A program made the position numbers and the translations under genes. A DNA stretch of 64,000 nucleotides from Octopus vulgaris (taxonomy: Eukaryota): contig OX597816.1 in NCBI GenBank assembly GCA_951406725.2, positions 152,768,001 to 152,832,000 on the forward strand. The letters run 5' to 3'. Below, piece by piece: positions 1 through 64,000 of this stretch; positions within the stretch are counted from its first letter, which is position 1; every line of letters starts with the position of its first letter. The notes beneath the pieces are model-generated. The model saw only the letters and a program-made list of their open reading frames with translations, ran no database searches and was not told the DNA's origin.

Positions 1-161
1 ACATATATATATATATATACCGTTACATTCACTGAAATGTAGTGGAAATTAACGAGAGGTCATGCCGTATGTAACGGTATGTGTCTTTGAAATAGCTATA
101 ACTAGGCTTCCTCGATGTAGTTAAGCGTCAGTACACTTAGATCAAATTACTTGCCAAGCAA

Positions 162-200
<39 letters not shown>

Positions 201-303
201 GCCAAACAAGTACAACTCGTATATACATATACATGCATTCATTCATTCATACGCACACACACACACACATACAAATATGTATAACGTGAAACCATTAATT
301 CAG

Positions 304-491
304 GCACATTTTTTCTTTCTCCGTATTCTTTCGCCTCTCCGTTATCTTCCTTCCTTTCCGCAGAAGAGAAAGAAAGCACGAAACGTCAGACTCTTCCATT
401 TTCTTTGAGCGTTAAACTAATACGCCTTGTTTGTACCTCTCCTCTTACCCGTCTCTGTCTTCTGTTTTTTGCCTTTCGTACAATTTTGAAC
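304..491 (+). mobile_element. Diverged relative of the 6.9/46.2-kb PLE-like family
   Basis: Pyrimidine leader, cagaagag...cgaaacgtc, then tgagcgttaaactaatac tail ending at (CA)n; hammerhead core decayed. Confidence 0.4.
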
Positions 492-1588
492 CACACACAC
501 ATACACACACACACCACACATATATATGTACACACACACACACACATATATATATGCACACACATATACATACACATACATATATTTGTGTGTGTAATTG
601 CGCGCGTGTGAATGTGTGTATGTCTCTGTGCGTAAAATGAATACATGTTATTTTCTACTCAGTATAAGTTGCCCAGTGAAATCATTTATTATTAGCAGAA
701 AACTTTTCAATTGTTATCCAAAGTGCCTTCTCTTTGTTCTGATAATTATTAAGAAACAGTTTTATTCTTCCCAAAATCACTTGAAAGTAATTTGTGGATC
801 TCAATTATTGGGAGTAGACAGCTTTAAGCTTTACGAATATACAAAAATAACATAGGTGTGTATATGATTAAAATGATAATGTTTCAAATTAACATACTTT
901 GTCTATTGATTTCTTATGAAGTACAAACTCTTAAATACAGGGGTTGAGTATCGTGTCATAAGTATCGAATATGTAATACACATATATTAGCAACGAAACC
1001 CAATAATGAAGTTTTAGTGCTAATAAATAAATTTCCAGTTTCGTCACGTAAAACTATGGTGTCACAGTAGAAGCGAGTTCGTTCCTATCTTTCCCCCGAA
1101 TGTGGTCAACATCTTCACATGTCTTCCATCCTTCCTCGTATATATTACTGTTGTCACATTGGAATCGATACCCCTACTAGGTTTTTCCTATCTTCTACAT
1201 CTTTATTCCTCTATAAAACTTTGGTCGTTTGTTCTGTTGAACTTTCCTTCTCTTGTATTTCCTTTTAAAGATATTAATCATGTGACTCGTCTTTCAGCAA
1301 GTTCTTATTCTTTCTCTGTTGGTGACCCTCCTATAAGAAATGTTTCTACACTAGTATTTTCTTTCTTCCAACAAATGTCTTATGGAACTCACTTCATTCT
1401 TTTGTTTCCCTAATAAATACAAGTATAATTCTTTTAAATCATGAATTGATCTTTTAAGGTTGTCTGGACAGCTCATTACATCTTTTCCCTTTCCTTGAAC
1501 CCGTTTTATTGCTGGCCTCGTTGTTAGGGAGTGAATTCTAATAAGGTCTCAGCAAGAAACAAATTTATGTTCAACGGGACAGTGTGTG

Positions 1589-1636
<48 letters not shown>

Positions 1637-1935
1637 CATTCATACACACAGATATACGTTAATGAAAAAGATTGATGAGCATGGAGAAAAAGAGAAAATG
1701 AGTAACAGATAGATATAACGATGTAGTCTGATGAGAAATCTGATCAACAGTTGCATATTTAACACTATGAAACCCGCAGCTATTGGTCGAGTGAACACAT
1801 AGATGAGCCAGAGATTAATTAATCGATAGAATACTATTTACAAGGGGTTCAGAAATACTGTTTAGTAACAACCTCAACTATCACACGCGATGACGACGAC
1901 GACGACGACCACCACCACTACTGCTGCTGCTGCTG

Positions 1936-1980
<45 letters not shown>

Positions 1981-2172
1981 AAGGGTACGCCTGATCGAAT
2001 TCTCCCCTCCAATTCCCTTCCCAATTCATCATTGCTAATTATATTCATAGACATTGAAGAAATGAAAAATATAATCGATCTCAGTTGGATTCGAACTCAG
2101 GAAATAACCATATGCTATAAGGTATTTTAATTATGTTGCCCTATCGTGTCTACCGCTCACAACCCTCATGAA

Positions 2173-2307
<135 letters not shown>

Positions 2308-2465
2308 CAATAATAATGATAAAATGATGATGATAATAATCGTTCGCCGCATTAACATAAACTTTCTGCCTTCAGTTAGAAGAGGAGTATCGTGAATTGA
2401 GTCGAAAACTATATTTATATATATTCCTGAAACATATATATATATATACACATTCATACATGCAT

Positions 2466-2496
<31 letters not shown>

Positions 2497-2829
2497 CATA
2501 CATACACCATGCATACATATCGATCGTACACAGATGAATGCACATGTCCTCTTCAAACAGATTTCCATTCACACGGCAGAGAAAAGGCTTTAAATAATAA
2601 ATATATCCTAAAAGATTCACTTCGAAGCAACATGGTTCCGTGTTCGCGTCCACCCTGTGGTACCTTGTGCAAGTGTCGTAGTGTTGGTTTGCACAATACC
2701 TTGTTAATGAAGTTTTGTATATTATGTACACACGCACACACACACACACACAGATATATATGTATACAACTGCACATTATATATATATACATACACATAT
2801 ACATATATACATACATCTGTATGTACACC

Positions 2830-2891
<62 letters not shown>

Positions 2892-3048
2892 CGTCTGTCT
2901 GTCTGTCTATCATAATAGCAAACATTAATACACATATGACATACACTCGCGTGCGCACACGCACACACATACACACACTCATAAGGATGCTGTTTCTAAA
3001 ATGTGGTTTCGTGCTGTGCAATTTAAAGACTAATATCACAATATTAAT

Positions 3049-3240
3049 CCGTTCTACTGGAAGCACAAAGCCTCAAATCTGGAGGAAGGGATTAAGTCGA
3101 TTACATCGCCCGCAGTGCGTAACTGGTACTAATTTTATCGATCCCGAAAGAATGAAAATCAATGAAATAACGTTACAGCAGACGAAATACTACTAGCATT
3201 TCGCCCGTCTGGCTAACGATTCTGCCAGCTCGCAGCCCTT
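3049..3240 (-). mobile_element. SINE family A
   Basis: Reverse complement of the 24.4-kb copy (gtcgattacatcg, actggtactaattttatcg, gctaacgattctgccagctcgc). Confidence 0.8.
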
Positions 3241-4747
3241 TAATATCACAATATAGTTTTCTGTCTACATATTTACAGGCAATCAGGCAGACAGAAAGAG
3301 AGACAGATAGATAGGTAAAACTTTTATGTGCATGTATGTGCCAATAAAATTTGTCAATAAATATCGGTAAATGATGTAGACATGTATAAGAAAATTGAAA
3401 ACCGGTACGTTTCGAAGCAGGGTCTTTGTGATATTTGTCTTGAATCGATTGATAGATATTCCCTTCTCACTCTTGTCAAAAATGCAGCGAAGTATTGACT
3501 CCTCTGTTGGGACTGAGTAACCAACAACGCTATGCTTAATTAATTGTGATGCAAAATAAATAAATAAATACATAAAATACAGCATTCATTCACAATTTAA
3601 TGACAATACACAAGTTGTACGAACATCGAATACAGTGACCAAATGCGACACGGTCACCCAGAGAGTGAAATTAAATGACAATATTAATTTAATGGTGGTT
3701 TGAATAGTTAAAGGAAACCAAGCGTGTGTGTTGATCAAAGGCTTTCCCGCCATACTCATCTCGTATAGGACTGAACTGTCCAATGTACTTCACCATTCCC
3801 TTCTTTTACAGAATTAGAATTCTCAGGGATTCCCTCTCCGATTGACTTTTCTGCAGATATTTACCGGCAAATATTCAAGCTGAACATCAACCGCATTAAT
3901 CTCATCAACCCGGTAGACTTAAAAAGGTCATAGCCTTGCCCCCTTACTTTTACTTATATAAATGTGGGCCAACGAGGAAGGCTAACGATAGCAACCAAAT
4001 TCTCATCAAATTATACACCACCCATCGTTGAAAAAAAGAAGGGCTTTGAATAATTTAGGCTAGGGGGACTAAAATAACGATGGAGTGGTCAGGTTTGAGG
4101 GTTTTGATCATAAGCTTGGATCCAAACAATAATTTATATAAACAAAATTTGGGTCTGAAAGGGAGTGTATGAAAATCTATCAAGATAAGCAAGCTATATC
4201 AGAACTGCTGAGTTCGAAACGTTGCTATTCTAAGAACAGGTTTATACACAATATAAACAGTGTTGATCGCAAGACTAATTGATTAAACATAACACTATAG
4301 CATAGGCAGCACGAGCTCAACAGAATAGTTAAAAAGATCGCTTCGCAATTACGAGAACCCAGGTTTGATTCCAATGTGTGGTGTCTTGGATAGTGTCTTA
4401 TATCATAGTCGACTCAACCACTGTGAGTGAAATTAGATAGCCGAAAACTGTGTCGGACGGGATATATAAATATAATTAAAGGCCAAATCAGTTAGCAGAT
4501 AATTCAGTGGACGGATCAACTGAATACTCACCATGAAACAGACGTTGGTCAATTTACTTACAACGGAAGGAACAGCAAATAAATACCTAAACATGACATA
4601 TAACAATTAAATTGAAAATGTAGATGAAGTATAACGCTTGCTTTTACAACAAAAGCCAACTTTATAGTTGGCTTTTGTTGCATATACTCAGCCTACACTC
4701 AGCACTTTGTTATTGATGATCTCTCTCTCTCTCTCTCTTTATCTATC

Positions 4748-4850
<103 letters not shown>

Positions 4851-5739
4851 TGCCCGCCTGTTCTCTTCAACTAAGAATTGGATTAAACAAAATACGAGCC
4901 TTCATTGTGTGTCTGTGTTTGTATAAATGTGTACATGCACACACAGACACAGGCACATGGATTAATACGCGTACAAACACATTCTAGCTGTCAATCTTCA
5001 TTTACTTCTCCCTCATCCGACTGATATTAGAAGCCTTGTGATCAACCCAATTAACACCTAATGCAACAAGTCTCAACTTGCTAAGTTTGGAACACCTCAC
5101 TGTCAATATTTTGCGTGCAAAGGTATGTATATTTTGTTTCTTTTTCTGTTGTCTGTTTTTGCTTTGTTTATATTTATCATTACTATGCCAACGGAGTGCA
5201 TGTGTGTGTGTGTGCATGCATTGGTACTATGCCAACGGCAGACAGCCAACTGACCCCCGTCCAATGATAGCATGAGTGACTATGGTGTATCACAGCCTTA
5301 TTGAGAAATGTCGTCGTATCGGAAGTGGATGCAGACGGAAGCTTATGGAGGAAATTGCTTCCTTTGACAGTCGAGAGCTTGTAATAAATGTTTGTGCGCA
5401 TGTACATATGTATGTACGTATGTATGTATGTATGTATGTATGTATGTATGTATGTATGTATGTATGTATGTATGTATGTATGCGAGTATGTGTGTATGTA
5501 TGTATCGATATCTATACACACACGCACACGCATACACATGCATGCATGCGTACATACTCACGCACGACGCACACATGATTGTCCATGCATTAAAGCTAAC
5601 GTATATGTAAGCATCAGTGCACACATGAAAATATCTCTCTCCTATGGTGTAGAACTCTATGTGTGCATGAGTTATGCATGGGTGCACATACAAGAATATA
5701 TGCAGTCATACATGCATAGGCATATACTCTCATACATAT

Positions 5740-5770
<31 letters not shown>

Positions 5771-5804
5771 CATACATACATACATACATACATACATACA
5801 TACA

Positions 5805-5840
<36 letters not shown>

Positions 5841-6836
5841 TATACATATATAAATAGACCTGTTAAGTTGCATAAGAGACTCAAGGGCCGGGTGTTTTGC
5901 ATTGCAGTTATTACATGATGAGCACGATGCACGAAACTGTCAGCTCTTGAATCACTTACATAAGTTTACGGCCATAATCACATCGATGCACGGATTCAAG
6001 TATAGCTCAATGAATGTACACGCACAAACACACCAACCCACCCAAACACACACACGCACACGCTCCAATATACCCACATTTCCATATTGCGCTAACACAT
6101 GGTGTCACCTCAAAGTCTGTAACAAGACACGAATTAGAAAATGCGTTTTCCTAAACCAAACTTATTTACCTCCTCCAAGTTTTATATATATAGCAAATCA
6201 CTTGACTGATCTAACAATAAGTGATTATCCGTATTTACCTGAAGAAGAACTGGATATTTATTTTCCGTGAAAAATTCATTGAATTGATTTTCGTTTGCCT
6301 TCTCTAGTTTCTTCTGCTTTCAATGGGGGATTTGATTACAGTATTCAAGCTGATGAAAACTCTTTTCAATTGCATAGTGCCCTTGCAGTTTATAGTGGCG
6401 ACGGATACCTTCCCACCATATTTTCTTTCAACTGGACTCGGTTTTAGAGAGTAAAATATGTATTTCTATTCATGTTGGCCATCGTCGATGATAGGACGCA
6501 AGCCATCGACCTATTGAGCGGGTAGATTAGCAACCAAACTACTTTGATCGCTGCCTAAATCACAGTAAAATGCCTTCACCACAAACTGCTGGTATTATGT
6601 AGATTCATATGATTTTAGAGTTAGAGATAATAAGGAAATCTTAAATGGGTACTTAACGAGGAAATGATATAGCAAGTCTTCGCAACGAAAAAATCCGTTT
6701 TGTTCATTTTTACTTTTTTTTTAAGTAAATCAGCTTTTTAGTAGAAGTAGTGTTATGTATTCAAGTAAATAAAGACTTGCGTTAGCTTCATAGATTACAG
6801 TATAACTTGATAGACTAAATAGATTATTTACGAATG

Positions 6837-6890
<54 letters not shown>

Positions 6891-6893
<3 letters not shown>

Positions 6894-7077
6894 GCCATGA
6901 TAGATCGTTAGCCACTACACACATTTTTTTCTCTCCTTGTTTTTTTCACTGTCCCTTTCTGTAGAAGAGCGTAGGCTCGAAACGTAAAAGACTTTTTCTA
7001 TTCCTGAGCGTTATACTAATACATCTGTTTGTTTTGTACACCACCTGTCTTCGTCTTTTGTTTTTTTTTTTCGTAAA

Positions 7078-7080
<3 letters not shown>
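6891..7080 (+). mobile_element. Short PLE-like element with variant minimal hammerhead (6955-6990)
   Basis: cttt CTGTAGA A gagc-gtag-gctc GAAA cg TA aaag; flanked by (TA)n and (CT)n(TA)n; homologous to 46123-46335. Confidence 0.55.
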
Positions 7081-7148
<68 letters not shown>

Positions 7149-7555
7149 AACAAACACATACATATCTGCTCGCTGAAGTAAATCGGTTAACATCGTAAGT
7201 AACATAGTCCCACAATTATCTTCACTTTGTGTCCACTGGAAATCGTGATACCTAATCGGTTGCCAAACGAAACTCTGGTATTGACCTGATGAACCGATAT
7301 ACGAAGGGTATCTAAACAATGCAATATTTTACAAAATGCTAGTATTTATTCCGATATATAGGATACCCTTAACATGTTATCGTTGCTTAGCTCTAGATTC
7401 GCCAAGATCTAGTCACACCCATGCTTGACCAAAAACCGGTGTCGAATGTGTTAATATTTCAAGTGAATTTTGGTTGTGGCATCATGACTACAACTTACCC
7501 TCAAAATTCTATTTCCATATTAAACGCAACTGTTTATGCATAGTTCATGAAGGTG

Positions 7556-7690
7556 TATGACCTAGTAGCTAAGATGATCGGCTGATGATCATGAGGTTGA
7601 GGGTTCAATTTCTGCACCGAGCCTTAAGATGTACCCATGAGCAAGACATTTTATTTCACATTGCTCAAGTCTACTAAGTTATAATATGAA
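7556..7690 (+). mobile_element. SINE family C head, decayed
   Basis: gggttcaatt...tgagcaagacattttatttcacattgctc. Confidence 0.6.
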
Positions 7691-8813
7691 CCAGTATGTT
7701 GGTGCAGCGGCCCTTATCACTGTTCACCTGTTACATCTGGATATTCCGTATTGGTCAAAGGTGAAGGGACTAAGATGTCTATGTCTACACTCTACCAAGT
7801 CATATTTGCTTTCAGGTAACGGCTGGCTCTATTTAATGGGTTTTTTTTTCTGTTGCAGTTGATCCATCTTTCCAGCACAGTACGGAAGTAAGAAGATAGC
7901 TGGGAATATTACTGTTGTTTCATTTTCTACTATTAATGTTTAGAAGCGACGGATTGGCAGAGTCGCTTGAACGTTGATATTTATTCTTTACAGAATTTTT
8001 CTTTTAATTTTCCGTCTTAAAAATAGAGTACCAGTAAAGAGCTGCGGTCGAAATAATCGACATTTTGCTCTCCCCAAATCTGCGGCCTTGTGCCGACCTT
8101 TCAAATCAATATTTTTGCTATTGTTATGATTGTTACTATCAACAATGTCAGAAATAACAACTACAATAACACAAGCAGAATTAACAATATATACTCAATA
8201 TTAATCAAAAATAGTCACAAGGAAATCAAGGACTTAGTTTCATAGCAGCTTTGATTGAGCACGGGGGTGGTGCAAGAAGGGAAACGGCAGATCATAGCGA
8301 TGATGATAACGGATGTATTGAGATTAGTGGCAAAAGCAATGCTGTTTATGTGGTTTTAGTGACGTAAACTCAGCTGAGAATTCGGTCTGAGATAGTGGGA
8401 TGTAGTTTTGATGTTAGTGGTTGCAGAGGCTGTGTGGGTAGTAGTGGTATCGGGGGGTAGTGTTAGTATTGGTCGTGATGTTGTTGACAATGCTGAGGTG
8501 TTGGAAGCGGTGGGTGATGGTGCGAAGATTGAAGGAGTGGTTGCAAATTTGTAGATACACTACTTCAAAACCACATACACACAAAATATCCCACACATAC
8601 ACACACACGCACGTACAAATACACACATGCGCATACGAACACACACACACGCATACACATACTCAAGCATACTTATATACATATGCGTGTGTGTGTGTGT
8701 ATATATATATATACATATCTTTCTTGTTGATTCCAATTTTTTCACTTATATATGTATGTATGCATGTATATGTATATATGTATGTATACATGGATATATA
8801 TGTACATATGTAC

Positions 8814-8882
<69 letters not shown>

Positions 8883-9015
8883 CACACATACATACCCACA
8901 TATACTTATTTATATCGACAAATATATATGTGTGAAAGTGTGCATGTATCTATATATATACTTTCATACTTTCATACATACACACTAAAGTACTTCGAAA
9001 AGGATAGTACGTAAG

Positions 9016-9047
<32 letters not shown>

Positions 9048-9955
9048 CTATACATGCATACACCCAACAGATGCACACCTGTGCATATGTGTCTGAACAA
9101 AAATTCATTACGTGAGAGAAACGTAAATAGTTCTTTTTAATACAGCCATGTATACACACCTACACACACCTGTTTTATTTTATTTCAAGACGACCCTGTT
9201 ACCGCAACGTAGGCCTTTGGATTTGATTCTGTTGGATTACTGGCAGCAGCGACTGTTAATTACACACCATAATAAAACAAAGACAAAAAACTTTTTGTCT
9301 TGTTTTTCCTGGAATATGAAGATATTGCAAGTCAAAAGTAAAATAACTGAAAACCATTAATTAGGAGAGATTGGTAGAATGCACGAGTCTGTGATAGTGG
9401 TATTTGGGTGTGTGTTTGTGTGTGCTTACGTCGAAGAAGGAAAATGTATCACGAACATAATCAAGGAAATTTTATGGCGAGAGATTAAGACTGGATATTG
9501 AAACTGTCATGCAAAGCATTGCATGTCAAGTACAAAACGCATAACACGATACACATACCTATATACACACACATGCATGCACACACATACACCCATAAAT
9601 AAATATATGCATTCATATATAAAGCTTAATTAGAAATATACAGGAGATAGATAAATAGATAGACAGACACACAGATAGATTGACAGACAGATAGGTAGAT
9701 AGGTAGATGGGTAGGTAGATAAATCTAGAAAGAGGTAGATAGATGGGTAGAGAGCAGTAGAGATAGCATGAAAAATATATTCTAGGGAAAAGAGGAATAT
9801 AGTAAGTAAATAAAGATCAAAGTCATGAAGAAGCGCAAATACTCACTTAAGGATACCTACATACATACATGCACGCACACAAACATGATTTAAAAGCATG
9901 CGCACACACAGACACTGTAATGGATCGGGACACAAATTTGGCATACAAATGTGAA

Positions 9956-10033
<78 letters not shown>

Positions 10034-10923
10034 TGATGGCGAGAGAGAAAAGGTGAGAGAGAGTGAGTGAGTGACAGAGAGAGAGGGGGGGGGAAGACAG
10101 AAAAAGAAAGGGAGTGAGAAGAGAGAGATAAAGGAAAAAAGAGTCGTGGAATGAGCTGAGCAAATAAATGTCAAACGCACCTTCAGGAATAGAAACTAAT
10201 AAGTCTTTCGCAAACATGTATACTCATATGAACACACACACATGCTCGCACGCATACACATATATGCGAACACACACACACATGCTCGCACGTATACACA
10301 TATATACGAACACACACACACACACGCACGATTACACACATATATGAACATACACACGCACACACACGCACAAACGCGCGCGCGCATACACATATATAGA
10401 CACATTTACGCGTGCACGTTTACACACGCATAGAAACATGCATTGACTGAAGCAGACGATACAGATTGCTACAAATCTGTGACGTGTCAACAATGAATTG
10501 GTCCAAATCTTCGTGATCGTTGTTGAACTTCACAAAGATGGACAAATTTCGACCTGCCTTGATAACAAATACTGCTTAGAACAAACAGTATTTGTAGAAA
10601 CAACAACTCGCTCCAATTATGGACTTGAGAAAAAGTGAAAAAAAACTGACATGCCAGCTGTCATGGGCTCTAGTCTCCAAAGATATTGTGAAGCAGATTA
10701 GGAGGGTGCAAAATTGAAAAGAAAGAGATATAACAACAAACTGAAGATATGAAACTCAAGGAGGGACATGGAAATTTATAGAAAGAGAGGAGGAAAATGT
10801 AGAACTAGAGATTATATGAGAGATAGGGATAGGGAGAAACTAAGAAAGAGGAAAGAAATAGAATACAGAACGATAGATGTACAGGTGAAGAGACGGATAG
10901 ATAGATAGATAGATAGATAGATG

Positions 10924-10991
<68 letters not shown>

Positions 10992-11238
10992 CTGAAATAT
11001 GAGTATTGGTAAAGTAGATTTATAGCTATTAATGGATGGCTACTCAGGTACATATATCGTCGTCGTTGGCTGTCCGCCGTAGTCGACGTTGACTGAACAA
11101 AACGCCCTTTGGACAGTGAGTAAGGTATTTGGTATCGTCTCCCCACCAGACTGCGTCTCTGGGCCTCCATAACTAATTCCGAGTGGTGTACAATGAGTGT
11201 GGTACATTCGAAATATAGAAATATTCATATATACACAT

Positions 11239-11713
11239 ATAGAATAAAAGGATGAAACAGCAAACAACTAGAAACAGGTCAGATTGGAACAGTTATACAT
11301 TTAAATATGAAAGTTGAGTTGTTACAGTATATATCACAAGAAGTCGATGAAAGGTCAATTGAAGAATGTTCATAATGGTCATTTGTATATCTTAGTATTC
11401 CTGGAACTGTTATACGATAGGTCCGAATTATTGGTATGAAGTAAAGCTAGTCATCGTAGATGAGAAGAAATTAGGAAAGGAGGACTTCCACCTTTCTTCA
11501 CATCTACCTATGGATTCTACCTGCGATGACCAGCTTTACCTAATATCAATAATTCGGACTTGCTGTATAACGATTATGAACGTTCTTCAACTGATCATTT
11601 ATCGACCTTATGTGACGTATACTCCTGTAACAACTCATCCCCCGTATTTAAATATATCAATGTCATAATCTCACCCGATACAAGCTGTTTGCCTTTTTAT
11701 TCCTTTATTCTAT
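11239..11713. repeat. Long diverged inverted repeat (~200-230-bp arms)
   Basis: Matching blocks gtaaagctagtcatcg/cgatgaccagctttac, gtccgaattattg/caataattcggac, gaagaatgttcataat/attatgaacgttcttc and gagttgttacag/ctgtaacaactc; spacer ~11467-11514. Confidence 0.75.
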
Positions 11714-11917
11714 TATACACGTGCCTACTCAACTGAAACACTGCCCGTAGCCAAACTTCACTTGGCAACTGTAACATTCCTGCTTTTTTAGTTGCAGTTC
11801 AAGTTGGAGTTTCGGCAGCAAGCCAATCAGCAGTAATTTATGTACCTATTACGTCACGTCACCTGACGTAATATTATCTGAATTCTACACCAAGACACGC
11901 ACACACGCACACACACA

Positions 11918-11975
<58 letters not shown>

Positions 11976-12146
11976 TACTCACACACATACACACACTATG
12001 TAATTTCGCGTTTGGCTTAAAAGCAGTACACGTTACCAGAATTTTCGACTCTAGTCAAATACAACAAACTATTCCAAATTATTGCTAGAGTATGTGCGTA
12101 AGTGGAGTCAGGACAAGTTAGTTTGTGCTTGCATCAAGTCATACCA

Positions 12147-12345
12147 AATAATAACATTTTCAAAGTATTTAAAATCTACGTTTCAGATATTGCGTAATAT
12201 ATAATAAGAAAAACATCCCCTTACGCAAGACCTTCATTTCAAAATATTTCAACTGAAGAAGATCTTGCATATGGGGATATATTAAATATTATATACCATG
12301 CAAACTCTGAAAAGAACGTATTAAATGCTTTCAAAATATTATTCC
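12147..12345 (+). mobile_element. Old inverted-repeat element with decayed hammerhead (12247-12325)
   Basis: Diverged arms ~12147-12241 and ~12254-12345; right arm: tttcaa CTGAAGA aga..ttgcat...atgcaa..tct GAAA agaacg TA ttaaa; followed by (TG)n. Confidence 0.5.
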
Positions 12346-12357
12346 GTTTGATTTCAT

Positions 12358-12436
<79 letters not shown>

Positions 12437-12451
12437 GTATGTGTGTGTATG

Positions 12452-12787
12452 TTTTACTTGTTTCAGTCATTAGAATGCAGCCAAGCTTTGGAGAATTTTA
12501 GTCGAATGAATCGACCCAGTACTTACTTGTTTGAGCTTGGTACTTATTCTATCAGTTTATTTTTCAGAACCGCTAGTTACGGGGACGTAAACACACCAAC
12601 ACCAGTTGTCAAATGGTAACGTGGGACAAACACAGAAACAAAGAGATACACACACATACACACACATACACACGCAAGACGGGCTTCTTTCAATTTCCAA
12701 CTACCAAATCCACTCACAAAGCTTTGACTGGTCCGAGGCTATAGTAGATGATACTTGCCCGAGGTGTCACGCAGTGGTACTGAACCC
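12452..12787 (-). mobile_element. SINE family B
   Basis: ttacttgtttcagtcatt...ggggacgtaaacacacc...ccgaggctatagtag. Confidence 0.8.
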
Positions 12788-13263
12788 TTGTCTTTCACTT
12801 TTTCGAGATCGATAAGATAATTTTTAGTCAAGCAGTGGGGGGTCGAAGTAATCGGTTTACCCCCTGCCCCAAACTTGCTGGCCTTGTGCCAAAATTTGAA
12901 ACCGATTTAACGTGTAAGTGGCTGAACATTCCACAGACCTGTATATTCCTTATGTAATTCTCAGGTGGAGTCAGTATAACAGTATGACAAAACTGGAAAC
13001 TTAAATTACTCTTATAATCCTTTTGACGAGGTCCATGCTATTTCCGTCAAAAGAATTTAACTAAGAATGTTCCGGTAACTGATGCTATGGTAAAAGACAC
13101 TTGCGTAAGATGTCACACCATTGGATCGAACCTGATACCTCGTGATTGCCAAATGACCTCTTCAATCACCCAAGCTATATACGTGGAAACAAATTGAGAG
13201 AGCGTAGATGTTTCATGGTAGATACATTATCAGTTATGTGGATCACACACACACACACACGCT

Positions 13264-13315
<52 letters not shown>

Positions 13316-13607
13316 CACACACATATACACTCACATCAACAACTATTTATAATGTTTAAAAGCTGTGCAGCTGACGTGAAGAACAGAAGTGCGAAAGTGT
13401 GATTTAGAGAAATATTTGTTAAAATTCGGTGAATGTTAATAAATGTTTGTCTCGTATATTTACTGCTAAATTCCATCTTAACTGACTGCTTATTTCAACA
13501 GAGGGTAATTAGATAGATGGAAAGATAGATAAATAGATAAATAGATAGATGGATACTCAGGTAGGTAGATGTGACGCAGAAATTTAAGAGCCTTCTTTGT
13601 AATCGAG

Positions 13608-13657
<50 letters not shown>

Positions 13658-14461
13658 GTGTGCATGTGTGTTTTTCTCTTAGTCTTATTTCACCCTCTTT
13701 CTGCAATAGACTTCTCTCTCATGGTGACCCCTATATTGTTTCTTCCCCTTTACGCCCTCTATAATGAAGCTCTTTCTCTCTGAGAGCTCTGTGTATTTGT
13801 GTTGTATAATTGAAATCTTTTATGAAATTTCTTGAAGTCATTATAAGGCAAGTATGTCTCCTTATTGCTATTGTTTTAGTTTTTACTGTTACTCTGATAT
13901 TGTTGTTATTGTTTTACTACACTTCACTAATCCTTTCTGTCTTAAGTCTAGTAGGGGGATACGTGACATGATGGACGTCCTAATCCATTGGACAACATGC
14001 CTAAACATATGGGATTGTCACGGCTAGAAAGCTAGCTGTCCAATAATATTTGTTTTATTTCTCAGTTTGGGAAGAAGAACGAGGAAAATGAAGAAGCGAG
14101 TTAGTCATTTTAGTTCTTTTTAAACTGCGGTGGTGATGGGAGGGTGACGATTGTGTGAGCTTCGGAGATAAGCGTTAAACTTCCAGTAAAACTGTGACAC
14201 AAATATATTTTCCCGGTGAACCTTCTTTACTTCACATTCTCCACATACTCCATCCGTATTCAACAGTGGGGAGAAGAGTGGATTCTGTGCCAGGTTGACT
14301 TACGCTTGACACATTACAAGGAGACGAACCTTTTGTGGTAACTCAGATATTAGAATTATGGGAACATTGAAAGAAAAAATTGCATTGAAGAAAAAAGAAA
14401 GAAAATAGGTTTAACTAAATATAATCAGTGAGAATCGTGGTCGATGAAATTATTTCAGTAA

Positions 14462-14645
14462 TCCCTTCTACTGTAGGCACAAGGCCTGAAATTTGGGGAA
14501 GGGGACTAGTCGATTACATCGACCCCAGTGCGTAACTGGTAATTAATTTATCGATCCTGAAAGGATGAAAGGCAAGGTCGATACCGGCGGCATTTGAAAT
14601 CAGAACGTGAAGTCAGACGAAATACCTAAATACCGCGACGATAGT
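14462..14645 (-). mobile_element. SINE family A
   Basis: gtcgattacatcgaccccagtgcgtaactggt...aaggatgaaaggcaaggtcga. Confidence 0.8.
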
Positions 14646-14961
14646 GCGACGAATATTTTGACACTAAATAATAAAGGATTAAGTGCAGTTTGTAGATTTT
14701 GTGCGTCTTTGAATGACTAAATTGTGGCAGTAATTGTTTCAGATCAAATCATTTGTAAGACAAGTACAATTGCGAAATAATAGACTGTTCAATTAAGAAG
14801 TAAATGATGATAATCAAAATGTTTTTATGCGTTCTTTATTGGCTAAAATGGATTTTCTAAAATGTAATTGTTTCAGATTCAGCGTTGGGTGACAGATCAA
14901 ATCACTTGCAAAACAAGTAAAACTCTCTCTGTATCTTTCCCTCCCATATAAATATAAATAT

Positions 14962-15025
<64 letters not shown>

Positions 15026-15572
15026 TACATTCACACTCATCAAATTGAGATAAAAAAAACAAAAACAATGATTGAATTGAAAGCAAGTATCTCTTGCGTA
15101 CAAGAGAAAAATGCGTTTTAGCATCGAAAGTGAAGGGAGTGTGGGAGTGGCTTTCCCCTTCTATATAATTTATGACATGTAATAATGAAAAATGGTGATT
15201 TGACGTGACTTACTATTGATTTCATGCTTTGGCACAAGACCAAATCTTATGTTAATAAATAATGTTTGTATATTATGTCTTCGATAAACGGCTCCTAATC
15301 TATAGGTAAGGTAAATGAGATATAATCTGTATTAACTTAAGTGAGAGCAGTGGAAATGACCAAGTCAGAGTACTTTATTTCCATCATTTTGTTTCGTCCG
15401 TCTATGTTCTCAGTTGAAATCTTGTTTTCAAAGTGTGAAACAAAAACTATTTATGAAATCACCAGAATGTAACTGTGCTTAGCTCAATCAGTTGTACATT
15501 TTTAATTGTTAAAAAGAAACCGTTCATATATCTGAGAAGTTGCTCGATACTTTTGTAGAGTACGGATTTATT

Positions 15573-15683
15573 CTTAAACAATAAAATTGTTGACAATGAC
15601 TTCGAAGGCAGCAGACTGGCAGTCCGACAATGGCTTATCCGGCCGAAACTTCGAAGTTATTGTCAACAATATTCTTGTTTAAG
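15573..15683 (+). mobile_element. Inverted-repeat relic with core-deleted hammerhead
   Basis: 35-bp arms 15573-15607 and 15649-15683 (3 mismatches); gacaat | ggct-tatcc-ggcc | GAAA cttcgaag TT attgtc; the left arm preserves the GUC triplet. Confidence 0.5.
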
Positions 15684-15724
15684 TGTGTATATATCTATAT
15701 CTATCTATCTATCTATCTATCTAC

Positions 15725-15800
<76 letters not shown>

Positions 15801-16592
15801 ATACAGACATGTAAATGTGTATATGTACTTGTTAGGTACATACAGACACAAATATCCCGTTATATTTATAGTTTTGAAAACTTGTCTGATTGGTTTTCCT
15901 CTAAATGCTACTCCAACGAAACTATGTGCAAATGCACCGAAGATTAAATGCATAACTCTATTCCAATATACAATTATGTATACATTTTTTTTTTAATATT
16001 TCAGATTTAAATAGCCCACATTACGTTCTTTTGTATCTCTTTCAATGTATTTATGTATACCCGTCTCTCTACACTTAGATGTAGACAGTTTTTCAAAGGA
16101 AACTAGGAGTGTCTTGTGTACATTTATACAAACATACACCTTTTTAATCTCCTGAAGATTTTGCTTACTTTCAAAATGGTTTCTAATTTGATTCTTGGGA
16201 ATTATTATAGAATTACTCTCTTCTTATTCTCCGACGAGAATTCAATTTCAACCAGACTTTGTCCTGGGCGATTTAGTATATATAATGTCATTATGATAGT
16301 ATACAAAATATAACTTAGGCACATTTGGATTTGCAAGCTTATCATTGAATAAACATATGGCACGCTATTTGAAAGAGAGAAGTACACATGGTTTTTGCAG
16401 GACATCCTAACTGGCGAGGTCATGCAACTGTCTGTATTAATGCTTGTAACGAAAGTCTGGGATGACAATTCTGTAGGAAAGAAGGTTGAGTGGAGAAATT
16501 ATTATGGAATTTCAGAAATGGTAGTCATTGTTCATATTTCAATCTGGATTTTGTTTAATTTTCCTTGTTTTTCTTTGCAATATATAAAAAAC

Positions 16593-16674
<82 letters not shown>

Positions 16675-16685
16675 CATCATTATCA

Positions 16686-17549
<864 letters not shown>

Positions 17550-18050
17550 CTTGATATCACCATCTTTCTCTACGTTTTCCAGGCTTCATCTTGAATACTG
17601 CTGTCCACTGTGGTCTCTTTACACAAATCAAAACATTATGAGAATTGAAGCAACCAGGATCGATCACAGTAAATAAATAAATGAAAACTGTAAATAAAAG
17701 ACATGCCTTGATTTTTAAGATCTTTTCAAAAAAAGCTTAAATTTTAATGCTTCTAATGTCATCATGAACACTATATCAACTATACAAAGTGAAAACATTT
17801 CTTCAACATTGTACAAACGATGCGGCGTCAAGTTCCCAAGTTACCCAAGACGAAGAACCCTGCCAAACGTCACTTCACAGAAACCAAGCTCACATTACAT
17901 AACAATATTGCAACAAAACCTTATTTTAGCATCAACTTGACCAACTACTCCAATATTATCTCCGAAAAAAAAATCATAGAAGAAAAAGCCCATAATATTC
18001 AACCGATACCAAGACAAGTTCTTCAAAAAAAAATATTACACTATTGACTC
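17550..18050 (+). mobile_element. CR1/L2-like LINE RT C-terminal fragment
   Basis: RLHLEYCCPLWS....IMRIE resembles the RPHLEYCxxVWSP motif; downstream sequence decayed. Confidence 0.55.
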
Positions 18051-18129
18051 CTGGGCACGTTTCGAGTCATCGTGTATATGTATATGTATATGTATATGTG
18101 TGTGTGCGTGTATCGATATGTGAGTTTAT

Positions 18130-18345
18130 GTGTTTTTGTGTCTGTATTTGTTTTCTACCACCGCTTGACAACTGGTGTTGGTGTGCTTAGTTCCCTGTAA
18201 CATAGCGGTTTGGCAAAAGGGACCGTTAAAATAAGTATCAGGCTTTACAAAAAATAAATAAATAAATAGATAAACTAAGTACCTAGGTCGATTCATTCAG
18301 CATGGCCGCAGTCAAATGACTGAAACAAGTAGAAGATAAACGATA
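18130..18345 (+). mobile_element. SINE family B, 3' half
   Basis: ccgcttgacaac...cagcatggccgcagtcaaatgactgaaacaagta. Confidence 0.75.
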
Positions 18346-18469
18346 CAAGATGGCGTTTCAAAACATTGACTTAAAGGATTACTTCAGGTGCTGCTATTAA
18401 GTTAGATATGAACTAGTCCGATATTGGCCAAAACTTAAGTCATCGACGTTATAATGATAATATTTTTTA

Positions 18470-18640
18470 ATATAAGTACAAGGCCAGCAAATTAGAGTGA
18501 AGTGTTTACTTGATTACATCAAACCCAATTATTGACTGGTACTTTAATTTATCAATCGACGAGGATTGAAAGGCAAAATTGATCTACTCAGTATTTGAAC
18601 TCAGAACGTAAAAGAACGTAACTCAACGCTCTACCGAACA
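18470..18640 (-). mobile_element. SINE family A, decayed
   Basis: gattacatc, actggtacttt, gaaaggcaaa and gaactcagaacgt blocks. Confidence 0.65.
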
Positions 18641-18785
18641 ACAGCCACGACAACAACAACGACTAGCACTTGAAAAACTGCCGATAACTTGTGGATACCT
18701 AAAGTTACAGGTAGTAATCCGCTACCCAGATAAATCATACGAAGAATAAGATCGAATCTGGACCAAATCAAAGTAATAATAATTA

Positions 18786-18997
18786 TGATTTCAAATTTTG
18801 GCACAAGACAGGTAGCTTCGAGGGAGGGTGTAAGTTGATTACATCGACCCCAGTACTCAACTGGTACTTATTTTATCGACTCTAAAAGGATGAAAGGCAA
18901 AGTCTACCTCGGTGGAATTTGAACTCAGAACATGAAGACGGATGAAGTGCTGCTAAGCATTTGCCCGTCGTGCTAACGTTTCTGCCAGCTCGCCGCC
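18786..18997 (-). mobile_element. SINE family A
   Basis: Full copy ending ctgccagctcgccgcc, next to (TAA)n. Confidence 0.85.
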
Positions 18998-19001
18998 TTA
19001 G

Positions 19002-19066
<65 letters not shown>

Positions 19067-19067
<1 letters not shown>

Positions 19068-19278
19068 GTTTCAAATGTTGCCACAAGGGAAGCTACTTTA
19101 GGGAAGGAGATGAGTCGATTACATCGACCTCAAAGTTTCACTGGTACTTAATTTATCAATCCCGAAAGGTTGAAAAGCAAGATCAACCTCAGCGGAATTT
19201 GAACTCAAAGCGTAGCGACAGACGAAATACCGCTACGTATTTCGTCCAGTGCTCTAACGATTCTGTCAGCTCGCCGCC
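19067..19278 (-). mobile_element. SINE family A
   Basis: Second full copy in tandem, (TAA)n on both sides. Confidence 0.85.
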
Positions 19279-19292
19279 TCAATAATAATAAT

Positions 19293-19364
<72 letters not shown>

Positions 19365-19989
19365 CTAATGCTAATAATGAAAGGAGTGTGCAACTAGCGG
19401 TAACAACTGTCTATTTGGTGTCGAGTTGAAGTCTGCCAAACATTAAGTGGGATAATCTGTTAGGGGGAAAAATAAATACAAAATAATTAAAAAAAAAGGA
19501 GAAAACGGAAAAGAAACTCAGGTGGAACTCCTTAGAGAGATTATTCAATGAAATGACGTCGGCTTTGACGTTTGCAAAAACGAATGGAGCAAACGACAGG
19601 AGTGAGGGTGTGTATGGGGTCGGGTGAAACTGTTGTTGATAGTGGAGGAGTAACAGGTAGCAGTTTTGTACAGTGCAGTCGGTAGTTGGTAATGGAGGCA
19701 GTGGTGTTGGTGATGGTAGTGTTGGTGATGGTGGCGGGGGCGGTGGTGATGGTGGTATTGATGATGGTGATGTTGGTTTTGATGACAAGTTATTGCAAGA
19801 TGGCCGCACCATGACCATTTCCAAATTATTATTTCATTTCACATTTTGGTACAGTTCTATGTGAAGGCGATTTGGTCGTCGTTTCATGCGGATTGAGTGA
19901 CCACGTGATGATCCCTTCAGTTGTTGTTGTTATTGGTGGTGGTAGTGGGGGGTGGCGGTGGTGGCGGTGGCGGTGGCGGGGATGACGGT

Positions 19990-20965
19990 AAAATCTTTGG
20001 TATTGTTGAATCCCAGTCAGGTGTGAGAGATCCTACCTCTGATCATAGGTATTTCAACAGCGACCGTTTCATCATTTTCCTAGGCAGAGGGCTCGCAGGT
20101 CTACTATCATTTAGTATGCAGAACGCCTCTTTTTCTAGCCATATTGTTGATGTCCAATGCGCCCACATTTCTTATTTTTGAGGACGGTTAGGTGCATGTA
20201 AGAATCTATAATCCGGCTACAAGGGCTGTAAATTACTCAGTTCATCATAAATGTTCTCTTTTGCCATAAGCCTTACATTACATCTGTAGGGTAGCCGAAG
20301 TCTCTCTAGTGGTTGCTTTTTTTACGTTATTGGAGCGAAAAGGTTTAAGGTATTTTCAGTTACGTAAAGGGCCAAATAAGGTGGGGTTAATGGGTTTACC
20401 TCAGCCTTTGTCAGATGCAATTAAGGTATTTAGAAAAGAATATATTAAGAATGTGATACAGACCTAATACTATTCGAATTGAACTTTTGTCTCTGTTTAC
20501 ACCGCATTGTCTAATATAGATTCTATCAGTATCACGGGTGGTAGTTATCAGTGGGGTTAATAGCTTCCTAATCTTGATGAGTAATATCTTCAAGTATCCA
20601 GTCTAGTATCCCTGACACAGTAAAAGCGTTATAACATGTGGCATTACTGAATGTGGACTATTCAGACCTCAATACCTTCTGAAGCATACTGAAGGGTTCT
20701 TTTTGTTAATGTACTCGCAACACCCACGTGTACACTATTCACATGAAATACTTGTAGTATTCATAACTGAAAATGGTAGGATAGAAAGGCCATTGGTGTC
20801 CTTATTCCTCATCTGATCAACAATTATTTTTCGGTTGACGATCAGATGGGAACATTTATTTTGGTGAACCTCCATTTCTGTATCTCGTGAGATTGTTGTG
20901 ACAAGCTGCAACTGTCCCTTGCTGTCATCATTAATATCTGAATACAGTTTCAGGTCACCAAAAAG
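19990..20965 (-). mobile_element. Decayed R4/Dong-like retrotransposon fragment
   Basis: GDLKLYS..QLVTTISRDTEME..NKCS (RT, after the catalytic DD); YNAFTV..GILDWILEDI..IKIRKLL; DTDRIYI; GYPTDV..KENIYDEL..NLQPL*PDYRF, homologous to the 48.1-kb RLE. Confidence 0.75.
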
Positions 20966-21289
20966 ATAATAAAATAAAGAAGAAAAAAAAACAAAAAACA
21001 AAAGTGGTATATGTGACAATAATTTTTCTCCTCTCAACAGATATTAACATGTAGCCTTAATATTTGATCAACACCTGGTGTTAATATTTCTTCTGCATGC
21101 TGTATGCTTTTAGATTTCCTTCAACTGGTGGATAAAATCTTAAACAACGATCAGAAGATCAGCTGATCGAATCAGGGGATGCTGTATTCAGGTGCTGTAC
21201 ACAAGCTAGAGTGGATTTCGTCTTTAATGCTAAATAGCAAAATTAATGGTCATGTTTCAATCGTACTCAGATGGCCGGATTAAGAGTGA

Positions 21290-21356
<67 letters not shown>

Positions 21357-21373
21357 GCATATGTATGCCTATG

Positions 21374-21408
<35 letters not shown>

Positions 21409-21499
21409 ATATATATATATATAATTTGTGGGATATATATAATGACGCTAATTATGAATATCAACATCAACCATGTAGCTGGAGATAATGACAATCACA

Positions 21500-21539
21500 T
21501 TAATATCTGTAGTAGTAGTGGAAGAAGAAGAAGAAGAAG

Positions 21540-21595
<56 letters not shown>

Positions 21596-22430
21596 TCATC
21601 ATCAGCAGCAGCAGATGCAATAGAAATGGCAATGGCAATTATTTGTGTTGGTAATGGAGATGGTAACTGTAGTGGTAGCAGTGATAAGGATAACTGCGGT
21701 GAAAATGGCGGCGGTGGCGGTGCTGCAGCTATTAATGGTGTCAGCAATGGTGCTATGTAATAAGTAATGATACGCGATGGTAACATAGGTGGTTGCAGTT
21801 CTAGCGGCGACGGCGGCGGTGCTGGTAGTAGTGGTGGTGTTGACAATAGCAACAAAGCCAGTGGTAGTTGTAGTGGTGGTGGTAGTTGTAGTGGTGGTGG
21901 TAGTTGTAGTGGTGGTGGTAGTTGTAGTGGTACAGATGATAACAAAGGTTGTGGTCGTTGCAGTGGTGGTGGTGGTGGTGGTGGTGGTGGTGGTAGTGAT
22001 GTTAACAGAGCTGGAAGTGGTCTTGACGATAGTAGTGGATAGTCGTGGTATGATGGTGGTGGTGGAAGAGGTAATTATGTTTGTTTTGACTGAGACAAAG
22101 TTGATGGCGGCGGCGGTATTGGTCGTTTTGGTGGGGATAATAGTAAATATGGTGTGTTGGTTGTTGCGACGATGATGATGGCGATGGAGTAAGGGCAGGT
22201 AACAGAGCTGATGATACTGGCAATTATAATGGAGATGGGGGATGAAGGAAAGGCAGGTAACAGAGTTGATGGTATGATGGCAATTATGGAAATGTTAACG
22301 ATGGTGGCGTTGCTGGTACTGTTATGGTGCTGGTAGTAGTATTGATGGTGGTGATGTTAGTGGTGGTTTAGTAACAGTGGTAGCATGGAGATCGTGGTGG
22401 TCGTTTGTAGCAGCTGTGATGCAGTAGCCG
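21500..22430. repeat. GGT/AGT/GAA-rich cryptic trinucleotide region
   Basis: Includes the 18-bp unit agtggtggtggtagttgt x~4 (21859-21930) and a ~45-bp duplication (22182-22287). Confidence 0.85.
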
Positions 22431-22476
22431 TAAATGCGTGGGACGCATTAGAAACAGAGAAAGAGTAAGAGTAAGG

Positions 22477-22514
<38 letters not shown>

Positions 22515-22538
22515 AAGAGAAAGAGAGATTATGTATGT

Positions 22539-22569
<31 letters not shown>

Positions 22570-23989
22570 AGAGAGATTATGTATGTGAGTGAGAGAGAGA
22601 GAGAAATAGGAGCTAGAGAGAAAGAGAGGGAGAAAAACGAGGAGGAGGGAGAGAAAAAGAGGAGAAGAAAGAGAAAGAGGGAAGTTAAAAAAATGAATTA
22701 GGAGTGGGGGTGGTGGTGGGGTTGTTGATGAGGACAGAGAAAAGCTGTATATTGATTAATTGATATTCATGGACAGGTGAAGGTTTTGTTTCCGCGATAG
22801 TCCGGATGGATGTGTGTATATGCTGCGTGCTGTATTCAGGTGTAAATTTATGTGTATGCGTATGCACACACACACACATAACATACACGCACAAGACACA
22901 CACGCACACGCATGCACACACATCATACATACACACATATATACCATGTGTGCATATGTTTATGTGGAGTAAAAGAGGGAGAGACATGAAGGACTAGGGA
23001 TTAAGAGTAAAAGTGATTGAAACAGAGCCAGAGAAGCGATGGTAAATATTTTAAGAGAAAGAGAAGAGTGAAAAAAAGAAAGAAAGAGAGAGAGAGAGAG
23101 GGGGGAGGGAGAAAGAGAGCGACAAACAGGACAGACAGATATGCAGACGGACAGACAGATAGACAAAGATATATTCAATCAGAGGCACAAATGCAGAGAA
23201 AAGCTTCCAGGAGGATGCGTATGCAAACTTCATTTGTGTGTATAAATAGGCAGCATAATACATATGCTTACGTGCATACATGCATATGCACAGGTACATT
23301 TCAGCACAAACACGCGTGTACGTATTTATATATGTATATATGTGAGTGTATGCATGTAAGTTTGTATGTGCGTATGTGTGTATATGTATGTAAGTATGTA
23401 TGAATGTAGGTAGATAGGCAGACTTGCAGGTAATTCTGGGCCCTCAGTCACTTATGTAGCTTCACAACAAATAAAAAGAGTACACACATTCATTTTAGCT
23501 TTATTTCTCTCGTTTGTACTACCAAATCTACATAACGAATACGAATATTACACACGTACACATACATATACAAGCATCAACGTATGTTTAAGATCGCTTC
23601 GTAACTGCGTGCAGCCGAGTCTGATCTCCTTGTGTGGTACCTTAAACAAGTTTTTCAACCGCAACAATTTTGTAGGTGGAAATTATGCAGAAGCGTATTG
23701 TATATTATATAAAGATCAAAAGTTCTTCTGAACCACAGGATCATAGGGCCGGTTCTCTTGGATTCTGCGGCGCATGTATATTCCCCAACTTCTGGTCAGG
23801 ACATTGCTACGTCGCAAGATGACCCATTTTTAACAGCAGAGTGAAATAAAGAGTTTTGCTCAAGAGCACAACACTTTGCCCGGTCTAGGAATCGAAATCA
23901 CGTTCTTACGATCGCGAGCGCAATATCCTAACCATTAAACCACATCATCTCCTGATATATTATTCGTGGTATTCTGTCGGTTATCACGA

Positions 23990-24343
23990 CGAGGGTTCCA
24001 GTTGATCCAATCAACGGAACAGTGTGCTCATGAAATTAGCGTGCAAGTGGCTGAGCACTCCACAGACACGTGTACTCTTAACGTAGTTCTCGGGGAGATT
24101 CAGTGTGACACAGAGTGTGACGAGGCTGGCCCTTTGAAATACAGGTACAACAGAAACAGGAAGAAAGAGTGAGAAAAAGTTGTGGTGAAAGAGTACAGCA
24201 GGGTTCACCACCACCCCCTGCTTAAGCTCGTGGAGCTTTAGATGTTTTCGCTCAATAAACACTCACAACGCCCTGTCTGGGAATCGAAACCTACGACCAC
24301 GAATCCCTAACTACTGCCCTAACTACTGGGCCATTGCACCTCC
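23990..24343 (-). mobile_element. SINE related to family C
   Basis: Shares ttaacgtagttctc..ggagattcag.gtgacacagagtgtgac.aggctggccctttgaaatac with the 27.2-kb copy; tRNA-like head gggaatcgaaacc. Confidence 0.75.
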
Positions 24344-24435
24344 ACTTATATATTATATTCATGTATGTATATATGTGTATCATGTAGATCTGTGTTGTGT
24401 CCTTTCATATTCCGTAACTTGGTGGTATTACCAAT

Positions 24436-24652
24436 GGCAGAATCGTTAGCATGTCGGGCGAAATGCTTAGCGGTATTTCGTCTGCGTTACGTTGTGAGTT
24501 CAAATTCCGCCGAGGTCGACTTTGCCTTTCATCCTTTCGGGGTCGATAAATTAAGTACCAGTTACGCACTGGGGTCGATGTAATCGACTTAATACCTATG
24601 TCTGTCCTGTTTGTCCCCTCTGTGTTTAGCTCCTTGTGGGTAATAAAGAAAT
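24436..24652 (+). mobile_element. tRNA-like SINE family A with 13-bp flanking direct repeat
   Basis: ggcagaatcgttagc head; B-box-like gagttcaaattcc; tggtattaccaat at 24423-24435 and 24653-24665. Confidence 0.85.
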
Positions 24653-25300
24653 TGGTATTACCAATATAAGTACCTGGCCAAAATATGTAGTGTGGTCGAT
24701 GAGATCGACTAAACCCCGAAGGCGGCATGCCAACATAGGTGGACCCCGTTGGCTGAATCACATACAAGTGGGTATATGTATCTATGTACATACATATACA
24801 ACTACACACACACACTCACAGACACACACACACGTACCTACATACATACATACATACCTACCTACTTACATATATATATATATGTGGTTATATGTATGTG
24901 TGTATGTGTGAGTGTGTATGCGTAGAGTACTTATAAGAAAATGAAAAAGGGAATGATGCAGATATGTATATTAAGATGTTACAAATGCAAAAAAAAAAAG
25001 AAAGAAAGAAAAAAGAGCTGCAACAATCACACAGACAAGATCACCATTGTCATCCACCACGACTACGACCACGACCACCACCAACAAAAACAAATTTAGC
25101 GATTAACTAATCACTTCTACCGCTCCCACCAACGTACCCACCGCCAACAAATATGATAATTTCAATCGCATAAGGTGAAGCAAGGACATGACCGTTGGCT
25201 TTCAAGCAAGGACAGATCAATAGTGAAGATGAAGGTCACTGCAAGGTGGCTTACTACTTCATTTGTTATTTATGGTGGATGCTTTTCTTATTTTCCTACC

Positions 25301-25516
<216 letters not shown>

Positions 25517-25782
25517 GTTTCCTGCGTCGTGTATTAGTCACGGTAATTGCGAGATTTTAATAATTTTACTGTAATTTCTGGTTGATGTTACGTTTGTTTA
25601 TCATTGTCATTTGTCTCTTGAACGATTAATATTTCAAAATATTGGCAGATGAGGGTCGAAGGTGATACTAGTTAACTGAGATTGTTGTCGATCAGATAGG
25701 AGTTTGTAAAGTAAATAGCTACCTCGTATTTCCAAACCTCTTAAAAAAGCAACAAAAGATACTAAGAGGATCACTCTCAAAA

Positions 25783-25909
<127 letters not shown>

Positions 25910-26010
25910 TTATTGATTATCGATTCATCATATCGCCCCTTTCATTCTTTCGCTGTCCCTGTCTGCCTGTCTATCTGCCTGCCTGCCTGCGTGTCCGTCT
26001 GTCTGTCTCT

Positions 26011-26050
<40 letters not shown>

Positions 26051-27113
26051 ATATTTATATATCTACTGGCACATATTAAGAAAAAAGGAGTGAAAGGGAG
26101 ATTGTATGTGAGTGTGTCAGGTCGCTTAGTTACAGGATCGGGTTGCAGGCGACTGACTGGGACTCCTACCAGGTTAGTATGTTGGAAAGGATTCTTAGAA
26201 TCCTAGTTTGTCAAAAAGAAGACCTCTCAAAAGGACGAATGAACTAAATATTCAGTTAACGGTTATCAAAGAATACAGTATGCTGAGTCATAGAAATACT
26301 CGAGCTGCTAAACAAGAATGGTATACGTTATTTAGTGTGGAGTGATGGGGTCCTAGTTTCTGTTAGAACATTTAAGTAAGGGATCGACTCGAACTCCTTA
26401 ATGTGCTGGGGGAGACCTATTAGGGTGAAAAAAAAATCTCTGAATTAAAATCCTAGCAGTCATCCGGGTCCACTCGATAAGAAAATATTAAAAGACTGAA
26501 TACTCTGATTAGTTTTGAGCGATTGATACGGTGCAGTTGTTTCCTTATTTTGTGATATTTGAAACTCTTTGCTTACTCAAAAACTAGACTGGTTGCATTG
26601 CACTTCTTAACAGGCTCTAAACTAGTGACTCTCAACCGTTTTTTTTTTGCCTTTGATTCCTACTTGACTTTGGTGAATTACCATAGCCATTTGCTATTTA
26701 AAATATCCTTTTATATTTTAATATTAAAATATTATTACGGGTTGTATTTAAGATAATTGTCAAAATATTTTGTGTATTGTAGAAGTAAAACAGATTTGTT
26801 TTACATGAATTTTATCAACAAAGTTTCATATGGATTCCCAAGGGTCATATGGACCCTACTCTATGCAAACTGACTCACAGGAAACTTTTGATAATGTAGC
26901 AGCCTGATGTTTTTTTCTATATACGTTCAATAAAGTGCTTTGCTTAATAGTAAGCTTGAAGGATGTTTTTCAGATCTAGAAGTCGTTAGGGGTAGTGACA
27001 CAAAAAGAGCGTGGTGGAACTCAAAATCCACTGTCAGCTATCTCAAGTACATACGTACATATTTATGTACGCATCACACATACACACATATGTGATACGA
27101 TCAACAGAACAGC

Positions 27114-27374
27114 TGATACGATCAACGGAACAGCTTGCTCGTGAAATTAACGTGCTCAGCACATGTGTATCCTTAACGTAGTTCTCAAGGAGATTCAGCG
27201 TGACACAGAGTGTGACAAGGCTGGCCCTTTGAAATACGGGAACTATTCATTTTTGCCAGCTGAGTGGACTGGAGCAACGTGAAATAAAGTGTCTTGCTCA
27301 AAGACACAACGCATCGCCAGGAATTGAACTCACGACCTTACGAGCAGAATGCCCTGACCACTAAGCCACGCGCC
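27114..27374 (-). mobile_element. tRNA-like SINE family C
   Basis: ccagctgagtggactggagcaacgtgaaataaagtgtcttgctcaa...gaattgaactcacgacc...ccactaagccacgcgcc; 21-bp tandem duplication at its 3' end (27093-27134). Confidence 0.8.
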
Positions 27375-27468
27375 TTCACTGTGATATATGCACATATATT
27401 TATAAATATAAATCGTGCTTATACACATGCGTACATACATTTATATAAACATGATACATATGCACATC

Positions 27469-27522
<54 letters not shown>

Positions 27523-27529
<7 letters not shown>

Positions 27530-27784
27530 GCAGAAAGGAGGAATTTCGATTATCCCCACGTGGTGAGTTGTAATAATAAGAAATTTAAAAAAGGAAAATA
27601 CACACACTTTACATAGTTTTAATATAATTTTTAATATATCGACCGGTTTCGCTTTCGCTATTCATGATATTATGGTTTACTTATTTGAATATGTATTTTC
27701 TTAAGAAGAAATTTTGTCCATGTTGTGTGTGATGATATTTACGAGTGAATGACTGCATATTTTTCTACATGTGCAGTCATTCAC
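27523..27784 (-). mobile_element. PLE-like 3' end relic abutting (TA)n
   Basis: Hammerhead followed (minus strand) by a ~110-bp tail and then (TA)n; the far end is a 16-bp-arm hairpin at 27745-27784. Confidence 0.5.
27636..27670 (-). ncRNA. Minimal type I hammerhead with A3-U8 core variant
   Basis: Minus strand: atatc ATGAATA gc-gaaa-gc GAAA ccgg TC gatat. 5-bp stem I, 2-bp stem II with GNRA loop, palindromic ACCGGT stem III, GUC triplet. Confidence 0.65.
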
Positions 27785-27945
27785 CATCGACTCCAGTACT
27801 TGACTGGTACTTCATTTTATTGACTTCGACAGGGTAGAAAGCAAAGTTGACCTCTGTTGGATTTGGAATCAGAATGTACCGAGCTGGAAGAAATACCATA
27901 ACGTATTTCTTCCGATCCTCTAACACTTTTGCTACCTTTCCGTCC
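27785..27945 (-). mobile_element. SINE family A, decayed
   Basis: catcgactccagtacttgactggtact...aaaggcaaagttgacct. Confidence 0.65.
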
Positions 27946-27955
27946 TAAATAATAT

Positions 27956-28340
27956 TCTTTTACTTGTTTCAGTCATTTGACTGCAGCCATGCTGGAGCAC
28001 CGTCTTTATTCGAACAAATCGACCTCAGGACTTATTCTTTGTAAACCTAGTACTTAGTCTATCGGTCTCTTTGCCGAACTGCTAAGTAACGAGAACATAA
28101 ACACACCAACGTCGGTTGTCAAGCGACAGTGAAGGGACAAACACAGACACAGACACAGATACACACACACACACACACACATATGTATATGATTGGCTTC
28201 TTTCAGTTTCCTTCTACCAAATCCACTCACAAGGCTTTGGTTGGCCCGAGGCTACAGTGCCCAAGGTGCCACTCAATGGGACTGAATCTAGAACCATGTG
28301 TTGGGAAGCGAGCTTCTTACCACACTGCCACGCTTGCGCC
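27956..28340 (-). mobile_element. tRNA-like SINE family B with internal (CA)n
   Basis: ttacttgtttcagtcatttgactgc...accaaatccactcacaaggctttgg...gggactgaa...gcgcc; repeated throughout the window. Confidence 0.85.
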
Positions 28341-28345
28341 TATAG

Positions 28346-28545
28346 CTCCTAATTTAGGCACAAGGACAATAATTTTAAGAGGGAGGGGGTTAATCTATAC
28401 CATTGACTTCAGTACTTCACTTGTACTCTATTTCATCAACCCTTTAGAGGACGAAAAACAACAAAGTTGGTCGCTTCGGGATTTGAAACCAGAACGTAGA
28501 GATCAATAGCAAATACTGCAAGGCATTTCTTCTCCACCCTAACAG
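28346..28545 (-). mobile_element. SINE family A, decayed
   Basis: ggcacaagg...cagtact...gatttgaaaccagaacgta. Confidence 0.55.
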
Positions 28546-28970
28546 TCTACTGTCTTTCAGTTGTAGCAGTGATAATGAGGATGATGATGATGATAAACAA
28601 GAAAAATAACAAAGAATACAAAAAAAAATGGGTAAATAAGAAAAAAATGCAATAAAGAAAAGAAATTTTGTTTTTGGTCTGATTTCTTTTTTTATGACTT
28701 CGTTTTACATTTTTCATGTTTTATTAATTAGGTGACAGTTTGGGATTTTCTCATAGAACGTTCTGGTTGTTCTCAAGACAATCGCGGAAATTGTCAAAAG
28801 ATTGTGACTATTTTCAGATCATTTCAAAAGAATTGGAACTTTGGCTCATTTAATAATTTCCAAATTCATGTTTATGGGATGAGAAATGTTGATAGTGGCT
28901 GAGAAAGTGGATAATGAAGGTTAAAAGAAATAACAAAAAAATAGGAGAAAAAACGTTGAAAGCAGACAAA

Positions 28971-29015
<45 letters not shown>

Positions 29016-29175
29016 AAGAGAAAGAGAGTGAGATAAGGAAAGAAAGTAAAATCGAAAGAGAATAACTTTCTGTACCTCCCGTTGTGTAATCTTTTGTTTG
29101 CTGTGTTTATATTCTCCTGTGATTGAGGATAGGCGGCAGATTTGGCGAAAAAGAGCAATGCTTTATTGTACTCAA

Positions 29176-29292
<117 letters not shown>

Positions 29293-29338
29293 CATACATA
29301 CATACATACATACAAATATATACATACGTATATATATA

Positions 29339-29387
<49 letters not shown>

Positions 29388-29656
29388 ATACACTCATATA
29401 TATATATACCTACATACATACAAACATACACATATAATGTTTGTTTGTTTGTATGTCTATGTGCGTATGTATGCATATTATCTACACTTGGGCACAATTC
29501 ATGTGAAAGTGTAAGTGGTGTGAGTATGTATGCACATATGTGTGTGTGCATGTGTGTGAGTGATGTCGGTGGTGGTGTGCATGTGTGTGTGTGTGTATGC
29601 ATACTTTATTTTCATTTGAAGTTTATATGTGTATGAGAACGTTTTTGTCAGATTGT

Positions 29657-29723
<67 letters not shown>

Positions 29724-30394
29724 GATGCATGCTTACGTATATTTTCATACATTTACACACATATAGACGTATTACGCATACATTTATTCATACACACACC
29801 CACAGCACACATACACACGCATTCACATTGTATGTCCAATGTCATTCATACACAAATCGTTCAGATCCGTTATTTTGCTGCTTGTCAACTCGGAGGCCTC
29901 AAAGCAATGTAAAAGTAATGTAGAGATTTGAATCTATTTTATAAAGGTCTTTTCATAACTTCACAAAACTGAATAGGATTTTATATTGCGAGGAGAATCG
30001 ATTTATGCCAAATTAGACTATCACCGGTTACCTTTGACCCTCGTAGCCTTTGTTGTTGTTATCATAGTTTATTTAGCTCCAATTCAACGATCAGCTCTAT
30101 ATAACCAAAAGCATTTAAATTATATCTGTCCTGTTTTGTTAGACTGGAATTTGGCACCTTAGACTACAGTATCCAATACATCCTCCCTGTCTAAGAGTTT
30201 AGGGTGAAGTTTTGAGAAAATTTTTGTTGCTATTTCTAGTAGATCAAACTCCCTTGCTGAGTCTTTTAGTGTTCTTTCTGTTGCTTATGAATAATTGAAT
30301 TTAAAATTACACGTTTTATCGTGCACAGAGTCTCCTTTATAAGTGTGTTTATCAGCGTACATGTTTTGAAATTTGCTTTTACTTTGTATTTTTA

Positions 30395-30685
30395 TTTTAC
30401 TTGTTCCAGTCGTTTGACAGCGGCCATGCTGGGGCACCACCTTGGCGGGTTTTAGTCGATCAAATCTACTCTAAGACTTATTTTTTAAAGCCTAGTACTT
30501 ATTCTATCGATCTCTTATGCAGAGCCGCTAATTTCGGGGACGTAAACACACCACCATCGGTTGTCAAGCGGTAGTGGTGGGGGCGAACACAGACATGGAG
30601 ACACACACTCATAGATACACACACACACGTATATGTATATATCTATGAGTGTGTGTCTCCATGTCTGTGTTCGGACCCCACCGTC

Positions 30686-30753
<68 letters not shown>

Positions 30754-30806
30754 ATATATATATGTATATGTATATGTATATGTGTATGTATATGTATATG
30801 TATATG

Positions 30807-30855
<49 letters not shown>

Positions 30856-31014
30856 GAGTGGCTTCTTTCAGTTTCCGTCTACCAAATCCACTCACAAGGC
30901 TTTGGTCGGCCCGAGGCTATAGCAGAAGGCACTGGCTCACTGTCATTCAGTGAGACTGAACCCGGAACCATATGGTTGAGAAGCAAGCTTCTTACTACAC
31001 AGCCATGCCTGCGC
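30395..31014 (-). mobile_element. SINE family B with expanded internal (TA)n
   Basis: Same blocks as the 28-kb copy, with an expanded internal microsatellite. Confidence 0.85.
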
Positions 31015-31154
31015 TTGTATACTATTTTGCATTTCCTAATGTTAAATTTTGTTTACATAAGGATTGAATCACAATTTAATTACAAGGAAACAAAGAAAAG
31101 GAAAAAAACAAAAATTCTCCCTATTTGGATAATGTTGCTGTTGCCGCTTTTATC

Positions 31155-31375
31155 GGTGGATCAGCAGAATCGTTAGGGAATGGGTCAAAATAATTTGCCA
31201 CTTTTAGATTCAGCTCTTTACATACTGAATTTAATCCTGCCGAGGTCTCAACTTTACCTGTCAATCTTCCGAGGTCGATAAATTGAATAGCTTGTGAAAT
31301 ACTGTGGTTGGAATAATCAGCTGTTTCAACCCGTGTCAAAAGAATTTCCGGTCATACGCCTAAGTCAGAAATTGT
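31155..31375 (+). mobile_element. SINE family A, decayed
   Basis: gcagaatcgttag...gccgaggtc...gaggtcgataaatt. Confidence 0.6.
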
Positions 31376-31884
31376 TATTTTCAGCACCACACCCACCATG
31401 AACAGCAGCAACAACTATGAAGCAGTCTACTGGTAGTCGCTGGAGACTGCTGCGATTTAGAAAAGAAAGTTACGTTGTATAATGTGGTCAATGGTACATT
31501 GTACCTAAGAAAAGGGCAGGATGTTCATGGCTGGAATGCATTTGATTATTGGTCTACTTGATCACAACTGACCTGAAATTAATCTACAACAATAACTGAA
31601 GGTAGATGTGTACATGTCACTGAACTTTTACTCTAAAAACTGTGACAGATGTATTGGTGTTTATTCATCACGAAGACTGAAAGCTCTTCTTGACTTTGTC
31701 GATTGTTCTGGAGACGCCATACAGCCGCCACCGTCGCCGACGACGACGTAACTACCGTCATCATCTCCACACAAGAATTTCCCTCATCAATATCACTGTC
31801 ATGGCTACCTATCATTCTATCGTTTATCTCTACCACCAACGCAGTCACATTCACGTTCAGTGCCACCTCCATCATCAACGTATT

Positions 31885-31964
<80 letters not shown>

Positions 31965-31965
31965 A

Positions 31966-32034
<69 letters not shown>

Positions 32035-32423
32035 CACACATTTCATTTATTAGCTACTAGCACACCGTTTACCACAACTGGAGCTAACTGGAACTAGAAG
32101 CAATATTCCAGCATTGACCACTCTCACTACCACCAATGCCACCACCACCACCACTACCAACACCACCAACACCAACAACACCACCACCACCACTGCCACC
32201 ACTGACACTATTACTTCCACCACCTTTCATAACTAGTTCCTCCCCCTCTCCCACTACTACCTTCACCATCTCTATCAATTACTTCTACGTTTAAACAAAT
32301 ATAATAGAATCAAGCGCTGCGTATTTAAACGTATACAACACACCTCTGTTGATCTAGAAATATGCCATACTAAAGTGAAGCAAACAGTGGGAGAGGGAGA
32401 GGGAGAGTGAGAGAGAAAGAGAA

Positions 32424-32483
<60 letters not shown>

Positions 32484-33605
32484 GATAGATAGAGAGAGAG
32501 AACCAGCGAGAGATTCAGACAGAGAGAAAAGCAAAGAAATAAACAGACAAGCAGATATTCAAACAGAAATTTTGAGAGATTTGCTTCAAGCTTTTGTTTA
32601 TGGAACCCGATGCTACTTCCTTAGTAGAATATATATTTGTAAAAATAAAAGGCTCAAACTTAATTGAGGAATAGTTACTATGAGAATATTATTTAATCAT
32701 TCCACTTGTGTGCACTACAAGCTTAAATGAAAATGGATTATTGCGTATTGGTCACTTGCATTATACCCTGTCTGTTGTTGATGAACAAGCCCCACCACTG
32801 TTACACAGCTAGTGAATATATACATTATAAAATGGTTAATATATATTATGAATCGTTTCGAAAATGAAGCGGAATTTTTAACACTTTCCGCGATATGAGT
32901 GTATTTATTCATGGCAACTATCTACATTTAGGTAGATACAACACTATACTGATAAGCCAATGATACGAAATAGAAACTTTGGTTAGAAAACCCACATCTT
33001 TAGTACTCGGTCAGATAAGACTTAACGCGTTGTTTGTAATGCAATTACAATGTTGTAATTAGATTTTTGTAAAGACGTAGTTAAAATGTCGTCAGGTAAA
33101 AAAACTCAGGACACCGCAGAGGGGTGAGTCGATAAGCTGTCTTGGCATTACTAGGAAGAGCGATAGTTCGTATCTTGTTGTGTCATTACGTGATATTAAT
33201 GATCAAAGACCAAACTTTCAAATGAACTAATTGATCTAGCTAAATATAGATACAAAACTATCACATAGTAGTATGTTCGCGGTAGACAGAAAAAATATGG
33301 TTATGAACTATAGAAATCTTGAACTCTTTATTTACAGAATTTATAAACAGAACAATAATGTAATAATTTAATGACCCTCACACCAGTGATGCCAACAGTT
33401 GTGATGTGAGGAAAGGTCGACACATTGATTTATACTTAGGATATTTAATTATATGTAGTGGTCATTAGAAAGTTCTATCAGCATCTGTAGACGTTGAAAG
33501 GGTTTAAAGCATTGGCAGTAAATGTTTATAGCTGGAAGAATTAGATGTAGCAACCATTACTATTAATAGCTGAGCGATGTTAAAGAGTTAACTCGTCGAC
33601 AGAAA

Positions 33606-33655
<50 letters not shown>

Positions 33656-34299
33656 TTGGTAGTGGCAGCAGCAGCAGTCATGTGTGAAAGGGTTATTCAT
33701 TGATAGCCGCATAGGTATATATTTATTAGCTAGAGGAGACATGCAGTAGCCATTACATTAAAGCTGCCAACATCTATGAGCTCGAATCGATTAACGAGAT
33801 CATTAAATAAACTACGAAATCTCGTTGCATTAGAATGTTTCTCATCAATAAAATATGAACAAACGAAGCAAAAGGATATTCATAAAACACATTCGAAATC
33901 AAAGTCCGCCATTGTTTATGTTGTTACTGTTGTGTTTATTCGTTATTGTTGTGCCCTTGGTGGGTTGTTGTCCTAGTGAAGCGGTAATGATGAAGCTGTA
34001 TTTCTTTACATGATGATGTAGATAATTGTTATTAGAGAGAAGATTTCATAGGCTACATAAACGACATTTAGCAGTAACTGCCGAGAGATTAGCCTTGGAG
34101 AAGACTTAAGAAAGAAAACAAATTATTTATAGATTTAAACATACATAATGATGACATGTAATTTTGAGTTGGTCTATTAATGATAAACACATAAATATTA
34201 AGCGCTAAATATCACACACACACACACACACACACACACGCATTATGTATATACATATGTTTGTTTATCCATCTGTCTACCTGTCCGTCCGTCCGTCCG

Positions 34300-34371
<72 letters not shown>

Positions 34372-35129
34372 CTTCTTTTTTCATTTCTCTTTTCTTTTGT
34401 TCATTTTCCTTTTCTTCTTTTTTTCTTTTTCTTTTTTTATTTTTTATTTTATTTTTTATTTATTTTTTTTATTTTCTTCCCTTTTACGATCCCTCTTGAT
34501 CGAAAACCTACGCCACCCCTTTCTTTTTTTTTGTTTCTTTTGTTTTTTTTTTGTTTTTTTCATCCCCCAAAAGAAAAGCTCTAGCTTGTAACTTGTCCCA
34601 TCTGTGTGCAGCCCTGTGTGGCCAATAAAGAAACTTATCTATCTATGCATAAGGATCTTGCAAACCAAATGCAGAAGTATAATTATATACATATCACGAA
34701 ATTCGAAACTAACTACATAGAGACTAAATATTAGTGCGGGTCTTCCTACTTCATAAATTAGAAAGATTTATCATAACGGATAATAACGGTAGCTATATCA
34801 AAATATTTTTTCCCAAATTTATCATTGGCTAATTTTAAATTATTTTGAACTGTCTATTGCAGCATAAGTTTGTCGAATCCTTGGATAAGATTTGAATGAT
34901 AACTAAATTTCCCCCCAAGTAGCTGAACCAACGAGGAAGGGAACCAACAAAAAATTTCTATGAAGTTACTTGATTTTTTAGAAGTAACAACTAAATGTCC
35001 TTCAAAACAACACGGCCTACCGCCTTGAAAAAAGGAGCATATAGTGTTATGTACTTCTCGGAGTTTCAATGAAAAGATGAATGGTCACGGCTGTAACACC
35101 TTTCATCGTGGACACCAACAGGGAGATAA

Positions 35130-35198
<69 letters not shown>

Positions 35199-35869
35199 AC
35201 TACTGCTGCCAAACCTATGAAAATAAATGTTTCAAAGAGTGAACCTCTATGTAGTCATAAGCATGCTAGAAATAGCAAACAAATTACCCTCGAATAAAAT
35301 CCTGCCGTCTTAAAGATAGGCGCTGTAAGTAAATTTGTCCTAGGTGTACAAAATGACGAAGTCCTCAAGAAGGAACGCTTTCGAGCATATGTCGACGGTG
35401 GACTAAGGTTAAACAGCAACAGCATTAAAAGTATAGCACTAAATTTACACTTGATGTGAAGAACCATAAAAGGTACAATACTGTAGCAGTACAGTGTTAT
35501 CATAAGCGGAAGTAAATGTAACTACGTGTCATTCATCTTGTTTCTTAAAGCCACCATTGTGAAACCTGGTTGTCATCTAGACTAGACGCAGGTTTATATA
35601 TTGGGCGTAGGTCACAGCTGAGCAACGGAATATTGCTGGCTTTTAGAGCAGGAACAAAAACCCTCTATTTTTAAGACACAAGAAGAATAAGAAGTTGCGG
35701 TATCCATGCATTTCCCAATAACGCTTATAGTGACGAAACTAACCAGAAACAGAAGCTGTGTTGCAATCTTTATTTCTTCACTGCAGACTAAGATGCTGCT
35801 CTTTTACATTCAATATCTTCGCACATATGTAGGCATGTACATTCGTCCATACTTATATGCGCATAGATA

Positions 35870-35920
<51 letters not shown>

Positions 35921-36832
35921 ATCTAGATTCATAATACACGTATTAAAAATGCAAGGAATAGCTATGAATAAATGTATCAAGAGGCGGTCCCAGGAAATTA
36001 GCTGACGCATGCGCATAACATTAAATATTGACATATTGAAAAGAAACTGCTTCACTGAAATATTTAATTGGTGTTTTCTTCTAACTTCTTTCATATAAAA
36101 GATTCAGGGACTCAGGCGAGAAATCAATATCCGCTCTAGCAGAAACACGAATTAAAAGACGGCGAGTGTTGGAAATAATCCCGTGCTAGTACACTTGACA
36201 TGAATGATTTTTTTTTCTTTTTTATTGATATTTATTTAATGTTTTTGTTTCTTTGATATTATTATTATGATGACGACGGAAGAAAAACAGTAAGATCACA
36301 GCAGCTAGGTGAATGATGTACCAAACTTCTCGTCAATTATATAGCTTGATAGATTGTTTCTCCGCTTTCTTACTCTCTGTCTTAACAGCAGGACAGTTTA
36401 TATAGCCAGGTTTTATCACGAGAGATGTTTAAAACCATCATATTATCATAAACTTATTCCAGCACTGTGCATCTCGCAGCTGTTTATGTAGTTGGTCATT
36501 CAGATTGATTTAAAGATAGAAAGATGTTGTCAGCATTATGACTTTCAAATTAAATATCTGAAGGGGCTACATATTTCTAATTTTAATCATCAATTATTAA
36601 TTACTCACCATAGTAGAAGGACACATAAAAGTATATATTTTGCTTTATGTATATAAATATTTCGATCAATTTTAAGTGTACTGAGAGAGAGAGAGAGAGA
36701 AATTGAGAGGCATAAGCATTGACCATAGCACCAATTAGTTTCTAATTAGTTGTACAACATTGTTAGAGAAAAATGACTCTACAAGAAGGATTAATATGTA
36801 CTCTGTGCGGTTCATTAATAGTTACTAGCATA

Positions 36833-36920
36833 CTCGAAAGAACACGTTTAATTAGAAGATTACAACTACAAGTAGTCAAAAGTACAGTCAAAGTATGTAA
36901 AACATTCATAAAGTTCAGCA
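36833..36920 (+). mobile_element. R4/Dong-like extreme C-terminal fragment
   Basis: ERTRLIRRLQLQVVKSTVKVCKTFIKF aligns with ERRNLIRRLQIQAITGTVKICKTFQKF at 48.4 kb. Confidence 0.65.
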
Positions 36921-37786
36921 TTTATTCAGATCCACATTTACAATGCCACCTATGCTGCCACGCATGCATATATATGCGCATACATACGTATATGCATACA
37001 AGTACATATGTTATACATAGATGTATACACATACATATATACACACAACCACACACACACACATACGCGATGCTTCAGCATGGCCACACCTCTGAGCTGA
37101 AACTACAAAGAATATATATATATGTACACACACACACATATATATATCAAGCTTTGGCAGCTTTGCTCTGAAAACCATCGATGAAATAGAATGTTATATT
37201 AGTATTTTATCTTTTGTTAAAAAGATAAGTCATTGTGCATGTTGTTAATTAATTAATAAGTGACAAAAATTTCTTTGCCAGAATACAACACTGCATGCAT
37301 ATGTCCCTACACATATGCACGTACACATATAAGCTATAATGCACACATTCACACTCACACTCTCTTGAAACATCCACACATTAATTTATATTGCTCACTT
37401 CATCATATGTTCTATCTCTCACTTTTTGTGTCTATAGAGAGATTAGAAACCTATGATGCAACCACTTTGCGTACTTTTCATAGAAGCAACAGTTATGTTT
37501 ATTTAAAAATGTATACCTTACATTTCAAATTATCCCAGAACGTTGTGTAGCCTATTATGAATGAATTAATCCATGTTGCCACCATGCGCGGTGTTGTGCA
37601 AAATAGACTAATCAACTTAGTTGAGTCCTATTTTATATATGTTATAAATAACTATAAGGTTTAATCTCTCCGTTGACAGAAAGTGGACTTTTTTTCTCTG
37701 ATGGCAGTCTAAGGAGACTAGGAACTTAATAGATCGATCCTACTTCCCCTACCTATATATATATATATATACATGTATATATATAT

Positions 37787-37840
<54 letters not shown>

Positions 37841-39148
37841 ATATATGTATGTATCTGTATATGTATCTATGAATGTATGTATGTATTATGCATGTATGTA
37901 TAATATATATGCATGCATACATGCATACATATGTATATATACATATATACAGATGTGACCTAACATTCTAATATGGATACATATGTGCATAGAGAGCAAG
38001 AAACTACTCGAAAAGTCACAAAGTGTGTTGTGTGTGTGTGTATGCATTTGTGTGTGTGTGTGTGTGTGTGTGTGTATACACACGCACACGTATACCATAG
38101 CCTGTCTGGGTACAAAGAAGACTAAAATATTTACGAAAAATAATACGTACGTGCTATCTACTCATAAACTGACACCGAGATTCCAAGGCGAAAACAAGCT
38201 CACTCACTCTCAAACATACACACATGGTGGTAAAATGAAAAAGAAGTGCTTCAAATTTTTGAATTTCGAATCCAGATTAGAAATGGGTACACTTGAACAG
38301 AATACAAATATAATTCTCTACTTCAAATTCTTTAAACCGAATTGATATGAGACAAGATACAATAGTCTTCCAGTTAATAAGAACATAAATTGAAAGGGTC
38401 CAACGCAGGAACCCCTTTGTTGTCATCCGACTTGCAAAATTAGCTGACAAGTCTCCCTCAAATCCCAACCTATTATCTAAAAAATGTCTATTTTGTCCAG
38501 TTATGTTTAGCTAAAAGGAATGCTACGACTGTCCGTCGATCATAGGTATGCTTCATCAGAGCTGATTTGGATCTAATTAACAACAGTAGCAACAATTCAG
38601 AATTAAAAACGAAATAATATTGAATTAAACATGTAATAAATTTAAATCTGGTATATTCATGTATTACGAGAACTAAACTACCAAAAGTAGAAACGCTCAA
38701 TGTAAAGTTGCTAACCTTCTTTCTAACAATATGTTTCCTCAACTTTTCAGAAGTAGCCAAACTACTTCCAGAATGTTCTCATTTGGACCAGGTCTACTAC
38801 GTTGATTTCTTCATTTCTTCTCATGATGTTTTATCAATTCTTGAATATGAAGATCCACAAAACATGTCTAGGATAGCTCTTCAAACTTATTGACTGTTTT
38901 GTATATTTTGCTGGTTCACTCAGGCATCTACATAATGTCACATAGATTCTCGTACTATATTTTAGATTTAGCAGCTTGTGCATAATAATCAGAGAAATGG
39001 GAAAATGAAATATGCTAATAATAATAATAGTAATAATAAAAATAATAATAAAAATAATAATAGAAATTTTTTCTTTCGCTTCACCTCTCAATCATGTTAC
39101 AAAATGTTCCGGTTCGCCTGGTCACATGTTTAGCTCTGATATGACAGC

Positions 39149-39240
<92 letters not shown>

Positions 39241-40579
39241 CGGTTTCGCTTTACTTGACACTTGTGTGATTATTCTTACAAAATACTTCCGTGTTCCTTT
39301 GGCCTCAAACAAGATAAGAACCATGACACACTACTTTGATAATATCTCTATTTTATTAAAGTTATTCATTTCCAAGATGGCCGCTTCATATTTTTCCTTG
39401 TTTTTATTCATAATTTTGACTACAGTCATCGGAGTCGTCTTCGTAGTTTTCATCATCATCTAGTAATATAATTATGTGGGTAGAGGATTGGTAGGAGCAT
39501 TAGAGATTTGGATAAAGTGCTTTACGGTTTATCTTACGGCTTTTTACATCCTGAGTTCATATTCCACCGAACTCAACTTTTCTTTTTATCGTTTTGGGCA
39601 GATAAAATAAAGTACAAATTATGTACTGGAAGCAATGGTATCAATTTGAAGCAAGTATTATTATTTCATAGTAGTATAGCCCTAAATTAATAGCTTTTAT
39701 TGTTGTTGTTTTTTTTTTCTTGCTGCAAAAAATCTCTATAGTTCTTGGAATAATAAAGGAATAAACTACACGGGCGCTTGACTCGCAAGAATTATCAGCT
39801 GCATCTTCTTTAAAACATGTCCAACTGCATAAAAGCTGCTGGACATATTGGAGAAGATAGTCATAGAAAAAAAAATTCACCAAGGCTGAAATGCATTTGA
39901 TCACAGGTCTCGGTCAGGGCTGAGCTGTGGCTAAGCAACAACAACAACAACAACAACAATGACGACGACATATACTTCTTATTTTGAGCTCAGGTACCTT
40001 TGAGCTGAAAATAGGAAGCTGAGGGTTATGTGGCCAAGTTATACAGGAGATAGGGTACAAACTATCTTCTTTTTAGCTTGTAATCAGGTGTATCTCCAAC
40101 TCGGCTATCCACGTTTTCTTGGCAATAACATGTTATTTAACCCCAGACTACTGTCTTTTAACACCAGAAAATCTAGAAGAATGATGGCTGCAGACTGTGC
40201 TAGAAAAAAATTCTAATTTTTGTATATTCATTTTATTTTAGTGAAGTGGGAAATACTAATTATCTTAACCCTTTATGGTTATAATACTGAGTTCAAGATT
40301 TCCACATATAGAAATCGAACATATCTTAGCTATACATGTTTTCGCATTCTTTTTTTCTCTTTCCTCCTTTAGTGGTGATAGTGGTAGGAGAACCGGTTCT
40401 GTTTTCCAAAATAAGAAACTTTTTCTCTTTTTATAAAATTTTGGTGGTGTAGACTAATTTGATACATAAAAAATTCTACTCTATATTTAATAAGCTATAG
40501 TTAGAATGTCAACAAAATATAATAAACATGTATTTCACCCTATTGAAAATTTCCTTTTATAAATAATAGCGAATAATGA

Positions 40580-40629
<50 letters not shown>

Positions 40630-41011
40630 ACACACATTAAAAATGACTAGCTGTCATATCTAGCTGTCACACTAGGTGTCACACACAAGCTGTCATATCA
40701 GAGCTAAACTTTGTGAGAAGAAACTGGATTGAATCTTGTTGGATGTATTGTACTTGTAATTCAAAACACATTGATTCCTGCTGATACTGCGTTAGAAATA
40801 TATTAAAACGTTCCTACAATAGGTCAACGAATACAATCCCAGGTAATTCGCTGATCGATCATCGGAAGCGTCATCGTCAAAACCGAGGGTGAACCATCCA
40901 TTTATCCATCACCCTAAGCTCTTGGTGACCTGGGAGGGAGGTGCATCGTTGTGACATGGTATGTCCTTAGGCATATATGTGTGTATGTGATGTATATGTA
41001 TATTATATATA

Positions 41012-42304
41012 CGAGGGGCGTTCAATAAGTAATGCCCCTGACCCACTTCCCATAGAAGTAGAGCAACGAAACTTGGCACAGTTATTAGTCTTTTTCTACA
41101 TAGGAACCACCCAGAGTTACGCATTTCTCCCATCCTTTGATGCAGCGCTGGAGACCGTTTTTGTAGAAGACCCCAGCTTGGTCCTCCAACCACGACGTGA
41201 CTTTAGAAATCAAGGCTGCATCATCTGTGAAATGCTTTCCTTTCAAAAACAACTTCATGGCTGGGAAGAGGTGAAAATCAGAGGGTGCAAGGTCAGGAGC
41301 GTAGGGGGGATTAGGGGAGGAGTTCATAGCAGCACGCCTGTGCTTCTGATCTGGCGACACGCGAGTTGTGGACCGGAGCGTTGTCCTGCAGGAGGAGGAT
41401 GCCTTTGCTGAGCTTGCCCCACCTCTTGATTTTGATAGCTTCTCTTAATTTCCTCAAAAGTGAAGCATAATAGGCTCCTGTAATTGTGGTACCCTTTGCC
41501 AGGAAATCTGTCATCACTACTCCGTCCTGGTCCCAGAAGACTGTGAGCATGACCTTGCCAGCGGAGGGCTGCACCCTTGCCTTCTTTGGAGGAGGTGAGT
41601 CACGGTGCATCCACTGCATTTTCTGGACTTTGGTCTCTGAATCATAGTGATGGACCCAGGTTTCATCCTGTGTAATCAGTCTTTTGAAAAATTTTGACTC
41701 ATCTTCTTGGCACATCTCCAAATTCATCCTCGAGCACTCGACGCGTTCTTGCTTCTGGAAAGGTATGAGCAACCTGGGAATCCATCTGGCAGACACCTTT
41801 TGCATATGCAAATGGTCATGAATGATAGTTTCCACAGACCCGGTACTAATCTTGACCTCATGGGCTATTTGGCGAATAGTTATGCATCGATCTTCCAAAA
41901 TGGCAGCCTCAACTTGACGGACAGATGCCTCATCAATGGCAGAAGGGGGTGACCAGATCTGAGAGCTGTTTCCACAGAGTTCCGACCATGTTTGAATTCA
42001 CGATGCCAGCGTTTTACAAGGTCATATGATGGGGCATCATCACCATAAGTTACTTTCATTTCATCAAAAGTCTCCTGTGGTGTGCGTCCTTTCAAATACA
42101 AAAACCAGATCACTGCTACACACTCAACAGGCTCCATTTCACACTTGACTCAGTTCAAACACCTGTAAATCAGAAACCACAATTAGCTCAGAGCTGTAAT
42201 TTGTCACTTAATCTATAGAGATATAAATAATTGCACATGCAAAATTTCAGCTAGATCAAACAACTGCAAGTGGGTCAGAGGCATTACTTTTTGAACGTCC
42301 CTCG
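41012..42304 (-). mobile_element. Mariner (DD34D) DNA transposon, near full length
   Basis: 37-bp TIRs 41012-41048 and 42268-42304 (3 mismatches); TA on both sides; 1293 bp. Confidence 0.95.
41085..42137 (-). pseudogene. Mariner transposase with two frameshifts (irritans/Himar-like)
   Basis: Three overlapping ORFs join into an HTH region, WIPRLL, TQDETW, LQDNAPVH and PYAPDLAPSDFHLF. Confidence 0.92.
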
Positions 42305-42334
42305 TATATATAATATATATATATATATATATAC

Positions 42335-42367
<33 letters not shown>

Positions 42368-44023
42368 CATCACACGCACACACACATATATGTCTAAAGC
42401 ATATCACGTATAAAGGTAGGTGGGTAGGTAGGTAGGTACGTATGTGTGTATCATTATTGGTAAAAAATATGTTAGATGCGACATTATGTGTATTATACTA
42501 TATTTTGCTGATAAGAAAGTAGTACATACTTTTATAGTAATATGGTACATTTGGTATAAGACTGAAGAGAAAATGTAATTGACTGGAAATAAAGATGTAG
42601 AGGAAAGAAATATAAAAGGAATATTTCTAACCTAGTGTAGCTCCTAGGATATATCTAATTCACTCAAAATATGACTCAAATATATAAGGAAAAGGTAGCA
42701 ATAAATTGATTAGCTCACACCTTTCAGATTTATATCAGTGAAATAGAAAGTAGATCGCAGATTAGGCCCGTGGATGACTTACTATAGATTGAATTATTGA
42801 ATTACATACTTTTTTGCATTTGGATTCTTTAGAAGTGCAAGGCCAATTTTTTACAGAATAAGTTAATTAGTCGAGCTGATTGACATTGAATGAAGGGAAT
42901 GTTGAAACCACAAAAATTTAGAATGAGATACACTTCAAAAGAAGAAACATAAAAAAATATTTTCTTCTTTCGGTTCAGTTATGGTACAGCTGAATCCTGT
43001 TCTCACCTGGATTTCTTTTATGCCTTGATGTCACTGAGAGCGCATTAAGATCACAGCAAACAACATTTACGATCTAGTTTCAACTCTACGTTGCCATCTT
43101 CGACTCTTCAATACCATCGATTAAAGCTATTTCTTAATGAGTACTTCAATAACTTCACAAATTATCCACAAATTATTGCTGCTGGATACTTTCAACTTTT
43201 AATATTTAAAAGAATTAGAGCGAAAGATGTGTAGAATAGTTGGAGGGTCGGATAAAATATTTTGCAAATATTTAGTTGCGGCCATTTTCTTTTTCTGATT
43301 TCGATTTACGTAGGGGTCGACTTTGCCTTCCATCTTTCAGAGATCAATACAGTAAGTACGAGTTAAGCGACCGTGCCAAAATTATCAACTATAACCATCT
43401 CACAAAATTTGAGTCCTTGTATAAATGCTAGAAATCATTGTGTTAAAAGAATTGAAAAATGGTCGAGAAGTAGAAACAGGAAAGTACTGATTCAATTCTA
43501 TGTTCTGCTTAGATATGGCCTTTTACATTCGATTTTCAAACCCTGCTGAAATAGTCGTTGCTTTTCATGTTGAAATGTTAATGAAATAAATTGTAATAAT
43601 ATATTGATATCAATGCAATCGTTTATATATTGCCTACAGATGTGTGGCTCTGAGTTAAAAATCTACATCTAATTGTGCACATACACAGACATGAATACAT
43701 GCATCCATATGAACATACATATACACATACATGCATACACACATAATAATACATAAAAACATACATTCCTATATACATATGTACGTGCATACATACATTT
43801 GTATGTATGCATGTATATATGCATATAAGAATGTTAATGTGTAAATTCCAATAAAAGAGCTTACTTGCTGGATTAGAAAACTGAATAACATAACTAGAAT
43901 ACACAATACATATGTGCATACCGGCAAATATATGAATACAAACATTATACAAGGATGCAGAAAATATTACACATAGAAACGTATATGAACGTTTCATATT
44001 TGTAGATGGACAAACAAGTACTC

Positions 44024-44612
44024 GTTTCAAATCTTGGCACAAGGCCAACAGTTTTAGGGAAGGGTAAGTTTATTACATTGACCCCAGTATTCAACTGGTA
44101 CGAAAGGTTGAGAGGCAATGTCATCCCGGTAGAATTTAAAATCAGAACGTAAAGACAGACGAAATGCCATTAAGTATTTCGCCCGGCTTGCTAATGGTTC
44201 TGCCCGGAGAGCTAACGATTCTGCCCGGAGTGCTAACGATTCTGTCCGGAGTGCTAATGATTCTGCCCGGAGAGCTAACGATTCTGCCCGGAGTGCTAAC
44301 GATTCTGTCCGGAGTGCTAATGATTCTGTCCGGAGTGCTAACGATTCTGCCCGGAGTGCTAACGATACTGCCGGAGTGCTAACGATTCTGCCCGACGTGC
44401 TTACGATTCTGCCCGGCGTGCTAACGATTCTGCCCGGAGTGCTAACGATTCTGCCCGGAGTGCTAACGATTCTGCCCAGCGTGCTAACGATTCTGCCCGG
44501 CGTGCTAACGATTCTGTCCGGAGTGCTAACGATTCTGTCCGGAGTGCTAACGATTCTGCCCGGAGTGCTAACGATTCTACCCGGAGTGTTAACATTCTGC
44601 CAGCACGCCGCC
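44024..44612 (-). mobile_element. SINE family A copy with internal tandem amplification
   Basis: Family A body (ttggcacaaggcc...ccccagtattcaactggtac...cagaacgtaaagacagacgaaat) and head (gccagcacgccgcc), separated by a 21-bp array. Confidence 0.85.
44181..44601. repeat. Minisatellite, 20 x 21-bp unit gcccggagtgctaacgattct
   Basis: 20 units counted, two of them 20 bp; the unit matches the SINE-A 5' head segment. Confidence 0.95.
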
Positions 44613-45160
44613 TGAACACGCATAAATATTAAGGGTTTCTACGCAACAATCAACTCCAAACAAGTCTCACAACACTTTAAATTTGCTGAAATTTTGAAAG
44701 AGTTGGTACTGAACATATTTCCTGTTTCTCTATCGTAATGCAAAAGCAAGGCCCTATTTTCTAGAAGAGATTAATGAAAGAGATTTCCAGTACAATTTAA
44801 TTAAACCCTTGAGATAAGAGTATTCATCAATAAAACTAGCTAGAACTTTGGTTCCATTAACAAAAGTATACTCACACATGCGTATGCATACTCTCGAGGA
44901 TGTATATCTGTAATACTAAAAGGGAGGGGATAATTTCTGACAGTATTACGCTGATTCAACTTAAGATTTGCGTTAAGTATGCGCATGTCTGTAGAAAGCT
45001 CAGTCACACGTTCATTCAAGAACAGGTAGTTCAAAAGGTTATCAACTGAATCCTCATCGTCATATGACGCCGATCCCTCACCACACATAATATACGCATA
45101 AATATGTCAATACACACACACACACATATACAAACACACACACACATACACACACATACA

Positions 45161-45217
<57 letters not shown>

Positions 45218-45218
<1 letters not shown>

Positions 45219-45300
45219 GTTCATCCAAACAAGAGACCACAAAAAACACAACAACGCGAGGACGTGGAACAAATATAGTATTATTGGACGCTCAGGAAAG

Positions 45301-45302
<2 letters not shown>
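45218..45302 (-). mobile_element. Tail-only fragment of the same PLE-like family
   Basis: Reverse complement reads ttcctgagcgtccaataatacta..., resembling the tail of the 6.9/46.2-kb copies; lies between (CA)n and (TA)n. Confidence 0.4.
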
Positions 45303-45379
<77 letters not shown>

Positions 45380-45437
45380 CACACATATACATCCATAAGC
45401 GTGCATATATGTGTGTGATTATATATATAAATATATG

Positions 45438-45485
<48 letters not shown>

Positions 45486-45950
45486 GTATATATATACACA
45501 CACATATACATCCATATGCGTGTATATATATGTGTGTGTGAATATATATATATAAAACCATTTGGATTTGACAGTTGGAAAAAAGCGTTCTCAGTCCGAC
45601 AGTAGAGATTAATAATATATTTCATTTTCGCCGAATCCGTCTCTTACTTCTCTGAATTTCATCTGTGGGTACATGCATACATTTACACATTCATACATAC
45701 ATGTTAGGAAATGCGTTAATGCACTTGATTTGAAATTCTTTTCATTATTTTCATACGGGCAACGTCTGGGTTTTATTCACATCATAAAATCTAGGATGGG
45801 AAATTGGTAGACTATACACATACATAAACACATCTGTAGATGTGCCTTCTAAGTTTGTGTATATATGTCTCCGTATGTAGGTATACATAGATACATACAT
45901 ACCTACATACATACACACACACATACATATACATATATACATAAGTACGT

Positions 45951-45999
<49 letters not shown>

Positions 46000-46122
46000 T
46001 ATATACATGAATACATATGCTTATATCACGTGTTTATGTGTGTGTGTAATTATGCATAAAGAATCCAGACAGTGTCACTGTATATACGCTAAGTATTTTA
46101 ACAAATTGTTTCATACAATTAT

Positions 46123-46333
46123 ATCGCCATGTTGATTCGCTAGCTTCTGCACGCATTTTTTTTCTCTCCTTGTTTCTCTCCGAGTTTCTTTTCTGTGTAT
46201 CTTTCTGTTGAAGAGCGTAGGCTCGAAACGTAAAAGACTTGTTTTATTTATATTCCTGAGCGCCATACTAATACAATTGTTTGTTTGTATTCCACCTGCC
46301 TTCGTCTTTTGTTTATTTTCATAAAGCTTCCCG

Positions 46334-46335
<2 letters not shown>
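46123..46335 (+). mobile_element. Short PLE-like element with variant minimal hammerhead (46200-46237)
   Basis: tcttt CTGTTGA A gagc-gtag-gctc GAAA cg TA aaaga; ends at (TA)n; shares gaagagcgtaggctcgaaacgtaaaagactt and ttcctgagcg..atactaataca with 6891-7080. Confidence 0.55.
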
Positions 46336-46385
<50 letters not shown>

Positions 46386-47132
46386 ATGATTACACACTTA
46401 CACCCACACACAATTACACACATACACACACATACGAACACACACATACGAACACACACATATGTATATATAGATTCATGTATAAGTAGCAAACATTTAT
46501 ACTTAAAAACATTTGTGCTTTCACGCGCCAACATCTACGTTTATTAAATATAAGTGTATGTAAACTGAACTCGACGGAATGGAGTGACGATTTCACGAGA
46601 AGCCGCTAGTTCAAACCGCTGTTGCGTCTGAATTTATATTTGTGTAACACTCCTCTCACCTGCAAATAAGGCTTCTGAAATCAGACATGCTTTGTTCAAT
46701 TGAAGAGGTGTGACACCTTTTTTTTTACTTAATGGCCTGCAAACAACACTGATCTATCAATGACACTGTCAAGCCATGTAGGTGGGTTCACTTGCATATA
46801 TGTATAATATTTGCATTAATACATGCACACAAACGTACACATAGACGCGCACGCACACTCAGAAACATACATGCACACACATTCTAACAATACCTATATC
46901 TTATGTGCACACACACGCACACACACGCACACACACATACACACACACAACACACACACACATACACATGTACAATATAGAAAAAACACACACAACACCT
47001 ATATATATATATATATAATATTGTTTGGCTCAGGTTGTAGGGCCGCCTCCAAAATTAATAGATGTATGAAAACATTCACGCACACACACTCAAACATACG
47101 AATGGTCTCATGCGCTTATACGTACACACATA

Positions 47133-47185
<53 letters not shown>

Positions 47186-47198
47186 TTCTCTTTTACTC

Positions 47199-47400
47199 AT
47201 TTATTTGTTTCAGTCATTTGACTGCGGCCATGCTGGAACACCGCCTTTAGTCGAACAAATCGACCCCAGAATTTATTCTTTGTAAGCCTAGTATTTATTC
47301 TATCGGTCTCTTTTGTCGAACCGCAAATGTTACGGGGACGTAAACACACCAGCATCGATTGTCAAGCGACGGTGGTGGTGGGACAAACATACATACATAC
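47199..47400 (-). mobile_element. SINE family B, 3' half
   Basis: ttgtttcagtcatttgactgcggccatgctgg...ggacaaaca. Confidence 0.8.
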
Positions 47401-47416
47401 ACACAAGGTGCGGTGA

Positions 47417-47498
<82 letters not shown>

Positions 47499-48103
47499 GT
47501 GTGTGTATGCTTGTATATACATGTCCGTGCATATATATTATTATTTGTATGAGTATGTTTATATATTTATATTTACATTTACATACATATCTATGCTTAT
47601 ATACATACATATATACATATATATGGACACATACATGCACACACATACAAACGCATACGCGCACACGCACGCACGAATGTATTCAGTTTATTAATTCAAA
47701 CTGATATGAGAATTTATGTGCAGTTACACCCTGCACATATATTGAATATATATTTGAATATATTTGAATATATTGAACCAAACTAGGCCTTAAAAAAAAG
47801 AAGTTCAGGAGTCGATTTGTTCGACTAACAATCAGTGTTCCAGCATGGCCGCAGTCAAGTGACTGAAACAGGTAAAAGAGTAAACTCACTTTATATTTTG
47901 TATAGTGATAAATATTTTGAATCAATACCTAGTTGGATGCATGAAGTAATTTCAGTGTGCATTCAGCATGATATAAGATGTGATGACTAAGCGAAGTAGT
48001 GAACATGCGTTTCATATTTGTACTTATGCGATGGTATCAGTGTATTTTACTCCCTTTCTGCCTCTATTTCTCACTCTGTGTCCCTAGACATACATACATA
48101 CAT

Positions 48104-48501
48104 AATGATTTGGGACAGAGAAGAGAAACTATGCACAGTTGTGGAAATTAGCTACCCAGCAGATGTTTGCATAAAGCTGAAGATAAGTGAAAAAGAGAAC
48201 ACCTATGCTGAACTATTGAGAAATCTGCAGTTATTCTATCTATATTACAAGTTCAGGTTCATACCTGTAATTATTGGGGTACTGGGATATAAAACACACT
48301 GCCTAAATACCAATCTTGAAAAATTAGGCTTCTCAAAACCAGAAAGGAGAAATCTGATACGAAGATTACAGATCCAAGCCATCACTGGAACTGTAAAAAT
48401 CTGTAAAACTTTCCAGAAGTTTATGATTTAAATATATATGAGCCTGTCTAGCTATGCAACTATATGCATGAGAATACATACAAATAAAACATACAAATCT
48501 G

Positions 48502-48567
<66 letters not shown>

Positions 48568-48569
48568 CA

Positions 48570-48603
<34 letters not shown>

Positions 48604-48722
48604 CATACATACAAAAATACTCCGTTGTTGATGTTGAAATTCCAATTAAGGAGCCTTGGATCTAGCTTAGAAACCGGTTCTTTCTCTATTGGCAAGAAAT
48701 CTTAAAATAAACTGAATAATGA
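48104..48722 (+). mobile_element. 5'-truncated R4/Dong-like non-LTR retrotransposon (RLE domain + 3' UTR)
   Basis: IMIWDREEKLCTVVEISYPAD...EKENTYAELL...IPVIIGVLG matches a restriction-like endonuclease C-terminus; (CATA)n on both sides. Confidence 0.8.
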
Positions 48723-48865
48723 CATACATACATACATACATACATACATACATACATACATACATACATACATACATACATACATACATACATACATACA
48801 TACATACATACATACATACATACATACATACATCATACATACATACATACATACATACATACACA

Positions 48866-50132
48866 CAAGGTGCGGTGAATACATTGTCTAAATTATGCAA
48901 AAATGAAAATAACACTGACATTTCATTTTAACAGATATACTTACGAAAATTACATAAAAATATCTTGAAATACTAAAGAGTAAATTTATTCAATAAAATC
49001 GCTATTGGCTTCAACCGCAGCCTCCAGACGACTTTGGAATCTCCTGCAACTCTTCTGGACGGTCTCCTTGATTAAGTTGATGAATGCTGCCATAATCCTT
49101 GCCTTCAGTTCATCTTTGGTGTTACAAAGAGTTTTGTTGGTCTCTCGCTCAACTGCGTCCCACAAACAATAATCAAGAGGATTGCAGTCTGGGAAGTTAG
49201 GCGGCCATATGTTAGGGGTGATGTGGTTGCAGAAATTGTCTGACAGCCATGACTGGATTCTTCTGCTTGTGTGGCATGGTGCAGAATCCTGTTGCCAGAC
49301 ATAAGTTCTTCCAGCAGCCACCCTCTTGATTCAGGGCAGCACTACCTCCTCCAGGCACTTGATGTAGACCTCCGTGTTGAGCGTGATGCCGCGTGGGAAG
49401 ATGAATGGAGGTGTAACGTCGCCATCACTAGTGATTACTCCAGACACCGTGATGTTGACTGGATATTTGATTTTTATCACTCTCGGTACATGTTTTGGGG
49501 ACACACCATTTGATCCTGGCAGAAATTTTTCTGGTCTGAGAAAAATAAAAGCATATTCGGTTGGAGAGGAAGCTTGAGTTTGCTCGAAAACTTCATAGTG
49601 CTGTCTTTCCTCTCGTCCTTGATGGCTTGGGATAAAAATTTGCCCTTTCTCATCTTGTATGAGGAATACCGAATATCTTCATGTACTACCTGCCTGATAA
49701 GAAACTCACACCCTCCCATATCCTTGGCGATGGACCTGATTGACTTGTAGGCATCGTTGTCAATCATGGCCTGGATCTCATCAACCAATTCAGGAGTTCT
49801 TTTCTCATCAGAACAATCAGTGAGTTTTCCGAGCTGCCGTATCTTGCAATCACCATTAGACTCATCCAACTCTTTCCGCATCCTCCGAACTGCCCTCAGA
49901 TTGACACTCAAACACCCTGAAATGTTCACATTGGAGTTTTCAGCGCAAATGCCAAGCAACACATGTCGTTTCCAAATTTCTGGCAAAGTGAATTGCGTCA
50001 TGGTGGTGTTTTTCTCACAGATGGTGCCCAACTGACCCTACTATAATGAGTTATCGACAAAATCAAATACAAACAATGCGCATGCGCGAAATTAAAGGTA
50101 TAACGTGGTGACAATTTACCCATCGCATCCTG
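48866..50132 (-). mobile_element. Tc1/mariner superfamily DD37D (maT-type) transposon, decayed
   Basis: Degenerate TIRs (caaggtgcggtgaatacattgtc / gacaatttacccatcgcatcctg; 18/25 identity counting the 2-nt flanks); FFSDQKNF, WQQDSAPCH and WPPNFPDCNPLDY with 37 residues between D2 and D3; stops, frameshifts and an internal deletion. Confidence 0.88.
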
Positions 50133-50172
50133 TACATATATACAGACATGCATGTTTACATATATGTAGTAC

Positions 50173-50221
<49 letters not shown>

Positions 50222-50379
50222 AATATGTCTGTCTGTCTGTCTGTGCGCGCGCGTGCTTTTATCGTGATTGAGAAACTTTAAAGAATGCAATTCACGTTAA
50301 AGTGTTGGGCGTTAAAGTCTTGTTGACTTAAACGAGAAAAAGATATACATACATACATAATCTCTATACATTGCAAAAA

Positions 50380-50700
50380 TACCTGTTACCTAAGAGACTC
50401 GCAAAGACCTGGGCAATAATTGTCAGTTACAACTGGGAGTGGAACGATCGTTTCTGATGTTATAAATATTCCAAAGGGAATACTCTAAGGTGATAGACTT
50501 TCTGTAATTCTGTTTATTTTGTGGCATTAAATCCGTTATTTTTTCTGCTACTAAAATTCAATGGTCACAATATGCTAGGGTCTGCAACTGTTAGAGATAC
50601 CAATGTAACCCGTAAACGTTTTGAGGACAACCTGAGGATTTGTGTTGAAAATGTCAACGTTGCCAAAAACATCGAAGTTAATAACATTTTCCACTGACTT
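50380..50700 (+). mobile_element. R4/Dong-like RT fragment
   Basis: DVINIPKGIL*GDRLSVILFIL / ALNPLFFLL ... VTRKRFEDNLRI: decayed QGD and FxDDL motifs. Confidence 0.7.
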
Positions 50701-50779
50701 GGGGTTGGTAGAACGTGGAAAATCAGTACGCCAAACCGAAAACCTATGCATCAACGGTTGTATTACCCCTGCATGAGCA

Positions 50780-51351
50780 TCCTGCCTCAGCCTCGGGTCC
50801 GGGCTTACTTACTACACTAGGTTCACAGCTAAAGGATAATCTCAGGGTATGTCTATTAAATATTTTGTTGAATCTGTTGGTACGGGGGAAGTGTCTATCA
50901 ACTAATCTAAGGAAGATCATACCTACTCTGGTCTTAACGTTTAAAGGGAATGGCTGTTTGAACCACAGGTTGGTCTCTATAGTGAGTTCATTGTGCTTGT
51001 GAAGTCCTTTCTGAGACTAGCGTGTGGCCGTTAGCCCCTCTTCATATTGTCAGCGCATCATTTCTGTAGAGGCCAAAGCTAGATGAAGGAATTTCTTTTT
51101 TAGTATATCTAGGATGAAGAGATCAACTAGGTCACATAAATCCGCACTGTCAAAAGCACCCATTGCCATGTCGAATGAGTTCTCTGGATCAGTGCGTTTG
51201 GTCCAAGCTGACCTCTTACTGAAGAGTAGGATTTTTCTGGTGTGAATAATAACGCGTATGTCCTCGTCGTTGACTTCAGTATGGGCCCTAGTGAAGTTTA
51301 GTGCCTTTAAATGGAACACCCTTGATATAGACAGGTATTATTAAATATCCA
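50780..51351 (-). pseudogene. Penelope-like element reverse transcriptase fragments (internally deleted)
   Basis: FDMAMGAFDSADLCDLVDLFIL resembles the PLE motif [63 protein letters not shown] resembles the PLE WFNPPFS..KIFNRNTVKLSYSC block. Confidence 0.8.
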
Positions 51352-51524
51352 TCATGGCTTAACTTACCAATCGGTTTCGCGTAAAGAATACATTTCGGAT
51401 GATATACCCACTCTACTGACAGATATACACGTGGATCTTTTCCCTGACGTATGGTCCCTTTGACGACTTACGCGTGTATACATACCTACATATATACATA
51501 CATACATACATGCATGCATGCATG

Positions 51525-51642
<118 letters not shown>

Positions 51643-52325
51643 ATGATACACACAACATTTATATACAATATTCAGAGTAGTATGTTTTTGTGCAATAGAC
51701 TCGTAAATATGAATATAAATTTCTAAAGGTGTGTGTATTTAGGACTGAGTGCGCATAATTCAATTAATATGCACACAAATATTTATATACAATCAAACAT
51801 ATATCAACAAAAAAAATTAAGTGCAAATATTTCTCGAGAATATTAAATGCACACACACACACACGTATATACACAATACATGCGAACATATACGTGCATA
51901 ATAAAGTGTGTGTATATACACGCACGTATTTATGATGAAAATCTTTTCATTTACCCACTTTCTATGTATTTACAGTATTTGGTCTCCACCCTTGGTGTAT
52001 CCAAACACTTCAACACACTAGACCAATTTAAACATTAAGCAGCCATTAAAATATAATAGTTTGAAACTCGAGATATCTTTTCAGTTATGTATGCCTGAAT
52101 ATATGTGTGTATACTAGTATGTATGAATAAATGCGTGAATGTATACACACACATACACACACACACATACATACATACATACATACATACATAGATACAT
52201 AGATACATACATACATATATACATACATACACACATACATACACATGTATATATACATGCATACATATATTGACAGATATATATGTACATAAATAGATAA
52301 AGAAAGACAGAAACACGGAGACAGA

Positions 52326-52396
<71 letters not shown>

Positions 52397-52456
52397 ACAT
52401 ACACAAGCATAAATATATACATAATACAAACTTATGTATGTATGTATTTATGTATG

Positions 52457-52490
<34 letters not shown>

Positions 52491-52546
52491 TGTATGTATC
52501 TATCTATCTATCTATCTATCTATCTCTCTCTATATATATATGTATG

Positions 52547-52606
<60 letters not shown>

Positions 52607-53029
52607 TACCTAAATGTATGCGTTTATCTCTGTATATGTATGCATAGTTAAATGCTCATACATAAACGCAGAGTAAATTAAGCAATTTGTCCATACTTCA
52701 TCGGCAAAGAAGAATGAAGGACGAAATGGACACGTCAAACTTAATAACTAATTTCCATAAAACCGTTTTGACCACCGATATTCTGATTCTCTTACCGTAG
52801 AGATTAGTTAAAGGCGGTAAATTTGCTTTAAAATGTAGAATTATCCCTTTACTGTATGAACATTTTCTTCTCACAATAAGTTAAAATTTTGTCATGACTG
52901 ATTTTTAAAAAAAGTCTTTCTTGTTTGAAATATATCAGCTTCTGAAGTCAAACATCCTAACGATTTCCCTCCCGTGGATTCCGATCGAATCATCAATCTT
53001 ATGGTTATTAGCCTGGTAGACGAGAGTGA

Positions 53030-53238
53030 TGGAGGGAAAGAATTGTTAGAGCATCGGGAAAAAACATGCCTTGCGGCGTTACTTCTCACTCTTTATATTC
53101 TAAGATCAAATTCGCCGAATTCAACTTTACCTTTCCACCTTCCAGGTCGACAAAATAACGTACCAGTCACGTTCTGGGGTGATAGGATCGGTTCCTCAAT
53201 CAAACTTACTGGCCTTGTATCTAAATTATAAACCATTA
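53030..53238 (+). mobile_element. SINE family A, decayed
   Basis: gaattgttagagcatcgg...tcaaattcgccga...taccagt...ggccttgt. Confidence 0.55.
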
Positions 53239-54540
53239 TGAGAGCAATGGACGAAGCACCAAAATTAGCGATATTGTGATAATGCTAGAAATTGTTCTTA
53301 CTGAGCCATAATGCTTTATTTCGATATAACTGCTGAGCCGGGTTCAAATTCGACCTCACTAATGCTATAAAAATTTCATAATTTTCAACATGAAAGTTGT
53401 TCCCAGTATGGTGATTCTTAGGTTTTGGCTTTGTCAAATGAACTTATTTGCAATTGAAGATTGACTTCTCACACTCACAGAATTACGTAGGTCCTAATCG
53501 TTCAGTCGACTTCATGAATCAGACCTGACGAAGGGGATAGGGGGCACGCTATAGCAAAAATAACGATGACAACCACAAATTTGCTGGGAAGTGTGGTTAA
53601 CATCGATTCCAATATAAGTTGTCGATCCAAGAAAATTGAGAATTATAATTAAATACAGGAACAACTGTGTTCAGAAAGCAAAGCAGCGATTTTATTCCGA
53701 ATTCGGTAGATTTATATAAGAATCGACAGAGCGGTGGAAATGCATTGAACTACTTAGCTCTAAAATTCCATCCACATTTTTCGCATACGTAATTTATATA
53801 AGACTATATTTCAATGTGTTTGTCATTTTTTCTAAATGGTAAGGTGTGATATGAGGGCAATTAGGCTGTTGTTTCTAATAAGGTTATGCCACGGCTCGGA
53901 TTCAGGGGTTTTTAGTTGATAATATCAACCCTAGTATTTATTGTAGCCGTATACCTTTTTTTATATTTCGATCACTAATGAACTGCTATTAGGGCACAGA
54001 GCGGGAAGGTATAAAACGTGAACAATAACGTATTCACTCACACATACAAACACATATTTTTTCATCTGTAGTTTCAGCTCAGAGCTGCGGCCATGATGAT
54101 GCACCGCCGTTTACAAATATACATGCTTGAATGTATGCATGCATACACATGTCTCTTTTTACATATTCATGTATGTTTATATTTATATGTAAGAGTTTAT
54201 ATTTATAAAAATAAATGTAGTTTTCATATTCGCTCCCCCACTCGCTCTCTCTCTCTCTCTCTCTCTTTCCTTTGCCTGCCTGTGTGTCTGTCTGTCTGTC
54301 TGTCTGAAGAGATAGCTTTAAGCATAAATCGGTCAATCAATCAATCAATCAATCAATCCACCCATCCATCCATCCATCCATCCATCCATCCATCAATCAA
54401 TCAATCAATCAATCAATCATTCAATCAGTCTGTGTGTCTATCTATCTATCTATCGATCAATCGATATAGGCTATAAAGTTATATACATATATAGTTACAT
54501 GTATATATATATGTGTGTGTGTGTATGTATGTATGTGTGA

Positions 54541-54581
<41 letters not shown>

Positions 54582-54627
54582 TATATACCTATATATATAT
54601 ATGTACATGTGTGTATCTGTCTATCTA

Positions 54628-54683
<56 letters not shown>

Positions 54684-54742
54684 CCCATCTATCTATGAAT
54701 TTATGTATATATTATGTATGTATGTGTTTGTGCATGATCATT

Positions 54743-54799
<57 letters not shown>

Positions 54800-55198
54800 G
54801 GGAATGAGTGGGAGAGAAGCAGAAAGAGAGACAGAGGGTTAAGTATACTGAGTACATATTTGACATCTTTATACAAAGGTTTGAGTCATAATTCTGGGTA
54901 GCTTACGTAGTCTGATTTACACGCTACAATGGTCTCAAACGGTGTGAATGCCAGACAGCCTGTCAGGTGAAGCTAATAATCTGACGAGTGGTGAAGGAAG
55001 AAATCTACTGCTAAATAGACCGTAGGAAAGTTCGGGAGAAATACACAGTATATATCCATATATATATATATATATATATGTTGGAACATTGTTGAATATT
55101 CATATAACCTACATAGACTTTGACACATACAAACCTACATATATAAATGAAGATATCTGTGTTGGTCTGATACTGTTCATATACCCACGTGGATACAT

Positions 55199-55310
<112 letters not shown>

Positions 55311-55556
55311 TATATGTATATATAATATTATATTATAAACAATATTGGAAACTAAAAAAGTACAATAATTCGTCCTCTTCTCTGTCTTTCTTTCTCTCTC
55401 TCTCTCTCTCTGTATATATGTATGTATGAATGTATGTATGTAAGCATGTATGTATGTATGTATGCATGTATGTATGTATGTATGTATGTATGTTTGTATG
55501 TATGTATGTATGTATGTATATATGTATCTATCTATCTATCTATCTATCTATATATG

Positions 55557-55587
<31 letters not shown>

Positions 55588-55767
55588 ACATATATATATA
55601 TATATCTATATACATATATGTTATAAATCTATATATATAAATACATAGTTTATCTTTTGCTTGTTTCAGTCATTAGACTGTGGCCATGCTAGGGCACCGT
55701 CACCCCAACCCCTATATATATATACATTACAAATGTGTCTGTCTAAACGTGAAATATGTATGTTATA

Positions 55768-55838
<71 letters not shown>

Positions 55839-55844
<6 letters not shown>

Positions 55845-56090
55845 TATATAGAAGGAGCTTCTACAGGACTAGAACTGTTTCATTCAAGAGAAATCTTCAG
55901 GAAGCTAGTTAACAAGAATTGTATTGGCATTTATACATTTAGGCAGGTTTAAAGGGGTGGTGGTGAAGATTTCTCTTGAATGAAACAGTTCTAGTCCTGT
56001 AGAAGCTCCTTCTATATAATAAATTAATTTTACTCTGCTATGTATTGAGTACCTTATTTACTGTGGTTAACCCCGAATCAACCCGGGACC

Positions 56091-56092
<2 letters not shown>
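55839..56092. mobile_element. Non-autonomous Penelope-like insertion with 61-bp inverted repeat, inside (TA)n
   Basis: Perfect arms 55839-55899 and 55964-56024; 64-bp spacer; ~68-bp tail; (TA)n on both sides; the right arm carries the same hammerhead truncated at C3. Confidence 0.68.
55856..55906 (-). ncRNA. Type I hammerhead ribozyme
   Basis: Minus strand reads agcttc CTGAAGA tttc-tctt-gaat GAAA cag-ttctagtc-ctg TA gaagct: 6-bp stem I, weak stem II (first pair U.U), stem III ACAG/CTGT, GUA triplet. Confidence 0.72.
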
Positions 56093-56164
<72 letters not shown>

Positions 56165-56187
56165 CATATACATACAATCATACATAC

Positions 56188-56218
<31 letters not shown>

Positions 56219-56605
56219 CACACACACGCGCACATGCAGGCACGCACACACATACATACATACACACATACTCACACATGAACACCCACAGATACATACC
56301 AATAGCACATATTTATACATAATACAGTATTTCCTCACGAATATATATGTTAGTGCATATATGTGTGTATGAATATTTATATGTGAGTTATAGGTAAGAG
56401 GGCAACAGGTAAGTCACAATGAACTGGCAGTACAATTTACTGTATTTATTACCTGTATAAAAACACAATTTTTCAGTAACCTGCCCTTTCCCAAATATAA
56501 GTAGGAGACGGGTGCTTTGGTTATCTATTTCAACAAACGGAATCAGTAAAAGAATGCAGACGTATATAGATATTTAAACACACGCACACGCACACACACG
56601 CACAC

Positions 56606-56662
<57 letters not shown>

Positions 56663-56967
56663 TTCGTGAAATGGTGAAAGGGAGCAGTCTAAGGTAATTT
56701 GTGAATGATGAAATACTAATACTAGTAGGAACATCCCTAGAAGAGGCGGCAAACTTCGAATTGAAAGACCCACGTTTTTGTGGTCTACATTGGTTGACAA
56801 AGACTAGGGGATGTAGACTATAATTTAGAAATCTACAGTTGTCATTTTGATCTTCACTTGTCCCTGGTAGATGATATTTAGAGACTGGAATTCCTGTTCT
56901 AGAGCTTGTCATATAATCTCTACAAAGTAGAGGCAGTTTACAAACACTGCGGTTCGTTGTTTCATAC

Positions 56968-57040
<73 letters not shown>

Positions 57041-57564
57041 CCATATCTTACAGAAACAATCTGTTAGCGGAACAGTAAAATTATGCGAGACATTTTTCAT
57101 GTTCAAAATATAGCATTGTTTTTATCTACATTCCTACTACAGAGATTTCTATCATTGATAGAAATCAGCTACTTCTTTCCAGGAAGATTTCAAATAATTA
57201 ATATACAGACTAGAATACATACACACACATACATACATACATACATACATACATACATACATACATACATACATACATACATACATACATGTGCCGGGCA
57301 AAAGCATGCGTATTCACCTTTCCCCACTGTCCTACACTGATTTTCGTTTAGAGCTACGGTAAGCTTATATGTATATGAAGAATATCAAGGTGCTTCGAAT
57401 GCTAATTCAAATAAATAGTTTGTTCACTTGGTCGAACAAATGTACATCGAAATTAGTGGCTCCATGGATTTTGAACTATGTTAAATCATATTGAATTACC
57501 CTAATTTTGAAGTTCATGAATTCATCTCAGGAAAAATGTTTATATATATATATTCTTCATTTAT

Positions 57565-57894
57565 TCTTTTACATGTTTCAGTCGAACAAATGGATCCCAG
57601 GACTTATCCTTTGTAAGCCCAATCCCTTTTGCTGAACCTTTAAGGTACAGGGACGTAAACATACCAACATCGCTTGTCAAGCGATGGTGGGTCGACAGAC
57701 ATGGAGACACACACACACACATGCGACGGCTTTCACAAACATAAACAGGCTTCTTTCAGTTTCCCTCTAGCAAATGCACTCACAAGGCTATGGTTGGCCC
57801 GAGGCTATAGTAGAGGACACTTGCCCAAGGTGCCACGCAGTGGGACTCAACCCGTAACCATGTGGTTAGGAAGCACCACGCAGCCACTCCCGCG

Positions 57895-57896
<2 letters not shown>
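57565..57896 (-). mobile_element. SINE family B
   Basis: cccgaggctatagtagaggacacttgcccaaggtgccacgcagtgggact...cagccactcccgcgcc. Confidence 0.8.
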
Positions 57897-57930
<34 letters not shown>

Positions 57931-57976
57931 TGCGTGCGTGTGTGTGTGTGTAAATATATATGTATCATATATATAA

Positions 57977-58051
<75 letters not shown>

Positions 58052-58252
58052 TTATATATATGTGTGTATGTGTGCTATCGATACTAAATCCATTCTTTTA
58101 AATACAATTATTAGATACTATATCATTATATATAGCAAGTTCTTCATTGCTTACTGCTATTTTAACTTCTCACCTCTTTCTTTTACGTATATAGATCTCT
58201 CTCTATTTTTCTCTCTATATAGATAGCTAGATATATAAACACATACACAAAC

Positions 58253-58286
<34 letters not shown>

Positions 58287-58396
58287 ATACATATATATAT
58301 ATATACACATATATATGCATTTACATATATATATATATACATATATACATATATATATATATGTGTATACATATATACATATTAATATATATGTAA

Positions 58397-58704
58397 GCTG
58401 AGACCCCCTTCGGTCATGGCTGACCATGGGATTGCACCTAGAAAGTTACTCTCCCAGGAACGAGACCGAGAAAGGTTGTTTATGGAAGACCAGCAGTAGT
58501 CTCCCATGCATACCGGCCTCCCCTCTCCAAGCCACCAGTGTTATCCAAGGGAAAGGCAAAGGCTGATACAACTTGGCACCTGTGACGTCGCAAGTAATTT
58601 CTACAGCTGAGTGAACTGGGGCAACGTGAAATAAAGTGTCTTGCTCAAGAACATAACACGCAGCCCGGTCTGGGATTAGAACTCACAACCTCACGATCGT
58701 AAGC
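58397..58704 (-). mobile_element. SINE with family C head and a different 3' part
   Basis: gctgagtgaactggggcaacgtgaaataaagtgtcttgctcaag...actcacaacctcacgatcg. Confidence 0.75.
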
Positions 58705-58747
<43 letters not shown>

Positions 58748-58752
58748 TAAAT

Positions 58753-58802
<50 letters not shown>

Positions 58803-58869
58803 GTATGTGTGTATGTATGTATTTATGTATATATGTGTATATATATATACACACATAAATACATATATT

Positions 58870-58952
<83 letters not shown>

Positions 58953-59125
58953 AGTAGTTGAATGAATTATCTTGTTATGGATAATTCGGTTAACCGATAC
59001 CTGGGTAGCAAATTCACATCAGAGAAGACACGTTTGAAGTTACGTGCTTTCGTGTGGAAATTTGTATGTTTTTTTAAAAAATATAAATATATGAAAGAAT
59101 GGAGTTGAACGACGAATTAACAAAA

Positions 59126-59224
59126 TTCCTTTATTTTCGACATATGTTTCGAAGGCTGCATATTCCTAATTGCGAAGGAATAAGGAGTATATTATGCCGC
59201 TTTCTCATCAGGAAAAGCAAGGAA
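59126..59224 (-). ncRNA. Type I hammerhead ribozyme, identical inverted copy
   Basis: Exact reverse complement of 59330-59428, within the left arm of the 143-bp inverted repeat. Confidence 0.85.
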
Positions 59225-59329
59225 CTTATGTCAACATCAAGATGATTTTTTTTTTGTTATTTTTTTCGCTATGGGCTCCGTGTGAGCAGTCATCTAAAAG
59301 TTTTTTGCGCATCTTGATGTTGACATAAG

Positions 59330-59428
59330 TTCCTTGCTTTTCCTGATGAGAAAGCGGCATAATATACTCCTTATTCCTTCGCAATTAGGAATATGCAGCC
59401 TTCGAAACATATGTCGAAAATAAAGGAA
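59330..59428 (+). ncRNA. Type I hammerhead ribozyme (canonical core, long stem II, palindromic stem III)
   Basis: ttcctt-gc-ttttc | CTGATGA (59343-49) | stem II gaaagcggcat...attcct/aggaat...atgcagccttc | GAAA (59404-07) | catatg | TC (59414-15) | gaaaa-ta-aaggaa. Stem I ttttc/gaaaa plus ttcctt/aaggaa; GUC cleavage triplet. Confidence 0.85.
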
Positions 59429-59471
59429 TTTTGTTAATTCGTCGTTCAACTCTTTCATATATTTATATTTA

Positions 59472-59581
<110 letters not shown>

Positions 59582-59642
59582 TACATAAATATATATACAT
59601 ATGTATAAATATATATATATGTATATATGCATATATATATGT

Positions 59643-59676
<34 letters not shown>

Positions 59677-59746
59677 ACATATGATAAATACATACATATG
59701 TATGTATGTATGTATGTATGTATATGTATGTATGTATGTATGCATG

Positions 59747-59787
<41 letters not shown>

Positions 59788-60550
59788 TACATATATAAGG
59801 TATAAATACATACAAGAATATAAGTCTTATGATATGTATGTCATGATATGTATGTATGCTGATTAATGTATGATCACGGCCAGCCTCCAAGAAAACTAAG
59901 CAACGAGCATTAGAAAACTATAGCGTAGATTTCCGGAAGAAGGATCGAATGCATACGGACACCAGGACAGCAAAAGGGACGAATATAAAAAACAAAAAAC
60001 AATAATGGAATACAGAAACATGAAATACAGAAGCATTAACGGTAGTGTCTTACGACTGATAACAAGCAAACAAATTTTATATATTGGAAAGGAGCCTTAT
60101 ATATATATATATATATATATATACATACATGGAAGTAAAAAGCAACATATCTCAATGACGTATCATCTATTCAGCTCTAAATGGCTTAAGTTAGAACGTT
60201 ATCAGTGTGATATTTACTACATAATTAATACAAAAGTAATACATAATCAATTAATTTAGTCGAATATGATAAATCATTTATTTTTATCAGGAACATTTTT
60301 TTGAATTTGAACAAAGTCATCGTGTTTGCTCTGAGGCAACGTAAACTCTTTTTAGAGCTAAACAAATGAAATTTTTGAAACATCATTCAGATCTCTAATT
60401 TTCTCTTCTTCAAAATATTTTTTTCTGAGCTCTTTCTCAGTTTAAATCAAAGCAAATTAATTTCTGTTATGGCCATTATATTGAAGTAATCACATATTGA
60501 AATTTATGGGCAAATTAAAGAATTCAATTCTTGAAACACACACACACACA

Positions 60551-60582
<32 letters not shown>

Positions 60583-60588
60583 TGCATA

Positions 60589-60778
60589 TATTATATATTA
60601 TATTATATTATATTATATTATATTATATTACATTACATTATATTATATTATATTGTATTATATTATATTATATTATATTATGCTATATTATATTATACTA
60701 TATTATATTATATTATATTATATTATATTATTTTATATTATATTATATTATATTATATTATATTATATTATATTATAT

Positions 60779-60845
<67 letters not shown>
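60589..60845. repeat. (TATAT)n pentanucleotide array running into (TA)n
   Basis: Directly visible. Confidence 0.95.
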
Positions 60846-60846
<1 letters not shown>

Positions 60847-61099
60847 GCAAGATATTTGATGGAAAATTGTGTTGAAACAAATATTGTAGCTTAAGACGGG
60901 TATTCTGTCAAAGAAATCACATGCAGGATAGTCTTTGCTTTCTTTATCATTAATAAAGTAATTAATTAATCAATCAATTAATCAATTATTTAATGCATCA
61001 ACTATCGTTTTGTGCGAGTTTTTGACACACATTTATGAGCTTTGCAATGTGTCAATGTCTTCCACTCTCCGGAAGTACTTTTCATTTTCTTATTTTTGG

Positions 61100-61192
61100 T
61101 ATAGTAGAAGACACTAGCCCAAGGTGACACGCAGTGGGACTGAACCCTGAACTATGTGGCTGGGAAGTAAGCTTCCTACCAAACAGTCACTC
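61100..61192 (-). mobile_element. SINE family B, head fragment
   Basis: tatagtagaagacactagcccaaggtgacacgcagtgggactgaacc. Confidence 0.7.
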
Positions 61193-61332
61193 TTACATAC
61201 ACACACACACACACACGCACACATATGTATTATATATATAATGTATATGTATATATACATTCATATATATATATATATATATATATACATATTTACATAC
61301 ATATCCATAAATACATGCATACACATATGTAT

Positions 61333-61413
<81 letters not shown>

Positions 61414-61658
61414 TATATACATATATGAATATATATGAACATATATAGATACACATGCACTCATTCATACATACACAATAAACACATGCATGCATACATG
61501 CATATATGTTTCTATATGTGTATGTATGTATGTACGTACGTACGTAAGTATATATGTATGTATGTATGAATGTATGTATGTATGTATGAATGTATGTATG
61601 TATGTATGTATGTATGTATGTATGTATGTATGTATGTATGTATCTATCTATCTATCTA

Positions 61659-61732
<74 letters not shown>

Positions 61733-61894
61733 CATAAACATGTACTTATAAGTACATATAAATATATATATATATATACTTATATATATATACTTGTGTG
61801 TGTAATTAGTCTATACATACACATTTATCTATCCATTTATTGTCAATCTATTTAGTAATCTATCTATCCCCATATGTGTGTGTGTGTGTGTGTA

Positions 61895-61990
61895 CTAGGC
61901 TTACAAAGAATAAGTCCTGGGGTCGATTTGCTCGACTAAAGGTGGTGCTCCAGTATAGCTTCAGTCAAATGATTGAAACAAGTAAAAGAA
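61895..61990 (+). mobile_element. SINE family B, tail fragment
   Basis: tactaggcttacaaagaataagtcctggggtcgatttgctcgactaaagg...gaaacaagtaaaaga. Confidence 0.75.
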
Positions 61991-61999
61991 AGTAATATA

Positions 62000-62049
<50 letters not shown>

Positions 62050-62319
62050 CACAAGTTAAGATAGGGGTTATGGGTGTAACCCACTAAGGGATAGCATTTA
62101 TCCAATATACTGTTGGTGAAGTACCCAGATTCTTAATACATAAATGTTTTTAATTGCAATGCAATTAACTCATTTATCATATTAAACGAGTGAATGTAAA
62201 TAAATATTTTTACCGTTAATTTATAATACAAATAACAAAATGCATAAATAATCCAACATTCTAATATCCGAAAGTTGATGAACAAACTAGATTTGTTTCT
62301 CCATTTTCTTATTATTTGT

Positions 62320-62390
<71 letters not shown>

Positions 62391-62902
62391 ATGACTTTCC
62401 TTTAGCTATAGCATCTAAAGTGAATCAAATTATGATTTTCTCTCTTTTTGCACTGTTCATTTTAGTCATTATTGTTACGGCCATTCTGGAGCAACCAGTT
62501 CGTTGATGACTGTTCTGTTGTGTTTTCATGATGTCTTTATCATATACGTGAACAGCAAAATATTTCTTTTAAAATTGAGAATTCCTACATGAATGTCAAA
62601 TTTCATCCTCTTAAGAAAATCGAGTGCCTTTTGATTGAAATTACCGTTATAAATCAGTTAATCGTTGCAATAACACATAAATAGGGGTACAAATTTTTTT
62701 GTGTTTGTAAAGAACTATGTTTGTGGATTAGGCAATATTTTAGACTTGATTTCAAGAATGTCCATCTTCAAGATTGTCCATCCATCCATCCATCCATCCA
62801 TCCATCCATCCATCCATCCATCCATCCATCCATCCACCCATGTATGTATGTATGTATGTATGTATGTATGTATGTATGTATGTATGTATGTATGTATGCG
62901 AG

Positions 62903-62973
<71 letters not shown>

Positions 62974-63132
62974 TTATCTATCTATTAATAGGATGTGGAA
63001 ATGCATGTGCTCGTGTGTATTCCAGTGATATACAGAAAACAATATAATCTTGATTATACAGATGTATATACACACATATTCTAACATAAAATGTTGTATG
63101 CGTGCAGGTATATATGTATGTAAATATGTATG

Positions 63133-63171
<39 letters not shown>

Positions 63172-63232
63172 GTAGGTATGTATGTATGTATGTATGTATG
63201 TATGTATGTATGTATGTATGTATGTATGTATG

Positions 63233-63300
<68 letters not shown>

Positions 63301-63468
63301 AAAACAGGTTGCTTGACCTGTTTTGCCTGTCCCTTTTTCTTATATACAATATATATACTGAACTTTACAGAAGTTCCTGCCGGTAATCGGCTATATTTAC
63401 ATACCGAATTCTACCAGTAAATAATTGGGTTTTTTTAAAAGCCTTTATAGAAATTATTTACTCTTATC

Positions 63469-63514
<46 letters not shown>

Positions 63515-63807
63515 GCGGTGGTGCCCCAGCATGGCCGCGGCCTTCGGGCTAAAACATTTTTAAGGATTTAAGGATATATATACGTATATGTGTATGATAT
63601 ATGAATATCTATCTGTATATGTGCATTAATATATACATATATTTATTTGTGGGTTTCACTTGAAATCTTCGTTACGTTGTTAACCCACAAATGAAAATAA
63701 AAACATCTAACTGCCAATGCGATGTTGAGCACTCATTCGTTCTTTTCGATATTAGCCTATGTGTATATGTATAAGTATATATGTATGGATATACTTATAT
63801 ATATATT

Positions 63808-63851
<44 letters not shown>

Positions 63852-64000
63852 ACACACAGGCTCATATATATATATGTATGTGTGTATGCATGCGTGCGTG
63901 TGCGTGTGTATGTGTATACAGAGTGAAAGAGAGTGTGTGTTCTTTCCTTCACTGAGCATCTCATTAACACTTTGCACGTACTACGTTTCCCGTTGTGTAT

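Follow-up and report, generated by a model that had tools for sequence, protein, structure and literature searches.

The 519-bp unit and its surroundings

The window analysed here, a stretch of 64 kb of Octopus vulgaris DNA, carries at positions 58952-59470 a 519-bp unit flanked by two (TA)n arrays (Table 1), which is larger than the feature given in a preliminary description of the locus. Its first component is an inverted, 5'-shortened copy of a repeat, which carries a 3' extension of 127 nt on one side only. An A/T linker of 18 nt separates this from a sense copy of 208 nt, of which the initial 47 nt account for most of the 65-nt "spacer" between the arms. The preliminary description had placed the arms correctly: 59102-59244 and 59310-59452 are exact reverse complements over 143 nt, with no exact extension possible at either side, and form the longest of six exact non-microsatellite inverted repeats of at least 25 nt in the window. 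It had missed, however, that most of the spacer and the 127 nt to the left belong to the same element. Beyond one 5-nt indel (5 nt absent from the right arm), the match between the arms resumes for 18 nt, to 59079 and 59470, and the full inverted repeat contains no substitution in 161 aligned bases; the "zero divergence" noted earlier thus holds for substitutions but not for the indel. The extension (58952-59078) is structured (fold z -4.1) and offers no useful reading frame, and the start of the sense copy at 59263 looks like a preferred 5' boundary of the repeat family. No target site duplication (TSD) is readable for the unit, which has (TA)n on both sides. There is no further copy of the unit within the 64-kb window, and a tandem-repeat scan (TRF) found no tandem unit at this locus.

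Table 1. Features of the 519-bp unit and its microsatellite flanks (window positions).
Feature	Position	Strand	Remarks
Left (TA)n/(CA)n microsatellite flank	58708..58949	.	TRF period 2, 121.5 copies; likely insertion target
"Tail" of the inverted copy, a 127-nt 3' extension on one side only; non-coding, structured	58952..59078	-	Summed contig depth high in all four runs
Left arm, inverted 5'-shortened repeat copy	59079..59244	-	59102-59244 exact; breaks off 33 nt upstream of the core
Left-arm type I hammerhead motif	59125..59225	-	Descriptor match; predicted cut after 59139
Linker, 18 nt, 94% A/T, locus-specific	59245..59262	.	Contig depth and composition; likely end-joining filler
Sense copy, 5' part (most of the "spacer")	59263..59309	+	Summed depth up to 226,641 in run X1; 12 junctions at 59261-59281
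Right arm = sense copy, 3' part, without tail, running into (TA)n	59310..59470	+	5 nt shorter than the left arm
Right-arm type I hammerhead motif	59329..59429	+	Descriptor and RF00163 (25.5 bits); predicted cut after 59415
Right (TA)n microsatellite flank	59471..59797	.	TRF array 59457-59797

A second unit lies 3.2 kb away, at 55839-56093, with exact 61-bp inverted arms and (TA)n on both sides. Its minus strand bears a hammerhead-like motif (core 55900, GAAA 55881, predicted cut 55862) whose stem II has U-U at its base; the opposite arm is cut inside the core, and this shortened arm only bears a 69-nt one-sided extension. The motif is matched by a relaxed descriptor which also gives 3 matches in 30 shuffled windows, and Rfam yields no hammerhead match at this unit. 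No relationship is detectable between the bodies of the two units (an equal or better score in 328 of 1000 shuffles), and their tails are weakly alike (73 of 2000 shuffles). The palindrome GGTTAACC occurs at only two sites in the window, 58988-58995 and 56065-56072, one in each tail, at 36 and 21 nt from the far tail ends of the 519-bp unit and of the second unit, respectively; noticed post hoc, this coincidence is a lead only.

Elsewhere in the window, a comparison of 148 of the 232 candidate reading frames with Pfam gave two mariner domains and an ND1 fragment past cut-offs, and three weak matches below them. The ND1 fragment (20303-20449, plus strand, 49 codons) is a nuclear copy of mitochondrial DNA, 96% alike to ND1 of Octopus and Cistopus in the five best of 120 listed matches, which points to an octopodid host. 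Broken remnants of Tc1/mariner transposases are found on the minus strand at 41088-42149 and 48989-50037 (PF01359 and PF17906 pass, PF13358 is weak). An old, imperfect inverted repeat of about 475 bp (11239-11713, 64% alike), in which the descriptor finds no hammerhead, is possibly a decayed MITE or fold-back element, and a tandem array of units of about 21 nt occupies 44181-44601, its halves seemingly in opposite orientation as judged from translated frames. Two plus-strand frames, 48003-48431 and 36767-37036, presumably resemble C-terminal ends of non-LTR retrotransposons, and neither has a Pfam match. The 64-kb window contains no tRNA genes; a promoter scan gave 4 hits for 2.9 expected, with bacterial models that are uninformative for octopus DNA.

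Hammerhead cores and predicted folding

The full CUGAUGA/GAAA/GUC core reported earlier for each arm is indeed present. On the plus strand, CTGATGA lies at 59343-59349, GAAA at 59404-59407 and GTC at 59413-59415, and the minus-strand core is the mirror image (59211, 59150 and 59139). A type I descriptor matched exactly twice in the window, once in each arm, and in none of 30 shuffled windows. All core bases of the type (CUGANGA, GAAA and UH) and three helices, with helix I open, are found. In a search of 194 bases, the Rfam model Hammerhead_1 (RF00163) matched 59337-59421 over its full length (model positions 1-45, E 2.2e-4) with every core position present; the unit differs from the model by having 50 nt where the latter has 10, and the score of 25.5 bits lies below the gathering score of 34, the search of the unit at gathering level giving no match. 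A wider Rfam search (E<=10, over 701 bases) returned 20 matches, none from the hammerhead family; those to miRNA families were rejected as generic hairpin matches below their own cut-offs.

Stem I is interrupted, as had been described, and measures 12 rather than 11 bp (5 bp, a 2x2 internal loop and 7 bp). The stem II region does span the unusual 54 nt first attributed to it, but its pairs 4 and 7 are mismatched and 12 nt bulge out on one side. Helix III is palindromic as proposed, with 2 bp around ACATATGT.

Transcription from either direction does meet the antisense arm first, and the full read-through hairpin is predicted at -278.6 kcal/mol (z -35.6). The active fold would cost about 129 kcal/mol inside this hairpin, in keeping with the earlier view that the ribozyme would be trapped there. 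The companion idea that internally initiated RNAs could self-cleave looks weak for the present copy: in a lone sense copy, the active fold is predicted in about 1 in 10,000 molecules, at 5.5 kcal/mol above the ensemble, on secondary structure only. The type with a short palindromic helix III is described as needing a dimer, the account in PMC4209133 giving single minimal motifs as without cleavage and dimers as cleaving at low level; the second core at this locus cannot supply a dimer partner in cis because it lies on the opposite strand. Some copies of the family carry alleles that pair at the two stem II mismatches, and other copies may fold better than the present one. Overall, the hammerheads appear to be carried along with the repeat: in read-through RNA they are predicted to lie hidden within a hairpin of 161 bp, and poor folding is predicted for them even in isolation.

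The repeat family in public sequencing runs

The stretch or part of it is contained in 20 of 24 listed public sequencing runs (half or more of it in 8), from 9 studies and under 4 organism labels; none of the listed holders is given as an RNA run, run X7 being RNA by conjecture only. Contigs of four of these runs were aligned at 85% likeness to positions 58952-59309, comprising the left flank, one arm and the spacer (358 bases). They numbered 2838, 3475, 1368 and 108, most of them less than 99% alike to the reference; 654, 636, 271 and 23, respectively, were at least 99% alike. Summed contig depth, which is not equivalent to copy number, reached 1e4-1e6 in run X1 across flank and spacer and along most of the arm, with 2,451 in the bin at the inner end of the arm. 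The linker bin (59252-59263) had depths of 442, 40, 213 and 4, versus 1e4-1e6 on both sides in the three large runs. All parts of the 519-bp unit except the linker belong to one abundant and diverse repeat family.

Joints between contigs and reference define the ends of its members. In all four runs, opposite-strand joints lead from 59244 to 59305 or 59307; a sense copy thus normally has 59263-59309 as its upstream portion, and the left arm represents a copy truncated at 59244. Among the contigs listed, at least four of run X1 span 59078 with at least 31 letters on each side, so that 58952-59078 is a 3' extension of the same element. In run X2, 45 contigs pass from 59081, the equivalent of the end of the right copy, into (AT)n, and many copies therefore end where the right copy ends. 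The family thus has two 3' ends, one at 59081 before (AT)n in these 45 contigs, the other at 58952, where the left copy extends to (TA)n.

Inversions similar to the present one recur in the family. Of 23 joint rows, 15 are shown, and 10 of these connect antisense copies cut at 59001-59217 with a sense start at 59261-59281; two further pairs from a second table join in the same way, for a total of 12 other junctions in 3 runs of 3 studies; one further pair (59073 to 59140), which lands elsewhere, was left out of this count. These inverted junctions often carry short A/T-rich fillers resembling the 18-nt linker of the present unit. A fixed sense start at 59261-59281 is suggested by these alignments, in which the reference restricts landing points to about 59261-59287 and 8 of the 10 inversion joints shown have fewer than 30 letters on the short side. 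No contig spanning the junction of the present locus itself was found among the contigs listed.

Loose contig ends indicate that other copies have about 18 additional bases at 59023-59042 and a longer loop near 58977, so that much of the family has a longer tail than the present copy. On the left arm, T>C differences (A>G when read along the strand of the ribozyme) were rejected as signs of RNA editing, being equally present in the DNA-type runs X1 and X3, and were taken as variants between repeat copies. A scan of metagenome contigs with the arm pattern gave no matches, and a gapped core pattern gave one metagenome locus and two viral loci, none of them homologous to the unit beyond the pattern. 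The metagenome locus L001 (735-795) holds a type I hammerhead-like motif with the same ACATATGT helix III and otherwise no homology to the unit.

The identity of the arms can be considered against this diversity. Both arms have the less deeply covered allele at 59136 (in all four runs) and at 59190 (in three of four), and the chance of a 143-nt match between two independent copies 3-5% apart is 0.013 to 0.0007; the arms therefore share one template. The absence of substitutions in 161 bases bounds their divergence at about 1.8-2.1%. With the rate derived from the dating of a distance of 0.09 to 25 million years in PMC13282606, we infer an age of under about 2.6 million years for the arms if no conversion took place. 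Identical arms are to be expected at birth when both are copied from one template in one insertion event. Of the two sources first proposed for the identity, recent insertion is thus plausible and gene conversion is unneeded, single-event copying explaining it better.

Origin of the unit and comparison with known systems

The two head-to-head copies of this abundant, hammerhead-bearing octopus repeat most likely arose in one insertion by a Penelope-like reverse transcriptase (RT) and endonuclease. The repeat would be a pseudo-LTR (pLTR) or a short non-autonomous derivative of one. The enzyme would nick both strands of a (TA)n target and extend both ends, with reverse transcription starting at two alternative 3' points, 58952 and about 59470, of the same RNA or a sibling RNA. 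One cDNA would halt early at 59244, the other would reach the 5' boundary at about 59263, and the two would be joined head to head through the 18-nt linker, giving arms identical at birth. This two-primer model is transferred by analogy from the lizard Poseidon element. In PMC11167929, a lizard element is reported to cut and extend both target strands, with two RT start sites delimiting the tail, and to prefer AT-rich DNA; its hammerhead is given as dispensable for insertion in vitro. Self-priming on an antisense template, as proposed in PMC3846280, would also give identical arms.

Insertions of Penelope-like elements (PLEs) are described in PMC8557442 as having an inverted 5'-truncated copy at the 5' end and a tail of 30-40 bp on one end only; their pLTR contains hammerheads, and a preference for (TA)n masks the TSDs. 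An inverted 5'-truncated copy lies head to head at the 5' end of the sense copy both at this locus and at the 12 other junctions, a hammerhead lies within the repeat, and (TA)n on both sides leaves the TSD unreadable. One-sided extensions occur, but are longer than the published 30-40, with 127 nt in the 519-bp unit (more in other copies of the family) and 69 nt in the second unit. The second unit is an internal replicate of the same layout from an unrelated family, and is counted in favour of Penelope-like insertion. No RT or GIY-YIG frame exists in the unit, where stops occur in the three sense frames of both copies, and neither domain was found by the Pfam scan in the 148 of 232 candidate frames of the window. 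Because the copy has no such ORF, the unit is not classed as an autonomous EN+ PLE; the suggested link to a Penelope protein is one of architecture, and no clade membership is claimed.

An annotation of Octopus vulgaris gives 336 recently active Penelope-like insertions (PMC13282606), Penelope is reported as an abundant family in cephalopods (PMC8967140), and 235 Hammerhead_1 matches were counted in the giant squid (PMC6962438). The literature found on hammerheads in octopus or cephalopods and on octopus Penelope elements gave no description of the present family, which may already be catalogued in a repeat collection such as Repbase or Dfam. The arrangement itself is known already, and is probably not a purpose-built RNA switch; the preliminary description had not recognised it as the usual Penelope-like inverted insertion.

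Among other explanations, a family of non-LTR retrozymes (tandem hammerhead units of 150-450 bp, spreading via circular RNA) appears unlikely. The locus would then hold two solo monomers in opposite orientation, which the Penelope machinery inserted in trans, so that the route would be similar and the source RNA different. The unit of about 340 nt or more, its lack of coding capacity, its type I core and its 2-bp palindromic helix III all fit this explanation, as do the size of mussel units (350-390 bp; PMC7229834) and the occurrence of retrozymes as monomers, with their proposed derivation from pLTRs (bioRxiv 10.64898/2026.07.22.740005). Against this, there is no head-to-tail tandem unit at the locus and no tail-end-to-start joint among the 15 of 23 rows shown, and the ends do not coincide with the cut site, being 55 and 188 nt past it and about 150 nt ahead of it.

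An artefact of assembly or polishing, through a fold-back read or through cross-mapped reads that homogenised two slightly differing arms, is a very improbable cause of the inversion or of the perfect match between the arms. Such structures do trouble assemblies (PMC8557442), and among the contigs listed none spans the locus-specific linker with both neighbours. However, unlike a fold-back, the unit is asymmetric: one side has the tail, the opposite side has 47 nt of 5' sequence, and the arms differ by a 5-nt indel. Comparable junctions occur in contigs of three independent runs, the linker bin has depth in all four, and the minority alleles kept in the arms show that these were not polished to the family majority.

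Equally improbable is a later inverted duplication of one older copy by DNA repair or replication, or a MITE-like transposon with long terminal inverted repeats kept alike by conversion. The near-perfect arms and the Tc1/mariner remnants in the window would suit such an origin, but copies of the family are inverted at differing points (59001-59217) and have unequal ends, and a second family displays the same layout with a one-sided tail. MITE ends are symmetrical and constant, which counts against reading the unit as one.

Least probable of all is a selected host RNA switch, in which the antisense arm would silence the ribozyme in read-through RNA and feed ADAR or Dicer, with self-cleavage confined to internal transcripts. 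In its favour, the hairpin is very stable (-278.6 kcal/mol) and the exceptionally high hyper-editing of octopus is tied to long inverted repeats (PMC5625713). Against it, the unit is an ordinary member of a large repeat family, its stem II has two mismatches, its active fold is predicted to be disfavoured, and the 148 of 232 frames scanned include no host-gene domain past cut-off (the sole non-transposon pass being the mitochondrial fragment). None of the 9 variable arm positions falls on the 15 core positions, but this lack of family variants has no significance (P 0.36) and does not demonstrate purifying selection. A relationship with viroid-like paired ribozymes was dropped, since the two arms mirror a single sequence that belongs to a genomic repeat family.

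As a probable product of Penelope-like insertion, the single locus matters little, being retroelement debris of known shape, and represents a clean and young example of this type of inverted insertion in octopus. If the family supplies many perfect hairpins, it would connect a specific mode of insertion with the very high level of A-to-I editing in octopus repeats; octopus hyper-editing has been tied to inverted repeats in general, and Penelope is reported as heavily edited in lizard (PMC5625713). It is tempting to speculate, as a rather unlikely extension, that the family parasitises Penelope as a short non-autonomous element, its 5' start being fixed and its structured tail unusually long, that its near-perfect hairpins of 100-160 bp at very many octopus loci would be a main source of double-stranded RNA behind hyper-editing, and that GGTTAACC would mark a signal recognised by the RT.

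Compared with known systems, the unit most resembles the inverted pLTR units described for PLEs (Penelope/Poseidon and Neptune; Craig et al. 2021, PMC8557442; Arkhipova et al. 2013, PMC3846280), in which the copies also stand head to head with 3' ends outward. The inverted copy is 5'-shorter by 47 nt here and by 37 nt in Pen2a_Av, and the sense copy of 208 nt falls among published pLTRs of 193-218 bp (PMC3846280). An extension at one end, an internal hammerhead and a (TA)n target without readable TSD are shared as well (PMC8557442). Unlike those units, the present one has no ORF and no direct tandem copy, and its junction is an 18-nt A/T linker instead of an overlap or palindrome. With non-LTR retrozymes (Cervera and De la Pena 2020, PMC7229834; bioRxiv 10.64898/2026.07.22.740005) it shares a short non-coding hammerhead repeat, a similar unit size and the type of helix III, but it is an inverted pair, not a head-to-tail tandem. 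Its type I core, short palindromic helix III and G10.1-C11.1 pair are those of metazoan PLE hammerheads (Cervera and De la Pena 2014, PMC4209133), and its opposite-strand cores, about 130 bp apart, fall within the spacing of about 100-700 bp reported there for pairs on opposite strands. In that account stem II has 6-8 bp and stem I 4-5 bp, versus 54 nt and 12 bp with an internal loop here. The unit thus differs from the PLE cases covered by these reports in its long tail, its long stem II and, possibly, a fixed 5' start.
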